From IMG/VR virus record IMGVR_UViG_2061766007_000800: a stretch of DNA of 64,000 nucleotides. One strand, 5' to 3'. A program made the position numbers and the translations under genes. Source of the DNA: an uncultured virus (IMG/VR IMGVR_UViG_2061766007_000800) (taxonomy: Duplodnaviria; Heunggongvirae; Uroviricota; Caudoviricetes). The stretch's first letter is position 1. Each line of letters opens with the position of its first letter. Positions 1-64,000 of the stretch are shown piece after piece. The notes under the pieces were generated by a model. That model did not search any database. It saw only the letters and a list, made by a program, of their open reading frames with translations, and was not told the DNA's origin.

Positions 1-21
1 TTTAAGCTCCCCTTTATTTTT

Positions 22-3000
22 TTAATAGAATATAATATTATAGTAAACAATCATTTTGTTTTCAAATTCTATATAGCTATTTCCCCAAGGTGTTTCATAA
101 TTATAATTAACATAACTATTAACACAATAAGTTATTCTATCTGAACTTTCTTGTTCTATTGAAACGATTTCCGCATCCCAATAATTATTGGTAGTATAAG
201 GGAAATTCCTACTAGCATTCCAAAACATTTGGTCAAATGCTCTATGAGCATTTTGTTTTAAGTAAGTACCTAAAGAAGTACCAGACTTTACATAAAGATT
301 TGCAACAGTATTGGTACTGTCTATATATTCCCAAGACTGAGAATTTACCAGTGTAGTTGTCCAAGGTTGTCTATTCAATAAATTATTGATAGCAGTACTT
401 CCACTATAATATCTATTTACTACAAAATTACGACAACCTCTTATACCATATAATTGATAAGTTGAAGGGTTAACAATAATATTGTTACCACCTCTAAAAA
501 GAGCATTTGCTAAATTTGCAGTAGTTAATGATGCGGTAGTAGATAAATCTAAATCACCATCAAAATTATATTGACCACCAGAGAAATTATAACTGGTTGC
601 TCCAGGGAACTGAGCAAGGTTTAAATTACTAGATATTCTAAAAGGTATAGTATTACAATTATAAAATACAGTTCCGTCTCCAATATAGTAATTAGTACCA
701 TTCATATAAGATAAACTACCAAAAAGAAAAGACGTATTATAAAAAGTAAGACCTCCTTTTATAAATACATTAACACTACAGTTGTTACCAGGTCCAATAG
801 GTTCTCCTGTTGAATAATTATATCTAAAGGCGGGGGTGCTTGCAAAATATTTTACATTATTAAAGGCTTTATTTGAATTAATATAAATATTAACCGCACA
901 ATCTCCTTTAAAATCAAAAATATAATTAACATTACTAAAGTAAACATTACTTGTTTCTTCGAAATGAAAATCTTGTGTAACATTTACTAAATTACTAAAT
1001 AAAACATTTACAGTATTATAAGTAATATTACCATTTCTTCCGCCTAAGAAAGTATTCCATAAATCAATATATCCACAATCAACATAATTAAGAAGATAAC
1101 CATCAAGCATAGGCTGTCTATTGTTTGAATTTTGGAATCCTTTACTGTAATATAAATTAGTTCTACTTGGAAAGAACTGAATAGATTTGATAGTTTGATT
1201 ATTTTGAACTCTAATATTATTAAAACCAGGATAGTAATTACAACAAGCGATAGATGTAGTAGAGAAATTTATTTGTACATTATTATTTATAGAAGTAACC
1301 ATATCTACATATAAATGTTCAGGAACGAAATTTTCATAATATGTACTATCAACAGTATAGTTGCTAGACTGTCCTCTGAAACCAAAACCAATTTTACATT
1401 GATTTTGTTGCTTAGTAGGATTTTCTACATCATAAATAAAATTAAAATAAACATTTCTATGAGTCGAAAGAATAGGCGCTTTTAAATCATTTCCCCAAAA
1501 ATAATAAGTGTCAGAGTTATAATTACGTTCATCTCCATTATCACCTTTTATAGTGATATAATTTATAGAAATATCTTCTGGGGTTACACATCCGGGAAAA
1601 CTAACTCTATACTCTACACCTTGGCTATAAGAAACACCTGTACCGCCTTTCTCAGTAAAATTACCAATTAATCTTTGATTAAAGTTTTCGCACCAAGGAA
1701 AGCCTACTAATCTATATTCTTGAGTCCACCATTTTGTATTAAAAGCTAAAGACTCTGGTGAATCAAAGAAATAATTTAAAACAGGCTGATTAAAATTATT
1801 ACAGTTTGTAATAAACCAAGCACTAAAACTTGTTCTATTAAAACAATTTTGTGTTCCATAACTTCTATCATAATTTCTATAATTTGCTTTAGCAAAATCT
1901 GAAGTTAAAGGTATAAAATGTTGTTGAATAGGATAATTAAAACTAGGTAAATTAGCATAAAAACCACCTATTCCAACACTACTATTACTATTGTTAAAAA
2001 CAGCTACGTAAAGGTGTTTAGGTGTATTGTTCAAATCTCTTATATCAAAAAATTTATTATAGTTAATAGCACCACTTATAAAATGAGAAGCTCCACCAAA
2101 ATAACTTGCATATAAGTAATCAGTATATTTAAGAATATAATATTCATTATCCCAAGTATCTTCAACAATTTCATAATTTAAGTTGGTTGAGAAGTTTTCA
2201 AAATCTTCTTTTCTAATTTTAGTTCCACACCATCCATCTACATTTGATATGATAATGTTAGAATTAAAAGCATAACAATTTTCTAAAAAATTATCAGAGA
2301 AACTTGTTAAGTTATAACATTGTTCAAAAATAATAGGAACATCTAATCTGTAACAGTTTTCAAAGAAACTTCTTCCTTCACACCATGTTGTTCGTTGAGA
2401 GTTATATTGTCTTCCCATCCTTAAGAAACGGAAGGTGTATTCTTCATTACCTTGTTGATTTTCTCCTAAATAATAACAATTTCTAAATGCTCCAGAACCT
2501 CTTGCATCATGGTTACTATAATAAATACCTGCATTACTATCTAATACATCAAGACCATTTAAAAATTTTGGAATATAAGTTAATTTTTTACAATCTGCAA
2601 AAGCATTTCTCATACTCCAAACAGTTTTACCAAATATTAAAGGTTGATTAAAATTACCACATCCATTGAAACAACTATTAATATCTGTTGCATGAATAAC
2701 ATTTAAAGGTTGATTAAAATTATAGCAACGCTCAAAAGTTTGATTTAAACTGCTAACACCAACAAAATTAGGTATAATTGCAGGGTTAAAATTATAACAA
2801 TTTCTAAACATATCATTTGCATATACAGTTGAAGAACCATTATGATAATTATAAAAATTATTATTTGTATTTGCATCTTGAAGATTGTTATAATAAAAGA
2901 TATTATATCCTATGTTATCTAAAACAGAACAAAGTTCTTTGTTATATTCTTGATATCCATAAGTATTAAAAAGATACCAATAACCATTAAAGTGAGAAGT

Positions 3001-6000
3001 CATATTTGTTATAAACAGATTACAATTCTTTATATTAGAATTTAAAACTCTACAATCATCAAAAGCACCCGAAGCATCTGTAACTGATAAACAATTAAAA
3101 TCAATTTCTTTATTAAAAATACTACTTATTCCATTACTCCATAAAAAGTGACTTATATCTCTTGTTTTTTCTATGTAAGAAAAATTTATATTAGAATTAT
3201 AAGCTGCACAGTTAACAAGAGCACCTACTATATTTTCTGTGTTTTTAAAATCTGTTTCTTGATTATATTTAGTGCATCCACTAAATATATATTGTGCGAA
3301 CTGTAAAGTGTTTGGAAAATAAAATTTTTGATTAAAGTTTTTAGCACCTTCAAAAAGACCTTTTAAACTTAAAACACCATCACCAACTAAAGGAGAAGTA
3401 TTTAAGTTATTGCATTGTTTAAATATGTAATTTGCATATTCCACAGAGCCAGGGATAATTAATGGGGCATTAAAATTAGAGCAATTGTAAATTAAATTTT
3501 CAATTTTCGTAACTGTGGAAGGAATTGAAATACTATTATTAAATCTTAAACAGTTAAGCACAACACTTTGTAAACTTGTCGTTCCATAAGAAAAACTTAT
3601 AAGACTATTAAAATTATTACAAGTTGTTAGTAAAGAATTAACAGCAAAATAAGGAATATCATTCTGTCCATTCATATAATAAGAAGAAGGATATTCTTTT
3701 CTGTTATTCCATAAATTTATTAAATCTGAACGACTTTTTATCAAATTGTTTAATTGACTTTTAAATTCACTATTATTCTCTTCAAATTTATATATTAAAC
3801 TTCCTTTGTAAGCCCAATTAGGATTTAATTCATTAAAGCCATTATCTACTAAAAGAACACAATTTGCTAAACCGTTTACATATGAAGAGCTAGTCTGGTC
3901 GGTATTGGGCCATTCACCTAAAACTAAATAATACTTTACTGGAGCTTGACCCATCAAATTTCGATAACTATCTATATTAAAAGTAACAGAAGGCAAACTT
4001 AAAGGTTGATTAAAGTTATCACAATTTTCGATTCTAAAACCTCCAGACTCGCCATGTATTTCATTTACATTATAGAAAATTATATTTCCATTAAATTTAT
4101 TACTACCATAGATATTGAAATTAGCTCCATTAACTGTATTCATCCATGTTTGAGTATATTGATTAAAATAATTATTAGGTTGCCAAAAGTTAATATCACC
4201 GTTTTTAAAAATAATATCATTAACATTTGTATTATAAAAAGTGGGTTGCCAACCGCTTGCGGAATATATATTACCATTATTACATTCTATTATAATAGAA
4301 TTTATATAATAATTTCCATCATTTCCAATATCTTTACCTTTGATATTTAAGAAAGGAGAGCCTAAATAACCAAATCCTTCTTGAATGAGTATACCATTTT
4401 GAATTGTACTACCATTTAAAATATTTTTACCTTCCTTAATAGAACCAGGAATGACAAAAGTTTCAATTTGAATATTAGGACAACCATTAAATATTCCACT
4501 AATCTTTTCTACGTGAGGTGGCCAACGAAGGGTCTCTTCATTAACGATTTTATTTAAATTACTACAACCATTAAAGGTATTTTCCATATTTACTAATTTA
4601 GTGTACATAGAAAAATCTAATGGTAATCCACCGTAATTAAAATTGCTACAACCACTAAATAAATTATTAGTAGATACAATATTTAAAGGTAATTGAACTA
4701 CTTGGTCAAAATTACTACATCCATAAAAAACACCCTCAAGAGATGTTATATTACTTGGGAAGGTAACAGGAATATTAAAGTTTGAACAGTTACCAAAAAG
4801 ATAATCACAACACTCAAGATTAGGATACTCCTCTAAGTTAAAAGTCCAATCATCATATTGACCAGTAAATAATATACAACTATTAAAAGTTCTATAAAGA
4901 TTTTTTACTGTTGAAGGGAAATTAACAGGTGCGTCCCATCTACCACAGCCATTTAAAAACCAAGCTGCATCTTCAATTTGAGTATTTTCTAATCCAACAA
5001 ATTTTACTTTGTTAATACTACCTTGCCAATTACTTCCATATAAATTAGCAAACATACCACAAGCATTTTTTAAGTTAGCGGGCATATAAATATTCAATTC
5101 TTCTTCGTCATTTACATAGCCATAACAAAACGCCCAAGCTGCATTTTCAATATTTTCTTTTAATATATTATTAAAGAAAGTTTCTCCACCTAAATTAGCG
5201 TAGTTAGTACCACCTGAACATAAAAGAAAAGAAATATCTTTAACGGTATTAGGTATATCTAAAGGTCTATTAAGATTACAACCTACGAGCATACCTTGTA
5301 AACTTTCAAGCTGACTTCCTTCTTCAAAGATAAAATGTGTATTATTATATCTACTACAAGAAGAAAAAGATGTTTGCATAGGATTATATGTATAATTCTG
5401 AAAGAAATTCCACATATAATTATTATTTGGTGATATATTTACATTTGCAAAAGCAAAACTGATATTTTTTACAGTATTAGGAATAATATAATCATTATTA
5501 TTCCATTCTCCTGCATAATATCCAGAAAATCCTCCACAGCATAAAAAGAAACTAGCATCTTCTACACTACGAGGAATATTAATTCTTATACCAACATTAC
5601 AACCACTAAACATTTTGCTTGCATTAATAATTGTATTAGGTAATCCAGTAGGAAAATGACTATCAAATTCTTGTTGACTAAGAAGATTTCCGTATCCCCA
5701 AGCAAGTTGAGCAAACATACCAACCGCATTTCTTAAACCATTTCCAAATCTAACTTGATTAGGAAAATTATATCCATAACTAGATGCAAACATATAATTA
5801 GCTTCTGTTAAGGTATCAGGTAAAGTAAATCTAAAATTATTTAAATATCCTGTATTAAAAAAACAAAAAGAAGCATCTTTAAGATTATTTGATAAATGAA
5901 ATTCAATATCATTATTACTTGCAAGAGTATAATTGTCAATTCCAATAGAAGTTAAGGCAAAGGTACCGTTCATATATAAAACAGAATCTGGCACCATGCT

Positions 6001-6663
6001 ATTAAAAAATCTTTTATCTTCATTATTTGTATTATAATATTGATTAAGATACCAAGCAATATTACTAGTATAACAATCTAAATATCCACATTTATGCCAT
6101 ACTTCAAAGAGATTTTCATAACTATCTAAAATATAATTATTATTTTCATCCTTTGTTGGACACCAAGTGTTATTACTTCCTCCTGCATGATGAAAAGTAT
6201 TATTCATATCTTTTATATTAGGCGGACAGTTTCTAACAAAATTACATATAATTGGGTATCCTAAATAAGCATATTTAAACATTCCCGCAGCATTAATAAG
6301 AGAATTAGGGTATCTCATACCCTCTCTGCCTTCAGAGGGGTTAAAATTACCCGCTAAAGAACCATTGGTTCGATAAGCAAAAAGATGTGAAGCATTAGTT
6401 ACGTTTTCAGAAAAAGTTGGATAAGTATATTCATCTCCTCCATTACTTAAAAAATATAAGTAACTAATATCATTTATGTAATTTGGAACAACAGGGTCTT
6501 CTATGATAGGAGAACCAGATGACCCTTTTCCATTAGGGGCATATGTTGTTTGGCTAAAAAGGTTTTTAGCAGAATTATTTTTAAACATAACTCTTTCGTT
6601 ATTATATATAACTTTATAGCCATTAGAAGAGAAAACTCCATTTTTATCACTAAAAGCTCCCAT
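22..6663 (-). CDS. Giant BspA/DUF285-like repeat protein; probable receptor-binding or adhesion tail protein
   Basis: 2213 aa, Asn/Tyr-rich, many F-x-x-C-x-N-FN-x-P-L and 'SHLFA/AGMFA' repeats; at the distal end of the tail module. Confidence 0.6.
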   Translation of the reverse strand: MGAFSDKNGVFSSNGYKVIYNNERVMFKNNSAKNLFSQTTYAPNGKGSSGSPIIEDPVVPNYINDISYLYFLSNGGDEYTYPTFSENVTNASHLFAYRTNGSLAGNFNPSEGREGMRYPNSLINAAGMFKYAYLGYPIICNFVRNCPPNIKDMNNTFHHAGGSNNTWCPTKDENNNYILDSYENLFEVWHKCGYLDCYTSNIAWYLNQYYNTNNEDKRFFNSMVPDSVLYMNGTFALTSIGIDNYTLASNNDIEFHLSNNLKDASFCFFNTGYLNNFRFTLPDTLTEANYMFASSYGYNFPNQVRFGNGLRNAVGMFAQLAWGYGNLLSQQEFDSHFPTGLPNTIINASKMFSGCNVGIRINIPRSVEDASFFLCCGGFSGYYAGEWNNNDYIIPNTVKNISFAFANVNISPNNNYMWNFFQNYTYNPMQTSFSSCSRYNNTHFIFEEGSQLESLQGMLVGCNLNRPLDIPNTVKDISFLLCSGGTNYANLGGETFFNNILKENIENAAWAFCYGYVNDEEELNIYMPANLKNACGMFANLYGSNWQGSINKVKFVGLENTQIEDAAWFLNGCGRWDAPVNFPSTVKNLYRTFNSCILFTGQYDDWTFNLEEYPNLECCDYLFGNCSNFNIPVTFPSNITSLEGVFYGCSNFDQVVQLPLNIVSTNNLFSGCSNFNYGGLPLDFSMYTKLVNMENTFNGCSNLNKIVNEETLRWPPHVEKISGIFNGCPNIQIETFVIPGSIKEGKNILNGSTIQNGILIQEGFGYLGSPFLNIKGKDIGNDGNYYINSIIIECNNGNIYSASGWQPTFYNTNVNDIIFKNGDINFWQPNNYFNQYTQTWMNTVNGANFNIYGSNKFNGNIIFYNVNEIHGESGGFRIENCDNFNQPLSLPSVTFNIDSYRNLMGQAPVKYYLVLGEWPNTDQTSSSYVNGLANCVLLVDNGFNELNPNWAYKGSLIYKFEENNSEFKSQLNNLIKSRSDLINLWNNRKEYPSSYYMNGQNDIPYFAVNSLLTTCNNFNSLISFSYGTTSLQSVVLNCLRFNNSISIPSTVTKIENLIYNCSNFNAPLIIPGSVEYANYIFKQCNNLNTSPLVGDGVLSLKGLFEGAKNFNQKFYFPNTLQFAQYIFSGCTKYNQETDFKNTENIVGALVNCAAYNSNINFSYIEKTRDISHFLWSNGISSIFNKEIDFNCLSVTDASGAFDDCRVLNSNIKNCNLFITNMTSHFNGYWYLFNTYGYQEYNKELCSVLDNIGYNIFYYNNLQDANTNNNFYNYHNGSSTVYANDMFRNCYNFNPAIIPNFVGVSSLNQTFERCYNFNQPLNVIHATDINSCFNGCGNFNQPLIFGKTVWSMRNAFADCKKLTYIPKFLNGLDVLDSNAGIYYSNHDARGSGAFRNCYYLGENQQGNEEYTFRFLRMGRQYNSQRTTWCEGRSFFENCYRLDVPIIFEQCYNLTSFSDNFLENCYAFNSNIIISNVDGWCGTKIRKEDFENFSTNLNYEIVEDTWDNEYYILKYTDYLYASYFGGASHFISGAINYNKFFDIRDLNNTPKHLYVAVFNNSNSSVGIGGFYANLPSFNYPIQQHFIPLTSDFAKANYRNYDRSYGTQNCFNRTSFSAWFITNCNNFNQPVLNYFFDSPESLAFNTKWWTQEYRLVGFPWCENFNQRLIGNFTEKGGTGVSYSQGVEYRVSFPGCVTPEDISINYITIKGDNGDERNYNSDTYYFWGNDLKAPILSTHRNVYFNFIYDVENPTKQQNQCKIGFGFRGQSSNYTVDSTYYENFVPEHLYVDMVTSINNNVQINFSTTSIACCNYYPGFNNIRVQNNQTIKSIQFFPSRTNLYYSKGFQNSNNRQPMLDGYLLNYVDCGYIDLWNTFLGGRNGNITYNTVNVLFSNLVNVTQDFHFEETSNVYFSNVNYIFDFKGDCAVNIYINSNKAFNNVKYFASTPAFRYNYSTGEPIGPGNNCSVNVFIKGGLTFYNTSFLFGSLSYMNGTNYYIGDGTVFYNCNTIPFRISSNLNLAQFPGATSYNFSGGQYNFDGDLDLSTTASLTTANLANALFRGGNNIIVNPSTYQLYGIRGCRNFVVNRYYSGSTAINNLLNRQPWTTTLVNSQSWEYIDSTNTVANLYVKSGTSLGTYLKQNAHRAFDQMFWNASRNFPYTTNNYWDAEIVSIEQESSDRITYCVNSYVNYNYETPWGNSYIEFENKMIVYYNIIFY

Positions 6664-6664
6664 T

Positions 6665-6940
6665 TTATACCTCCATTCCTTCTTTATAGTAAGGCTCTGA
6701 ATCTATTATTGTAGGATAAGATACTCCATCAACTTCAATAGTATCTGGAATAATAATATCCGTTACACCATTTGGTCCAGGTGGATAATCAGCTGCCCAA
6801 TTTTCAAATTTAATACCAGATATATATACAACTCCGCCTACTAAAAAAGCTATGAAATATCTATTATCTATTGGTACAAGCGGGGTGCCCCCTCCGCCAT
6901 CTACTAACATAGCTCTTCTAAGTAATAAGAAATCTATCAT
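6665..6940 (-). CDS. Hypothetical tail-region protein
   Basis: 91-aa ORF with GAGGTG RBS, coupled to neighbours. Confidence 0.6.
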   Translation of the reverse strand: MIDFLLLRRAMLVDGGGGTPLVPIDNRYFIAFLVGGVVYISGIKFENWAADYPPGPNGVTDIIIPDTIEVDGVSYPTIIDSEPYYKEGMEV

Positions 6941-6944
6941 ATTA

Positions 6945-7319
6945 TCACCTCTTTTTCCAAATGCAATTCAAATAAAGGAAAGATAATTCATAAGTTGAAT
7001 TGGGTTCAAAAGTAGGTGCTTCTCCTTGATATGTGATTTCATTTGGGTCATCTGGGTCTGATTTTACAAAGGTTATATTATATAAATTCTCACCAAAAGT
7101 AAGAACTACATAAGTATGACCATGACTTTTAACAGTAATAGTAGTATCAGCTACTGCTGTTACATTAATTAAATCTCCTGTGTTCGCAAACAAATAATTA
7201 TCAATACCACTAAGAGCATCGGTTTGTGCCTGCATTGAATTTACATCAATAGGAGGTCTATATTCAGGATTATCCCAACCCTGAGGGTGTGGGTTTTGAA
7301 ACTGTTTTGTATAAGACAT
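6945..7319 (-). CDS. Hypothetical tail-associated protein
   Basis: 124-aa ORF; TAATG overlap with upstream gene; GGAGG RBS. Confidence 0.6.
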   Translation of the reverse strand: MSYTKQFQNPHPQGWDNPEYRPPIDVNSMQAQTDALSGIDNYLFANTGDLINVTAVADTTITVKSHGHTYVVLTFGENLYNITFVKSDPDDPNEITYQGEAPTFEPNSTYELSFLYLNCIWKKR

Positions 7320-7507
7320 TATTTATTAACCTCCTCTAAATCTTGCGGAGCAGGCTGCTCTTCAGCAGCCTGTTTCCTTGTTTTCAATATAGCATTATAT
7401 TGGTCTTGTAAATCTCTAAAAACATCTTTATAGATATAATAAATACACTCTGCGGGAAGTCCGCAGTTGTTAATTAAATCTGATAATTGTTCTCTTAATT
7501 CTTCCAT
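7319..7507 (-). CDS. Small hypothetical protein
   Basis: 62-aa ORF with AGGAG RBS in tail operon. Confidence 0.6.
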   Translation of the reverse strand: MEELREQLSDLINNCGLPAECIYYIYKDVFRDLQDQYNAILKTRKQAAEEQPAPQDLEEVNK

Positions 7508-7533
7508 AATTATCTCCTTTTATCTCCTTAATT

Positions 7534-10500
7534 TTATTGAGCTGACATAGTCATATAATGAATAGTATCAAAATGAGGTGTTCCATCTATTACGTCTGTT
7601 ACTACTCTCATTTCATTATAACCACAACTACGATTAAGAAATCTAAGATTAGTAGATACTTCCATAGTAGAAGTTCTAACAGTTCCATTACTTAAACTAG
7701 TGTCACCAATTTTAATAGTACCACTCTTTAAAATTTCCATATCTCCAAAACTTAAACCATTACTACTAACCTCTAATCCACCTATAGTACCACCATTACA
7801 AGTTAAATAGTTAGTGGTAATACTACCATTTTTATTGATTCTGAATTTTACCTTTGGGGGTGTAACTGTTGTATCCATAACAACAAGTCCATTTTGGTCA
7901 AGGGTAATACCACCGATTGTACCACTATTAGCTGTAAGGTCTCCATACTCATCAAGCTTAAATGCATCGCCAATGGCAATACCTGCACTACTAATATGAA
8001 TACCAGGACCGGGAGTGTCTATTTCATATTTATATTCGGTATATAAAGCACCATTACGAATAGTAAAGTCACCAATCGCACCTTCAGTAGCTTCAACAAT
8101 ACCTTCAATTCTTGCGCCCTTACAAACAAGCTGACCAGTTTCATCAACTGAAAATGAGCTTCCAATAGTAATACTACCACCATTAATACGAAGTCCATTT
8201 CCTTCAATAATACCATTTCTACGAAGCTGCCAAGATTTTAAACCATCGGCACTTCTACCAGTGATTTCACCATCTTTTTTCATAGTGATTTCACCTTCAC
8301 CTTCAACTCCGCCTTTAATATTATTGCTTGTTATTGTCCAACCACCAATAGTACCTTTTTTAGCAGTTAAATTACCTGTTCTTGTTACTGCAAAAGTATA
8401 ACTAGTTTCGCCATCAATTTCTTCAACTTTACCTAATCTAATACCATGACTTCCAAGGTAAACACCATTGTTGACAAGAGTATCAAAATCTTGGTCTTCA
8501 GGTTCATTATTCTCAATGGTAAATAAAGCATCATCAACAATTTTAAAATCAGCTATCTTACCACTTTTAGCACTTAAATTTCCTCTTTGATCAACCGTAA
8601 AGAATTTACCAAGACGGATACCATCTGTACCGAGATATACACCTGTAGGAGGAATTGTCTCTCCTTCATTGAAATTAAATTTATCTATATTAAATGAAAT
8701 GTGCGCTTGTTCTTGGTTTTGACTATCTATATGACTTGATATTGTCCATTTACGATTACTTCCTAAATTACCAAGCTCTAAAGTTCCTTCTCTAACAACT
8801 TTGAACTTATTACCAAGTCTAATACCATCAGTACCTATATAAATAGTATTTGGTCTATTATCATCAAGGGTTAACGTATTACCATATCTGATATAAGAAT
8901 TTTCATTCTCTGGGTCTGTATTGTTAGCAGAAATTTCCCATTTCTTATTACCATAACCAAGAGTTAATTTATCATCAGCATAACTAAAATACTTACCAAT
9001 ACTAATACCGTCTTCCATTAAACAGAAACCAGGTGATGTACTTGATAAGTTTTTATGACTATTGCTATAAATCTTACCTTTATTATTATCATCTTCATCT
9101 TTAGATACAAGATGAATTTTCTCATTAATACTCTTTAATTCAAAAGGCTCGATTTTCCAACCACCAGATTGACCACTATTAGCGATAACAGCAACACCAT
9201 CCGGACCAACTTTAAATGCGCCAGTACCGAATTCAATAGAAGGTTCTGAAAGGTTAATCATCATACCAGAACCAGTCTGCTCATCGCCACGAACAAAGTT
9301 ACCACCATAAATGACACCTTTATCTTTTGAGCTAGGGTCAAAGATAATTTGTCCGCTACCCGCAATACCAAACTCTGCTCTACCTGTGTCAGCATCAAGT
9401 AAGATTGAACGACGACCAGAAGAATAACCAAGTAAACCAGTTTTCTCTGTATTACCTTCTTTTACAGTACCCATTAAAAGTCCTGTGAAACTATTGTCTC
9501 GATTCTTCTTACCCGCACCAACAAGAGGAGAAAGAATATAACTTTCACCGCTTTCATCTACATATATTTTGTTTCCATCCCAATCATTTAAGAAAGAATA
9601 ACCATATCTATTCATTGAAAAGATAATAGGTTTAATATGTATTAAAGCATGTTCTGCGGAAAGTGAAGTTAAAAGCTTCTCTAAGTCTGCCTTGCGCGCC
9701 TGTAAATTATAAAGTTCAACGGTATCACCATCTGATGAAAGCTGGTCTTCCATCGCTGGATTAAGAATATCAACTCCTAAAATATAATTAGAAGATAAAT
9801 CTTGTAACTTATTTAAAAAATCTTTATATTCTGTACTTGAACTTACTACTTCAAGTCGACTTAATAAAGATACTAGACCACTCTTAAAACCTGTAAATTC
9901 TCCAGGTCTAAGTGCAACTAAGTCAGTTAAATTACTATCATTAACATAGTTATTAACCTGTGTATAAACAAGATGTAGTCTATCTAACTCTTCTTGTGGA
10001 GTTCCATATACACTAATGCTATGAACTAATCTATCATAGTCATTTACATAATTCAATAAATCAGCATTATAAGCAGATACTGCTCTTGCAACTTGGTCAA
10101 ATGTGCCTTGTCCATATTCCTCAACAATTAATGCTTCGGTAACGGGAACTAACTCAATATCCAAATCAGATATATTAGCTTCAGGTATGTCTGCAATATT
10201 TGTTGTCTTTAACAAATTAGCTACAATACTTAAAGCATTTTGTATCCAAGTTTTTCTGTCATTATATACTGTCATATAATCATATTGAGGACTTGGTACT
10301 AAACTTTCACCAAAACAATTTTTATATTCCTCAATATAATTTAATAAATTTTCACAATCTGCTAATAATCTTTCTCTTGTTCCAATGATTGTTGTACGAG
10401 AAAGAGTCCTATTCCAATCTTCAATTAAATAACTTTCACTAAAAGCATTTAACTTATTACGAATACCATCTTTATCTACGATAACTGCTTCACACATTGA

Positions 10501-13293
10501 AATCTGGTTATCAATATCATCAATAGTATCCTCTAATGCCGCAATTCGACTTGCGGAGGTAACAAGTGATGCTCTTATATAGTTATTTGAATTTCCATTA
10601 TTGTACTTACTTGTAGGGTAAAGAGCGATAACAGGATTGTTTTGGTCTTGACCATATTTAGGTTTTAAGTTCTCACTCCAATCCCAAACATAATCATAAA
10701 CATCATCTGCATCGTCATTATATAAACCATTAGTACAATAGAAAGGTTTAGAACTATCGTAGTTAGGATTTGCCCCATCACTACTATAAACAACTGCATT
10801 AAAACCATCTTCCATAGTAGGAACAGGCATATCAGCAGTTAAATTCTCAACATAACTTATTTCAATAGGGTAATAAGCATATGTTACTATTTCACTATTG
10901 TCTTGAGTATTTGTTATCTGAATTTTAGCTTGTAACACACAAGCCTTAGATTGATTTACATCTGACCATCTACCGTAATTAGTATCAACTTCAAGATTAT
11001 TTCCATTAACTTTAAAGTATGGTTTAATATACTGTTGGTCAAACATTGTCCACTCAAGAACTGAATAAATTGTACTATCAAGTATCTGACTACCGTCTGA
11101 GAATACCTTAACCGAGAAACCTTCTGTTCTACCAAGAGGAAGAGAAGTAAAGACATTAGATTCTACTTTGTTAGTAGAAGGGTCTTTCTTATACCACTCC
11201 CCTGTGTTATTATCCCAAACTAATTGGAATTTATGAGGAATGTTTGCGGTATTAGTCTCTCCATACATAAGACCTTGATATACAATCATTGCGGCATATT
11301 TAGTACCATTAGTACCTTCATCACCATCCTTCATAAAAGTAAGGTTTGTAGTACCTTTTACTATATGCCCTTCTATATCGCATTTTACAGTTACTCTAAC
11401 TGTATTATCTCTTCTTGTTACGTCATAAACATTTCTTATAGAATAAGGAATTTCAAATCTACCACGACCATAAACTATTAAGTATTTACCATCTGCGGAG
11501 AGCTCGGTTTGAGCGTTTGAAGGAATATCAAATTCCATCAAAGAGTTAACAGGTAATTCCCATGTAGTCTCACAAAGTGCATATTCACTTTCGTTGAACT
11601 CTACTCCATCTTTTTTATAAATCTTAAAAGTGATAGGTTTAATTTGTCCTCTAACGATAGATGACAAAGGTCCGTCATAGGCCTCAGATGCTGGTGAGTC
11701 GCCATCCGCATCATACTTAAATAAGAAGTCTGAATTTTGCATTGATAAAATATAATCAGCATTAGATACTGTCATAATAGCAATGTTTTCACTTCCTATT
11801 AAGTTCATTTCACCATTCTCTAAACTATATACAGAACAGTTTATAACATTTAATCCGTTAAAAATGATAGAAGCATCAAAAGAAATTTGAGAGTGATAAT
11901 TTTCATATCCCTCTTTTATTGTTCTAACATTTTTCTTTACCCAAGTATAAAAGTCACTATCAAGCGGATTGCCTTGATAATCATATCTGAAAAATTTATA
12001 AATTAAAGTTTCTGTATTAGCTTTGTAGTAACCAGGAGCATAAGTAACATCTACATCTAAGTAAACATTACCACCACCATTAATTATAACTCCAGAGCTA
12101 GTTTCTACTTTAATTTTAATCTTTGAATCTAAATCCTCAATTTTTATCGTCTGACTAATTGAATTATCATTGTAGACGAGTACAGCTTTATAAGTGATAG
12201 ATGTTTTTATATCCTCTCTCGAAATTTCAAGAGAATGGTCAGTATTGCTAACTTTTATTTGTCGCCAACCTGTTCCACCATATCTATCAACCTCTGCGGA
12301 AGTAGGAGTTACAGCTGCATCTTCGATATACCAACGGATATATGAATCTCTCAATGAAACTTCTTTACCATTGATAAGAAGTGTTGGAACAATGGTCTTA
12401 GTATCATCAAAGCCATCTCCCGCAAAGAAATTACCTTGTGTAGCCTGTAATTTTAAATACTGTCCGCTTAAAGTTTCATTACTAAGAACTTCAACAGGAA
12501 AGAAACCTACATTTGAAATAAAAATATCATTTGTAGTTATTGTTTCATCTCTTTTGAAATTCTTTACAAAAGCCTTAAAACTGAAATTATTATGTAAATC
12601 AAATTGCGCATCTTCTTCAATCTGCACATATATAACTTGACTAGTAGGTGTCGTGAAGTTATATGGGTCACCTACCATTTTATCTATATTAAATACAACT
12701 TCTTTAGTATAGTTTCTACCTTCTTTAATGAGCGGAATGTTCATCACAAGACCATAGTCGCCATCTACTTTTTGATATATATCTGTTATATTTGTTCTGA
12801 CATCAAATTGAAAACCAAAGGTTTTATACTTCTCTAAGTAGTGATTACATATAGCGTTAAACTTATCTATTCCGCCATATGAAATGTAGTCAATATCTTT
12901 CTCCATATCGCTTTGATAAGTACATAATCCAATACCATCATTACCATTTAAAGTAACTAATGAATCTGCTACTTGAACATACTTAATATCATCATTACTG
13001 TCTTGGTATAATCCTGAATAAGGGCTTTTCGCGCCAATAATAATAAGTGTACCATCAAGGGTACCATCTTGGCTTAATACATATACCTTATCATCTTTAT
13101 TATATTTAATAGCTATATTATTTGAATATGCTTTTAATATTTGGTTCTCATAATTGATTGAATAAAGTCCGATAGAAGAGTCTATCATATCTATAACAAG
13201 AGCTTCAATAACTCTTGTTATTTTATTTTTCTCAAGAGTATCTTTAAATAGAATACTCATAGAGTCTAATAAACTTTCACTTATATTATTCAT
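7534..13293 (-). CDS. Large minor tail protein (tail tip or fibre)
   Basis: 1919 aa directly after the tape measure; central coiled coil; C-terminal IGGWTI/GIRLG/GAIGDF beta-repeat motifs. Confidence 0.7.
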   Translation of the reverse strand: MNNISESLLDSMSILFKDTLEKNKITRVIEALVIDMIDSSIGLYSINYENQILKAYSNNIAIKYNKDDKVYVLSQDGTLDGTLIIIGAKSPYSGLYQDSNDDIKYVQVADSLVTLNGNDGIGLCTYQSDMEKDIDYISYGGIDKFNAICNHYLEKYKTFGFQFDVRTNITDIYQKVDGDYGLVMNIPLIKEGRNYTKEVVFNIDKMVGDPYNFTTPTSQVIYVQIEEDAQFDLHNNFSFKAFVKNFKRDETITTNDIFISNVGFFPVEVLSNETLSGQYLKLQATQGNFFAGDGFDDTKTIVPTLLINGKEVSLRDSYIRWYIEDAAVTPTSAEVDRYGGTGWRQIKVSNTDHSLEISREDIKTSITYKAVLVYNDNSISQTIKIEDLDSKIKIKVETSSGVIINGGGNVYLDVDVTYAPGYYKANTETLIYKFFRYDYQGNPLDSDFYTWVKKNVRTIKEGYENYHSQISFDASIIFNGLNVINCSVYSLENGEMNLIGSENIAIMTVSNADYILSMQNSDFLFKYDADGDSPASEAYDGPLSSIVRGQIKPITFKIYKKDGVEFNESEYALCETTWELPVNSLMEFDIPSNAQTELSADGKYLIVYGRGRFEIPYSIRNVYDVTRRDNTVRVTVKCDIEGHIVKGTTNLTFMKDGDEGTNGTKYAAMIVYQGLMYGETNTANIPHKFQLVWDNNTGEWYKKDPSTNKVESNVFTSLPLGRTEGFSVKVFSDGSQILDSTIYSVLEWTMFDQQYIKPYFKVNGNNLEVDTNYGRWSDVNQSKACVLQAKIQITNTQDNSEIVTYAYYPIEISYVENLTADMPVPTMEDGFNAVVYSSDGANPNYDSSKPFYCTNGLYNDDADDVYDYVWDWSENLKPKYGQDQNNPVIALYPTSKYNNGNSNNYIRASLVTSASRIAALEDTIDDIDNQISMCEAVIVDKDGIRNKLNAFSESYLIEDWNRTLSRTTIIGTRERLLADCENLLNYIEEYKNCFGESLVPSPQYDYMTVYNDRKTWIQNALSIVANLLKTTNIADIPEANISDLDIELVPVTEALIVEEYGQGTFDQVARAVSAYNADLLNYVNDYDRLVHSISVYGTPQEELDRLHLVYTQVNNYVNDSNLTDLVALRPGEFTGFKSGLVSLLSRLEVVSSSTEYKDFLNKLQDLSSNYILGVDILNPAMEDQLSSDGDTVELYNLQARKADLEKLLTSLSAEHALIHIKPIIFSMNRYGYSFLNDWDGNKIYVDESGESYILSPLVGAGKKNRDNSFTGLLMGTVKEGNTEKTGLLGYSSGRRSILLDADTGRAEFGIAGSGQIIFDPSSKDKGVIYGGNFVRGDEQTGSGMMINLSEPSIEFGTGAFKVGPDGVAVIANSGQSGGWKIEPFELKSINEKIHLVSKDEDDNNKGKIYSNSHKNLSSTSPGFCLMEDGISIGKYFSYADDKLTLGYGNKKWEISANNTDPENENSYIRYGNTLTLDDNRPNTIYIGTDGIRLGNKFKVVREGTLELGNLGSNRKWTISSHIDSQNQEQAHISFNIDKFNFNEGETIPPTGVYLGTDGIRLGKFFTVDQRGNLSAKSGKIADFKIVDDALFTIENNEPEDQDFDTLVNNGVYLGSHGIRLGKVEEIDGETSYTFAVTRTGNLTAKKGTIGGWTITSNNIKGGVEGEGEITMKKDGEITGRSADGLKSWQLRRNGIIEGNGLRINGGSITIGSSFSVDETGQLVCKGARIEGIVEATEGAIGDFTIRNGALYTEYKYEIDTPGPGIHISSAGIAIGDAFKLDEYGDLTANSGTIGGITLDQNGLVVMDTTVTPPKVKFRINKNGSITTNYLTCNGGTIGGLEVSSNGLSFGDMEILKSGTIKIGDTSLSNGTVRTSTMEVSTNLRFLNRSCGYNEMRVVTDVIDGTPHFDTIHYMTMSAQ

Positions 13294-13322
13294 TCAAAGA
13301 CCTCCTTTTTTCTCCTATGATT

Positions 13323-13364
13323 TATTTGAAAAATCAATAAAGCAAAATTAGAAATTTTGCCCAA
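13323..13364 (-). promoter_or_regulatory. Candidate phage late promoter, TTGGGCAA-N28-CAAATA
   Basis: Bipartite motif with exact 28-bp spacing, found at 5 sites. Confidence 0.55.
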
Positions 13365-13370
13365 AAAATA

Positions 13371-13394
13371 AAAGGGGTGATTACTCACCCCTTT
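13371..13394 (-). terminator. Intrinsic terminator after tape measure gene
   Basis: aaaggggtga-ttac-tcaccccttt hairpin with U-tract on the minus strand. Confidence 0.75.
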
Positions 13395-13397
13395 ATA

Positions 13398-16300
13398 TTA
13401 GATACCATTTCTTGATACATATTGACTTGCCAAGTTAGGTAACTGTAAGATAGCCATTTGAATTTCGTCTGTTGCAGCAGTTGATGTAATTGGTGCATTG
13501 ATATTAAAAATATTTTGTTTTGTATTGTTTGTAGTTTCGTTTCTGGTTAAACCATACGCACTATCTGAAAATCTATTCATAAATGAATTAACTCCAGCCG
13601 CAATACTATTTTCAATAGAAGTTCCAAATGAAGCAATCTCTCTTATCATACTAACAGCAGATAAGAAGTTTGCAGTATCATCTGCATTAAGTACAAGTTC
13701 TTTACTATGTAACATAGCAAGCTTACCATCACCACCAAGCCATTCTCCGGTATATCCACCAGTATCATATTTACTTAAAACTTTACTGATTTTAAGATTT
13801 TTTAATCTGTTTTCAAGTTCAGATTTATAATTACCACCATATTGTTGAGCCAATGATTGTAAATTAATTCCTGCTGCGGTTGCGGCTGCGGTAAGACCTT
13901 CATCACCATTTACATTTTTATAAGGTAAACTTCCATATTGTCTTAACCATTCACTTATACTTGAACTATCTGCTGCTGAGTCTAAAGTTGCAAAAACTGT
14001 ATTAGCACCATATCCAATTAAAACATATTTTTGTTTACCATTAGGTGTAGATTTTACAGAAAACCATTCTGCAACAGGACCAGTCTGTCCAGAAGGTGTT
14101 GACGAAGGACTTCCTCCACTATTACCACCACCATCTCCACTAGGACTACCACCACCTGCATTAGGTGTATTAAGGTTAACACTAGCGTTTTGGGCTTGTC
14201 CCATAAGTCTTAAGTATTCCTTAATCTTATCAATAGCTCTAACGATAGAGTCCTTAACATCATCCCAAGAGTCAGCAAGGTCATCAACTATATCTTTCAA
14301 ATCATCAAGGTCGTTATCATTACATAACTCCTCAATCATATCTTTTAAGTCTTCTGTAGCATCTGTAGCTTCATTAATATTATAAACAATATCATCAAAG
14401 TCCATACCAGCAGTATCTTGTAATTCATCTAACTTATCTTCATATTCATCAAGATAATCTAAGATTTCATCAATAGCATCAGTTACCATAGCTTTAATAC
14501 TTGCGCCGTCATCGGCGTTCCAAGCATCTGCCATATCCTGTGCAGCTGTCTGCCATTCAGGAACTGTCTCACCAAGCATCTCCTCGATGTTGGTTCTGAT
14601 GTTATTATTATTATCCTCAACCGCTTTATAAAGGTTCTGGAAATCTGTAATATTGTCCGCACAAACCTGTTCAACAATCTCTTTCTGTCTAGCAGTTAAA
14701 TCTTCCATAGCGATAAGACTTGAATTAATAGATTGCTCAATACCATATGCGGCGGTTGCTGCCATGTCTTGAGCTGTGATATTAGCTTCAGCCATTAACC
14801 TTTCAGCGTGTCTCTCGTACTTTTCAGTTGCTTCTTGCATACGCTTTTCTTTCTCTTCTTGACTTAAAGTCATATCAGTAGAAATCTCGATTATAGCTTC
14901 CTTATACCACTCTTGTAAATCCATCATATCTTCAAGAGATTTTTGATGTGTTTCTTTTGCGAAGTTATAATAATCTTCAGTAGCCTTAATTAAGTCTAAT
15001 TGCTTATTAGCAACATCCTCTTCATCTGCTACATATTGGTATGTCCAGTTACCATTTGTATCTCTAGTAACCTTCATACTGTTCTTGGCGTTTTGAGCAT
15101 CCTCAAGTGCTAATTCTTTTTCTTTTAATTGTAATCTGTATTCAGCAGCCTTAATATCATATTCATTTAAATCTTCTTTTTTCTTTAATCTCTCTAATTC
15201 TTCTTCTTGGAAAGCCTTTAAAGCCTTCTGAGTCTTAGCACTGGCATCTGCCATTTTTTGCTCAACAGTTAAACCAAATTTTTCTATTTCAAAAATTCTT
15301 TGATTTTCGTCAAAATAACCATCGTTGTAGTCTTGTAAGTCATCCCATTGTTCTCTAACCTTGTCTATTCCTAAACCATTAGTAACTGACTTATCTAATG
15401 CGTCAACTGTTTCTCTAACTGCATTAGCTAAATCTTTTTGTAACAACTCTACATAATCTTCAACAGAAGCATTAAGGTTATTTTGAGCTTCAATCATTAA
15501 GTTATAATACTTTAATTGTTCTTGACTACCTTCTTCTGCGGCCTTCCACTTATCCTCCCATAAATCTTTTTGAGTTCTTAATGAACTGATTTCTGCGAGT
15601 TGATTTTTCTCTTGGTTCTTATAAAGCGTATTCATCATTGAATAAGCATCATCACCATAGAGTAAACCGATAAGTTTCTGTTGATGAGCAAGTTCTTTAT
15701 CAATCTGCTCATATCTTTCCATTTGGTCTTCAAGTTTATCATTAAGTTGGTCAATTCCTTGAAGATAAGCTTTATAAGCCTCTTCCCAAAGTTTCTTTAA
15801 ATCTGTACTGTCTTTCATCAAGCTAGAATTAAGTTCTTTTAACTTCTCCTGTGCCTGACTAATTGACTCGAACATGTCACTTTCTCCGCCGGCTTTAAGT
15901 TTATCTATCTCGGTCATAACATCTTGTATAGCCTTTAAGTCTACACTAATTATACCTTCGTCACCAGAATAGGTATTAGCTTTCTCAAGAATAGTTCCTA
16001 ATTCACTACCTAAATCTTCATATACTGCGGTAAAATCTTTTTCAATGTTATGTAAGAAATCTGCCCACTCTCTTTCAAGTGAACCCCAATCAACTTTAAG
16101 TTTGATTTCAATCTCCCAAGCTTCAAGATTATTAGCAAGAACCTGTCTTCTAATATCTTCAATCTTCTCAAGAGTATCTTTCATTTCAGAGTAGTAAAGC
16201 TTGTCATATCTTTCTACTTCTTTCTTAAAGTCTTCGTAGGCTTTCTCTTGAATCTTGAAAGCTTCTTCAGAGAGCATTCCCGCATTGTACTTGCGGACAG

Positions 16301-19300
16301 CTTCATTATATGCGGCAAGTGCTTCAGATGTCTTCTGTGCATAGTTAGTAATCTCACCTTCCGCATTAAATGTCATACCCTTGCTACCAAGAGTACCCAT
16401 TAATTCAGACTGTTCTCTCTTCTGTTCTTCAAATAAATCATTATAGGTTTTAACCTGTAATTTTAATAAATTATTTTTAGTTTTTAAAGAAGAAATCTTC
16501 TCTCTACCAAAAAGGTTCTTTTCTTTCTTCTCTAACTTATCAATAGCATCAGCAACCTTATCTATTGCTTTTAAGAATTCCCAATATCTATCAAAGTCGT
16601 CTCTGTAATCCTTTTCGTCTTTTTTGCTTGACTTTCCAGACTTCTTTGTATCTTTAGTAACATCAACATTTTCTGCTATATGACGAGCTTTAGCATAGTA
16701 ATTTTGTCTTTGACTCATTACATTTCTAAGAGCGTCTGCCTGAGCATCAGTTAATTCACCGGTACGGGTCTTCATTTCTATTAAGGCATCAACTTGTTTC
16801 CATAACTCAGATGTAGTATCTGCAACAGTACCCGCATAAGTTTCCATTGCAAAAATCTGTTCCCATTCAGTTGAATTTACGCCCTTCTGAACAGCATCCA
16901 TAAACAGAGCTTGTTGAGCCATTTCAGCAGAATTTACTTCTGCTACCGCTTGCGCTCTTGCTAACTCATTAAGTCGGTCTGTATTAACTTTAAATTGATT
17001 ACCTTCTACCTCAAGAGCTTCAATATAAGCAGGATTCATTTTAAGTAAATCTTGTAAAGTATCTACAGAAAATCCTTCATTTAAATTCCACTCTTTTTCT
17101 GCTGCGGATAATGCTTTATAAGCAGTTTGAATATCGTCTAAAGATTTATCATAATCTTCCGTAACTTTTTCTGCCTGCTGTCTAACTTTTAACCAATCTT
17201 GTGTTTCATTGTTTGTTTCTGTAATAGCATCATTTAATTTATCAATATCTGCTTTTACTTTTTGATAACCACTGCTTTGTGAATAAACACTCTTAAGTTC
17301 TTCTTCATTTATAATTTTTTTATTAACTAAAGTATCCCAAAGATTTTTTTGTTCTTCTGTAAAGGATTCTGTACTATTGCCAGCTTCTAAGTATGCTTTA
17401 GCTAAATTTTCAATTTCGTCTTCATTATAATTTTTATAAATTTTAGCATTATCATCATAATAATTTAAATCATTTGTCCAAGCAACAGCTTTATTATATT
17501 CCTTTTGAGAAAACCAATCTTTATTCTCTTCAAAAGCTTTATCTTGTTCTTCTTTGAGAATTTTATTAGCTTCATCTATTTGTCCTCTATAACTTTCTTT
17601 AATTTTGTCAGCCACTTCTGGTGGAAGACCCTTTTCGTTTTGAGTCCAAATAGCTGTTAACATCTGATTTCCATAGTTTAAATTTCGGAATTCATCTGTA
17701 TTTAAATCGGTATCTTTTAAAATCTCTTGAACTTCTTTAGTGTTAAAACTTTTACTCTCATTAGCTAAGCCAATAGCAGATACCATTTTTTGTTGTTGAG
17801 AAGCTTTTTCTTCAGCTTCAACAAATTCTTTGACTTCATTTTTTTCAAGATAATTTGTAATTCCATCTATATAGCTTTTAGCAGTTCCTTCTCCTAAAGT
17901 GAAAAAGATAGGTAAAAGAAGTCTTAATTCAGCTTCAGTTAAACTAGATAACTTCTCTTCTAATTGCTTATACTCATTTTCCATTTCTTCTTCGTTAACT
18001 TTAAAGTTAGCTGAAACTAAAAGAGTTTCTTCTAAAGCAACTTTTTTACTCCATTGAGAAGTTTCTGCGTTAATTCCACTTAAGGCGCTATTAGCCCAAA
18101 TCCTTGCTTTACTATAAGCATCTTCTCCATCAAAAAGATTATCATTTAAAGCATCTTGAGCGAGTTGATTTACCTTATCATAATAATTTTCAATAGAAGT
18201 AAGCGAACTTTCATCTACCTCATAAACAAGATTCTCTTTCTTTAATTCATTCATCTTGTTTTGAGCTTCTTTTTGAATTTCATATGCTTCTTGCATATTA
18301 TCTCTAATAGTAGTAAGTTCTTTTAAAGTTTCTGTATTAGCAAGATGAGCATTATCTTGAATAGCTTTATCAATAGCTTCATATGCGTCAACAATTTCAT
18401 CTTCTTCTATATGAAGTTGATATCCGCCAGGACCACCTGCTTTAAGGAATTTACTAATATCATTATTTTTTACATAATCTTTAAATTCACTATTTGCAGT
18501 AGGGTCTAAAGACCTAGAAATAACTTGATTATCTTTTCCAATACCTTTAATAACAGAAGCGATTGAGCCTACTGTACCATAGCCAGGAATAAAATTAAGC
18601 GCTCCTCCGGAACCAGTAAAAGTTTTCCATAAGTCTTGTCCAAAACTTGTACCTTGAACGGTGGCGGCTTGCATAGTAGCTTTTGCCTTATCTATTTCTC
18701 TTCCATAGTCAAGGATTAAATTTTTATTGTTTTGTTCAGCAATATTTTGCATTGTTTGACCAAGGTCTTCATAATCACCTCTTAATAATTGAAGTTTAAC
18801 ACTTTGGTCTTCAATATCTTTTGTTAAAGCTAAAACTTGATTTCTATATTCAATTTCAGTTATTTCATTTTTATCTAACTGAGATTTTAAACCAACATAA
18901 GAATCTCTTAAACTATTTAACTGTTGAACCTCTTTTTCTCTTTCATCAATTTTTTCTTTAAGAGATTTTAATTCTTCTAAACTTTTCTTAGTCGTTCTTT
19001 TTTGAGCTTCTTCTACAATAGCAAGAGTACCTACTAAAGCGGCTAAAGCTGCAATAACTATCGCAATAGCTGCAGCTGCTTGCGGTGCTGAAGAAATTAA
19101 ACCTACTAAACCTGGAGCGCCAGAAGCTGCTGCGCCTTCATTTTCCGCTACTGCTTTACTAGCATTGTTAAAGGCTTCTTGTTTTTCAGCCACCTTAGCT
19201 TCAGCCGCAGGTAAGCTAACTTTTTTAAGATTTTTAATTTTTTCTGCGGTTCTTCTATTAGGCTTAGTGTTAGCAGCTTTATTTACACTCTCTAATTCTC

Positions 19301-22001
19301 TTTTTGCTTCTTCAAGTTCTATAGCTGCCTTATTTTTTGCATCTAATAAGTTTTGTTTTTCTTTTTGTGCGGTAATTTGTTTTTCAGTAGCAAGAACTCC
19401 TTTTAAGAGTAATTCTCTTTTACTAATATTTTCATTAGTTAATCCTTCTGAAGTTTTAATAGCTAATTGAAGTTTACTAAAACTTTCAAGAAAACTATTA
19501 ATAGTTTGATAACTTTTTAATATACTAGGAAGAATAAAACCAACTGCTGTTAAAGTTCTAAGTATTTTTTCTGAAGTGGATAAAGAATCATCTTGCCAAG
19601 TTTTTGTTAAACTGCTAATTTGACTTACTATCATACCAACAGATGAAAGAATCCCTGCCAATTTAGTTACATCATCAATTATTGCTTTAACATCTAAAGT
19701 TTCTCTTAACTGCTTTTGATTAGCAGCTGCAATTTTAGTTGTTTCTGCATAATTATTCATATTATTAGCAAGATTTGAAGTAAGATTACTACTATCTGTT
19801 AAAAACTTTTTAAAAGCATTGAAAGCAGCAACTCCATCTCCATTCATATCTTCATATAATTTATCATACTTATTTGCTAACTGCTCTATTTGTTGTTGAT
19901 TTAAACCTAATTCATTACCAGCTTCCCTTACAACTGTATTAATAGTCTTCATAGCTTCATCACTACTATTTTCAGCACTTTTAATTGAAGCTGTATAATT
20001 ATCTAATTCACTATTTATTACTTTAAATTGCTCTGAAAGCTCTTGTAATCCTGTTATATCTTTAGACTCTAAATTATCTAAAAAGTTAAAGGAACTGCCC
20101 ATATCTGTAGCTAAAAACTTATAAATATCTTTATTACCGTCATAGATATTTTGAAACTCTCCCTTTTGAGCAAAATTAGAATTTTCTTTTACTTTTTCAA
20201 TTTGAATAGCTAAAGCTCCTGCTTCTTGTTTTTGCTTAAGTATCATATTATAGCTTACTTCATCTTGTGCAGACATAACTTTTTTATACCCAATCATTTC
20301 TTCATAATATTGAGCAATTTTATTTAATTCTTGTTCTTGAGCTTTAGAAGTTCTTAAACTACCATCTTCATTAGTCATAATACCAAGACTATTTTTAACT
20401 TCACTAAAGACAGCAATATTATCTTTTAATTCTCTAGCTTCTTGATTTATTCTAAGAAAATTATTTACATATACACCAAGTTCTTTTGCAATAGTATTAG
20501 AACCTAATTGTAAAAATAAACTGGTAACCGCAGGTAAGATTGTTTTTAACCCACCTACACTTTTAACTATATCGGCTATTACTTGAGCAAATTCTGTTAA
20601 AGCAGTAATAATATCTTTAATATCATCAGAAGAGATTAAATTCTGATATAAATCTTCCCAAGTAGCTTTTAAAATATTTAATCTATTATTAATACTATCA
20701 AGAGCAATATTATGTTGTTTTGCAAGGGTACCAGCTGCATTTTCAGCTGTATTCAATGTTTCAACATAATTACCCCAGTTATCAAATAAAGCGACTAAAT
20801 TATTATACTGTCTAGTACCAGCCATAGTTTGAGCAAGAGAAATCTGCTGCTCACGAGTCATAGACTGCCACTTACTACCAATTTCTTCGATAACTTCACC
20901 CATATCACGGAGATTACCTGTGGTATCAAGTACACTGATACCCATTTCTGCCATTTTAGAAGTATAATTACCAAAAGTAGTTTCAGTATCTAATCCAGCT
21001 TTAATATCACTAATACGAGCAAAGATAGTCTTATATGCAGTACCAACAGATTCAGGTGCTTGTCTAGTAACTGAAATAGTAGTTGCTAAAATAGCAGAAA
21101 GTTGACTTTCTGTTACACCTAAGTTTGCGGCGGAAGAAGCTACCTTAGACATACCTACGGATAATTCTTCAAGGTCAGATGCTGTTGTTGCAGCAACTGC
21201 CGCCAATCTATCAACATATAATTCTGCTTCTTCTGCAGAGACTTTATAACCATTCCAAACAGCGGTTAACTGTTCTGAAGTTTGGTCCATAGACTGACCT
21301 GTAACCATAGCAGTCTTAGCTGTAATGTCAGTACGAGTCTTTACTTCTTCATCAGAAAGACCTTGTTGATAGTAAATAAGAGAGCCTTCTGCATAATTTC
21401 TTGTAGAAGTACCTAAAGCCTTAGCAGCTTCATTTGCGTTTTTAGCAAACTCTGCCATTTCATCATTTGACTTACTTGTTACTATTCTAATATCATTTAA
21501 AGCAGTATCAAGGTCTTTAATATAAAAATAAGTCTTTTGAATTGAGCCTGTTACATTATTCCATACAGCAGAAGATAATCCCCATGTAATAGTATTTTTT
21601 AAAGTAACAAACATTTTATCTAAAACAGTATTAGTATTTCTAGCAACTGTATTTAATTTTAAAAGACTTGTTGTAGCATTTAAAAAAGCAATATCTCCTT
21701 GAGTACCAAATTTATGTAATCCCGCTTGAATTTCTTTGGTTGTCATATTACTTTGTTTAAGACTTTGATTAAATCTATTAACAGTAGAAGTTCCAAGTTT
21801 AGGATTATAAGCTTGAGATAAAGCAGTTTTTAATGCAGTAGCAGACCTAACAGCTTCTTGTATTTCATTTGTATTAGTAGCTAAATAGCTTCCAGGTTGG
21901 ATTTTACTAAGACTATTTAAATCAGCCTTTAACTGATTAATACCAGCTGCATCATATGTAGTTTTAATACCAACGCTAAAATTCATTTGCTTATTAGCCA
22001 T
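13398..22001 (-). CDS. Tail tape measure protein
   Basis: 2867 aa, helical/coiled coil; TP901-type N-terminal region (DLDTALNDIRIVT); C-terminal YDTGGYTG...AMLHSKELVLN motif. Confidence 0.92.
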   Translation of the reverse strand: MANKQMNFSVGIKTTYDAAGINQLKADLNSLSKIQPGSYLATNTNEIQEAVRSATALKTALSQAYNPKLGTSTVNRFNQSLKQSNMTTKEIQAGLHKFGTQGDIAFLNATTSLLKLNTVARNTNTVLDKMFVTLKNTITWGLSSAVWNNVTGSIQKTYFYIKDLDTALNDIRIVTSKSNDEMAEFAKNANEAAKALGTSTRNYAEGSLIYYQQGLSDEEVKTRTDITAKTAMVTGQSMDQTSEQLTAVWNGYKVSAEEAELYVDRLAAVAATTASDLEELSVGMSKVASSAANLGVTESQLSAILATTISVTRQAPESVGTAYKTIFARISDIKAGLDTETTFGNYTSKMAEMGISVLDTTGNLRDMGEVIEEIGSKWQSMTREQQISLAQTMAGTRQYNNLVALFDNWGNYVETLNTAENAAGTLAKQHNIALDSINNRLNILKATWEDLYQNLISSDDIKDIITALTEFAQVIADIVKSVGGLKTILPAVTSLFLQLGSNTIAKELGVYVNNFLRINQEARELKDNIAVFSEVKNSLGIMTNEDGSLRTSKAQEQELNKIAQYYEEMIGYKKVMSAQDEVSYNMILKQKQEAGALAIQIEKVKENSNFAQKGEFQNIYDGNKDIYKFLATDMGSSFNFLDNLESKDITGLQELSEQFKVINSELDNYTASIKSAENSSDEAMKTINTVVREAGNELGLNQQQIEQLANKYDKLYEDMNGDGVAAFNAFKKFLTDSSNLTSNLANNMNNYAETTKIAAANQKQLRETLDVKAIIDDVTKLAGILSSVGMIVSQISSLTKTWQDDSLSTSEKILRTLTAVGFILPSILKSYQTINSFLESFSKLQLAIKTSEGLTNENISKRELLLKGVLATEKQITAQKEKQNLLDAKNKAAIELEEAKRELESVNKAANTKPNRRTAEKIKNLKKVSLPAAEAKVAEKQEAFNNASKAVAENEGAAASGAPGLVGLISSAPQAAAAIAIVIAALAALVGTLAIVEEAQKRTTKKSLEELKSLKEKIDEREKEVQQLNSLRDSYVGLKSQLDKNEITEIEYRNQVLALTKDIEDQSVKLQLLRGDYEDLGQTMQNIAEQNNKNLILDYGREIDKAKATMQAATVQGTSFGQDLWKTFTGSGGALNFIPGYGTVGSIASVIKGIGKDNQVISRSLDPTANSEFKDYVKNNDISKFLKAGGPGGYQLHIEEDEIVDAYEAIDKAIQDNAHLANTETLKELTTIRDNMQEAYEIQKEAQNKMNELKKENLVYEVDESSLTSIENYYDKVNQLAQDALNDNLFDGEDAYSKARIWANSALSGINAETSQWSKKVALEETLLVSANFKVNEEEMENEYKQLEEKLSSLTEAELRLLLPIFFTLGEGTAKSYIDGITNYLEKNEVKEFVEAEEKASQQQKMVSAIGLANESKSFNTKEVQEILKDTDLNTDEFRNLNYGNQMLTAIWTQNEKGLPPEVADKIKESYRGQIDEANKILKEEQDKAFEENKDWFSQKEYNKAVAWTNDLNYYDDNAKIYKNYNEDEIENLAKAYLEAGNSTESFTEEQKNLWDTLVNKKIINEEELKSVYSQSSGYQKVKADIDKLNDAITETNNETQDWLKVRQQAEKVTEDYDKSLDDIQTAYKALSAAEKEWNLNEGFSVDTLQDLLKMNPAYIEALEVEGNQFKVNTDRLNELARAQAVAEVNSAEMAQQALFMDAVQKGVNSTEWEQIFAMETYAGTVADTTSELWKQVDALIEMKTRTGELTDAQADALRNVMSQRQNYYAKARHIAENVDVTKDTKKSGKSSKKDEKDYRDDFDRYWEFLKAIDKVADAIDKLEKKEKNLFGREKISSLKTKNNLLKLQVKTYNDLFEEQKREQSELMGTLGSKGMTFNAEGEITNYAQKTSEALAAYNEAVRKYNAGMLSEEAFKIQEKAYEDFKKEVERYDKLYYSEMKDTLEKIEDIRRQVLANNLEAWEIEIKLKVDWGSLEREWADFLHNIEKDFTAVYEDLGSELGTILEKANTYSGDEGIISVDLKAIQDVMTEIDKLKAGGESDMFESISQAQEKLKELNSSLMKDSTDLKKLWEEAYKAYLQGIDQLNDKLEDQMERYEQIDKELAHQQKLIGLLYGDDAYSMMNTLYKNQEKNQLAEISSLRTQKDLWEDKWKAAEEGSQEQLKYYNLMIEAQNNLNASVEDYVELLQKDLANAVRETVDALDKSVTNGLGIDKVREQWDDLQDYNDGYFDENQRIFEIEKFGLTVEQKMADASAKTQKALKAFQEEELERLKKKEDLNEYDIKAAEYRLQLKEKELALEDAQNAKNSMKVTRDTNGNWTYQYVADEEDVANKQLDLIKATEDYYNFAKETHQKSLEDMMDLQEWYKEAIIEISTDMTLSQEEKEKRMQEATEKYERHAERLMAEANITAQDMAATAAYGIEQSINSSLIAMEDLTARQKEIVEQVCADNITDFQNLYKAVEDNNNNIRTNIEEMLGETVPEWQTAAQDMADAWNADDGASIKAMVTDAIDEILDYLDEYEDKLDELQDTAGMDFDDIVYNINEATDATEDLKDMIEELCNDNDLDDLKDIVDDLADSWDDVKDSIVRAIDKIKEYLRLMGQAQNASVNLNTPNAGGGSPSGDGGGNSGGSPSSTPSGQTGPVAEWFSVKSTPNGKQKYVLIGYGANTVFATLDSAADSSSISEWLRQYGSLPYKNVNGDEGLTAAATAAGINLQSLAQQYGGNYKSELENRLKNLKISKVLSKYDTGGYTGEWLGGDGKLAMLHSKELVLNADDTANFLSAVSMIREIASFGTSIENSIAAGVNSFMNRFSDSAYGLTRNETTNNTKQNIFNINAPITSTAATDEIQMAILQLPNLASQYVSRNGI

Positions 22002-22050
22002 TGTGTATTCCTCCTTTTTTCTCTGAAAATAAAAAAGACCTCTCTACTAA

Positions 22051-22092
22051 TATTTAGTAAAGAGGTCTTACAAATAAAGTATTTTTGACCAA
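22051..22092 (-). promoter_or_regulatory. Candidate late promoter TTGGTCAA-N28-TAAATA, overlapping a terminator hairpin (22035-22069)
   Basis: Conserved motif; aagacctct...agaggtctt inverted repeat followed by U-tract. Confidence 0.55.
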
Positions 22093-22614
22093 TTAATTAT
22101 TTATACCAAGAGTATTGGCAATATTTGAAATTTCTTTGAACTTATCTACATCAAAGTTAGATACCTGTTCACCAATATTTGCTGCGGTATTAGGCGCAAA
22201 GATTGACATCTGTTCAAATGCGGCGCGAGCAGAATCTCTGTATGTAAGATACTCTGCATGAATTCTTTCAATATTCTCTAATAAGCAACCATATTCGTCT
22301 TTAGGAATCGCATTGATTACTAAATCAAGAAGTCCGCTACAATTAAACTTATCAAAAAGTTCATAAATGTCACCCTGCTTTTCCTCATCAGTAAACTCAA
22401 TATTTGTATATTCAAAGATAAGGTATACATTAAACAATACATCTTCAAGGAATGTATCCACTACTGTGCCAGTGTCTGCATTTTGCATTACCGCATTAAT
22501 AATATCTTCCTTTTCTGATGCAGGTAAATACTGTTTAACTTCAATATCAATACCATTAAAATTAACGATTTGCACATCTTCATTGATGTTACAATTTAAT
22601 TCTGAAAAGTTCAT
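22093..22614 (-). CDS. Acidic protein upstream of tape measure; possible tail assembly chaperone
   Basis: 173 aa; function inferred from position only. Confidence 0.45.
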   Translation of the reverse strand: MNFSELNCNINEDVQIVNFNGIDIEVKQYLPASEKEDIINAVMQNADTGTVVDTFLEDVLFNVYLIFEYTNIEFTDEEKQGDIYELFDKFNCSGLLDLVINAIPKDEYGCLLENIERIHAEYLTYRDSARAAFEQMSIFAPNTAANIGEQVSNFDVDKFKEISNIANTLGINN

Positions 22615-22646
22615 CTCTTTTTCTCCTTTTATTTCTTTCTTATTTT

Positions 22647-22675
22647 ATTATAACAAAATTTTTTAATTTTGTCAA
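22647..22675 (-). promoter_or_regulatory. Sigma-A consensus promoter
   Basis: TTGACA-17-TATAAT with extended TG on minus strand. Confidence 0.75.
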
Positions 22676-24514
22676 TTACTTTTTGCTATAATAAATTTTA
22701 TTAAGTTTAATACTTGCTTTTTGACTTTCAAGAAATAGTTTTACTCCACTTACATAAACTCTATCTCTATCTTTATATGAAACATAGGTTCTTGCTATAT
22801 TTCTAAAAGTTCTTGCAGCACTTTCAACATTATATTCATCATATCCATTTAATACTAAACTTGTAACAGGATTAGTTGCTTTAGAATTAACGTATCTTCT
22901 TATGGCATCTCCTAAATCAATAACAAGAACTCTTTTAGCTCCTCTATCCATTACAACTAAAGTATCTGCGGATGCAGTTCCTCCACCATCTTTTTCTTGA
23001 AATCTTTGAGAGAAACCAGATGCAATATCTAAAACAATACTCTCTTTTGCTATTTTATGAGCAATACGAAGAGCGTCTTTACCGGGTTGACTTCTTCCAC
23101 TAGGTTCTTCAGCAGTAGGGTGCTGCATAACATAAATATAATTTAATAATACCTCTTGTTTACCAGAAGTATCAACTATAGAAGTAGTTCTATCAATAGC
23201 TCTCAAAAGAGAAGTTGTACCTAAATCATGAAGGTCATCTATTGCACCCCAGTTCTTTGCTGATATTCGATAAGGAATTCCGCCACTTAAAGGCTCAGGT
23301 AAATCCAGATAAACATCCATTTTTGCCTGTTTCATTTCACCTGTATCTATATTATATTCATCTTTTGAATGAAAATCAAAAGTGATATTTCCAAAACTCT
23401 CTTGAGCATGATATTCACTTCTCTCTATCGTGACTTTTTTATCTTCTTGGTCATCAGCCAAAAGAACTAAATCATATCGAAGGTCGTGTTTATTACCTCC
23501 TCTTTCAACTAATGTTTTACCAGAAATATTCTTTATAGCTTTATTAATCTCTTTTTGAGTTATTTGTTCAATTTCTTCCTCTGAAGTAATATTACCAAAT
23601 ACACCTAATAAAGCCAAACCATATTCTAAAACATTACCATAATCAGAAGGTGTTACAACGAAAGCTCTCATAGCAGTTTCATAAAAATTATCAAATTCTT
23701 GAATAGAAGCTAAAAGTCTTTTTTTAACTTTATCTTCATTTTTTTCGTTAAAAAGAGTTTTCCAATCGGCAAGTCTTCTTTTACTAATAAGGAATGTACT
23801 TTTAGCCTTTTCCCAATCTCCTTTTGTTTCTTCCATCGCTGCGGCTTGACCCGTTTCAAAAATCTCAATAATATCATCATAAGCTGTACAAGTATCTCTG
23901 TATTTTGATTTAAACAAATTTTCAACCTTTTCAAAATTCTCTTTTTTTAAAGATTGCTCTAAAGTTTTTAATTCATTTATTTGTCTTTCAAGGGTCTTTA
24001 AAGCGGCATTTTTTCTTTGATTATCTCCTGTTTTAACAGATTGTTTTACATTACTTTTTATATTTTTAGCTTCTTTTACAGTAATATTCGGTCTTCTTAA
24101 ATCTTTACTAAAATCAAAATTATTAAATTCAAGTTTGTTTGAATAAACTTTATTATAATTATTTATAAGAGTTTGAACGAAAGTCTTTGCCACATAATCA
24201 TTTTTACCATCATCAATAGGAAAAAACATTTCATTCAAAAAATTTTCAAAATTCTTTAAATTTTCTTTATTTCTCTGCGGATATAAAGAATAAATTTTAT
24301 CTAAAATACCATTATGAGCTTGAGTTAATTTAGATATAGCATTTTCTGCGCCAGGGTTTGCCCCTTTAACGTCTCCAATATATTTACCAAAATTCACAGG
24401 TTTTGAATTTTGGTAATCTTTCCATTTTAAATAACCCCCATGAGTTTTACTCTCAGGATTTGACCAACCCATTTTTCCGCTCCTTTCTCTCATAATAAAA
24501 AAATGGGGACTCAA
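22676..24514 (-). CDS. Hypothetical protein, possible PD-(D/E)xK nuclease fold; true start probably 24472
   Basis: 612-aa ORF; E...KMDV...ISAK motif; AGGAG RBS before MGWSNP. Confidence 0.55.
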   Translation of the reverse strand: MSPHFFIMRERSGKMGWSNPESKTHGGYLKWKDYQNSKPVNFGKYIGDVKGANPGAENAISKLTQAHNGILDKIYSLYPQRNKENLKNFENFLNEMFFPIDDGKNDYVAKTFVQTLINNYNKVYSNKLEFNNFDFSKDLRRPNITVKEAKNIKSNVKQSVKTGDNQRKNAALKTLERQINELKTLEQSLKKENFEKVENLFKSKYRDTCTAYDDIIEIFETGQAAAMEETKGDWEKAKSTFLISKRRLADWKTLFNEKNEDKVKKRLLASIQEFDNFYETAMRAFVVTPSDYGNVLEYGLALLGVFGNITSEEEIEQITQKEINKAIKNISGKTLVERGGNKHDLRYDLVLLADDQEDKKVTIERSEYHAQESFGNITFDFHSKDEYNIDTGEMKQAKMDVYLDLPEPLSGGIPYRISAKNWGAIDDLHDLGTTSLLRAIDRTTSIVDTSGKQEVLLNYIYVMQHPTAEEPSGRSQPGKDALRIAHKIAKESIVLDIASGFSQRFQEKDGGGTASADTLVVMDRGAKRVLVIDLGDAIRRYVNSKATNPVTSLVLNGYDEYNVESAARTFRNIARTYVSYKDRDRVYVSGVKLFLESQKASIKLNKIYYSKK

Positions 24515-24525
24515 AGAGTCCCCAT
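24503..24525 (-). terminator. Intrinsic terminator after tail tube gene
   Basis: atggggactc-aaa-gagtccccat hairpin plus U-tract. Confidence 0.75.
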
Positions 24526-24545
24526 CTTATTCTTTAGGTATTTAA

Positions 24546-25541
24546 TTAGCCGTTGCTAATTGCACCGTGGTCAGCGTGTGCTGTAGAAGCACCAGCTGCA
24601 ACTGCGTCTGTACCGATTGTCTGGATAACTGCAACAACCTTCTTTGTCTTGTCGAACTTAGTGTAGCTAGGAAGGGCATCCATTGTGAATGTGAATGTTG
24701 AAGGGTCTCCAGTAGAAGCCATTGAGAATGTGAATCCTGACTGTACCTTAACCTTAGGTAAGATAATTTCAGCTGCCATATCAAGACCTGAATCTTCACG
24801 TCTGAATAATGTCTGAGCTTCAATGTAGAAGAATCCACCGAAGTCAGAAGGCTTAATCTCAATTTCTTGAACATCTGACTGCATTACAATGTAGAAGTCT
24901 AAGATAATAGGCTTACCAACATAGTTAGCTTTATCTGCACCTGTTACTGTAAATGTAGCACTTGTAGAGCTATTTACAAGATAAGTGTTAGCAGGAGTGC
25001 CAACTGCAGAAGCTTCTGTACCAGAAGTTGTGATTTCCTCAATCCAATCAATACCAGCACCAGAACCGTCAATTACTGTAGCGTATGCAGGAACATCACT
25101 AGGTGACTTACATACATAAAATGCTGTAGCACCTTGAAGACCTGTCTCTTCCTTTAAGTCATTAAGAGTAACTGTACAGTAAGGACCAGCTGCTGTGTTA
25201 CTAAGAGTCTTGTTAATTGTGATGTGAACGTGCTTAGGTGTAGCTGCTGAAGCATTCATTAAACCAGCACCAGAAAGAACTGCAAGACCCATAGGAGAGA
25301 TAAGTGCGTCTTCAATAGTGAAGGTCATTGTCTTCTCACCTTCCCAAGAAATAAGACGAACATTACCTTGACCACCAGTAGCATAAACTGTTGTAGTAGC
25401 CTGCTCTAATGAAGATGTCTTTCCTGTATCAATCATGAAACAAGGTGTACCAGCTTTAGCGAAAGTCTTTGTACCGATTTTCTGGTTATCAGCTGTAGTT
25501 TTAAAAGTTACGTCGCATATCTCACGTGAACCAAACTTCAT
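24546..25541 (-). CDS. Major tail tube protein
   Basis: 331 aa, Thr/Ala/Gly-rich beta protein; strong RBS, own terminator; position after head-tail genes. Confidence 0.75.
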   Translation of the reverse strand: MKFGSREICDVTFKTTADNQKIGTKTFAKAGTPCFMIDTGKTSSLEQATTTVYATGGQGNVRLISWEGEKTMTFTIEDALISPMGLAVLSGAGLMNASAATPKHVHITINKTLSNTAAGPYCTVTLNDLKEETGLQGATAFYVCKSPSDVPAYATVIDGSGAGIDWIEEITTSGTEASAVGTPANTYLVNSSTSATFTVTGADKANYVGKPIILDFYIVMQSDVQEIEIKPSDFGGFFYIEAQTLFRREDSGLDMAAEIILPKVKVQSGFTFSMASTGDPSTFTFTMDALPSYTKFDKTKKVVAVIQTIGTDAVAAGASTAHADHGAISNG

Positions 25542-25571
25542 TTGTATTTCCTCCTTTAAAAATTTTAACTT

Positions 25572-26312
25572 TTATAATAAAAGGTCTCCCAACCAATCTT
25601 CAGGCTCGTCTAAATCTGTAGCACCAGCCATCCTTGCTTTGATATTCATATCATAAGCAGCTTTTAATTGGAATCTTTTATATTCGTCTAAAAGTTGATA
25701 TACAGTATAGTTATATAACTCGTTTTTATCTTTACCTAAACCAACTGCAAGAATTGAAATAATTTTACCATAAATAGTTTTATTACTTAAATCTTCTCCC
25801 TTTGATTTAGCTACCTTTCTCCTACCCTTTTCAAGTTTCTCTGCAATTTTCTTCGCCATACCATCCGCGGGATTATATGTTCTCGCGCCATCTTCTTTGG
25901 AATTCAATACAAAAATCTCTTCTATTGCTTCTTTAAACTCTGCAAAATTATCACTATCAATTTTTGTTACAGAATGATTTTCTCTATGCGTTAATTCAAC
26001 TATATTGCTTTTTACTTGTATCTCGTATGAAGGAAAAAGTAAAGATAAAACCAATAGAGATTTTGAAGTGAATACTTGGTATTCTCTTGATTTCATTATC
26101 TCTATTAAAATTTCAAAATCTGATTTATCGGATAAATTAACTTTGTCCTTTTCATCTAAACTATTTTTACTAAAATCTAAAAATCTAATTCCCTTTTGGA
26201 AATCTTCTTCCCCTATCAATGCTATTTCCTTTATCGTTGGATTATGTATAGCACACCGTCCGCCAATAAAAGGAATATCATTATTACTTTGAAGAAGAAG
26301 AGGATTTATCAT
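25572..26312 (-). CDS. Conserved virion morphogenesis protein
   Basis: 246 aa between head-completion genes and tail tube; ATGA overlap. Confidence 0.6.
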   Translation of the reverse strand: MINPLLLQSNNDIPFIGGRCAIHNPTIKEIALIGEEDFQKGIRFLDFSKNSLDEKDKVNLSDKSDFEILIEIMKSREYQVFTSKSLLVLSLLFPSYEIQVKSNIVELTHRENHSVTKIDSDNFAEFKEAIEEIFVLNSKEDGARTYNPADGMAKKIAEKLEKGRRKVAKSKGEDLSNKTIYGKIISILAVGLGKDKNELYNYTVYQLLDEYKRFQLKAAYDMNIKARMAGATDLDEPEDWLGDLLL

Positions 26313-26908
26313 TCTTCGTCCTCTTCCTCAACATTTTCTAATAAATCATCAACGCCGTGAATAGCTCTATATATTAAACAATAGCCACCAAAATCTTGGT
26401 TTAAAACTAATTCACTCGCTCCTAAGAAATTAAGAGTACCGATACCTGAAAGCTTAGTTTCATTCAGGATACCATCTACAAAGCCCGCAATCTTGAGCGG
26501 ACGTTGTCTATAATCTCCTAAATCCCATGCCTCAGGGTGGCAGATGATATCTATCATAATATCACAATCCCTATAATAAGGATTAGTTAAATTAGGGGAG
26601 AAATTATCAAAGGTAATAACTAAATAACTTTTCACTTCTTCGTGTTCTGCCATAATCTGCTTGGGATTAAACCTTATATAACCTTGGTCAATTAAATCTG
26701 CGATAGAAGTGTTATTTATCTTATCAATGTATGCTTGGTTTGTCGTGTCATCAATACAATCTTTTGTGTTTATTAAAAGAAGTCTTTTTAAATAATCACT
26801 ATAAGGTCTACTGTCTATAAATAATTTCTTAATTATAGTTTCAGTATCCTTTTCACAAGAAAGGAAAGATGAACGAAACTCCCCTTTAAACGAATTAAAT
26901 CTTCTCAT
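26309..26908 (-). CDS. Probable tail terminator/completion protein
   Basis: 199 aa; position and beta-rich C-terminus. Confidence 0.5.
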   Translation of the reverse strand: MRRFNSFKGEFRSSFLSCEKDTETIIKKLFIDSRPYSDYLKRLLLINTKDCIDDTTNQAYIDKINNTSIADLIDQGYIRFNPKQIMAEHEEVKSYLVITFDNFSPNLTNPYYRDCDIMIDIICHPEAWDLGDYRQRPLKIAGFVDGILNETKLSGIGTLNFLGASELVLNQDFGGYCLIYRAIHGVDDLLENVEEEDEE

Positions 26909-26927
26909 AAAAAACTCCTTTTATCTC

Positions 26928-27857
26928 TTAAAAAGAAACAATATGGACTGGAAGAACGACATCCTCAGCGCCAAAGACCTGATAATGAATTTCAAATTCT
27001 CCAGACTTTCCAGAAAGAATTTCCAAAACTAATTGAGATGAATCCGCAGAAATAATTTTAACTTTTTTAGAGTTAACTACAAAAGTTCCACCAGATGAAT
27101 TTTTAATTTCATAAACAAGAGAAGAGTCATATGGTTTAACAATTTGCGGACCGTCGATATAAGGTCTTCTAGAGTAAACCGGTTCTACCTCAATTGGAAT
27201 CATCTCTTCTTCCATAGGATTATTAAAATCTTCTTGAAGATATACCTCAAGAATACCTCTTTGGGAATATCTATCAACTGCAACAACTTTCCAATTATTG
27301 CCTTCAAACTTTAATTTCTGTTCTCTTTTAAAGAACTCTTTTGTTTCTTCATTTTTTGGTATATACATCAATAAAGTATAGTTTAAACCATTCCATACTA
27401 AATTGTGTTTCTTATTCCATTCTTCGCCTTCCTGTACCGGACCACGAACATAAACGGGATAATACTCATCATTAACTTCTACTTCATAATCACATCTTCT
27501 AATGTTTGCTCTGAAGTAGGCTTCTTCTGTAAATTGTTGTAAATATACAAGCCAAAAAGATTTTGTTCTATCCCAATAAAATGTATCGCCTTCTTTCATT
27601 CCGGCATCAAACTCTATTGAGATAACTTTTTCGTCATAATCTTCTGTTAATTTTCTTTGATTAATCAAACAACGATATGGGTTGTCGCGGAGAGTTATCC
27701 ACTCAGCCTGATATGAATCTTTCAATGCAGCCTGGAGAGATTTAAGCTTTCCCGCATTTAATCTTTCATCACGATTTTCACCCATATATTCAACTCTTGT
27801 TCGTAAGTTATCTAAGACTCCACCCATTGCTTCACCTTTGCCAAAAGACCTAAACAC
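26928..27857 (-). CDS. Probable head closure/head-tail joining protein; start probably 27827
   Basis: 309-aa ORF in head-tail module. Confidence 0.5.
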   Translation of the reverse strand: MFRSFGKGEAMGGVLDNLRTRVEYMGENRDERLNAGKLKSLQAALKDSYQAEWITLRDNPYRCLINQRKLTEDYDEKVISIEFDAGMKEGDTFYWDRTKSFWLVYLQQFTEEAYFRANIRRCDYEVEVNDEYYPVYVRGPVQEGEEWNKKHNLVWNGLNYTLLMYIPKNEETKEFFKREQKLKFEGNNWKVVAVDRYSQRGILEVYLQEDFNNPMEEEMIPIEVEPVYSRRPYIDGPQIVKPYDSSLVYEIKNSSGGTFVVNSKKVKIISADSSQLVLEILSGKSGEFEIHYQVFGAEDVVLPVHIVSF

Positions 27858-28126
27858 TCAAAGATTGTCTTTCTAAAAATAAAGAAATCTTCTTCTCTGT
27901 CTAAAGTCTTAAGTCCTTCCATCTTACAAACTAACGAAAACATATCTTTTTGGTCATCAAATAAGGCGGTCATGCCCTTTATTTCTGTTGTAAGAGTTTC
28001 TAAAGGAGCTTTCCAATCGCCATGTTCTTCTCTAAGGGGTAATAATTTAAAAACTTGATTTGTTATACGATTAAAATTATCGACAACATCACTAGTATTT
28101 ACTTCGAAATTGTCTTTGAAGACCAT
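27812..28126 (-). CDS. Hypothetical head-tail module protein
   Basis: 104 aa, AGGAGG RBS. Confidence 0.6.
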   Translation of the reverse strand: MVFKDNFEVNTSDVVDNFNRITNQVFKLLPLREEHGDWKAPLETLTTEIKGMTALFDDQKDMFSLVCKMEGLKTLDREEDFFIFRKTIFECLGLLAKVKQWVES

Positions 28127-28137
28127 AACACACCTCC

Positions 28138-28662
28138 TTAGTTTCCACTCATAAGATTTTTCATAGTTGTCTGAATTTGTCCATCCTTAACTACTCTTCT
28201 CTTATAAAGTCTTTGAAGATGCATCATTTCCGCTTTCTCTTGCTTAACTAAGTCCATAAGTTTTGCCATATGGTTCGCTTGAGAAGTAAATTTAAAATCT
28301 GCACCGCTATATTTTTGTCTAATATTTTCTGTAGATTTTAATTGTTGATTAAGCCAAGTTACAACCATATCTTCTGCTACAATATTGATTTCTTCTTTAG
28401 TTAAGACAGAATTAAAGGCGCCGCCTACCCATTCGTATGACGACGCCCCCGATTCGGGATCTATAACTTCCACAAGTTCACCCTCTTCATAGTCGAATAT
28501 ATCGAATCTAGGGAACTCAAAAAGTGGGATAGAATCTATCAATATTTCTTGTAACAATCTCATAGTATCTTGCTCTGTTAACTCAAGATACATATCAGAT
28601 GTAATCTTGCCTAAAAATCTTTTATAAATTAAATCAAAAGCGGTAGTATTTTCATTTGGCAT
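28138..28662 (-). CDS. Probable head-tail adaptor
   Basis: 174 aa, helical, shortly after capsid gene. Confidence 0.5.
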   Translation of the reverse strand: MPNENTTAFDLIYKRFLGKITSDMYLELTEQDTMRLLQEILIDSIPLFEFPRFDIFDYEEGELVEVIDPESGASSYEWVGGAFNSVLTKEEINIVAEDMVVTWLNQQLKSTENIRQKYSGADFKFTSQANHMAKLMDLVKQEKAEMMHLQRLYKRRVVKDGQIQTTMKNLMSGN

Positions 28663-28683
28663 TTGTCCTACCTCGCTTTCTTA

Positions 28684-29259
28684 TTATTTTTTAATTGTAT
28701 ATTTTGAACTAACAGGAGCTGCTTTTCTTTCAGTTGTTTTAGTTTCAGTTGCTTTAACAGGCTCTGCTCGTCTTACTTTCTTTTCTTCTACTGCTGGAGC
28801 TTCATTTAACTGTTTTTCCAATGCAATAATTTGAGAAATATTAGAACCAGTTTTCTCTGAAATAAGTTCTCTCTTATTTACATCAGGTATTTTTAAATCG
28901 ACAGCTAAATCTCTAATTAACTCGATAACACCCTGAGGACCAAACTCAAGTGCATCTTCAAGCTGTTCATAAGAACCATTTAAAAGAAGTTCCTTAACAT
29001 CATCTTTTGTGTAGAAATATTCAGGTTCAGGCACAATACCAAGGTCACCTAATACTTCTTCGTCAGTAATAGTAAAATACTGCTCTATAAGCACTCTTCC
29101 GCCAGTAGTCCAATATAATTTTTTAACTTCATCATATTCAATCTCCAAAGTCTGACCAGGTGCAAAGTTTCTTTCATATCCTGCAGGCGCATCAGGGATG
29201 TTATATCCAACAGGACCGTTACTACGATTTGTAACTTTAACCATTTTTGTTTTTTCCAT
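28684..29259 (-). CDS. Hypothetical protein downstream of capsid
   Basis: 191 aa, AGGAG RBS. Confidence 0.6.
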   Translation of the reverse strand: MEKTKMVKVTNRSNGPVGYNIPDAPAGYERNFAPGQTLEIEYDEVKKLYWTTGGRVLIEQYFTITDEEVLGDLGIVPEPEYFYTKDDVKELLLNGSYEQLEDALEFGPQGVIELIRDLAVDLKIPDVNKRELISEKTGSNISQIIALEKQLNEAPAVEEKKVRRAEPVKATETKTTERKAAPVSSKYTIKK

Positions 29260-29337
29260 GATTAGTCTCCTTTTATCTCCATTATTAAAAATAAGGGGAG
29301 ATATTATATTAATACCTCCCCTATTCAGTTACCTTAA

Positions 29338-30405
29338 TTAAACAGTTGTATTAAGATTTGTATTTCTGTATACACAGATACCAGGGTTAACTGTAATAAG
29401 ACCTACACCAACTTTCTTGTAGGTATCAAGATGTCTTGACCAGTCACCTTGAACGTCGATTTCACGAACCTTTGTATCGCCTTCAAATACAATCTTAACA
29501 GGCTTTCCGTCTCCGCCATTAGGAAGAACCCAAGCGTATGAAGGGTCAATAGCCTTAGTTGTATTTGCAGCATCAAGCATAGACTGTTGAATAATAACAA
29601 CATCGTGGTCTTTATATTTTGTAAAGTAACCTTTTTGCCATAACTCATTCTTCATTTCGTTAGAATAGTTAGCGATTGATGACCATGTAGCTGTAGGAAG
29701 CATTGTTGCAGCAAATTCAAAAGTACAGAAAATAGTAGATTTTCCATTTGTACTATAAGAGTCAGCAATAGAAAGAATCTTATCCATCTTACCCTCTGAG
29801 AAACCTGCATGGCTCTGCTTGTTGTTTGCAGGAATCTTAGTAGAAGTAAGAAGAGATTGAAGAGCCTTAATAATCTCTTCCATAATGTACTCTTGCATAC
29901 CTTCCATAAGAACATCATAAACATCTGCCCATGTTACTCTACCGTCAAGATATTCTTCAAATGCGATTTGGCAAGCGCCACCGATTGCATTTGTCTTAAC
30001 TTCGAATTCTGCGCCTCCAAGGATGAATACTTCGTATACACCGGCGAGACCAACTCTAGTTACAAACTGTTTTGCTCTCTTCTTAGCAGCCTCAGTAATT
30101 CTCTGTCTGAAGATATATTTATCTCCCTGAGCAACTTGCTGTGTTTCAGCAAAGATGCCGAACTGTTCTTTAACCTTTACAGGAAGAACTTCATCAATAG
30201 TTTTTTCAATCAATTCAAAAACTGCAACCTGATTACGTCTATAAGAATTATAATCGCCTGCAAGTTCTTTCATTTGCTCGTTGAAAAGCTTTTCACATTC
30301 TTCATAGTTAAACTTTTCTTCTCCAAAAGAATAAGCAACAGGAGAAGTATTGTTACGCTTTGCAACGATTGTAGATAATTTAAGTAATTGAGCGTTATCT
30401 AACAT
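29338..30405 (-). CDS. Major capsid protein
   Basis: 355 aa; follows protease/scaffold and decoration genes; strong RBS; terminator at ~29292-29323. Confidence 0.8.
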   Translation of the reverse strand: MLDNAQLLKLSTIVAKRNNTSPVAYSFGEEKFNYEECEKLFNEQMKELAGDYNSYRRNQVAVFELIEKTIDEVLPVKVKEQFGIFAETQQVAQGDKYIFRQRITEAAKKRAKQFVTRVGLAGVYEVFILGGAEFEVKTNAIGGACQIAFEEYLDGRVTWADVYDVLMEGMQEYIMEEIIKALQSLLTSTKIPANNKQSHAGFSEGKMDKILSIADSYSTNGKSTIFCTFEFAATMLPTATWSSIANYSNEMKNELWQKGYFTKYKDHDVVIIQQSMLDAANTTKAIDPSYAWVLPNGGDGKPVKIVFEGDTKVREIDVQGDWSRHLDTYKKVGVGLITVNPGICVYRNTNLNTTV

Positions 30406-30426
30406 TTATTTTTCCTCCTTCTCTCA

Positions 30427-30999
30427 TTACTGAATTCTTTGAATCTTAACTGCGGGATATGATACATCGCCGAAAAGGTTGTCAGTCTTAACAACTTTCC
30501 AAATCATACCTGTAGTTGTATCCCATGTACCAGGTGTTGTCTGAGTATCCTTTTGTAAGAAACCATTTGCATTAACAACAAGATGGTCACCTGCAGCATA
30601 CTCTTCCATTGTTACCTCTGTATCCTTAGAGCCAGCTGTCTTAAGGCAGTTAGTTGTGAAAATATCACCAACATTTGTCTTAAACAATCTAGGAGTCATA
30701 ACTCCATCTGTAAAGTCCTTTGTCTGAAGAGCAAAGTCTTTTCTTGATTCTCTAGGTACATCATAAATCTTAACTTCATTGAAAACTAACATCCACTCGC
30801 CTTCGCCAGTGAAGTTAACTTCGCCATTAGCATAATCATACTTAGCAAACTGTCCATTTTCAAGCTGTGTAATAGAATCAGCTGTAAGAGTTGCGTTCTT
30901 TACATGAGCAGGAAGCTGAGCATAGATTTGATAAGTTCTCTGTGCTGATAAATGGTTAGGTTCAACAATACCAAAACCAGTTCTCTTAATAGCAGCCAT
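30427..30999 (-). CDS. Capsid decoration/structural protein
   Basis: 190 aa between scaffold and capsid; AGGAGG RBS. Confidence 0.6.
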   Translation of the reverse strand: MAAIKRTGFGIVEPNHLSAQRTYQIYAQLPAHVKNATLTADSITQLENGQFAKYDYANGEVNFTGEGEWMLVFNEVKIYDVPRESRKDFALQTKDFTDGVMTPRLFKTNVGDIFTTNCLKTAGSKDTEVTMEEYAAGDHLVVNANGFLQKDTQTTPGTWDTTTGMIWKVVKTDNLFGDVSYPAVKIQRIQ

Positions 31000-31021
31000 T
31001 GTATTTCCTCCTTAAAAATTT

Positions 31022-32389
31022 TTACTGTGATTTTCTTTGACTTAAAAGTGCTGCGGCGATAGGGTCACTAACGCTTTGAACACCCATAGAGTCTAATGAG
31101 AATGTTGTAGGAACTTCTGCTTTAGGTTCTTGAACCTTAACATCTTGCTCCTTATTGCACTTATCAAAATAGATAACTGCTAATTGTGACTTAATTTCAC
31201 TTAAAGAATAGTTTGCTCTATTCTCAAGAATTTCTTTTGTATCTTCTTCAGATAACATTGAAAATTCTTTCTGAATTAAATCAAGCTTTTCATTATCTTC
31301 AATTTGAGCCTTATAACTAGCAAGAGTTTCATTCTCTTTCTTTAAAGCAGTATATTCAGATTGAAGATTGTTATATTTCTCCTCTAAGAGAGTGTACTCT
31401 TCTTTAGAAACTGTTTCAGCAACAACTTCCTCTTCATTAGAATTTTCTCCCTCTATAATATTTTCATTTTTAGAGAAATCATTTTCAACACTTGTGTCCA
31501 AATTTTCATTAGAAATTTCTGCAACACTTGCATTTTCTTCTGCCTTAGGTTCTTCAGCTGCTGCAACAGGCTCAACTACCGCTTCACCTTCCGCATTAAC
31601 CTGACCTTCAGCAGTAAAATCTGTCTCAGGAGTAGCTGTTTGTTCTACTTCTTGAGCCTTTACTTCTTCATTAGTAGGCATTGTCTTTCCTCCTTCTAAA
31701 TTATTTGCTAAAGTGTATTGTTTTAATTCATTCATCATAGTAGCTAATGTCTTTGTAAAGTCTTTACCATTCTCAAGAGAATAGCTAGTTGACTTGGTAA
31801 CGTTAGCGCCTTCAAAACAAGGTTCAACATCTTCACCTAAAATGCAAAGTTCAAAGAATGTAGCATCATCTATAATGAAAAATTCTATACCAGATTTGGT
31901 ATCTTCACTCCAATGACCTTTTAATGTGTTTTCATCAAGTTCCATTGATTGAGGTCTTCCCTCATTTATAACAGGCTGGAGTTCTGGGAACTGACCAGTC
32001 CATAAGTAACCTTCTACCATTAAATAAGTTCTTTGAGTTTCATTACCAAATTCATCAGTATCAATAAAATCTTGAAACCAAATCTTACTATTTAAATCAA
32101 CAAAACCATAAGGTTTAGTTTCCTTTTGAAAATGGAAGCCATCATCATCAATTACGAGCTTTTGACCATGACCACCAAAGTCTTCTTTGTTTTCAATATA
32201 ATGACCAGCAATAGGACAACCTCTAAGCGTTTCCGCCATAGACATTGCTCTTTCCTTAGTGATAAAACTTCCGTTTCTATTTCCACCTAAGTATAATACT
32301 TTAATATTACATTTACTCATAAGTGGTGAAACAGAAGTTATATTAAGGAATTCGGGGTCATTATAAGTAGCAACACTTCTTCCACTCAT
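31022..32389 (-). CDS. Prohead protease-scaffold fusion
   Basis: N-terminal protease-like domain (NRNGS, QSMEL, LCILG..VEPCFEGA); acidic coiled-coil C-terminus. Confidence 0.75.
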   Translation of the reverse strand: MSGRSVATYNDPEFLNITSVSPLMSKCNIKVLYLGGNRNGSFITKERAMSMAETLRGCPIAGHYIENKEDFGGHGQKLVIDDDGFHFQKETKPYGFVDLNSKIWFQDFIDTDEFGNETQRTYLMVEGYLWTGQFPELQPVINEGRPQSMELDENTLKGHWSEDTKSGIEFFIIDDATFFELCILGEDVEPCFEGANVTKSTSYSLENGKDFTKTLATMMNELKQYTLANNLEGGKTMPTNEEVKAQEVEQTATPETDFTAEGQVNAEGEAVVEPVAAAEEPKAEENASVAEISNENLDTSVENDFSKNENIIEGENSNEEEVVAETVSKEEYTLLEEKYNNLQSEYTALKKENETLASYKAQIEDNEKLDLIQKEFSMLSEEDTKEILENRANYSLSEIKSQLAVIYFDKCNKEQDVKVQEPKAEVPTTFSLDSMGVQSVSDPIAAALLSQRKSQ

Positions 32390-32400
32390 AATGTTCTCCT

Positions 32401-34008
32401 TTATTGTTTAGACTCTTTGTTAGCGATTGTCTTTTCTGATGTAGCTTCACCTTTAGATTCATTAGTGGGTCTACCACTTTTATTTTCATCACCAGCAGGA
32501 ACTTTACCACTACCATCTTTTGCACCAATCTTTCTATCAAGAATATCTGCATTCATTGTACTAGACATAAGAGGAGGAATAAATACATTGATTAAATCAA
32601 GTAAATCGTTCTCGAAGTATGCAGTAGCAAGTATAGAACCTTGTGAATGTCCCATTGCAATCTGCGGAAGAAGCTTTGAGAAACCAACTTGCATTTGTTC
32701 CTTATACATCTTAGCTAATTCTTTGTAATTATAAATAGTAGTATTTAAAATATCAACAGAAAAGTGACATTTTAATTTATTTTTGTTAAAGTCCTTTAAA
32801 AGAGAATTAAAGAAGATTTCATATTGGTCTTTTAATCCTCTCATGGTTGCTTCATCATTCAAAATTGATTTTTCAAGTGCGGCGCTACCCTCTGTATTAA
32901 ATAAGAGCTGTGAACCACCAAACTCATTATAAACCTGTCTTTCAAATCTTTCAAGGTCATCAGTTTGACTTGCCGCAACTGAACTGTCCGCCAAACTTTC
33001 AACTTCAACATCCGCAAAAGTTGTTAATACATCAGTACCAACAGCACCAGAAAGCATTTTCTTTGCGTTATTATGAATATCTCTTCCTTCCTCTTCATCA
33101 AAAAGCATTTCACCATTTTTATCTAAAGGAAGTTTTTGAATAATAATCTTTAAAAGTCTTTGAGCCGTTCTCTTTTTATCTAACTCTTGTGCCTCATCTA
33201 AGTTTAATAAATGAGGAACAACTGTAATAAATGGAGGATACTCTCTTCCATTTAATGTAAATCTAACTGTATTATCGGGATTAAGTGCGCACCAATTTGT
33301 TGTTGCCTGTTGGTCACCAATTTGTAATGTTTTAAATTTTTTACCTTTTTGATAATCTTCATAACATTTTCTTATTTCGTCTGGAAAAGCCTTTAATACA
33401 GATTTTCTTGTGTAATCATCTTTGAAGTTATCATCAAAGAATTTAACATTAAATTCTACAACAGGTGAATCACCTACATCCCAAATATGTCTACAATAGT
33501 TAGGCGGAAGTTCTTGTAAATAAAAAGAATTATTACTTCCCTTAACCACATAACCATAATAAACACCTTGAATTAAAACCTTTTGACTGATTTCAGTAAA
33601 ATTCTTTTTTGCGTGAAAGTTTTCAAGTCTTTCAACAGCTAAATGATATTGTTCTTTTAATTTTTTAGCACCTTTTTCATTAGAAGTGATTTCTTCTCTA
33701 TCATGAAGATGTGGTACTAAAAACCAATCATAACGATATATATTAGCAAGATAGCTAATCATTCTTGCATATATACCACTTCCTCTAAAAAAGAATTCTG
33801 ATACTTGTCTTAAATAAACAACATCATTATTAGCAATAGCTTTTAAGATTCTTTCTTCATCAGTTAAATTTCTATCTGCTTTTCTTAAAACACCGACTTC
33901 AAGAATAGCATCATTAATAGTTTCTTCAACTAAATTAATTTTATTAAAATCAAGATGAGGTCTTTTTGGTTGTGTTATCGCAACATTATTTTGTTGTCTA
34001 TTAATCAC
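32401..34008 (-). CDS. Portal protein
   Basis: 535 aa between terminase and protease; C-terminal GRP tail; GTG start with GAGG RBS. Confidence 0.8.
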   Translation of the reverse strand: MINRQQNNVAITQPKRPHLDFNKINLVEETINDAILEVGVLRKADRNLTDEERILKAIANNDVVYLRQVSEFFFRGSGIYARMISYLANIYRYDWFLVPHLHDREEITSNEKGAKKLKEQYHLAVERLENFHAKKNFTEISQKVLIQGVYYGYVVKGSNNSFYLQELPPNYCRHIWDVGDSPVVEFNVKFFDDNFKDDYTRKSVLKAFPDEIRKCYEDYQKGKKFKTLQIGDQQATTNWCALNPDNTVRFTLNGREYPPFITVVPHLLNLDEAQELDKKRTAQRLLKIIIQKLPLDKNGEMLFDEEEGRDIHNNAKKMLSGAVGTDVLTTFADVEVESLADSSVAASQTDDLERFERQVYNEFGGSQLLFNTEGSAALEKSILNDEATMRGLKDQYEIFFNSLLKDFNKNKLKCHFSVDILNTTIYNYKELAKMYKEQMQVGFSKLLPQIAMGHSQGSILATAYFENDLLDLINVFIPPLMSSTMNADILDRKIGAKDGSGKVPAGDENKSGRPTNESKGEATSEKTIANKESKQ

Positions 34009-34033
34009 TTTTTATACCTCCTCATATATTAAT

Positions 34034-34062
34034 ATTATATCAAAAATTTTGATAAAAGTCAA
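34034..34062 (-). promoter_or_regulatory. Sigma-A-type promoter upstream of portal
   Basis: TTGACT-17-TATAAT with extended TG. Confidence 0.65.
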
Positions 34063-34418
34063 TAATCATAAGCTAATTTCATAATATAATCATAGTCAAT
34101 AAACTTTTCACACCAATAAGGTATAATAACAAGCTTATAACCATGCTGCTTACAATATTCAACTTTTTGTTGGTCATTGTATTTTTGTTTCTTTAAACCC
34201 ATTACTCCACCAAATTTAGACTTGGCGGTATAATGCTGTTCTCCTTGATATTCAATCAAGAAATCTATTTCATCATTATCATCAAATACTGCAAAATCAA
34301 ATCTTAAATAATATCCGCTTGTACTAACTAAATCTTTAAATACATATTCTTCTTCAAAATTTAGTCCAGCGGCTTTTAAGACATCATAAATCTTTATCTC
34401 TCCACGAGAACTACGCAT
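34059..34418 (-). CDS. Stand-alone Vsr/DUF559-like PD-(D/E)xK endonuclease
   Basis: SRGE...RFDF...IEYQGEQH...D..K..YC...LVIIPY. Confidence 0.75.
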   Translation of the reverse strand: MRSSRGEIKIYDVLKAAGLNFEEEYVFKDLVSTSGYYLRFDFAVFDDNDEIDFLIEYQGEQHYTAKSKFGGVMGLKKQKYNDQQKVEYCKQHGYKLVIIPYWCEKFIDYDYIMKLAYDY

Positions 34419-34467
34419 CGCTGTACCTCCTTTATATCCGTAGAAAAAATATTATCTCTACTAATTA

Positions 34468-34509
34468 TAATTCAGAAAACTATAATTCTAATTTAAAAAG
34501 TTTGTCCAA
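34468..34509 (-). promoter_or_regulatory. Candidate late promoter TTGGACAA-N28-GAATTA
   Basis: Conserved upstream box; one mismatch in downstream box. Confidence 0.45.
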
Positions 34510-34558
34510 TTTCACGAAAATTAGAGGTATGAAGTAGCATCATACCTCGCTTTCCGCA

Positions 34559-36391
34559 TTAATTATAAAACATCATTTTAGCAAATGAAGAAGTTTTCTT
34601 TTTCTTTCTTCTATCTTCCTCTTGTTTAATAAAGTATAAACCATATTCAAGAGCAGAGAATCTATCCTTAGGTATCTTCTTATTATTTTGTTTAAGAATA
34701 ATATTAACACCTTCATTCTCTTTTGTTAAGTTTGCTAATTGGTCTTTTAAGTTATCAGTTAATTGGAAAGGTAATAATCTTTCCGCTCTCTCTTCAGGTG
34801 TCATATTCTGACCGACTTTTGTTTCCATTAACTTAATTCTTGCATCTTTTTCTGAAATTAAAAATCTAATTCTATTAGCACCTAATTGAGCTTGTAAGTA
34901 TGCATGAGCCTCTGTGTTTAAAGGCGCACCAGCCTTAATTAAATAAACTGCATCTTTAACTGTATCTGGTGTAATAAACTTCTTATAAAGTTTATCAGCA
35001 TCTTCATTATTACCACCTAAAATACCAAAAGGTGGATAGTATTCTCCTGTTTCTGGGTCTTCTTGTCCTTCAACAAGGAAGTCAACCAATCCTACACCAA
35101 GACCATTAGCATCGACAACTAATGCCCGCGCTTTATATTTCATGTATAACTTCTTTAAGAAGATACTTTGTATACCAAAGTGTTCGGCGGTTAAGCTATA
35201 AAAGTTGACAATAGACTTGATAAAAGGTCCTTGAGCCTGAGGTGTAACCTTAATTACAGCAATCTCTGTTGTACAGTTACCTTTGACAGTTCTCGCAATA
35301 TCGGCTGCAACAACATAAAATACATTGTTACCAACTCTACCACTATGTTCATATTCAGGCTGTAAAAGTTTTCTACATTTATCAAATTCTTCTGATGAGA
35401 AGTAAGCCTTCTCTGTATCGCCTGTCCAAATACTATTATATTCTCTATCAAAAGAAGCTTCCTCAAAAGAGTTCTGCATCTTTAAGTTTTGAATAAAGTT
35501 TTTAGGTTGCAAGCCTTCAACAACAGGAATATGCCATGTTCCACCCATAATCATGGATTCATGTGGATTAATAACACTTTCCGCCATCATTTCAACTAAT
35601 CTTTGATAAGCAAATGAATCAGTATATCCCGCAGTTGTAATAAATATCTGTGATTGGTTTATCAACTCTTCTGGGTAACGAGTACCGTCCGCCAATCTAC
35701 GGTTAATAACAGTAGTAGGAATAATAATTTCGTTAAGTCCTTGTCCATCAACAGATGCACACTCTTCCATTACAAGACCATGACGTCTTTGACCTCTGGA
35801 AGACTCAAGGATAGGAAGGATATCAATAATACTACCATTCTTAAATAAATATTTTACATCATCTTTAGATTGTTTTGTTTTACCTTTTTCCCAATTTATT
35901 TCCTTTGCTAAAGCGGGAATAAGACCACATATTTCTTCGATTTTTGATATGGTAATAGCCGAAGCCTGGTTCTTACCTCCCGCAGTAACGGAAAGATGTG
36001 AACCAGGGTAAAGAATAGCCTTTATCATCAAAATCATCATAGTTAAGAAAGATTTAGAGAAGCCTCTAGGGAAGGTGGCAAACAGGTTTCTGTGACGCAT
36101 CGCCGCCCTTAAGAATATTCTCTGATAGTTAAAGAATTCGAAGTTACAATCCGGTCCTTTAATATCATCAATGAAGATATCTGGGTACGCTCTATAAAAA
36201 GCAATACTTTTCCTAGCTTCTGGGAAAACTCTTCTAATTCTTTCTTCGATACCAACTTCGTCATTGATACCGCTTTCTTTTATATTTAAAATCTTTTTTA
36301 AATTTGGCGGATAGTCCATAACAGATGTAGAAATAATGGTTTCGAGATTAAAAGGATAATCTTCTTCTAACTCAATTCTCTTCTTTTCCAT
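34559..36391 (-). CDS. terL: Terminase large subunit
   Basis: Walker A PRGFSKS, RGQRR-LVMEE Walker B, ITTAG motif, nuclease motifs ADIAR, DANGLG, KDRFSA. Confidence 0.92.
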   Translation of the reverse strand: MEKKRIELEEDYPFNLETIISTSVMDYPPNLKKILNIKESGINDEVGIEERIRRVFPEARKSIAFYRAYPDIFIDDIKGPDCNFEFFNYQRIFLRAAMRHRNLFATFPRGFSKSFLTMMILMIKAILYPGSHLSVTAGGKNQASAITISKIEEICGLIPALAKEINWEKGKTKQSKDDVKYLFKNGSIIDILPILESSRGQRRHGLVMEECASVDGQGLNEIIIPTTVINRRLADGTRYPEELINQSQIFITTAGYTDSFAYQRLVEMMAESVINPHESMIMGGTWHIPVVEGLQPKNFIQNLKMQNSFEEASFDREYNSIWTGDTEKAYFSSEEFDKCRKLLQPEYEHSGRVGNNVFYVVAADIARTVKGNCTTEIAVIKVTPQAQGPFIKSIVNFYSLTAEHFGIQSIFLKKLYMKYKARALVVDANGLGVGLVDFLVEGQEDPETGEYYPPFGILGGNNEDADKLYKKFITPDTVKDAVYLIKAGAPLNTEAHAYLQAQLGANRIRFLISEKDARIKLMETKVGQNMTPEERAERLLPFQLTDNLKDQLANLTKENEGVNIILKQNNKKIPKDRFSALEYGLYFIKQEEDRRKKKKTSSFAKMMFYN

Positions 36392-37676
36392 CTTCTTTTC
36401 CGCCTAAATAATTTCTTAATGCAAGAACTTCTTCTTCACTAAGGTCATCAATATCTATAGAAGCATCTTCCGCCATTTGTTCTTCTATACTTTGTCGATA
36501 ATCTGCAAAATCATCATCTTCAAGGACTCGACCTTCTTCTTCATCCTGTTTCATCTCATCCGCAATCTCTCTCTTCTTGATATAATCTTGAATTTGTTTC
36601 CATACAGTAGGGTCTTCCTTAATTAATGACTCATTAAAATTCTGCATATCTTTTAACACTTCATCTATTGTATCTAAATTATATTCAACAGCAAACTCTG
36701 GTATAAATCCAGTTTCCTTTTCGCAAAGTCTAACCATTTCACCAATAGAATCAATCTCTTTAACAACTTCTTCTTTCTTTTGCGCTTCGGTAAACTTAGC
36801 AGATTTCATCATAGTTTCATATACTCTTGATAACTTCTGATATGTTTCAATATCACCAGCATCAACAGCTTGGTTCATTTTAAGAACTGTCTTACATATC
36901 ATTTTAAGTGTAGTATCACGAGCTGCGTCTGAAATCTCAAACGAGTTAATCATTTCTAAGTAAAGTTTTTCCAAAGCCAACCATTCTTCCGCCGTATAAA
37001 ATTTTCCCCACTTTAATGCTAAGAAAATTTTATCTTCCTCTTCGAGCAAACTTGAAAAATCGACTGTTTCAACTTCTTCAAAAGGATGGTCATTTACGGG
37101 ATAAAGAGATGGAGTCTCTTTCTTTGGTCTACCGGGCCCACGTTTGGGTTCCTCAAGCGCCTCTTCCGCAACAATAGGAAATTCAGGCTCAGGAGCAGAC
37201 ATTGAAACAAATGTCTGATACTGCGCCTCTGAAATTTCTCCTCTTTCATAAGACTCTTTTATATTTTGTGCTTGCTCATTATAAGCTGCTTCGCGCTCTT
37301 CTGCTCCCGCAGAATCCTCTTTTTTCTTATCGTATATTTCTTTCCAATATTCTGTATCTGCCCAAGTATTTCTCCATACGCCATCAACTTTCCATTGTTT
37401 TAAACGCATTTTTCCAATATATCTACCAAATACAGACATACCATTAAATTTGTTAGGGTCTTTCTGATATTCTCTATCTCTAATTTTATTCCACTCTTGT
37501 TCAATATAGGGAAAATCAGCGTATTCAATCGCCCAAAGGAAAGTATCTGGTTCGAAATTATCGAAGTGGAGAGTTACACAGGCTTTACATAAGTCAAACT
37601 TAGTACCGTCTCTCTTTTGGTAGAATTTTGTTTCCGCCATAGTTTTTCGGCACTTAGGACAATAATATTCTGCCAT
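36372..37676 (-). CDS. Zn-finger protein overlapping terL; probable terminase small subunit
   Basis: N-terminal CxxC...CxxC; directly upstream of terL. Confidence 0.55.
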   Translation of the reverse strand: MAEYYCPKCRKTMAETKFYQKRDGTKFDLCKACVTLHFDNFEPDTFLWAIEYADFPYIEQEWNKIRDREYQKDPNKFNGMSVFGRYIGKMRLKQWKVDGVWRNTWADTEYWKEIYDKKKEDSAGAEEREAAYNEQAQNIKESYERGEISEAQYQTFVSMSAPEPEFPIVAEEALEEPKRGPGRPKKETPSLYPVNDHPFEEVETVDFSSLLEEEDKIFLALKWGKFYTAEEWLALEKLYLEMINSFEISDAARDTTLKMICKTVLKMNQAVDAGDIETYQKLSRVYETMMKSAKFTEAQKKEEVVKEIDSIGEMVRLCEKETGFIPEFAVEYNLDTIDEVLKDMQNFNESLIKEDPTVWKQIQDYIKKREIADEMKQDEEEGRVLEDDDFADYRQSIEEQMAEDASIDIDDLSEEEVLALRNYLGGKEDGKEEN

Positions 37677-38782
37677 TACTCTTCTGTCTCCTTTTTCTTT
37701 TTATTCTTTTCGCTTCTACACACTTTGCAGATGCTATACCAACCATCTTTGCTTGATGAGTTTTTGCTAAAGAAATATTTATGCGCGAGTTTTACCTCTC
37801 CGCAACAAGAGCAACGTTTCCATTTTCCATATTCTTCTTCTGTATAATGCCAAACAATCCATTCTTCTTTAGCTTGTTTAGCAATCATTTTAGGAATTTT
37901 ATTGCGCCATAATGAAGAAATATAAACTGTTGAATAAGTAACATCAAATTCATCTTTAATTAATTCTCTAATTTCTTCATTAGTTCTGCCGTCAATCTTA
38001 TAAGTAACTATTCGTTCAAGGATGGGACTGCTTGATAGCGCCCTTTCCGCAAGACTATCAAAGTCCATCATCATCCATTTAGAGTCTGAAAGGAATTCTT
38101 CATATGAATCTTCAACAAGAGCAGAATAGTTATTCAAAATCATTTCAATATGTTTTTCATCAAAGAAATTAATTATGCCGTCGCTACGTACCTCCCCGTC
38201 CGCATCAATCCAAATATTTTCTGAAAGGTCTAAATTATGAATACCTTTAAATTTATTTTTATTGTTTACGGTGGCATTAAAGTTACGGAATTTATTTCTT
38301 ATGACATATTGGTCTTTGCGCTGCTCAATAAGTTCTTTGTGTAAATGAAAGCGGCGGAGGCCTGTAGCCTCTTTTTCCAACTCTTCAGTCTTCTTAATGT
38401 CTTCTTGTAATTGCTGAAGATAGGGGTTTTCCGCAATCTCCTCCTCAGTTATTTTACATTTTGGTGTACGGAGGATATTTTTATCATTTGCGATAATATT
38501 GTAGATAAAGTCAGCACTATCCGCATTATTATCATTGCAATTTTCGCATAAGCCTTCGAATGACATTTCATTTTCTTTAAAATATTTTTGTCTATTAGGT
38601 GTTACTATCTTGCGTTCTTTTTTCTCTTGTTTATCCATGGCGAGTACAACATAGTCCGCCATCTTTTGTAAATAATATGGTTTAAGTCTTTCGGAGGGCG
38701 TAGATGCGATAATTTCCTCTGTTTTGGCTACACGATCGATTGGGTCCTCGAGAGTATAGTCCATTTTAATATGTTCGTCCAT
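37676..38782 (-). CDS. HTH plus C-terminal Zn-ribbon protein; possible transcription regulator
   Basis: GRTNEEIRELI...YISSLW helix-turn-helix-like segment; CSCC...CKVC. Confidence 0.55.
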   Translation of the reverse strand: MDEHIKMDYTLEDPIDRVAKTEEIIASTPSERLKPYYLQKMADYVVLAMDKQEKKERKIVTPNRQKYFKENEMSFEGLCENCNDNNADSADFIYNIIANDKNILRTPKCKITEEEIAENPYLQQLQEDIKKTEELEKEATGLRRFHLHKELIEQRKDQYVIRNKFRNFNATVNNKNKFKGIHNLDLSENIWIDADGEVRSDGIINFFDEKHIEMILNNYSALVEDSYEEFLSDSKWMMMDFDSLAERALSSSPILERIVTYKIDGRTNEEIRELIKDEFDVTYSTVYISSLWRNKIPKMIAKQAKEEWIVWHYTEEEYGKWKRCSCCGEVKLAHKYFFSKNSSSKDGWYSICKVCRSEKNKKKKETEE

Positions 38783-38827
38783 CTAGCATTTTCTCCTTTT
38801 GTGCTTTTATTTTCTTTTTCTAATAAT

Positions 38828-38856
38828 ATTATACGAAAATTTTTCAAGTTTGTCAA
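38828..38856 (-). promoter_or_regulatory. Sigma-A consensus promoter heading the minus-strand module
   Basis: TTGACA-17-TATAAT. Confidence 0.75.
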
Positions 38857-39137
38857 GCACTTTGGTCAATTTTTGTATACGATAGAAAAACCGTCTGCTT
38901 AAAAACAAAAAATATACTACGCAAAATTAAAATGAAAAGCACAAATGGAGGTTGGTAAAGTTATTTCCTAAATCGTTATTGCGGGTTAAGCAAAATGGAT
39001 AGGGTTTCAGTAATTTTGAATTTTGGAAAAGAGCTTGAAGATTTTTTTGGGGGCAGGCCCGTCCGAATGCAGTTTTGTGACGGGTAAATCCTCGAAGTTA
39101 GCCCCCGCTAACTTCAAGGGTACAAGGGGCAGACCTT

Positions 39138-39252
39138 TTGTACAAAATGCACTAAAACGGATCTCAACCCTTGTACAATTTGCACAAATCGAAAAAAATT
39201 AAAAAAAAATTTGAAAAAAACACTTGCAATTTATTTTCCAATTTGTTAATCT
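39138..39252 (+). promoter_or_regulatory. First early promoter with two TTGT[A/G]CA-N3-TGCAC[A/T]A boxes 16 bp apart and an A-tract
   Basis: Boxes 39138-39154 and 39171-39187; TTGCAA-17-TAATCT with extended TG. Confidence 0.55.
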
Positions 39253-39323
39253 ATTCTTGCAAGGAACAAAAACAGACTTGCAAGGAAAACAAAACAAGAG
39301 AAAAAAGAAAAGAGGAAAAAGTT

Positions 39324-39587
39324 ATGATGAGAGAAAAAAAATTACAGTTTATGATTTTTAACAAAAAAGGCAATTTAGTAAATAAAGGTACTTGTAAAAC
39401 AGTAAATGAATTTACAGATTATGAAGTCGTTAAAAAGATAAAGATTAAAAACAAAAGTTATGAGATAGTCGAAAGATATTTCAATAATGAGTTGTTCTGT
39501 AAAGATTATTCATTAGTAAATTATGATACAGATGATGTTATCGTTAAATTATGGTACGCACATAATAAGAACGGCTTTTATAGATAA
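39324..39587 (+). CDS. Hypothetical early protein
   Basis: Start moved to the ATG after the AGAGG RBS. Confidence 0.65.
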   Translation: MMREKKLQFMIFNKKGNLVNKGTCKTVNEFTDYEVVKKIKIKNKSYEIVERYFNNELFCKDYSLVNYDTDDVIVKLWYAHNKNGFYR

Positions 39588-39661
39588 AATAAGGTATCAG
39601 GCGAACGGCTATAAAAAGCCGTTCGTCATAACAAGAGAACAAAAGAAAAGAGGATAAAGTT

Positions 39662-39988
39662 ATGAATATGTTAACAGTTTTATATAATATGAATACTAAT
39701 AAGAAAATAAAAATGGATAAGGCAACAATAAAAGATTTATATATAGGACGCAAATATGGTTGTGAGTGTCAGAAGTGCCATAAAGAAGTACACGGTAAAG
39801 ACGCGTTTATGCACCACTTGTCAAGCCGAACAAAAAAAGGCAATATGGCTAATCTTTGGGGTACTAAGGCAGGCGAAAAAGAAGTTAAAAAGACTATTCT
39901 CTTATGTGATGACTGTCATAAGGCGCTTCATAACAAGTACGGCAAAAAGGTAACTATCAAACAGAGTAAAGAGTTTATATACGGATAA
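39662..39988 (+). CDS. HNH-like zinc-binding endonuclease
   Basis: CQKC...HH...LCDDCHKALH. Confidence 0.6.
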   Translation: MNMLTVLYNMNTNKKIKMDKATIKDLYIGRKYGCECQKCHKEVHGKDAFMHHLSSRTKKGNMANLWGTKAGEKEVKKTILLCDDCHKALHNKYGKKVTIKQSKEFIYG

Positions 39989-40004
39989 TAAGGGGGTTAA
40001 CAGT

Positions 40005-40184
40005 ATGAAGTACACATTATCAATATACAGTTTATCAAACGAAAGTTATTGTGATTTAACTATATATGGCACAGACTGTGCCATAGACACAGCAATAGAC
40101 CTTGCAAAGTCTTTATTCGGTATGGCTTATGTAGAGTTATATGATGATAAAGGACAATTACAGTATACAAGCAAAGAGGCTTAA
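40005..40184 (+). CDS. 59-aa hypothetical protein (not in ORF track)
   Basis: Hand-translated MKYTLSIYSL...SKEA; AAGGGGG RBS. Confidence 0.6.
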   Translation: MKYTLSIYSLSNESYCDLTIYGTDCAIDTAIDLAKSLFGMAYVELYDDKGQLQYTSKEA

Positions 40185-40239
40185 AACCTCTTTGCATAGG
40201 ATATAAACAAGAGAACATATAAAAGAGAGGTAAAAAGAA

Positions 40240-40572
40240 ATGGCATTAGAAGTTAGATTTTATAATAATAAGAATGAAAATATGGAAGTTTTTGGTTTAA
40301 GTATATGGGAAGTAAAAGAGGACTTCTTAAACAGCGTTATAGACTTTATCGGTAAATGCGCTATGAGTATGGGTGCTGTTGATGTGTCAATAGACAATAC
40401 ATTATATGAAATGAATTATGATGTAGAAAGTGATGAAATCATATTAGAACAATATTATATATATGATGATATTGATGATTTAGAACAAGGATATGAAAGT
40501 AATTGTTTTTGTGATAATACAGGTTTTTGCGGCGGTTGGTCTTGTCCGCAGTATAAGGCTTGCCACGCGTAG
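40240..40572 (+). CDS. Acidic protein with C-terminal Cys cluster
   Basis: 110 aa; CFCDNTGFCGGWSCPQYKAC. Confidence 0.65.
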   Translation: MALEVRFYNNKNENMEVFGLSIWEVKEDFLNSVIDFIGKCAMSMGAVDVSIDNTLYEMNYDVESDEIILEQYYIYDDIDDLEQGYESNCFCDNTGFCGGWSCPQYKACHA

Positions 40573-40638
40573 AAAGGGGGCATATATGAAATATAGTATA
40601 TATGATGGATGGGCTTTATAGTCCATCTTTTTTATTTG

Positions 40639-40758
40639 GCGCAGCGCTGGCACGCGCCAGAGCTGCGTTTTGTCGGCACGATCGGCAGATTGCACAATTT
40701 TTTAGTTGAAAATTTGTACATTTTGTCTATTGCATAATTCCTATAAGGATGGTATACT
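40639..40758 (+). repeat. Cassette-boundary element, copy 1
   Basis: GC palindrome 40639-40668; TGCACAA 40691-N16-TTGTACA; TTGCAT-17-TATACT. Confidence 0.85.
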
Positions 40759-40764
40759 ATGTAC

Positions 40765-40985
40765 ATAAGATGAGTTAAGGAGTAGCGACCGAGCCTATCG
40801 GGTGGGCGGTGTACGGTTCTCAGAGCAGATCTACCGCATAATGAACAGAGTACCCTCTAAATCGGTGGTGCCACTATGGGGCAGTTTCGCCTAAAAGATA
40901 CCATAGGGTTCGAATTACAGTTTTCCCTACCAAGAAAGTGGAAAGACGATTTCGATGTTGGGCTATCGAGCAGGGTCGGGCATAA
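40765..40985 (+). ncRNA. Candidate structured non-coding RNA (~200 nt), family not recognised
   Basis: Own promoter, no RBS-led ORF, raised GC, seven nested helices. Confidence 0.55.
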
Positions 40986-41014
40986 TTGAATATTTTGTAT
41001 TTTTTATTGCACGG

Positions 41015-41133
41015 CTCAGCGCCAGCGAGCGCCGGCGCTGAGTTTTTAGCATCAGATCAGCAATTTGCACAAAAATTCCCTCGAAAATTTGTATAATCTG
41101 TACATTGTATTTGTCCCGTAATTTTAGTATAAT
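41015..41133 (+). repeat. Cassette-boundary element, copy 2
   Basis: Palindrome 41015-41042; TGCACAA 41066; TTGTAT-17-TATAAT. Confidence 0.85.
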
Positions 41134-41168
41134 GTATTTACAAGGTAAGGGAAAGCGAGGTACTTAAA

Positions 41169-41339
41169 ATGAGAGATTTTGATACAGTTAACGAGATTAT
41201 GAGCAACCTTGATGATTCAACTTATAAGTTGACACAGGAAGCAGCTGACCGTTTTTATTCCATAGGGGATAAGTCCCTTTTGAAACTTGCTTCCAAGCAG
41301 TCAGGTTTAACCCCTGAAGAAATTTTGATGATGTGGTAG
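41169..41339 (+). CDS. 56-aa hypothetical protein (not in ORF track)
   Basis: Hand-translated MRDFDTVNEI...ILMMW; GAGGT RBS. Confidence 0.65.
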   Translation: MRDFDTVNEIMSNLDDSTYKLTQEAADRFYSIGDKSLLKLASKQSGLTPEEILMMW

Positions 41340-41354
41340 AAAGGTGGTATAGTT

Positions 41355-41540
41355 ATGAAAACATTATGTTATTATTTAGATAGAAGTCCCGAAGTTGATA
41401 AGATTATTACATGGATAGCCGAATGCCTTCCTTGCTGGATTAGCATAGAGTCCGTAGAAATGGATATGCGTGAGGTTACATTTAGAGTTAGACAAGAAGA
41501 CGCTTCAGCCGTACAGACGGCGCTTGCGCCTTACTTATAA
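41355..41540 (+). CDS. Hypothetical protein
   Basis: 61 aa, AGGTGG RBS, terminator at ~41567-41590. Confidence 0.65.
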   Translation: MKTLCYYLDRSPEVDKIITWIAECLPCWISIESVEMDMREVTFRVRQEDASAVQTALAPYL

Positions 41541-41597
41541 AATCCTTTCTTAAACCCTTGTTTTGAGCCTGTGAGAAATCACAGGCTTTTCCTTTGA

Positions 41598-41718
41598 GCG
41601 CCGCGCCAACATGTGTCTGCGCGGCGTTTTTTCAGAGTCAATAGCAATCTTGCACAAAAATTAGGCGGAAAATTTGTATACTTTGCCTATTGTACTATTC
41701 CCGTAACTTTAGTATACT
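41598..41718 (+). repeat. Cassette-boundary element, copy 3
   Basis: Palindrome 41598-41627; TGCACAA 41651; TTGTAC-17-TATACT. Confidence 0.85.
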
Positions 41719-41760
41719 ATTAGTGTAAGATAAATCAAGAGATTAAGTGAGGTATTCAGT

Positions 41761-42102
41761 ATGGAAAAGATTTTAGTTGGTAACAGATGTCCTATGTGTC
41801 AGAAAATGCATAAGGTGGCGGTAAATAAAAGGGATTATGATGATTGGCAAGGTGGAATGTCGCTTCTGAGAGCATTTCCCTATTTAAATACTTATCAGCG
41901 AGAAATTATTCAGACAGGTACGTGCCAGTCTTGTTGGGATAATTTGTTTGGTGGTCCTGATGAAGAGGACCTTGCTTGTGATGGCGATTTTATCCTTGAA
42001 GATGATATTATCCTTGAAGATGATGAGGATTTTATCCTCATTAGTGGAGATATGACTGACGAAGATTTCGCAGCCGTAATAGATTACATTTTCGGCAAAT
42101 AA
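41761..42102 (+). CDS. Zn-binding protein with acidic tail
   Basis: CPMC...CQSC; D/E-rich C-terminus. Confidence 0.65.
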   Translation: MEKILVGNRCPMCQKMHKVAVNKRDYDDWQGGMSLLRAFPYLNTYQREIIQTGTCQSCWDNLFGGPDEEDLACDGDFILEDDIILEDDEDFILISGDMTDEDFAAVIDYIFGK

Positions 42103-42124
42103 TTTTTAGTCCTCCTTTCAAAGA

Positions 42125-42259
42125 GCGCCGTCAGAAATGGCGGCGCGCAAACTCTTGTCAGCGCGCCGCAAAAATTTTGTCAATAGACAACTTGCACAAA
42201 TTTGAGAACGAAAATTTGGTTATTTTGTACATTGTATTTCGCCCAAAAGAGAGTATAAT
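42125..42259 (+). repeat. Cassette-boundary element, copy 4 (three-arm)
   Basis: Arms 42125-33, 42138-48, 42161-69; TGCACAA 42193; TATAAT 42254. Confidence 0.85.
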
Positions 42260-42295
42260 AATAAATGTAAGGTAAAGGAAACGAGGTACTAAAAA

Positions 42296-42433
42296 ATGAA
42301 AATGTGGTACATTAACCCTATGGAAACAGAATACCAAAGGGCAAGAAGAAAACAGAAAGAGGCTATCACAAAAGCCAACTTCGAGAAAAAAATCGGTTAT
42401 GTAAGAAAAGAGGTAAAAAAAGATGCAGAATAA
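42296..42433 (+). CDS. 45-aa basic protein (not in ORF track)
   Basis: MKMWYINPME...; GAGGT RBS directly after cassette promoter. Confidence 0.55.
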   Translation: MKMWYINPMETEYQRARRKQKEAITKANFEKKIGYVRKEVKKDAE

Positions 42434-42584
42434 CAATTTTACTATTATTAAAGAAGAAAAGAGATTAGGCGCATACCCTACAAGAAATGCTATTGTTAAG
42501 GGACAGACCTATACAGAAATGATTTTTGCAGATATGCTCAAAAATCAGGCTCGTAAAGAAATCGCGGAAGTACTTAAAAAATAA
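42423..42584 (+). CDS. 53-aa hypothetical protein (not in ORF track)
   Basis: MQNNNFTIIK...; GAGGT RBS. Confidence 0.55.
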   Translation: MQNNNFTIIKEEKRLGAYPTRNAIVKGQTYTEMIFADMLKNQARKEIAEVLKK

Positions 42585-42667
42585 GTACTTCCAAAGAAAA
42601 AAATAGTTGACAGGGTAACAATTTAATGTTATAATAAATGTATCAAATAAAGAAAGAGGTAAAAAAT

Positions 42668-42973
42668 ATGAGAGATTACACACTTATGACAAAAAAAGAA
42701 GAAAAGATGTATGACAAGGTAGTTGATGAATATGCAATCGCTACAAGTGACGAGGTTGCTATGGTAAGGGCTATGGCTTCAGGTTCTTGGGAAGATATTC
42801 TTAACGGTATCGTAGAGTATCAGACAGGTTACTCAACTCTCGAAGATTATGAGAGAGAAGAAATGGGCATTGAGGAAGAGGTTGAAATGCCCCCTTGTGT
42901 TCTCATCTTTGACCTTGACGAAATCGACGAGGTGCAGGACTTCCTCGACGAGTTAAAGGATAAGTATTGCTAA
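42668..42973 (+). CDS. Acidic hypothetical protein
   Basis: Start moved to RBS-led ATG; promoter TTGACA 42607/TATAAT 42630; terminator 42981-43010. Confidence 0.7.
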   Translation: MRDYTLMTKKEEKMYDKVVDEYAIATSDEVAMVRAMASGSWEDILNGIVEYQTGYSTLEDYEREEMGIEEEVEMPPCVLIFDLDEIDEVQDFLDELKDKYC

Positions 42974-43015
42974 TCTTACAAGCACCCTCAAATTTGAGGG
43001 TGCTTTTTTTTATGG

Positions 43016-43135
43016 CGACGCGCCAACATGTGTCAGCGCGTCGAATTTTTTGTGTCAAGGGGTATTTTGCACAAATTTGAGAGCGAATTTTTGGTTAATC
43101 TGCCTATTGTGTTAATCCTACAACAAGCGTATAAT
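43016..43135 (+). repeat. Cassette-boundary element, copy 5
   Basis: cgacgcgc-N12-gcgcgtcg; TGCACAA 43068; TTGTGT-17-TATAAT. Confidence 0.85.
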
Positions 43136-43141
43136 TAGTAT

Positions 43142-43285
43142 TGTCAGATGAGGTAAGAGATAAGCCAAATCTCAAACCCTTCCCAACTTGCCCCATGCGT
43201 ACTGTACAGGTAAATCGCGCAAGGAAGTAGAAAATAGGTGAATCTCTTTGGCAAGAGTGCGAAATCGAAATTAACAAGTTGGGTG
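43142..43285 (+). ncRNA. Candidate small structured RNA or leader
   Basis: Promoter-driven ORF-less segment closed by a perfect 9-bp helix cccaacttg/caagttggg. Confidence 0.4.
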
Positions 43286-43348
43286 TTGACAAATAAAAAA
43301 TTTAATGTTATAATAAGTTATAATCAAAAGTAAAGAGAGGTAATAAGT

Positions 43349-43627
43349 ATGGAAAAATTAGTTTATGTTACAGTTGACGGTACAAAGGAAACAGATTACG
43401 ACAAGGTAAAGGGTACAGAGTACGAAACCACTCTTGAACCTGTGGTAAAGGTTGAAACCGAAGAAGAGAAGCAGGCAAGACTTGACCGAATCGCTCGTAG
43501 ACAGGCTTACATCAAGAAAGCCTATGATGAGTACAAGCGTCTTGAGGAAGAGCGCCTTACAAATAGGACTATCGCGGTAGAACTTGAAACTGCCGAAGAG
43601 CCTGTAATCGCTGTAACACTTGAGTAG
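43349..43627 (+). CDS. Hypothetical coiled-coil protein
   Basis: 92 aa; promoter TTGACA 43286-17-TATAAT. Confidence 0.7.
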   Translation: MEKLVYVTVDGTKETDYDKVKGTEYETTLEPVVKVETEEEKQARLDRIARRQAYIKKAYDEYKRLEEERLTNRTIAVELETAEEPVIAVTLE

Positions 43628-43632
43628 TTAGC

Positions 43633-43781
43633 AACGCGCCGTTTGACTTGAATTAGTTGGGCGGCGCGTTTACTTTCGCACACGCGCCGCAAATTCAGAG
43701 TCAATAGGTAATTTCAACAATTTTCACTCCGAAATTTTGGCTATTTTGCCCTATTGCATTTTCCTATAATGAGAGTATAAT
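43633..43781 (+). repeat. Cassette-boundary element, copy 6 (three-arm)
   Basis: Arms 43633-48, 43655-70, 43682-90; degenerate dyad; TTGCAT...TATAAT. Confidence 0.8.
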
Positions 43782-43813
43782 AATAAATGTAAGATACAGA
43801 GAGGTATAAAACA

Positions 43814-43960
43814 ATGGTTGAAAAAAACAAGAAAAAAGAAGAAAACAAAAAACATCGCGCACCATTTTATCAATGGAACTTGGGTACTCGCGATATGAAA
43901 TCAAATAAGTATCCGTCAAGACAAAAAAGAAAAGCAGATTTTAGAAAGGAGTGTGAATAG
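43814..43960 (+). CDS. 48-aa very basic protein (not in ORF track)
   Basis: MVEKNKKKEE...TRDMKSNKYPSRQKRK...; GAGGT RBS. Confidence 0.6.
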   Translation: MVEKNKKKEENKKHRAPFYQWNLGTRDMKSNKYPSRQKRKADFRKECE

Positions 43961-44408
43961 TATGCGCACACAGTTAAAAGAAAATATTAAGAAAATAACA
44001 GAAAAGATTAATTGTCGTGAGGATTGTGACAAATGTCCTCTTTACAACCTTCCATTTCCTTGTGGTGGACCTTGTACTGATGATGATGTCGAGTCAAGTG
44101 TTACAAAAATATATTCAGGTTGTAAAGACTTTATTAAAATGGTTGAGAACTACAAAGAGCCTGTACTTGACGAAGTTGAGAAAAAGTATCTTACAAATAT
44201 CTTAAGACCTTTTGTTAAAAATTATGATATTACAATAACAAAAGAAACAGATAATTATTTAGAAAAAGAGTATCTTATTATCAAATTTCATGTTGGTACT
44301 GTATGCACTGATGCAATCGAACTTCCTTATTTTAAGCCAAATACAATGTATAAAGGTATGACAAGCCATCGAGTTTATACTCTTAAAAACCTCGGTCTAA
44401 AGTTTTAA
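43953..44408 (+). CDS. Hypothetical protein with Cys-rich N-terminus
   Basis: 151 aa; CxxxCxxCPL; start may be 43962. Confidence 0.7.
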   Translation: MNSMRTQLKENIKKITEKINCREDCDKCPLYNLPFPCGGPCTDDDVESSVTKIYSGCKDFIKMVENYKEPVLDEVEKKYLTNILRPFVKNYDITITKETDNYLEKEYLIIKFHVGTVCTDAIELPYFKPNTMYKGMTSHRVYTLKNLGLKF

Positions 44409-44421
44409 GCCTCTCTTAACT

Positions 44422-44560
44422 CGCGCCGTTCATTAAATTGGACGGCGCGCAAACTTTCGATGCGCGCCGTTTTTTGCCTGTCAATAGGTAACTTGCACAA
44501 AAATTCAACCAAAACTTTGTGCATTTTGCCGATTGCATTACTCCCAAAAAAGAGTATAAT
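44422..44560 (+). repeat. Cassette-boundary element, copy 7 (three-arm, perfect dyad)
   Basis: TGCACAA 44494-N16-TTGTGCA 44517; TTGCAT...TATAAT. Confidence 0.85.
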
Positions 44561-44597
44561 TACTTATGTAAGGTAAACAAAAGAGAGGTACAAAGAA

Positions 44598-45053
44598 ATG
44601 GACAAAATGTTAGTATTTGACATGGACGGAACAATAGCAGACCTTTACAATGTGGAAAATTGGCTTGAAATGTTGAGGGCAAATAACCCTACACCCTATA
44701 TTGTAGCAAGACCTATTTATGACACATTTAGCCTTAATAATATTCTTGAATTATTAAAGGCACAGGGTTGGAAAATTGCCGTTGTTACTTGGGTATCACA
44801 AAATTGTGATGACGACTTCAAACAGGCAATAAGACTTGCAAAAACAGATTGGCTTAATCGTTACAACTTCCCTTATGACGAGTTACACATAGTAAAATAT
44901 GGTACAACAAAAGCAAATTGCGTTCGCAAGTTCATAGGGCGCAAGGTGTTGGTTGACGATAACGAGAAAGTTCGTCAGGGTTGGAATGGCGAAACGATAA
45001 ATGCCAATGAAAACATTTTAGAACAGTTAGTAAATTTATTGGTTGAGGATTAA
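44598..45053 (+). CDS. HAD-superfamily phosphatase (nucleotidase/PNKP-phosphatase-like)
   Basis: FDMDGT motif I, VVT motif II, K, LVDD motif IV. Confidence 0.85.
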   Translation: MDKMLVFDMDGTIADLYNVENWLEMLRANNPTPYIVARPIYDTFSLNNILELLKAQGWKIAVVTWVSQNCDDDFKQAIRLAKTDWLNRYNFPYDELHIVKYGTTKANCVRKFIGRKVLVDDNEKVRQGWNGETINANENILEQLVNLLVED

Positions 45054-45088
45054 TTCCTCAACCATAGGAAAGAAAAAGAGGTAAAAAA

Positions 45089-45577
45089 ATGAAAAAAACA
45101 AAGAAAATTGCTTTATTAGGTATGGGTATTGCTTTATATGTAGTTTTAGGCGCTATGGTTAAAATTCCACTTATCGCACACATTCAGACAGATTTGGGTT
45201 ATATTGCTTTTGGCTTTATGCTGTTTTATCTTGGTTGGCAGGCAACTATTATAGGTGTTGCAGGTTGTTTACTTGAAAGCCTTTTGTTTAGTGGCTGGGT
45301 TCCAATGGGTTGGATGTTAGGTCAGGCTTTTATCGGTATTTCTTGCGGAATTGCTTATAAGAAGATTAAGCCAATTTGGATAAACATTATTTTAACAATT
45401 TTAGCCGTATTTATTGGTATCGGTTTAATTAAAACAGGTGTTGAATGTAAACTCTATGACATACCTCTTTTAATTAAGTTACCAAAAAATGTAATTGCTT
45501 TTGTAGCAGATAGTATCCCTATGATTTTAGGCTATGTTTTAGCAAAAACAACTAAAATCAAGGCATTAACCGAATAA
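45089..45577 (+). CDS. ECF transporter S-component
   Basis: 162 aa, ~5-6 TM; MKKTKKIALLGMGIAL...IP...DLGY pattern typical of S-components. Confidence 0.75.
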   Translation: MKKTKKIALLGMGIALYVVLGAMVKIPLIAHIQTDLGYIAFGFMLFYLGWQATIIGVAGCLLESLLFSGWVPMGWMLGQAFIGISCGIAYKKIKPIWINIILTILAVFIGIGLIKTGVECKLYDIPLLIKLPKNVIAFVADSIPMILGYVLAKTTKIKALTE

Positions 45578-45590
45578 ACCTCCCCTTACA

Positions 45591-45770
45591 CAACGCGCCA
45601 CCGAGTTAATTGCTTGGTGGCGCGTTGGCGTTCGCCAATGCGCCAAATTTTCTATTATAACACATACTCTGGCAATTTGTCAAGCAAAAAATTAGTTAAA
45701 AATGCACAAAATTTTTGCCTAAAATTTGTGCGTTCTGCCTATTGCGTTCCCCTACCTACAAGAGTATAAT
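45591..45770 (+). repeat. Cassette-boundary element, copy 8 (three-arm, with antisense promoter)
   Basis: Palindromes 45591-45645; minus-strand TTGACA-18-TATAAT 45683-45654; TGCACAA 45703; TATAAT 45765. Confidence 0.85.
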
Positions 45771-45818
45771 TACTTATGTAAGGTAAACAAAGAAATACAA
45801 AAAAGAGAGGTATTCAAA

Positions 45819-47102
45819 ATGGCTTTAACTTATTCAGAAAAAAGAGAACTTGACAAAACAATGGTTACTATTTTAACTAACTTATTAAAAGAAGTTTTTG
45901 TTTCGGCTGAAACAATGTCTTATGACATTTCTTTCGATACTATTACAAATCAACTTCCTACCTATACTTTACGCAATATTTATGCGTGCCTTGATAGAAT
46001 AGATTATAGGTGTATTTCTTATGAGATAGAAAATGAAGAAGAATTACAGAATATTGATTTTCGGGTTCACCATACAACAGGTAAAAACAAGAAAATAACT
46101 TTAGCAAAATATGTAAGACTTGCAGATAATAGTAAAATTAAAAAGGATAAAAACCTTTTATACTTTGAGTGTTTCCCTAATTTAACTTATGATTTTAATA
46201 CCAAGTCTTTTAATATAGATATAAACTCTTTTCCTAATGTTTATTATGTATTTAATTGCGACTGTACTGAAATGAAGATGTTACTTCAGTATGAGTGGTT
46301 ATTCAATTATGTAACCGATTTTAAGGATATATCTTCTTTTAAGTATGTTAATAGAGATAGATACGATTTAACTAAAATGCCTAATGGCTATTTCAATTAT
46401 ATGAAAGAAAAGGGATTATCGCCTGAAACTTTCACAGAATATTGTGACTATCTTATTTATGGTAAAGGTTATAAATTTGTAAATAGATATATGCGTGGTT
46501 TTAGAGAACCCTCTAAATTATATAATGTATGTCCTATTGATACTATATCTAAAATAACTAAAAATGCCTTATTAAATGGAAGTGATATGGGTAGTTACAC
46601 TATTACCGATTTATATCAGTTAATAGCAGGGTGCTTCAAAGCAGGCTATTCAGAAGAAAGAATTAAAGGGGTTATTGATGATAATAGGGATTTTGAACAT
46701 AATAAAACCAATTTACAGAACCTTATTGATGAAGAAAAGAATAAGGCTTTGGCTACACAACTTCAAAAGTTAAATTTCTTAAACAATATGGAATTTGGCG
46801 ATTATATCGTTGTTGTTCCTCAAACTCAAGCAGAAAAGCAAGATGAGGGTAAACAACAGCACAATTGCGTAGGCTATTATTATGATAATAGTATCTTAAA
46901 AGGTAATGACTTTATCTACTTTTTAAGAAAAAAGAATAATCCTAAAAAATCTTATATCACTTGCCGATATAATACAAGCCGTAAGATAACGGCTGAATTT
47001 AGAAAAGTTAATAATGAAGATGTTGATAACAATTTTGAAGAAAATCTTATCAAAACAACTATCACTAAAATTATTAACGAAAATTATGCTAAACTTCTAT
47101 AA
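45819..47102 (+). CDS. PcfJ-like domain protein
   Basis: C-terminal VVP...EGKQQHNCVGYY...IYFLRK; start moved to RBS-led ATG. Confidence 0.7.
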   Translation: MALTYSEKRELDKTMVTILTNLLKEVFVSAETMSYDISFDTITNQLPTYTLRNIYACLDRIDYRCISYEIENEEELQNIDFRVHHTTGKNKKITLAKYVRLADNSKIKKDKNLLYFECFPNLTYDFNTKSFNIDINSFPNVYYVFNCDCTEMKMLLQYEWLFNYVTDFKDISSFKYVNRDRYDLTKMPNGYFNYMKEKGLSPETFTEYCDYLIYGKGYKFVNRYMRGFREPSKLYNVCPIDTISKITKNALLNGSDMGSYTITDLYQLIAGCFKAGYSEERIKGVIDDNRDFEHNKTNLQNLIDEEKNKALATQLQKLNFLNNMEFGDYIVVVPQTQAEKQDEGKQQHNCVGYYYDNSILKGNDFIYFLRKKNNPKKSYITCRYNTSRKITAEFRKVNNEDVDNNFEENLIKTTITKIINENYAKLL

Positions 47103-47104
47103 TT

Positions 47105-47130
47105 AAGAGAGGGGAAACCCTCTCTTTTTT
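47105..47130 (+). terminator. Intrinsic terminator
   Basis: aagagaggg-gaaa-ccctctctt plus T-run. Confidence 0.8.
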
Positions 47131-47136
47131 GTATGG

Positions 47137-47290
47137 TGGCGCGTCGACGCATGTCGCCGCGCCAAATTTCCCATTATAACACATGTCGCACCAATTTGTC
47201 AAGTGAAAAATCACTAAAAAATGCACAAATTTCTATCCCAAATCTTGTTAAGTTTGCCGACTTGTATTTTCTAAAAAATAAGAGTATAAT
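47137..47290 (+). repeat. Cassette-boundary element, copy 9 (with antisense promoter)
   Basis: Palindrome 47137-47164; minus-strand promoter 47202-47173; TGCACAA 47222; TTGTAT-17-TATAAT. Confidence 0.85.
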
Positions 47291-47498
47291 TACTTATGTA
47301 AGATAAATAAAGAAAGCGACTTACAAGAGAGTGAGGAAAACTCCTATGATGTGACCGCGCGGACATTAAGAGCAAACCCATTTCAGTCAATTTCAAAAAA
47401 AAGTAAAAAACCTATTGACAATTAAATAAAGAAATGATATAATAAATATATCAAATGAAACAAAAACAAAATTTTAGAACAAAAGGAGATGTTAAGTT

Positions 47499-47867
47499 AT
47501 GGCAACAACAAAGAACGAACTCACACAGATTAAGGCACTTGAAATCGTAGTAGAAGAAGGTAAGGCTGAAGGCTCAACAAGACCTGCTGATGTTCAGGCT
47601 AAGTTGGAAGAGGTACTCTCCGCTCTTATTAAGAAGAAGGAGAATAGAAAGCCTAAGGCACAGAGTGAAGAGGATAAGGCTTATACAGACCTTATCGTTG
47701 AAACTCTCAAGGCTTCTGATAAGGGCTTGACTATTGGCGAGATTATCGCTGGCACCGATTTTGGTGTAACTCTTTCGTCAAGCAAGGTAACCGCCCTTGT
47801 TAAGAAGATTGACGGGGTTACCGTTACCGTAGACAAGAGAAAGAATTATTACTCTCTTGCTGAATAA
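47499..47867 (+). CDS. Small winged-helix-like DNA-binding protein, paralog A1
   Basis: LTIGEIIA...SSSKVTALVKK...YYSLA; N-terminus matches 51912 gene. Confidence 0.7.
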   Translation: MATTKNELTQIKALEIVVEEGKAEGSTRPADVQAKLEEVLSALIKKKENRKPKAQSEEDKAYTDLIVETLKASDKGLTIGEIIAGTDFGVTLSSSKVTALVKKIDGVTVTVDKRKNYYSLAE

Positions 47868-47913
47868 TTAAGGCGGTGGGGGTTAAGTCCCCCACCAAAA
47901 CAAGAGGTAGCCT

Positions 47914-48246
47914 ATGAAAACAAAAGAACAGATAATCGCAGAAATTAAAAAAGATAAAGATTTTGCGGACTGTACCGCCGAAGAAATCGAAGAAATGGCG
48001 GAAATGGAGTTAAAAGTACAAGGCAACCGCCGTTATGAACAAAGCGACACCCCGCGCAAAAAGGCAGACCGCCCTAAAAAAATTGATGATGTAAAAGTTG
48101 AAATTTTACAAGAAATAGGTTGGGCTATGGCGGAACTTCCGCAAGTGTCAAATTTCAAAATCACTAACCCACAAAAAACTATTGATTTTAAGGTTGGCGG
48201 AGAGTGTTACACTCTGAATCTTGTAAAGCATCGCCCTAAAAAATAG
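47914..48246 (+). CDS. Hypothetical protein, paralog B1
   Basis: C-terminus YTLNLVKHRPKK resembles 52328 gene. Confidence 0.7.
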   Translation: MKTKEQIIAEIKKDKDFADCTAEEIEEMAEMELKVQGNRRYEQSDTPRKKADRPKKIDDVKVEILQEIGWAMAELPQVSNFKITNPQKTIDFKVGGECYTLNLVKHRPKK

Positions 48247-48366
48247 GGCGGTGCGCTTTCTGTCGCAAGCGCACCGTTTTTTGCTTTATTTGGTAATTTT
48301 GCACAATTTCTATTTCAATTTTTTGTCTATTCTGTCTATTTACTTTTGCCTAAAACGGAGTATAAT
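48228..48366 (+). repeat. Cassette-boundary element, copy 10 (three-arm; first arm inside upstream gene)
   Basis: cggtgcgctt/aagcgcaccg; TGCACAA 48300; TATAAT 48361. Confidence 0.8.
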
Positions 48367-48401
48367 AATAAATGTAAGGTAACGAAAGAGAGGTATACAA
48401 A

Positions 48402-48632
48402 ATGTTCATTGAAACAATCGGTTTAGAACAGTATCGTAGAGTTGAGATTGGCGATAAAATTAAATCACAGGGTTATATTTTTGAAGTGGCAGAGATTTCA
48501 TTTCAAGCCGATTATGGTAGTGATGGTGGTATTTATATTGAGTTTTCAGATACTAATGGTAATCCTCACTATTGGAAAGAAGGTCATGATGGTGGGTGTG
48601 TGATTAGTAAGAAAGAGGTAAAAAATGAATAA
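48402..48632 (+). CDS. Hypothetical protein
   Basis: 76 aa, GAGGT RBS. Confidence 0.7.
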   Translation: MFIETIGLEQYRRVEIGDKIKSQGYIFEVAEISFQADYGSDGGIYIEFSDTNGNPHYWKEGHDGGCVISKKEVKNE

Positions 48633-48885
48633 GATTAAAAAATTTTTTAGAATCGAAGAAAATTATAAATTTGAGTGGAACGACCTGCGTTGTGCTATCA
48701 CTCTTGTAAATATAGCCTTAATTATGATTTTTGGCTTAAAAATTTCGTGGTTTGGCTTAGCGGTTGCGGTGTTTGGTTTGATTAAAGACTTAACAAGTGA
48801 TAGACATATTAACGGAATTTTAATGCACTTAGGAAGTGCTGTATTAAATGCTTATTTCTTATATTTATATTATATGGGGGTGTAA
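48625..48885 (+). CDS. Small membrane protein
   Basis: 86 aa, 2-3 hydrophobic helices. Confidence 0.7.
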   Translation: MNKIKKFFRIEENYKFEWNDLRCAITLVNIALIMIFGLKISWFGLAVAVFGLIKDLTSDRHINGILMHLGSAVLNAYFLYLYYMGV

Positions 48886-48888
48886 AAT

Positions 48889-49095
48889 ATGGTAAAAGTA
48901 ATAGATAATAGTAATAAACCTAAAACTTTAGCGGAAAGACAGTTATTAGATATAGCAACTTATGTAATGACTGGAATAGACTTTGCTGAAGATAAGATAA
49001 TCGAAGCAACCGAAAGAGAGCAAGAAGCCTACTATGAAGGCTACTCTCGCGCATTAATAAATTTACGCAGACACTTTTTTAAAGAGGTAAAATAA
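48889..49095 (+). CDS. Hypothetical protein
   Basis: 68 aa, coupled in operon. Confidence 0.65.
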   Translation: MVKVIDNSNKPKTLAERQLLDIATYVMTGIDFAEDKIIEATEREQEAYYEGYSRALINLRRHFFKEVK

Positions 49096-49097
49096 AA

Positions 49098-49322
49098 ATG
49101 AAAATTCACGAACCCAATGTAATAAGAATTGAAATCGAAGAAAAAGAAATAGAAACTCTTGAGATAGCCTATAATATTTTAGAGAGACTATCCGACACAC
49201 TAAAAGAATATAGAGGAAAAAAAGAAATTGAATATTCGGTTCCTTATGGAGTAGATGAAGAAGATTTCTATGACCTTTTAGACGAAATAGGAGATTCTAT
49301 CTCTGATATAAGGGAATATTAA
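49098..49322 (+). CDS. Acidic hypothetical protein, paralog of 50086 gene
   Basis: 74 aa; ends ISDIREY. Confidence 0.7.
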   Translation: MKIHEPNVIRIEIEEKEIETLEIAYNILERLSDTLKEYRGKKEIEYSVPYGVDEEDFYDLLDEIGDSISDIREY

Positions 49323-49328
49323 TAAAAA

Positions 49329-49463
49329 TGCGCCCTTGAACGAGGGCGCGCAAACTTGTGTTAGCGCGCCCTGTTTTTGTTGTCAATAGTAATTTTGCAC
49401 AATTTTTTAATCGGTTTTTTGTATAAAATTACCTATTGCATTTTCCTAAAAAGAGAGTATAAT
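49329..49463 (+). repeat. Cassette-boundary element, copy 11 (three-arm)
   Basis: agggcgcgc-N12-gcgcgccct; TGCACAA 49396; TATAAT 49458. Confidence 0.85.
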
Positions 49464-49498
49464 AATAGATGTAAGGTAAAGGAAATGAGGTATTAAAA

Positions 49499-49939
49499 AT
49501 GAACAAAAGTAAAGAGATTTTATTTGAAAAAGTAAATGCTTTTATAAATACCATAGCCGATTTTGAAGATGTGCAGAGTGGCGAGGAATTTTTATGTTAC
49601 CCTACTACAAAAGAAATTTTTATAGATACAAAAAATTATAGGGCAGATGAATTTATAGATACTCTCTTTGAGAGAACAAACCTTCGAGATATATCAATTT
49701 TTACTTGGTGTTTGTTACACGAGGTCGGTCATTGTATGACAGAAAAATATATTGATGTGAGAGCAAATAATCATTGTCAATATGTTAAAAAGAAAATAGC
49801 CAAAGGCAAGATAGCAAGTATCAATTATTATTATCTTGCAGACGAAAAAAAAGCAACTAATTGGGCTATAAGATACGCAACTAAAAATTTTGAAAAGGTT
49901 AAAGCCTTTGATAATGATATAAGGGGGTTGATAATATGA
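49499..49939 (+). CDS. HEXXH zinc-metallopeptidase-like protein
   Basis: LLHEVGH plus downstream E-x-x-A-x-x-W-A. Confidence 0.65.
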   Translation: MNKSKEILFEKVNAFINTIADFEDVQSGEEFLCYPTTKEIFIDTKNYRADEFIDTLFERTNLRDISIFTWCLLHEVGHCMTEKYIDVRANNHCQYVKKKIAKGKIASINYYYLADEKKATNWAIRYATKNFEKVKAFDNDIRGLII

Positions 49940-50082
49940 CAACTAAATCAAAAACATTTAGAGTATATTATAATGACGGCAACCAAAAATTATATGGTGC
50001 GCAAAATATGAAAGTCCTGATGTATTGGCTTTTAAGAAATGATAAAGAAGCAATGAATATAACGAAAATAGAAGAGGTGTAA
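49936..50082 (+). CDS. 48-aa hypothetical protein (not in ORF track)
   Basis: ATGA overlap; MTTKSKTFRV...IEEV. Confidence 0.55.
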   Translation: MTTKSKTFRVYYNDGNQKLYGAQNMKVLMYWLLRNDKEAMNITKIEEV

Positions 50083-50085
50083 AAA

Positions 50086-50274
50086 ATGAAAGAAGTAAAA
50101 AGACCTACATACGAATTTGAAATTGAAGATGTTGAAGTATTACAGAAGGCTTTAGAGATTATGCAAGCCTTACAGACTCAAACTAATTGGACACCCTATC
50201 AAGAATTAACTGAAATAGAGCGAAACTTATGGGATATTGCTGAAGATATTGCAGATATCTCTAATGAGTATTAA
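50086..50274 (+). CDS. Acidic hypothetical protein, paralog of 49098 gene
   Basis: 62 aa; ends IADISNEY. Confidence 0.7.
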   Translation: MKEVKRPTYEFEIEDVEVLQKALEIMQALQTQTNWTPYQELTEIERNLWDIAEDIADISNEY

Positions 50275-50279
50275 AACAA

Positions 50280-50415
50280 TGCGCCTTCAATGCGAAGGCG
50301 CGTCAACTTTTGTCGACGCGCCTCATTTTATTTGTCAATAGTAAATCTGCACAAATTTTACCCCGAAAATTTGTGCAACTTGCCGATTTACTTTCTCCCG
50401 TAATGCGAGTATAAT
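50280..50415 (+). repeat. Cassette-boundary element, copy 12 (three-arm, perfect dyad)
   Basis: aggcgcgt-N12-acgcgcct; TGCACAA 50348-N16-TTGTGCA 50371; TTTACT-17-TATAAT. Confidence 0.85.
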
Positions 50416-50525
50416 AATCTATGTAAGGTTGAGGGAAAAATAAAAAATAAAAATAAAAAAATTAAAAAAATGCTTGACAACCTTAAAAAATAAGAGTATA
50501 ATTAATATATACTAAAGAAAAGGAA

Positions 50526-51224
50526 GTGGTTATTGGAATGGACAGAAGAATAAGTTACAAGATAGTTATTGATACAGAAACTACACCTTGTGACAAGACA
50601 GTAAATGAGGTCGTGCCTTCAAATATGTTTGCTTATGACATAGGGTGGGCCGTAGTGGACAAAAGAGGAAATGTTTATAGAACACGAAGTTTTGTAATTG
50701 CAGACATATTCCTTGATGAAAAGGAACTTATGCAGAGCGCATATTATGCCGATAAAATTCCTAAATATTGGGAAGATATAAAGGCTGGAAGAAGAATTTT
50801 AACTTCATTTTATAAAATTCATCAGACTTTATTGGCGGATATGGCAGAGTTTGAAGTTACAGAGGTTTTTGCTCATAACATGCGCTTTGATTATGGTAAC
50901 CTTAATAATACGCAGAGATGGTTGACAAAATCAAAATATCGTTACTTCTTTCCCAAAGATACAGTAATATGCGATACTTTAAAAATGGCGCGTGATGTAG
51001 TTGCAAACACTCCCACATATATAGCGTTTTGTAATGAGCATGGATTCTTAACAAAGAACGGTAAGCCTCAAACAAAAGCCGAAACATTATTTGCCTATAT
51101 TAAAGATAACCCCGATTTTAAAGAAAGTCATACAGGTCTTGAAGATGTACTTATAGAGAAAGAAATTTTGGCATATTGTTACAGAAAACATAAGAAAATG
51201 AGAAAGGAACTGTGGGCGGAATAG
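50526..51224 (+). CDS. DEDDh 3'-5' exonuclease (DnaQ-like)
   Basis: IDTETT, AHNMRFD, HTGLED motifs; second promoter TTGACA at 50474. Confidence 0.85.
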   Translation: MVIGMDRRISYKIVIDTETTPCDKTVNEVVPSNMFAYDIGWAVVDKRGNVYRTRSFVIADIFLDEKELMQSAYYADKIPKYWEDIKAGRRILTSFYKIHQTLLADMAEFEVTEVFAHNMRFDYGNLNNTQRWLTKSKYRYFFPKDTVICDTLKMARDVVANTPTYIAFCNEHGFLTKNGKPQTKAETLFAYIKDNPDFKESHTGLEDVLIEKEILAYCYRKHKKMRKELWAE

Positions 51225-51472
51225 CCGCCCACAAGGTGCTAAATATGAAGGTAGATAAAAATATACAAGTTAGTAATCATTTAAGCAAAGACGCGTTTGA
51301 AATGGCGGATACCCTCAATAATATTGTTGATGTTATCTTTATGTCTGAACAGGTAGACGAAAAGGAAAGTAATTGGTATTTAGAGTCCGAGAAAGCAACT
51401 CCCGCCGAGATTAAGAGAAATTTAATCGACCTTAGAGACGCGCTTGATAACCTCCTCCCTTTACTTAAATAA
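51212..51472 (+). CDS. Hypothetical protein; start probably 51245
   Basis: ORF followed by terminator aagagcc/ggctctt. Confidence 0.6.
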   Translation: MGGIAAHKVLNMKVDKNIQVSNHLSKDAFEMADTLNNIVDVIFMSEQVDEKESNWYLESEKATPAEIKRNLIDLRDALDNLLPLLK

Positions 51473-51500
51473 GAGCCTAAATGGCTCTTATTTTATTTGA

Positions 51501-51692
51501 CGGCGCGAGCACGTTCGTGCGAGCGCCGAATTTTCCATTATACCATACCTCTCAGGGTTTTGTCAAGTGAAATTTTGCAAAAAATTGCACAAATTTTTCG
51601 CCCAAAATTCTATACTTGTGCAAAATGCACAAAAATTTTTTCTTAACTTCGTCATTTTGCCGATAGTATTTTCAAAAAATTTTTGATATAAT
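51501..51692 (+). repeat. Cassette-boundary element, copy 13 (antisense promoter, duplicated dyad)
   Basis: Palindrome 51501-51528; minus-strand promoter 51566-51537; TTGTGCA-aaa-TGCACAA 51616-51632. Confidence 0.85.
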
Positions 51693-51911
51693 TATTTATG
51701 TCAGATGAGGAAAGTAAAAAAAATAAAAATAAAAAAAGTTAAAAAAACTCTTTACAAAGTCCAAAAAATCTGATATAATAAATGTATCAAATAAAGAAAA
51801 GCACTAAAAAATAAAAATAAAAAAATAAAAAAAGTGCTTGACAATTATTTGAAAAAATGCTATAATAAATATGTAAAGTAAACAAAGAAAAGAAAGAAAG
51901 AGGTATTGCGT

Positions 51912-52271
51912 ATGGCAACAACAAAGAATGAGTTAACACAGATTAAGGCACTTGAGGTAGTTATCGCAGAGGACAACGGCAGAGCCGAAGATGTTCAGGC
52001 TAAACTTGTCGAGGTATATAATGCTCTCGTCAAGAAGAAAGAGAATAGAAAACCTAAAAAGGCTTCCGAAGCCGATAGTGCCGATATGGCAACTATTAAG
52101 GCAACTCTTGAGAAGAACGGCAAGTTGACCGTTTCCGAGATTATCGCAAAGGCAGAAACACCTTTTGCGACCGAGAATATCTCGACCTCAAAGGTTACGG
52201 CACTCTTGAAGAAAATCGAGGGTGTGCAGAACGCCAAAGAGGGCAAGAAGTCGTTGTACTTCCTCGCCTAA
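51912..52271 (+). CDS. Small winged-helix-like DNA-binding protein, paralog A2
   Basis: MATTKNELTQIKALE shared with 47499 gene; three tandem promoters upstream. Confidence 0.7.
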   Translation: MATTKNELTQIKALEVVIAEDNGRAEDVQAKLVEVYNALVKKKENRKPKKASEADSADMATIKATLEKNGKLTVSEIIAKAETPFATENISTSKVTALLKKIEGVQNAKEGKKSLYFLA

Positions 52272-52327
52272 TTAAAAAAGAGGGGCTATATGCCCCTCTA
52301 ACGAGAACAAGAAACGAGGTGTAAAAT

Positions 52328-52726
52328 ATGGTATATGAACTTGACAACAAAAAAATCAATATTCCCGACAAAGAAATCGACCATCTTATGACGAGCCTGT
52401 CTATATCAAAATCCGAAGCCATAGAGTGTTGGCTTGAAGATAATGACTATCTTGAGCCTGACGAAGAAGCACAGGAACTCAACGAAAAAGCCAAAAGGAA
52501 TAAGGTTGACCACGGGGTAGCCTATAAAAAGGCAGATAAAAAGACACCCAAGCCAAAAGTGGTTACAGATAGTAAAAAAGAGATTTTTGAGGTCATTTGG
52601 GGTGCTATATCGGAAAAATTTGGCGAAAATGCCAAAATTACCACAGAAAATAAGTATATTGATGTGGAAAATGACGGTTTTTCCTACACTATAAACCTCG
52701 TGGAACACAGAAAACCAAAAAAATAA
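52328..52726 (+). CDS. Hypothetical protein, paralog B2
   Basis: C-terminus YTINLVEHRKPKK; terminator 52726-52748. Confidence 0.7.
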   Translation: MVYELDNKKINIPDKEIDHLMTSLSISKSEAIECWLEDNDYLEPDEEAQELNEKAKRNKVDHGVAYKKADKKTPKPKVVTDSKKEIFEVIWGAISEKFGENAKITTENKYIDVENDGFSYTINLVEHRKPKK

Positions 52727-52936
52727 GAGCCTTATGGCTCTTTTTTTTGTGCATTTTGCTATATTTTAAGCATGGCGTGGCATTTTCGGTCGAAAATGCC
52801 ACGTTTTTTGTATATTTTAGGCAGTTTTGAGGTATTTTTGGCGGAAAAAGTGTCAAAACAAAGTTTTTTACTATATCCTTAAACTGCGGGGCGTGGGCTA
52901 TCGCCTTCGCCCCGTCGGCCCCCTACGAAACTACTT

Positions 52937-53832
52937 TATGGGGGATTTTTTCTTGAACTTTTTGCCCTTGACTATATCGGTCAAAANNNNNNNNNNNNNN
53001 NNNNNNNNNNNNNNNNNNNNNNNNNNNNNNNNNNNNNNNNNNNNNNNNNNNNNNNNNNNNNNNNNNNNNNNNNNNNNNNNNNNNNNNNNNNNNNNNNNNN
53101 NNNNNNNNNNNNNNNNNNNNNNNNNNNNNNNNNNNNNNNNNNNNNNNNNNNNNNNNNNNNNNNNNNNNNNNNNNNNNNNNNNNNNNNNNNNNNNNNNNNN
53201 NNNNNNNNNNNNNNNNNNNNNNNNNNNNNNNNNNNNNNNNNNNNNNNNNNNNNNNNNNNNNNNNNNNNNNNNNNNNNNNNNNNNNNNNNNNNNNNNNNNN
53301 NNNNNNNNNNNNNNNNNNNNNNNNNNNNNNNNNNNNNNNNNNNNNNNNNNNNNNNNNNNNNNNNNNNNNNNNNNNNNNNNNNNNNNNNNNNNNNNNNNNN
53401 NNNNNNNNNNNNNNNNNNNNNNNNNNNNNNNNNNNNNNNNNNNNNNNNNNNNNNNNNNNNNNNNNNNNNNNNNNNNNNNNNNNNNNNNNNNNNNNNNNNN
53501 NNNNNNNNNNNNNNNNNNNNNNNNNNNNNNNNNNNNNNNNNNNNNNNNNNNNNNNNNNNNNNNNNNNNNNNNNNNNNNNNNNNNNNNNNNNNNNNNNNNN
53601 NNNNNNNNNNNNNNNNNNNNNNNNNNNNNNNNNNNNNNNNNNNNNNNNNNNNNNNNNNNNNNNNNNNNNNNNNNNNNNNNNNNNNNNNNNNNNNNNNNNN
53701 NNNNNNNNNNNNNNNNNNNNNNNNNNNNNNNNNNNNNNNNNNNNNNNNNNNNNNNNNNNNNNNNNNNNNNNNNNNNNNGCTATATGGGGGATTTTTTCTT
53801 GAACTTTTTGCCCTTGACTATATCGGTCAAAA
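52937..53832. repeat. 50-bp direct repeat on both sides of the N-gap 52987-53778
   Basis: Identical 50-mers at 52937-52986 and 53783-53832. Confidence 0.85.
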
Positions 53833-54013
53833 TCCCAGAACTGCATATCGAAACCCTTAGTAGCATATGGCCTCCCTGCCCGCATTAAGTAATCGCTTGA
53901 CTAATATAGTCAAGCAATCTCAGAGCAAAACTTTTGCTTTGACCAAGTCTTGTTCATTTTTCCACGTTTGATTAAACTACAATCAACAAGAGAAAGATAA
54001 ACGGCAGCAGTTT

Positions 54014-54808
54014 TCAAAAGCCTGCTGCCATATTATTTTCTTTTTTATCTTCAAGAGAAACAAAAGAAGAATCGTCAAACTCAATGAAATTATTATTTTC
54101 TCTATATGTAACGTGAGCAACTCCTCCGCCAATTTTTTCACGCAATTCCGCCATAAAATCTAAATACTTAGAATTGTCATCATCATCCATATGGTCAATA
54201 TAATCAGCTAATTCATCTTTTGTTATCTCCCCATTTTTATATGCTAATCTCAAATTTAATAATTGGTCATCAGCATCGCCAAAATATTTTCTATATGTCT
54301 GTCTCTTTATTTCCTCTTCTTCTGGCGTAAAAAATCTATAATCTCTATAACGATTATTACCGCCTTCAATTTCAACACACCACTTAAAACAACAAGAGCC
54401 AAGTGAACCGCCATTTCTGCGGGCTGGCGAACCGTAGAACTCATTGCGGCCTTGCCCCAAATATATTCGAATGGTTCCTGGAGATAATTGCGCTATTTTA
54501 TTTTCAGGGTCGTTCTCTTCATAATAATCGTACACTTTATCTACTAAGTTAGTAACCGTATCTAAGTTACTTTTATTCCAGAGTAATGGTACTAAATTAC
54601 CTACCTGTACGCAGTTGCGAGTCCGCTCTTTATCATAAATAGGCTCTATAACTTCATCTATTACCACCTTTTTATCCTCTAAGTGAAACTTAGCAAAGAA
54701 TTTTAACTTCTCTAATTGTCTCGCTTTATTATTATTAAAGGTTTTAGGAGATATACCCATCCATTCCGCAAGTTCCTTATTTGTTTTTTGTCCTAATGTT
54801 AATTCCAT
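54014..54808 (-). CDS. N-terminal HTH protein; possible replication initiator or regulator
   Basis: TNKELAEWMGISPKTF HTH; GGAGG RBS; next to repeat cluster. Confidence 0.6.
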   Translation of the reverse strand: MELTLGQKTNKELAEWMGISPKTFNNNKARQLEKLKFFAKFHLEDKKVVIDEVIEPIYDKERTRNCVQVGNLVPLLWNKSNLDTVTNLVDKVYDYYEENDPENKIAQLSPGTIRIYLGQGRNEFYGSPARRNGGSLGSCCFKWCVEIEGGNNRYRDYRFFTPEEEEIKRQTYRKYFGDADDQLLNLRLAYKNGEITKDELADYIDHMDDDDNSKYLDFMAELREKIGGGVAHVTYRENNNFIEFDDSSFVSLEDKKENNMAAGF

Positions 54809-54829
54809 TATATTTTCCTCCTTATACTA

Positions 54830-55039
54830 TATTTCAAATCTAAAATGGGACAATTTAAGAAAGTTGTCCCAATTTTTTTGTCCTATTTATATTTTATATA
54901 GTCCGTGAAAAAAAATTGGGACATAACTGCTAATCAGCTAGTTTTTCAATGGGGTTGCTGGACTCTTTCTCCATTTAGCCGTAATGTCCCAATTTTTTAA
55001 CACTATATATATTAAGTCCGTGAAAAAAAATTGGGACAT
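54830..55039. repeat. TGGGACA repeat cluster with candidate late promoter (54830-54871, minus strand)
   Basis: 25-bp direct repeat at 54900-54924 and 55015-55039; further copies at 54846, 54864, 54984. Confidence 0.75.
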
Positions 55040-55352
55040 CACAACTATGAGGCTCAAGCATTTTGTCATGTTTTTTACGCTCTATATATATTATATAGAA
55101 CGAAAAATTTGTGACAAAAATCATTTGCTTGCGTTTGATTCGTTTACCGTAATTTAAAAAATTTTTTAACCATATAGAGTGCTGGATAGATGAATCCCCC
55201 CTCAGCACAAATTCCATTTGCCCACCCGGGAATATTTCCCCTTCCCCCCATATTAATACTACCCTACCCCCTAAAAATATGCGGACAAGGGGCCTATACC
55301 CCGCATAAAGTCTTGCTATACCCCCTCATTTGAATACTATAANNNNNNNNNN

Positions 55353-55614
55353 TTATAAAGATTGTCTTGACTTAGCTTTAAAGCGTCTTATCAATGACGA
55401 AGCCGAAGATATTACAGTAGAAACTATCACTCCTTCTGAGTTTTTAGATTGGGTTCAGGACTTAGATAAACTTGAAGGCGGATGCGACGACATTGACTCT
55501 ATGCAGGGTTTTGATTGGTGGGTTACTTTCATGTATGATAATCACACTATTGATGTTTTTGGAAATGCTTATTATGGCACAGTAACAATGAGTGAAGATA
55601 AGGAAGAGGAATAA
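55353..55614 (+). CDS. Acidic hypothetical protein; 5' end in N-gap
   Basis: Open frame after gap 55343-55352. Confidence 0.55.
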
Positions 55615-55616
55615 AA

Positions 55617-55898
55617 ATGGATAAAGAAAAGGTATTAAAAGATTTAGAATTACTTAAAAAGACTTATACTTTACAGTCTTTAAATATGGTTTATAATGAA
55701 GACCCTAATGATATAATTACTTATTATCAAGGTGTTGCATTAGGTTTATCTATGGGATATAATCTTCTTTATAAAGAAGGTTTTTCTCAAAAACAAAAGG
55801 CGGAAGTTGTTGAAATGCTTAATTTTATTATTGATAAATTAAATGAGCATGAAGAAAAAATAAATTCTGGAATGGAATATAGAAAGGTAGAGTCTTAA
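55617..55898 (+). CDS. Hypothetical protein
   Basis: 93 aa; terminator 55890-55920. Confidence 0.7.
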   Translation: MDKEKVLKDLELLKKTYTLQSLNMVYNEDPNDIITYYQGVALGLSMGYNLLYKEGFSQKQKAEVVEMLNFIIDKLNEHEEKINSGMEYRKVES

Positions 55899-55968
55899 TG
55901 TAGCATTAAGGCTCTTTTTGATTTTTATAAAAAATTTTGATATAATTTTTATAGAAAAATAGAAAGAG

Positions 55969-56787
55969 GTGATTAAAATGGTATATATTACAGGCGATAC
56001 ACACGGTGATTATGATATTTTAAAAATCAAAATGTTTAAACCTCACCTTAAAAAAGGTGATACTTTAATTATATGTGGTGACTTTGGCGGAGTATGGTAT
56101 ACTGACGATGCTTCAGCCGCATTAAAAGACTATGAAAGATTTTTAATGTCTTTTTATAAAGAGTTTCCATGTGATATTTGTTTCATTGATGGAAACCACG
56201 AGAACTATGATAGATTATATTCATATCCTGTTGTAAATTATTGTGGCGGAAAGGCACATAAAATACAGGATAATGTCTATCATTTAATGAGAGGTGAAAT
56301 CTTCACTATTGAAACAACTACATTTCTTGCAATGGGTGGAGCAGCATCTCATGATATTCAAGATGGTATTCTTGAAAAAGATGACCCCCGAATACCTGAA
56401 TGGACTCGTGATAGATATAAGATGTTTAGAATTAACCATGTATCTTGGTGGGAGCAGGAAGTTCCTTCAAAAGAGGAAAGAGAACATTGTTATAAGAACC
56501 TTGAAAAACATAATTTTCAAGTTGATGTTGTCTTAACTCATGAAGCACCTTCATCTCTTGTACCTTTAATGATAGATAAATGGTCAAGACATCTTCTTGG
56601 TCCAACACATGAATATTCAGAATGGCTTGATGGTTTAATGCAGTTTGTAACTTATAAAACTTGGTGCTTTGGTCATTATCATATGGATAAGAAGATAACA
56701 GATAAAGATTATGTATTATATAATAGTGTAAAGGAGTGTAAAAACGGATGTTTGGTATGGGCGGATTCGGCGGCGTGGGAGATTTAA
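55969..56787 (+). CDS. Calcineurin-like metallophosphoesterase
   Basis: GDTHG, GDFG, GNHE, THE, GHYH motifs; promoter 55918-55946. Confidence 0.9.
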   Translation: MIKMVYITGDTHGDYDILKIKMFKPHLKKGDTLIICGDFGGVWYTDDASAALKDYERFLMSFYKEFPCDICFIDGNHENYDRLYSYPVVNYCGGKAHKIQDNVYHLMRGEIFTIETTTFLAMGGAASHDIQDGILEKDDPRIPEWTRDRYKMFRINHVSWWEQEVPSKEEREHCYKNLEKHNFQVDVVLTHEAPSSLVPLMIDKWSRHLLGPTHEYSEWLDGLMQFVTYKTWCFGHYHMDKKITDKDYVLYNSVKECKNGCLVWADSAAWEI

Positions 56788-56972
56788 TGTTTCTTCACGA
56801 TAGCCAGAAAGAAGAAGTTTTAAGAAGATTTGCGGACAGCGACCCTGATGACTGCTTTGAGGATAGATTCTCAGCAGCATTGAATAGTGTGCAGGATTGT
56901 TTTACAGATGACGAAATCGAAGAAATGCGAGAAGATTGCTTAACTTTTGTCGAAGACCGAAATTTTTGCTAA
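56748..56972 (+). CDS. Small acidic protein; start probably 56787
   Basis: TAATG coupling with upstream gene; GGGAG RBS. Confidence 0.55.
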   Translation: MFGMGGFGGVGDLMFLHDSQKEEVLRRFADSDPDDCFEDRFSAALNSVQDCFTDDEIEEMREDCLTFVEDRNFC

Positions 56973-57146
56973 AATTCAACTCGTTTTTTTGTAAAATTCG
57001 TCTAAAAGTCCGATTTTTCCTTTTGCTGAAAATGGGTGAAATTTATCAAATTTAGATAAAACTCAAGTAAATTCGTTGTAGATTTTACTTAAAACGAATA
57101 GCAAAGTAGCAAACACGGAAAGCAACTTTAAAAACAGTAAAAACTT

Positions 57147-57327
57147 TTGATTTTATAAAAATTTTTTGGTATAATTATTATAGAAAATAAAGGAAGAGCA
57201 AAAATAAAAGATACAAAAAACTTTGAAATTCCTAAAAATTTTTGTTATAATAATTATAGAAAATAAAGAAAGACCTAAAAATTAGGTAGTAAAAAATCTT
57301 GAAATTCTCAAAAATTTTTGATATAAT
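57147..57327 (+). promoter_or_regulatory. Three tandem sigma-A promoters at exact 76-bp period
   Basis: -35 at 57147/57223/57299; TGnTATAAT at 57170/57246/57322. Confidence 0.8.
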
Positions 57328-57435
57328 AGATATAGAAAATGAAACGAGAATTAAAAATGGTTATGAGGGTTAGCACCCATAATAATAAAAGGTAAACATA
57401 AACAATAAGTAAATTTAATTTAAGGAGAAAAAAAC

Positions 57436-57822
57436 ATGGCAAACACAGAGAAGAAAATCACAAAAGCAGAAGTACTTAACGCAATTAAGGCAGCAGCAGA
57501 GAACGGTGCTACATTTGAAGTTGGCGCAGAAGCAGTTATCGAGTATGTAGATACAACTCTTGCACAGATGGCTAACAAGGTAGCTAAGGATAAGGAGCGT
57601 GCAGCAAAGAAGAGAGCAGAGGATACATTGCTCGCTGATGTAAAGGCAATCCTTTCTGACGAGGCTGTTACAGCAGACGCTATCGTTGAAGCTATCGGTA
57701 GAGAAGATGTAACTAAGGGTAAGGTAGTTAATCGTCTTTCTACACTTGTAAAGGACGGCGTAGCTACAAAGGAAAAGGTAAAGACTGACGCTGGTGAGCG
57801 CACAGTTTACAAACTTGCCTAA
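57436..57822 (+). CDS. Small winged-helix-like DNA-binding protein, distant paralog A3
   Basis: VTADAIVEAI...KVVNRLSTLVKDG...VYKLA; strong RBS, terminator after. Confidence 0.7.
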   Translation: MANTEKKITKAEVLNAIKAAAENGATFEVGAEAVIEYVDTTLAQMANKVAKDKERAAKKRAEDTLLADVKAILSDEAVTADAIVEAIGREDVTKGKVVNRLSTLVKDGVATKEKVKTDAGERTVYKLA

Positions 57823-57883
57823 TCTAAGTAAGTAAGCAGTAAGAGGGTGCGTAAGCGCCCTCTTTTTATTTAAGGAGAACAAT

Positions 57884-58708
57884 ATGAAATATTGTGGACA
57901 TTACAATGCAAAGAATTTTCATAATAAGGACTTTGATGAGTGGATATTTAATTATGCAGAAGATAATCCACACTTAATTATGAAGTTCAAACAATTAAAG
58001 GAAGAGAATTGTAATAAGAGAATTATCATTGATATTAGTGATTTTTGCGGAGAGCCGAATTGGGAGATCATATCAGCCGCTGTTCGTGAATACCCACAGT
58101 CCGCAGTTCTTATTACAAAGGAACAGATTGATTTTATCCCAAGAATAAGGATATATAAGTTAGATTGGTTTTTCGCTAACGGCTGTTCAAGTTGGGATAT
58201 GCTTAAGGAATGTGCAGATTATGGTGTAAGTGATGTTTATATCATAAATGAACTTGGGTTTGATATTAAAAATGTTAAGGCTTTTTGCGAAAAGAACAAC
58301 ATTAAAGTCAGAATATACCCCAACATCGCGCAAAATTCAACTCTGCTCTTAACTATTGGTACATATACAAGTTTCTTTATTAGACCAGAAGACGTATCTA
58401 TTTATGAAGAATATGTAGATGTTTTTGAGTTTTTTGGCGCACCAGAGAAGGAAGGTGTATTATATGAGATATATACAGAAGGTGAATGGCGAAGTGACCT
58501 TGAACTTTTAATATTGAATATTCCTACTTTAGTTGACAATAGAACAAAGAACAATTATATTGCAGATGTTTTTGGTATTTCAAGATTAGATTGTAGAAAG
58601 AAATGTATCTATGGAGATTGTAACATTTGTAAGAATTGTGTTGATGCGGCAAAAGCTATCAAGGCGCGTCGTATCGAAGAAATAACGCAGGATAAAGAGA
58701 AAGAATAA
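57884..58708 (+). CDS. Hypothetical protein, weakly U32-peptidase-like
   Basis: GVSDVYI...FIRPED; C-terminal C-x3-C-x3-C-x2-C. Confidence 0.45.
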   Translation: MKYCGHYNAKNFHNKDFDEWIFNYAEDNPHLIMKFKQLKEENCNKRIIIDISDFCGEPNWEIISAAVREYPQSAVLITKEQIDFIPRIRIYKLDWFFANGCSSWDMLKECADYGVSDVYIINELGFDIKNVKAFCEKNNIKVRIYPNIAQNSTLLLTIGTYTSFFIRPEDVSIYEEYVDVFEFFGAPEKEGVLYEIYTEGEWRSDLELLILNIPTLVDNRTKNNYIADVFGISRLDCRKKCIYGDCNICKNCVDAAKAIKARRIEEITQDKEKE

Positions 58709-58911
58709 AATTTGTAATTACTTCTTTATTTTTNNNNNNNNNNNNNNNNNNNNNNNNNNNNNNNNNNNNNNNNNNNNNNNNNNNNNNNNNNNNNNNNNNN
58801 NNNNNNNNNNNNNNNNNNNNNNNNNNNNNNNNNNNNNNNNNNNNNNNNNNNNNNNNNNNNNNNNNNNNNNNNNNNNNNNNNNNNNNNNNNNNNNNNNNNN
58901 NNNNNNNNNAT

Positions 58912-59637
58912 TTGGAAGATAAAATAGCGAAAATAGTAGATATTGTATCAAGGATACTACCTTCCGATGGTTGTATGGGTGTTTATGATGATGACCCTGA
59001 CTATATCTATGGTGATTTAGATGGGGAAATCTATAATGCTTTATGGAAGTTAGACCCTCTGGTAGAAGTTAATCATGGTATGTCTAAAATGGTTATTGTT
59101 TCTTCACTTATTGATTATGTAATTAAGATACCTTTAACGGGTGTCTGGGTTCCTGTATGGAATGAAGAAGAGGAAGAATATGATGATGAACAGACATATT
59201 TTGAACCTTTCTCATATGGCGGTGGTTATGATAATGATGACTATTGTGCTGTTGAAATTGATATTTATGATGAAATGATGGAAGAAAACCCTGAGTTTTC
59301 TTTTGTATTTCCTAACACTCAATTTTATAAACAGATAAACAATGTAAAATACTATATTCAAGAGAAATGTAAATGTGGCGGAGGGAGCGACACTTCTAAT
59401 TCTTCCCATGAAGCACAAACTGTTGGTGATGAATTATATACTGATGCTAACAATGAATATGGTAGTGTAGAATCTTTAGCTTGGTGTATTTCATTAGTTG
59501 AAAATTATGGCGTTGAAAAAGCTAAAGATGTAATGAAATATCTTAAAAAAATGAATATAACTGATTTACATAATTGTAATATTGGTTATAGGAACGGTAA
59601 ACCTATAATATTAGATTATAGTGGTTTTGATAGTTAA
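58912..59637 (+). CDS. Protein-kinase-like enzyme; true start may lie in gap 58734-58909
   Basis: GMSKMV, VIKIP (beta3 Lys), helix-C Glu, DLHNCNIG catalytic loop, ILDY. Confidence 0.7.
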   Translation: MEDKIAKIVDIVSRILPSDGCMGVYDDDPDYIYGDLDGEIYNALWKLDPLVEVNHGMSKMVIVSSLIDYVIKIPLTGVWVPVWNEEEEEYDDEQTYFEPFSYGGGYDNDDYCAVEIDIYDEMMEENPEFSFVFPNTQFYKQINNVKYYIQEKCKCGGGSDTSNSSHEAQTVGDELYTDANNEYGSVESLAWCISLVENYGVEKAKDVMKYLKKMNITDLHNCNIGYRNGKPIILDYSGFDS

Positions 59638-59657
59638 TAGAAAAGGAGGATATAAAA

Positions 59658-59897
59658 ATGGCAGTAGTTTATAAGTCAAAGAAAATTGCATTTAATCAGA
59701 TTACGACTTTAGGAGAGTTTATTACAGAAGCTTCTAAGGTAGAAGACGAAGTAACTCTTGAGTCTGGTCATTATATTGTTAATGCTAAATCTATTCTTGG
59801 TGTAATGAGTATAGATGTTAGCAAGGGCGTAAGAGTAAGTTATCCTGCATATGCTCATGACTTTGAATTGTTTGTAGAACAGTTTGAGGTAGAGTAA
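59658..59897 (+). CDS. HPr-family protein keeping the Ser46 motif, lacking His15
   Basis: VNAKSILGVMSI; no N-terminal G-x-H-x-R-P. Confidence 0.8.
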   Translation: MAVVYKSKKIAFNQITTLGEFITEASKVEDEVTLESGHYIVNAKSILGVMSIDVSKGVRVSYPAYAHDFELFVEQFEVE

Positions 59898-59979
59898 TGG
59901 ACGACTTGTCTATTATGATTGCTATTATAATGGCATTTATATTGTTTATTTTAGTATTTAAAGATTGGGATAATTAATT

Positions 59980-60975
59980 ATGGAGAAGGATATTTTAACT
60001 CAAACTGAATATGATTTTTTAAGAACCGATAAGAGATTGGGTAAAAATATCCATCTTTTAGGTTACGGCGGTTCGATTGCATATGGTACAAATTTACCTA
60101 CTTCTGATATTGATATTAGAGGTTTTGCAACGCGTTCCGCCACAGATATTTTAACAGGAAGAGATTTTGAAACTATTTGTAATGATGTAACAGATACAAC
60201 TATTTATAGTTTTGATAAATTAGTTAGTCTTTTGGCGGAGTGTAACCCCAACTGTATTGAAATTTTAGGTTTAAGACCAGACCATTATCTCTATGTTGAT
60301 GAAATTGGTCAGTATTTACTTGACCATAAAGAGATTTTCTTATCTAAAAGATGTGTCAATACTTTTGGCGGATATGCAAATCAGCAACTTTATAGATTAA
60401 AACAAAAACTTTGTCATAATATGACAACAGAGGATTATAATGCGCATATTGCAAAAGTTATTGCAGGTATGCAAGACCATTTAGAGAGAAGTCATGGCTT
60501 ACCAAAAGGAACTATTGTTATTAATGCGGGAAGCGAGGGTCTCACTGCTGATATTCGTGAAATTAAAGGGGTTGACCTTAATGCTTTTTATGATATTACT
60601 AATGAAGTTGGTAATGTTATTCGTATTTACAATAAAAATAGTATCCGAAATGAGAAAGCTATTGCTCATAATAAAACGGCAAAACACGCTATGCACCTAA
60701 TCCGCCTTTATGAAATGGGTATTGAATTACTTGAAAAAGGTGAGATTCATACATATCGTGAACATGATTGGGAGGTTCTTTTAAGTATTCGTCAAGGTGG
60801 TATGCCTTGGTTTGATGAGAATGGTTTTCCTACAGATATGCTTTGGAAGTTAATTGAGATTAAAGAAAACCAATTTAACAAAGCTAAAGAGAACACAAAG
60901 CTTCCTGATAAACCAGATTATGAGAAAATTGATGACTTAGTAACAACAGTTAATAAAAAAGTTGTTTTAGAATAA
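59980..60975 (+). CDS. Pol-beta-fold nucleotidyltransferase (RlaP/YcgL-like)
   Basis: GSIAYGTNLPTSDIDIRG, NPNCIEIL, KHAMHLIRL. Confidence 0.8.
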   Translation: MEKDILTQTEYDFLRTDKRLGKNIHLLGYGGSIAYGTNLPTSDIDIRGFATRSATDILTGRDFETICNDVTDTTIYSFDKLVSLLAECNPNCIEILGLRPDHYLYVDEIGQYLLDHKEIFLSKRCVNTFGGYANQQLYRLKQKLCHNMTTEDYNAHIAKVIAGMQDHLERSHGLPKGTIVINAGSEGLTADIREIKGVDLNAFYDITNEVGNVIRIYNKNSIRNEKAIAHNKTAKHAMHLIRLYEMGIELLEKGEIHTYREHDWEVLLSIRQGGMPWFDENGFPTDMLWKLIEIKENQFNKAKENTKLPDKPDYEKIDDLVTTVNKKVVLE

Positions 60976-61093
60976 TAAATGGTAGGATTATATCCTACCT
61001 TTATTTTTTTAAAATTTTTTGTTATAATAATTATAGAAAATGAAAAAAGAAATGTGAATTTTATACAGAAAAAGAACGAGGAGGTAGGTAAAA

Positions 61094-62350
61094 ATGCTTA
61101 ACCCAACAACAAATTTAAGAGAACTCGCTTATGTGGTGAGAATTGATAGCATAGAACCAATCGTAGGTTCAGATAACTGTGAAGCAGCTGTGATTGGTGG
61201 ATGGCGTGTGATGGTACGTAAAGGTACTTTTGAACAAAATGACCTTGCAATATATTTTGAAATTGACTCTAAGGTAGATACTTCTAAGTCGGAATTTGCG
61301 TTCTTGGAGAAGTACCACGGTAAGGTTAAGACACAGAAATATACTTTTGGCGGCAAAAACCCTGGCTTTTACTCTCAAGGCTTACTTATGCACGCAGAGG
61401 ATTTTGGTTGGAAGTTACTTAAGGGTAATTTCCCTATTGATGATGTAATTGACACAGGTTCGGGTTTCCTTGGAGTAGGTACTTTCCTTACAGAAAGACT
61501 TGGAGTAACTTATGCGGTTGAAGAGGATAATAAACGTAAGGCTAATAAGAACCCTGATGCAAAGATAAACTCAGCATTAGCCCGTCATCCGCGTATTGCT
61601 AAGAAGTATGGTAAGTTTATAAAGAAGAATAAGTTTGCGAGAACTTTATTCTTGTTTTTATTCGGTAAGAAGAAAGATAGTGAGACAGCTTTTCCTACGA
61701 AATTCCAGTATGTACATAAAACAGATCAGGAACGTTGTGAGAACATGACTTGGGTATTGGAAGATAAAACTCCTTTTGTAGTAACTCAAAAGTGTGATGG
61801 TTCTTCTGGAACTTATATTCTTGAACGTAAATCTTTTAACAAATATGAGTTTTATGTTTGCTCAAGAAATGTTCGTCAGTTAACTCCTAATCAGAAGTCA
61901 TATTATGACGATAATCATTATTGGAATGTAGCTTTCAAGTATGACCTTGAGAATAAAATGAAAGATTATATGAAGAAACATCCTGACATTAACTATTTAT
62001 GTTGGCAGGGAGAGGTTTGCGCTCCGCAGATTCAGAAAAATCCACAGGGACTTACTGAAGAGCATCTTTTTCTTTTTCATTGTACTGATAGCAATGGTCG
62101 TTGGGCAATGCTTGATGCTATAAAAATGTGGAAAGAGTATGGGCTTGAAACAGTTCCTGTTGTAGACGAAAATTATATTCTTCCAGATGATTTTGAAGAG
62201 TTTAAACTTAGCGCAGATGGTTATTATGACCCTTCTGTTTGTGAAGGCAAAACCAAACAGAAGAGAGAAGGCTTTGTGTATTATAAAACTACAGACCCTA
62301 ATTTTAGTTTTAAGAATGTCTCAAGAGAATATCTTGCAAAACACTCTTAA
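61094..62350 (+). CDS. ATP-dependent RNA ligase (DRB0094/Rnl2-like, N-terminal OB domain)
   Basis: AIYFEIDS; motif I KCDGSS; QGE; EGFV; SFKNVS. Confidence 0.85.
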   Translation: MLNPTTNLRELAYVVRIDSIEPIVGSDNCEAAVIGGWRVMVRKGTFEQNDLAIYFEIDSKVDTSKSEFAFLEKYHGKVKTQKYTFGGKNPGFYSQGLLMHAEDFGWKLLKGNFPIDDVIDTGSGFLGVGTFLTERLGVTYAVEEDNKRKANKNPDAKINSALARHPRIAKKYGKFIKKNKFARTLFLFLFGKKKDSETAFPTKFQYVHKTDQERCENMTWVLEDKTPFVVTQKCDGSSGTYILERKSFNKYEFYVCSRNVRQLTPNQKSYYDDNHYWNVAFKYDLENKMKDYMKKHPDINYLCWQGEVCAPQIQKNPQGLTEEHLFLFHCTDSNGRWAMLDAIKMWKEYGLETVPVVDENYILPDDFEEFKLSADGYYDPSVCEGKTKQKREGFVYYKTTDPNFSFKNVSREYLAKHS

Positions 62351-62353
62351 AAA

Positions 62354-62427
62354 TTGGACAACTTTCTGTAATTGTTCTAATATATTTTTCAAATATTATT
62401 GAAAATAAGAACAATTACAGAAAGGAT
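62354..62427 (+). promoter_or_regulatory. Candidate late promoter inside a 17-bp RBS-sequestering hairpin
   Basis: TTGGACAA 62354-N28-CAAATA 62390; arms 62362-62378 and 62408-62424. Confidence 0.65.
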
Positions 62428-62438
62428 ATTTTTTTATT

Positions 62439-63167
62439 ATGCCAACAAAAATTGATTTAACAGGACAAAAATTTGAAAGATTAACAGTGCTATATGAATT
62501 ACCAATTCGTAAAAATGGTAGTATTGTATGGCATTGCAAATGTGACTGCGGTAATGAGTGCGATGTAATTAGTGCTTCTTTACGAAGTCATAGGACAAGA
62601 TCTTGTGGTTGCTTGAAACAAGAAAGTGACCGAAAAACAAAAAATAATTGGATAGATTTAACAGGACAAAAATTTGGTCATTTAACTGCAATTAAAAAAG
62701 TTGAAAGTGATAAGTATGGTCATACTAGATGGGAATGCGAATGTGATTGTCCTGCGCATACTCATTTAATAGTTTTAGGCAATAATCTTAGAAGAGGTCA
62801 TACCCAATCTTGTGGGTGTGAAAAACGTTCTCATGGTGAGCTTGCAGTAGAACAAATTTTAATAGATAATAATATTCAATATCAACAAGAATATCCTGCT
62901 TTTAAGTTTGCTTCAGGAATGTCAGCTAAATTTGATTTTTATGTAAATAATAAGTATTTTATTGAGTATGATGGGGAAACTCATTATAAATATAATATGC
63001 ATGGTTGGCATAATGAAGAGCAATTAAAAACTCAACAAGAAAGAGATATGATTAAAACTCAATGGTGTAAGGATAATAATATTCCTTTAATTCGTATTCC
63101 TTATACACATTTAAAAAATCTTTGTATAGAAGATTTATTATTAGAAACAAGTAATTTTATTGTTTAA
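62439..63167 (+). CDS. Free-standing homing-endonuclease-like protein
   Basis: Two DLTGQKF..LT...W.C.CDC...SCGC repeats plus Vsr-like nuclease domain (FDF...IEYDGETH). Confidence 0.8.
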   Translation: MPTKIDLTGQKFERLTVLYELPIRKNGSIVWHCKCDCGNECDVISASLRSHRTRSCGCLKQESDRKTKNNWIDLTGQKFGHLTAIKKVESDKYGHTRWECECDCPAHTHLIVLGNNLRRGHTQSCGCEKRSHGELAVEQILIDNNIQYQQEYPAFKFASGMSAKFDFYVNNKYFIEYDGETHYKYNMHGWHNEEQLKTQQERDMIKTQWCKDNNIPLIRIPYTHLKNLCIEDLLLETSNFIV

Positions 63168-63265
63168 GATATGAGAGATTAAGTCAAGGGCTTAATCTCT
63201 TTTTATTTTTTTAAAAATTTTTGCTATAATATATATAGAAAAATAAAAAGGAGATAAAATAAAAA

Positions 63266-63634
63266 ATGACAAATTTTGATAGAATACAGAAAATGAATGA
63301 AATGGAAATGGCAAAGGCTTTAGGTGAGGTAATGGATTGTAACTGTTGTCCTGAGAAAGACATTTGTAATTCAGGTCATACTCCAGGCTGTGTTAACATT
63401 CTTTTTGACTGGTTAACAGAAAATATTGGCACTCCTTTTAAGGAACTAGCTTACGGTCAGAAATTTAAAGTAAACCTTGAAGATGCAAATATTTATATAA
63501 AAATAGATGAAATATTAGACCACGATTGCTGTGATGTACTTTGGAACGCTATTAATTTAAAAACAGGTATACCTGTTAACTTTTCTAACGATAAATTAGT
63601 TTTTGTAAAAAAGATAGCGGGGGTTGATGATTAA
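63266..63634 (+). CDS. Hypothetical Cys-containing phage protein
   Basis: 122 aa; promoter 63202-63230; terminator ~63639-63668. Confidence 0.7.
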   Translation: MTNFDRIQKMNEMEMAKALGEVMDCNCCPEKDICNSGHTPGCVNILFDWLTENIGTPFKELAYGQKFKVNLEDANIYIKIDEILDHDCCDVLWNAINLKTGIPVNFSNDKLVFVKKIAGVDD

Positions 63635-63721
63635 TAATAGGTGGAGTTAAAACTCCACCTTTATTTTTATAAAAATTTTTGATATAATATTTATAGAAGA
63701 TAAGAAAAGAGGTAATATAAA

Positions 63722-64000
63722 TTGAAAGACCTTTATCTAATTGAAAATGTATTAAATGATTTTTTAAAAGAATTTGAGGTTACTGCGGAAGTTGCTAAAG
63801 AGTTTTGTTATCTTTGGGAACAAAATAAGATATTAGTAACTTTAGCAGTACCCGACTTTCAAACAAAAAATTTTATGGAAGATTTTCATAGTAGAGCGCC
63901 TGAGATTAAGTTAGATTGTTTCTTAGCTTGTTTCTTTCATGAGTTAGGTCATTGTGAGACAGTTGATTTATTAACTGATGAAGAGGAACTTGAGTGTTAT
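63722..64000 (+). CDS. Partial HEXXH protein, paralog of 49499 gene; runs off window
   Basis: TTG start after GAGGT; MKDLYLIENV...EFCY...FFHELGHCET. Confidence 0.65.
   Translation, partial: MKDLYLIENVLNDFLKEFEVTAEVAKEFCYLWEQNKILVTLAVPDFQTKNFMEDFHSRAPEIKLDCFLACFFHELGHCETVDLLTDEEELECY

Follow-up and report, generated by a model that had tools for sequence, protein, structure and literature searches.

Phage-encoded RNAs that lack an open reading frame (ORF) are known from bacteriophage T4, whose species 1 and 2 RNAs (rnaC/rnaD) are GC-richer, 100-150 nt long and of unknown function. They are processed from the transcript of the tRNA cluster and fold stably.

T4-type phages also carry PeSL (promoter-early stem-loop) cassettes, which combine a GC-rich stem-loop terminator with a σ70-like promoter and a Shine-Dalgarno (SD) sequence. 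As described in the two sources used here, PeSLs are located in hyperplastic regions of T4-type myoviruses and precede small non-essential genes, the motifs marking the borders of the insertions, deletions and replacements by which close relatives differ (Arbiol et al. 2010, PMC2839356; Comeau et al. 2014, PMC4122927). An SD sequence without a start codon, finally, has been described for Gram-positive bacteria, where STAB-SD is the 5' mRNA stabiliser of cry3A from Bacillus thuringiensis (Agaisse & Lereclus 1996, in PMC4113751).

The DNA analysed here, a stretch of 64,000 nt referred to as the window in its entirety, contains a unit in which a regulatory module of related design is followed by a GC-rich stretch, the cargo. 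An initial annotation had read this unit as a cassette whose cargo is a multi-branched non-coding RNA (ncRNA). The cassette stands, as the unit runs from promoter to terminator, contains no credible protein gene and has an odd composition, but the multi-branched fold does not. We consider it highly probable that the unit is a swappable PeSL-like cassette, that its cargo holds no protein gene and that this cargo is accessory, all three taken together.

The cassette array and its turnover

The window comes from a large phage. Its minus strand carries late genes at 22-38782, namely those for terminase, portal, three proteins of 1919-2867 aa and a σ-like protein, and many small genes lie on the plus strand from about 39000 onward. 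The nearest terminases, at 42-44% identity, are those of large Firmicutes phages of Enterococcus (VRE9_4, H1 and EF1, 43-44%) and Geobacillus (E3, 42%) and of the SPbeta-like type; the terminase match in Brevibacillus phage Sundance is 35% identical, and the matching Sundance gene is annotated as YonF. The phage is not of the T4 type but a large rumen phage of the Firmicutes type, and near-identical DNA is present in at least 20 ruminant gut metagenome runs from at least 11 studies. None of the 20 runs listed is an RNA run, which speaks neither for nor against expression of the cassette. The σ-factor-like protein (PHROG 5767; 37676-38782, minus strand) has a C-terminal segment of about 50 aa for which endonuclease VII and Lar-like zinc-ribbon families are matched as well. 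The array of small genes also includes a free-standing gene for an HNH endonuclease (39662-39988, 108 aa).

Seven repeated modules can be aligned in the window, all with a hairpin-promoter-leader design that is evident from a direct-repeat family and from the alignment (Table 1). All letters but one of the -10 block, GTATA(A/C)T, are invariant across the seven modules. An inverted repeat, TTGCACAAA-N-AAATTTGTA, is also conserved in all seven, about 10-40 nt upstream of the -35 element, and resembles an operator common to the modules, through which a regulator could control the entire array. A consensus promoter scan did not list the module promoters because their -35 element fits TTGACA at only three of six positions. 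In five of the seven modules an ATG ORF of 45-151 aa (ORFs of at least 35 aa being counted) starts 32-42 nt after the -10 element; the module of the unit 40633-41012 and the module at 43067 have none.

Table 1. Features of the cassette, its cargo and associated elements; positions are those of the window.
Feature	Position	Strand	Evidence or remark
Module block order, first part: GC hairpin and T-run, GTCAATAG, operator-like inverted repeat TTGCACAAA...GAAAATTTG			7-module alignment
Module block order, continued: TTGnnn, 17-nt spacer, GTATA(A/C)T, leader TGTAAGRTAA, SD GAGAGGTA, ATG			7-module alignment
Upstream 110-aa gene	40240-40572	+	
Predicted intrinsic terminator of the upstream 110-aa gene	40607-40628	+	Terminator scan: 9-bp stem, then T-run
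Whole cassette unit (GC hairpin, operator-like repeat, promoter, leader, cargo, A/T-rich tail)	40633-41012	+	Present or missing as one block; X5 contig
GC-rich hairpin and T-run, module start	40640-40671	+	First conserved block of the 7-module alignment
Operator-like inverted repeat TTGCACAA...AAATTTGTAC	40690-40719	+	Conserved in modules; direct-repeat family
Putative promoter TTGCAT, 17-nt spacer, TG-n-TATACT	40730-40758 (-10 at 40753-40758)	+	Alignment
Leader with SD-like AAGGAG (40777-40782)	40765-40782	+	Alignment; putative transcription start near 40765
GC-rich ORF-less cargo	40783-40985	+	GC 0.50; stops in six frames; no Rfam or tRNA match
GTG ORF, 30 codons	40802-40894	+	ORF search; without proper SD
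ATG ORF, 37 codons	40876-40989	+	ORF search; weak GGTGG 7 nt upstream of ATG
Local hairpin, GCGGT/ACCGC helix (H4)	40806-40837	+	Ensemble probability 0.37-0.84
Local hairpin, CTATGG/CCATAG helix (H6)	40874-40906	+	Ensemble probability 0.62-0.82
Local hairpin, TTTTCC/GGAAAG helix (H7)	40921-40945	+	Ensemble probability 0.38-0.87
GC hairpin and T-run that opens the next module and probably terminates the cargo RNA	41015-41047	+	Fold of 40766-41048, terminator scan, alignment
Cargo variant G>A	40823		X7; between arms of the 40806-40837 hairpin
Cargo variant T>C	40830		X7, X8, X13; between arms of the 40806-40837 hairpin
Cargo variant A>T	40932		X7, X13; loop of the 40921-40945 hairpin
Second-family promoters, plus strand	42607-42635, 43286-43314, 47415-47443	+	
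Second-family promoters, minus strand	38856-38828, 45683-45654, 47202-47173	-	

In the module preceding the cargo, AAGGAG occupies the SD position of the other modules, about 12 nt past the putative transcription start, and no start codon follows it, i.e. there is no ATG, GTG or TTG within the next 19 nt. The cargo is separated from the hairpin of the next module by an A/T-rich tail, and in a fold of 40766-41048 this hairpin forms a stem of approximately 10 bp followed by UUUUU. The predicted cargo RNA would extend from about 40765 to about 41047 and thus have a length of roughly 280 nt.

From the type of promoter and its position in the genome we infer that the cassette is transcribed early and by the host RNA polymerase. 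This can only be inferred because the -35 element is weak, a second promoter family exists and the phage has a gene for a σ-like protein of its own, and the resulting uncertainty of timing and polymerase also counts against a functional cargo RNA. The promoters of the second family, which are distinct from the operator-bearing modules, match the σ70 consensus perfectly (12/12; TTGACA-17-TGTTATAAT) and carry a TG extension in five of six cases. The two promoter classes may correspond to two temporal classes. One consensus TTGACA-17-TGTTATAAT promoter, serving the gene at 43349-43627, lies behind a second ORF-less cassette, which consists of a module at 43003-43134 with an SD-like GAGGTAAGAG and no start codon, and of a stretch of about 150 nt at 43135-43285. 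This stretch has a perfect 9-bp closing stem (CCCAACTTG at 43181, CAAGTTGGG at 43276), its fold z-score being -0.58.

The turnover of the cassettes was analysed in the contigs of four metagenome runs from four studies (X5, X7, X8 and X13). An 18,079-nt contig of X5 joins position 40632 to 41013 with ATTT in between, and the unit 40633-41012 is missing exactly. A 2,799-nt contig of X13 is colinear across 40200-41176 and a 397-nt contig of X7 covers 40642-41038; both runs carry the whole cargo and, among the differences listed, only those at 40823, 40830 and 40932 lie inside it, all variant counts being lower bounds since there are 34 further differences beyond those listed. All three listed substitutions fall in hairpin loops or interiors, but as about two-thirds of the positions are unpaired in any model their placement carries little weight. 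Similarly, the X7 contig, with at least three differences in the 221-nt cargo versus three to eight in the 176-nt flanks (Fisher p 1.0 to 0.07), does not show any sign of extra constraint. The X8 contig (depth 3.5) covers 40640-40900 with a T inserted behind 40872 and then continues with unrelated letters, of which the 21 that are readable differ from the window and do not contain the T-loop motif discussed below; the sequence past 40900 matches neither the window nor the fetched loci.

The neighbouring cassette varies as well. Three of the four runs (X5, X7 and X13) have 163 unrelated letters in place of its cargo at 41176-41337, a 56-aa ORF, and retain the following 61-aa ORF, so that one cargo is swapped for another of the same size. 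X5 also has a hybrid module. The cargo is accessory, as a close relative (X5) lacks the unit 40633-41012, and it is swappable. From this absence together with the replacement of 41176-41337 it follows that whole cassettes come and go at module boundaries, and their presence or absence and replacement among natural relatives is the firm result of this analysis.

These observations also bear on the idea that the cargo is no transcript at all, but an element acting at the DNA level, such as an origin, a packaging site or a cluster of protein-binding sites. The high GC content of the cargo, its lack of an ORF and its several short inverted repeats would fit such an element. However, the unit is missing in the closely related phage contig from X5 and therefore cannot be an essential cis site, and its location coincides exactly with the cargo slot of a transcription unit. 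We thus regard a DNA-level element as very improbable.

Composition, coding capacity and origin of the cargo

The GC content of the cargo is 0.502 versus 0.323 for the window and thus well above background, as initially annotated. It is the highest of all 203-nt windows in the 64 kb, a level reached by only 0.016% of them and approached at just one further site of the window; the first half of the cargo, 40783-40894, even has a GC content of 0.545. A GC-rich composition in an AT-rich phage is typical of RNA genes, and the cargo is atypical of the coding DNA of this phage, in which the neighbouring genes have GC3 values of 0.25-0.41.

Stops break all six frames of the cargo and there is no SD-led ORF, in line with the earlier statement that an ORF led by a ribosome-binding site is lacking. 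The accompanying remark that the cargo contains only a 17-codon frame was incorrect, as it holds a 30-codon GTG ORF and a 37-codon ATG ORF (Table 1). One or both might encode micro-proteins, and the two could possibly be the halves of a single gene of about 70 aa that a frameshift close to the G-run at 40878-40881 has divided. Apart from the existence of both ORFs, inspection reveals that the A>T substitution at 40932 is synonymous in the 37-codon frame and that the extra T behind 40872 in X8 fuses the two forward frames; moreover, GC1 exceeds GC2 in the 37-codon frame (GC1/GC2/GC3 = 0.51/0.35/0.51). However, the joined frame of X8 stops five codons after 40900, and neither ORF is preceded by the signal of the real genes of the array, all of which have GAGGT 7-9 nt before the ATG. 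The GC3 values of the two ORFs, 0.51 and 0.63, are unlike those of the neighbouring genes. The open frames match no Pfam or PHROG family at E<=10, have no tblastn match in the 143 loci described below and share words with no relative of near or longer length among 5.8 billion clusters. A phmmer search of 1.84 billion proteins with the 37-aa ORF gave two matches, both tandem-repeat proteins and artefacts. Micro-proteins are thus improbable in our view.

A methyltransferase-fragment reading of the 37-aa peptide, based on a match to P0001, a protein with six Methyltransf_24/TylF repeats, was rejected. The E-value sums one weak match six times, the match itself has 27.7 bits with 12 of 29 residues identical, and Pfam models do not see the peptide, which marks it as an artefact.

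At the level of DNA or protein, relatives of the cargo were found in none of the collections searched, apart from near-identical metagenome copies. By blastn there was no cargo homologue in 50,697 phage records, and plasmids yielded only 27-nt chance matches in E. coli aidB. Neither blastn nor nhmmer detected one in 51 loci around relatives of the σ-like gene (42-63% identity), nor was there any in a total of 143 loci that included 92 chosen by operator pattern, and BLAST against five whole related phage records returned only chance matches of 14-22 nt. Exact 18-20-mers of the cargo occurred once in the viral contigs, by chance in an unrelated GC-rich contig, not at all in the metagenome contigs, and in 185,579 species genomes only as two chance matches in Gammaproteobacteria MAGs; none of these three matches shows similarity beyond 19-22 nt. 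Neither metagenome nor viral contigs yielded a relative in a synteny search that started from the upstream 110-aa protein, and the window contains no paralogue of the cargo.

Related loci were also scanned for GC-rich ORF-less islands, and candidates were found (e.g. in L050), none of them related to the cargo. In L050 (4190-4375, minus strand), a distant relative with a σ-like gene that is 46% identical, a consensus promoter precedes about 115 nt of GC-rich sequence without an ORF, closed by an 8-bp stem, GACAAGTC/GACTTGTC, and followed by a strong terminator (z -2.43 including the terminator). This stretch has no Rfam match and no homologue in the fetched loci. Two related phages, L010 (6750-7250) and L020 (6300-6800, minus strand), contain a non-coding stretch of about 300 nt between promoter-like sites. 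GGGTAGGGTAGGGTAGGG lies close to one of its ends and CCTACCCTACTCTCCCCTAC close to the other, and the stretch might represent a long hairpin or a repeat element.

The most serious rival to a functional RNA is an inert remnant, i.e. a protein gene was lost or truncated, or stray foreign DNA recombined at the modules, so that promoter and SD drive a functionless sequence. An SD at its normal position with the start codon absent is equally expected from a decayed or truncated protein cassette, and two of the seven modules are ORF-less, the second ORF-less unit at 43135-43285 indicating that empty cassettes occur in the array. Both findings count against an RNA, as does the dispensability of the unit in X5, which, together with the replacement of the neighbouring cargo in three of four runs, points to fast turnover. 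The divergence of the X8 copy after 40900 suggests a mosaic cargo, the searches described above found no cargo homologue in the collections covered, and the cargo folds like shuffled sequence (see below). On the other hand, a GC content of 50-55% is hard to derive from the own genes of a 32%-GC phage, no open frame resembles any protein, and the 18-20-mers found nothing but the two chance matches among the 185,579 species genomes. In addition, the cargo is nearly unchanged in samples from three other studies (in X8 only up to 40900). We therefore see an inert remnant as possible, though on the unlikely side.

Predicted folding of the cargo RNA

The arms of all seven helices proposed in the initial annotation are present at the positions given there, and together they would form a multi-branched RNA with long-range helices at 40786/40974, 40792/40960, 40800/40852 and 40859/40947 (H1, H2, H3 and H5) and a T-loop, reminiscent of a ribozyme or decoy. 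The minimum free energy (MFE) structure of 40783-40985 is multi-branched, too, but has different closing pairs. The proposed structure reaches only -30.5 kcal/mol compared with an MFE of -56.8 kcal/mol for the same 221 nt, and its long-range helices are improbable in the ensemble (H1 at most 0.14, H2 0.00, H3 at most 0.06, H5 at most 0.02). Moreover, the sequence of X8 differs, over its 21 readable letters, after 40900, where the 3' arms of three of the four long-range helices lie.

Most structured RNAs of similar size and GC content fold better than shuffled controls. A comparison of the folding energy with dinucleotide shuffles had been named beforehand as a test, and the energy of the cargo proved typical of the shuffled controls, so that the branched RNA fails. 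For 40765-40995 (231 nt), 200 shuffles had an average energy of -61.2 kcal/mol and 174 of them folded at least as well (z +1.01). The z-scores were +0.48 for 40783-40985, -0.53 for 40766-41048, which includes the terminator, and -0.50 for the minus strand. Sliding windows of 80 and 120 nt fully within the cargo gave z-scores of -0.74 to +0.94, and those also covering leader or promoter gave values up to +1.33. Later windows that run past the 3' end of the cargo into the hairpin of the next module reached -1.01 and -2.27, the latter for 40940-41019; all cargo-overlapping windows bar this last one thus range from -1.01 to +1.33. The multi-branched architecture is therefore at the level of chance, and we consider an RNA of this kind highly unlikely. 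In the cargo only the three local hairpins listed in Table 1 are plausible according to the ensemble predictions.

The T-loop-like 9-mer GGTTCGAAT is indeed present at 40907-40915 of the plus strand, but a tRNA-like T-loop is not supported. Its flanks, ATAGG and TACAG, cannot pair into a T-stem (inspection), and although the 9-mer occurs only once in the window, at least one copy turned up in 22 of 100 shuffled versions of the window. ARAGORN detected no tRNA or tmRNA at the default or the 80% threshold and only nonsense intron-bearing calls at 60%. The covariance models of Rfam 15 gave no match at the gathering score over the window, and none of six weak matches at E<=10 over 40600-41150 lies within the cargo, i.e. 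neither a ribozyme nor a tRNA family of Rfam is matched there at this level. The earlier view that the RNA belongs to no recognised family agrees with this outcome, as no catalogued family matches the cargo. As the Rfam models also provide no ribozyme or antitoxin family match, a role of the cargo as decoy, antitoxin or ribozyme is speculation. The value of these tests is mainly negative, in that a branched fold drawn by hand, plausible as it looks with its 'T-loop', does not go beyond chance.

A possible role of the cargo RNA and comparison with known systems

Based on these findings we suggest that the non-structural arm of the phage contains an array of swappable regulatory cassettes and that the cargo fills the slot of one of these units. 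At the promoter, which is σA/σ70-like, the host RNA polymerase would start near 40765 and stop at the hairpin at 41015-41047. The orphaned SD-like AAGGAG at the 5' end might bind 30S subunits and thus shield the RNA from 5'-exonuclease in the fashion of STAB-SD, the body of the RNA would consist of three local hairpins instead of the branched fold, and the RNA may target a component of the host or of a defence system in trans.

Whether the cargo is an accessory functional ncRNA of about 280 nt is, in our estimate, evenly balanced, with at most a very small share of this probability belonging to the branched fold. Points in favour of a functional RNA are a GC content that is extreme for a phage with 32% GC, the complete transcription unit predicted for the cassette and its retention across several herds and studies. 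Besides the points raised above, a folding energy at the level of shuffles for every boundary tried argues against it, as does the lack of homologues and hence of covariation evidence. We further speculate, with considerable reservation, that the cargo is a new orphan RNA for anti-defence or host takeover, a plug-in traded by rumen Firmicutes phages behind a shared promoter module. If so, it would rely on the three hairpins, the G-rich 5' half and a ribosome-binding 5' end and not on a globally stable fold, a mode of action that we likewise put forward only tentatively. PeSL-type shuffling, which in T4-type phages involves ORFan proteins, would then also include RNA cargo in an unrelated phage lineage.

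The cassette resembles STAB-SD in having an SD-like AAGGAG near the 5' end without a start codon, and by analogy the orphan 5' SD would act like STAB-SD in a Gram-positive host. In contrast to STAB-SD, AAGGAG is here the normal SD of a module that was left without a gene. Unlike the species 1 and 2 RNAs of T4, the cargo has a promoter of its own, a predicted RNA length of about 280 nt and no excess folding energy. Should the RNA exist and have a function, it would be a further hint, among a growing number, that the phage cassette arrays of small accessory genes carry RNA besides protein cargo.

The closest parallels are with the PeSLs. The seven modules share a repeated composite motif with a σ70-like promoter, although its -35 element fits the consensus at only three of six positions, each module opens with a GC-rich stem-loop and T-run, predicted to act as a terminator, and indels and replacements are bounded by the motif, as seen when X5 skips 40633-41012 and when 41176-41337 is replaced. 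Unlike in PeSLs, the SD in front of the cargo has no start codon and the cargo no gene, whereas five of the seven modules have both SD and start codon, and the modules carry an operator-like inverted repeat as an additional conserved element. As the phage is not of the T4 type, the cassette is an analogue and not a member of the PeSLs. A real and functional cargo RNA would also show that shuffling mediated by promoters and terminators, as described for T4-type phages, takes place in large rumen Firmicutes phages as well.
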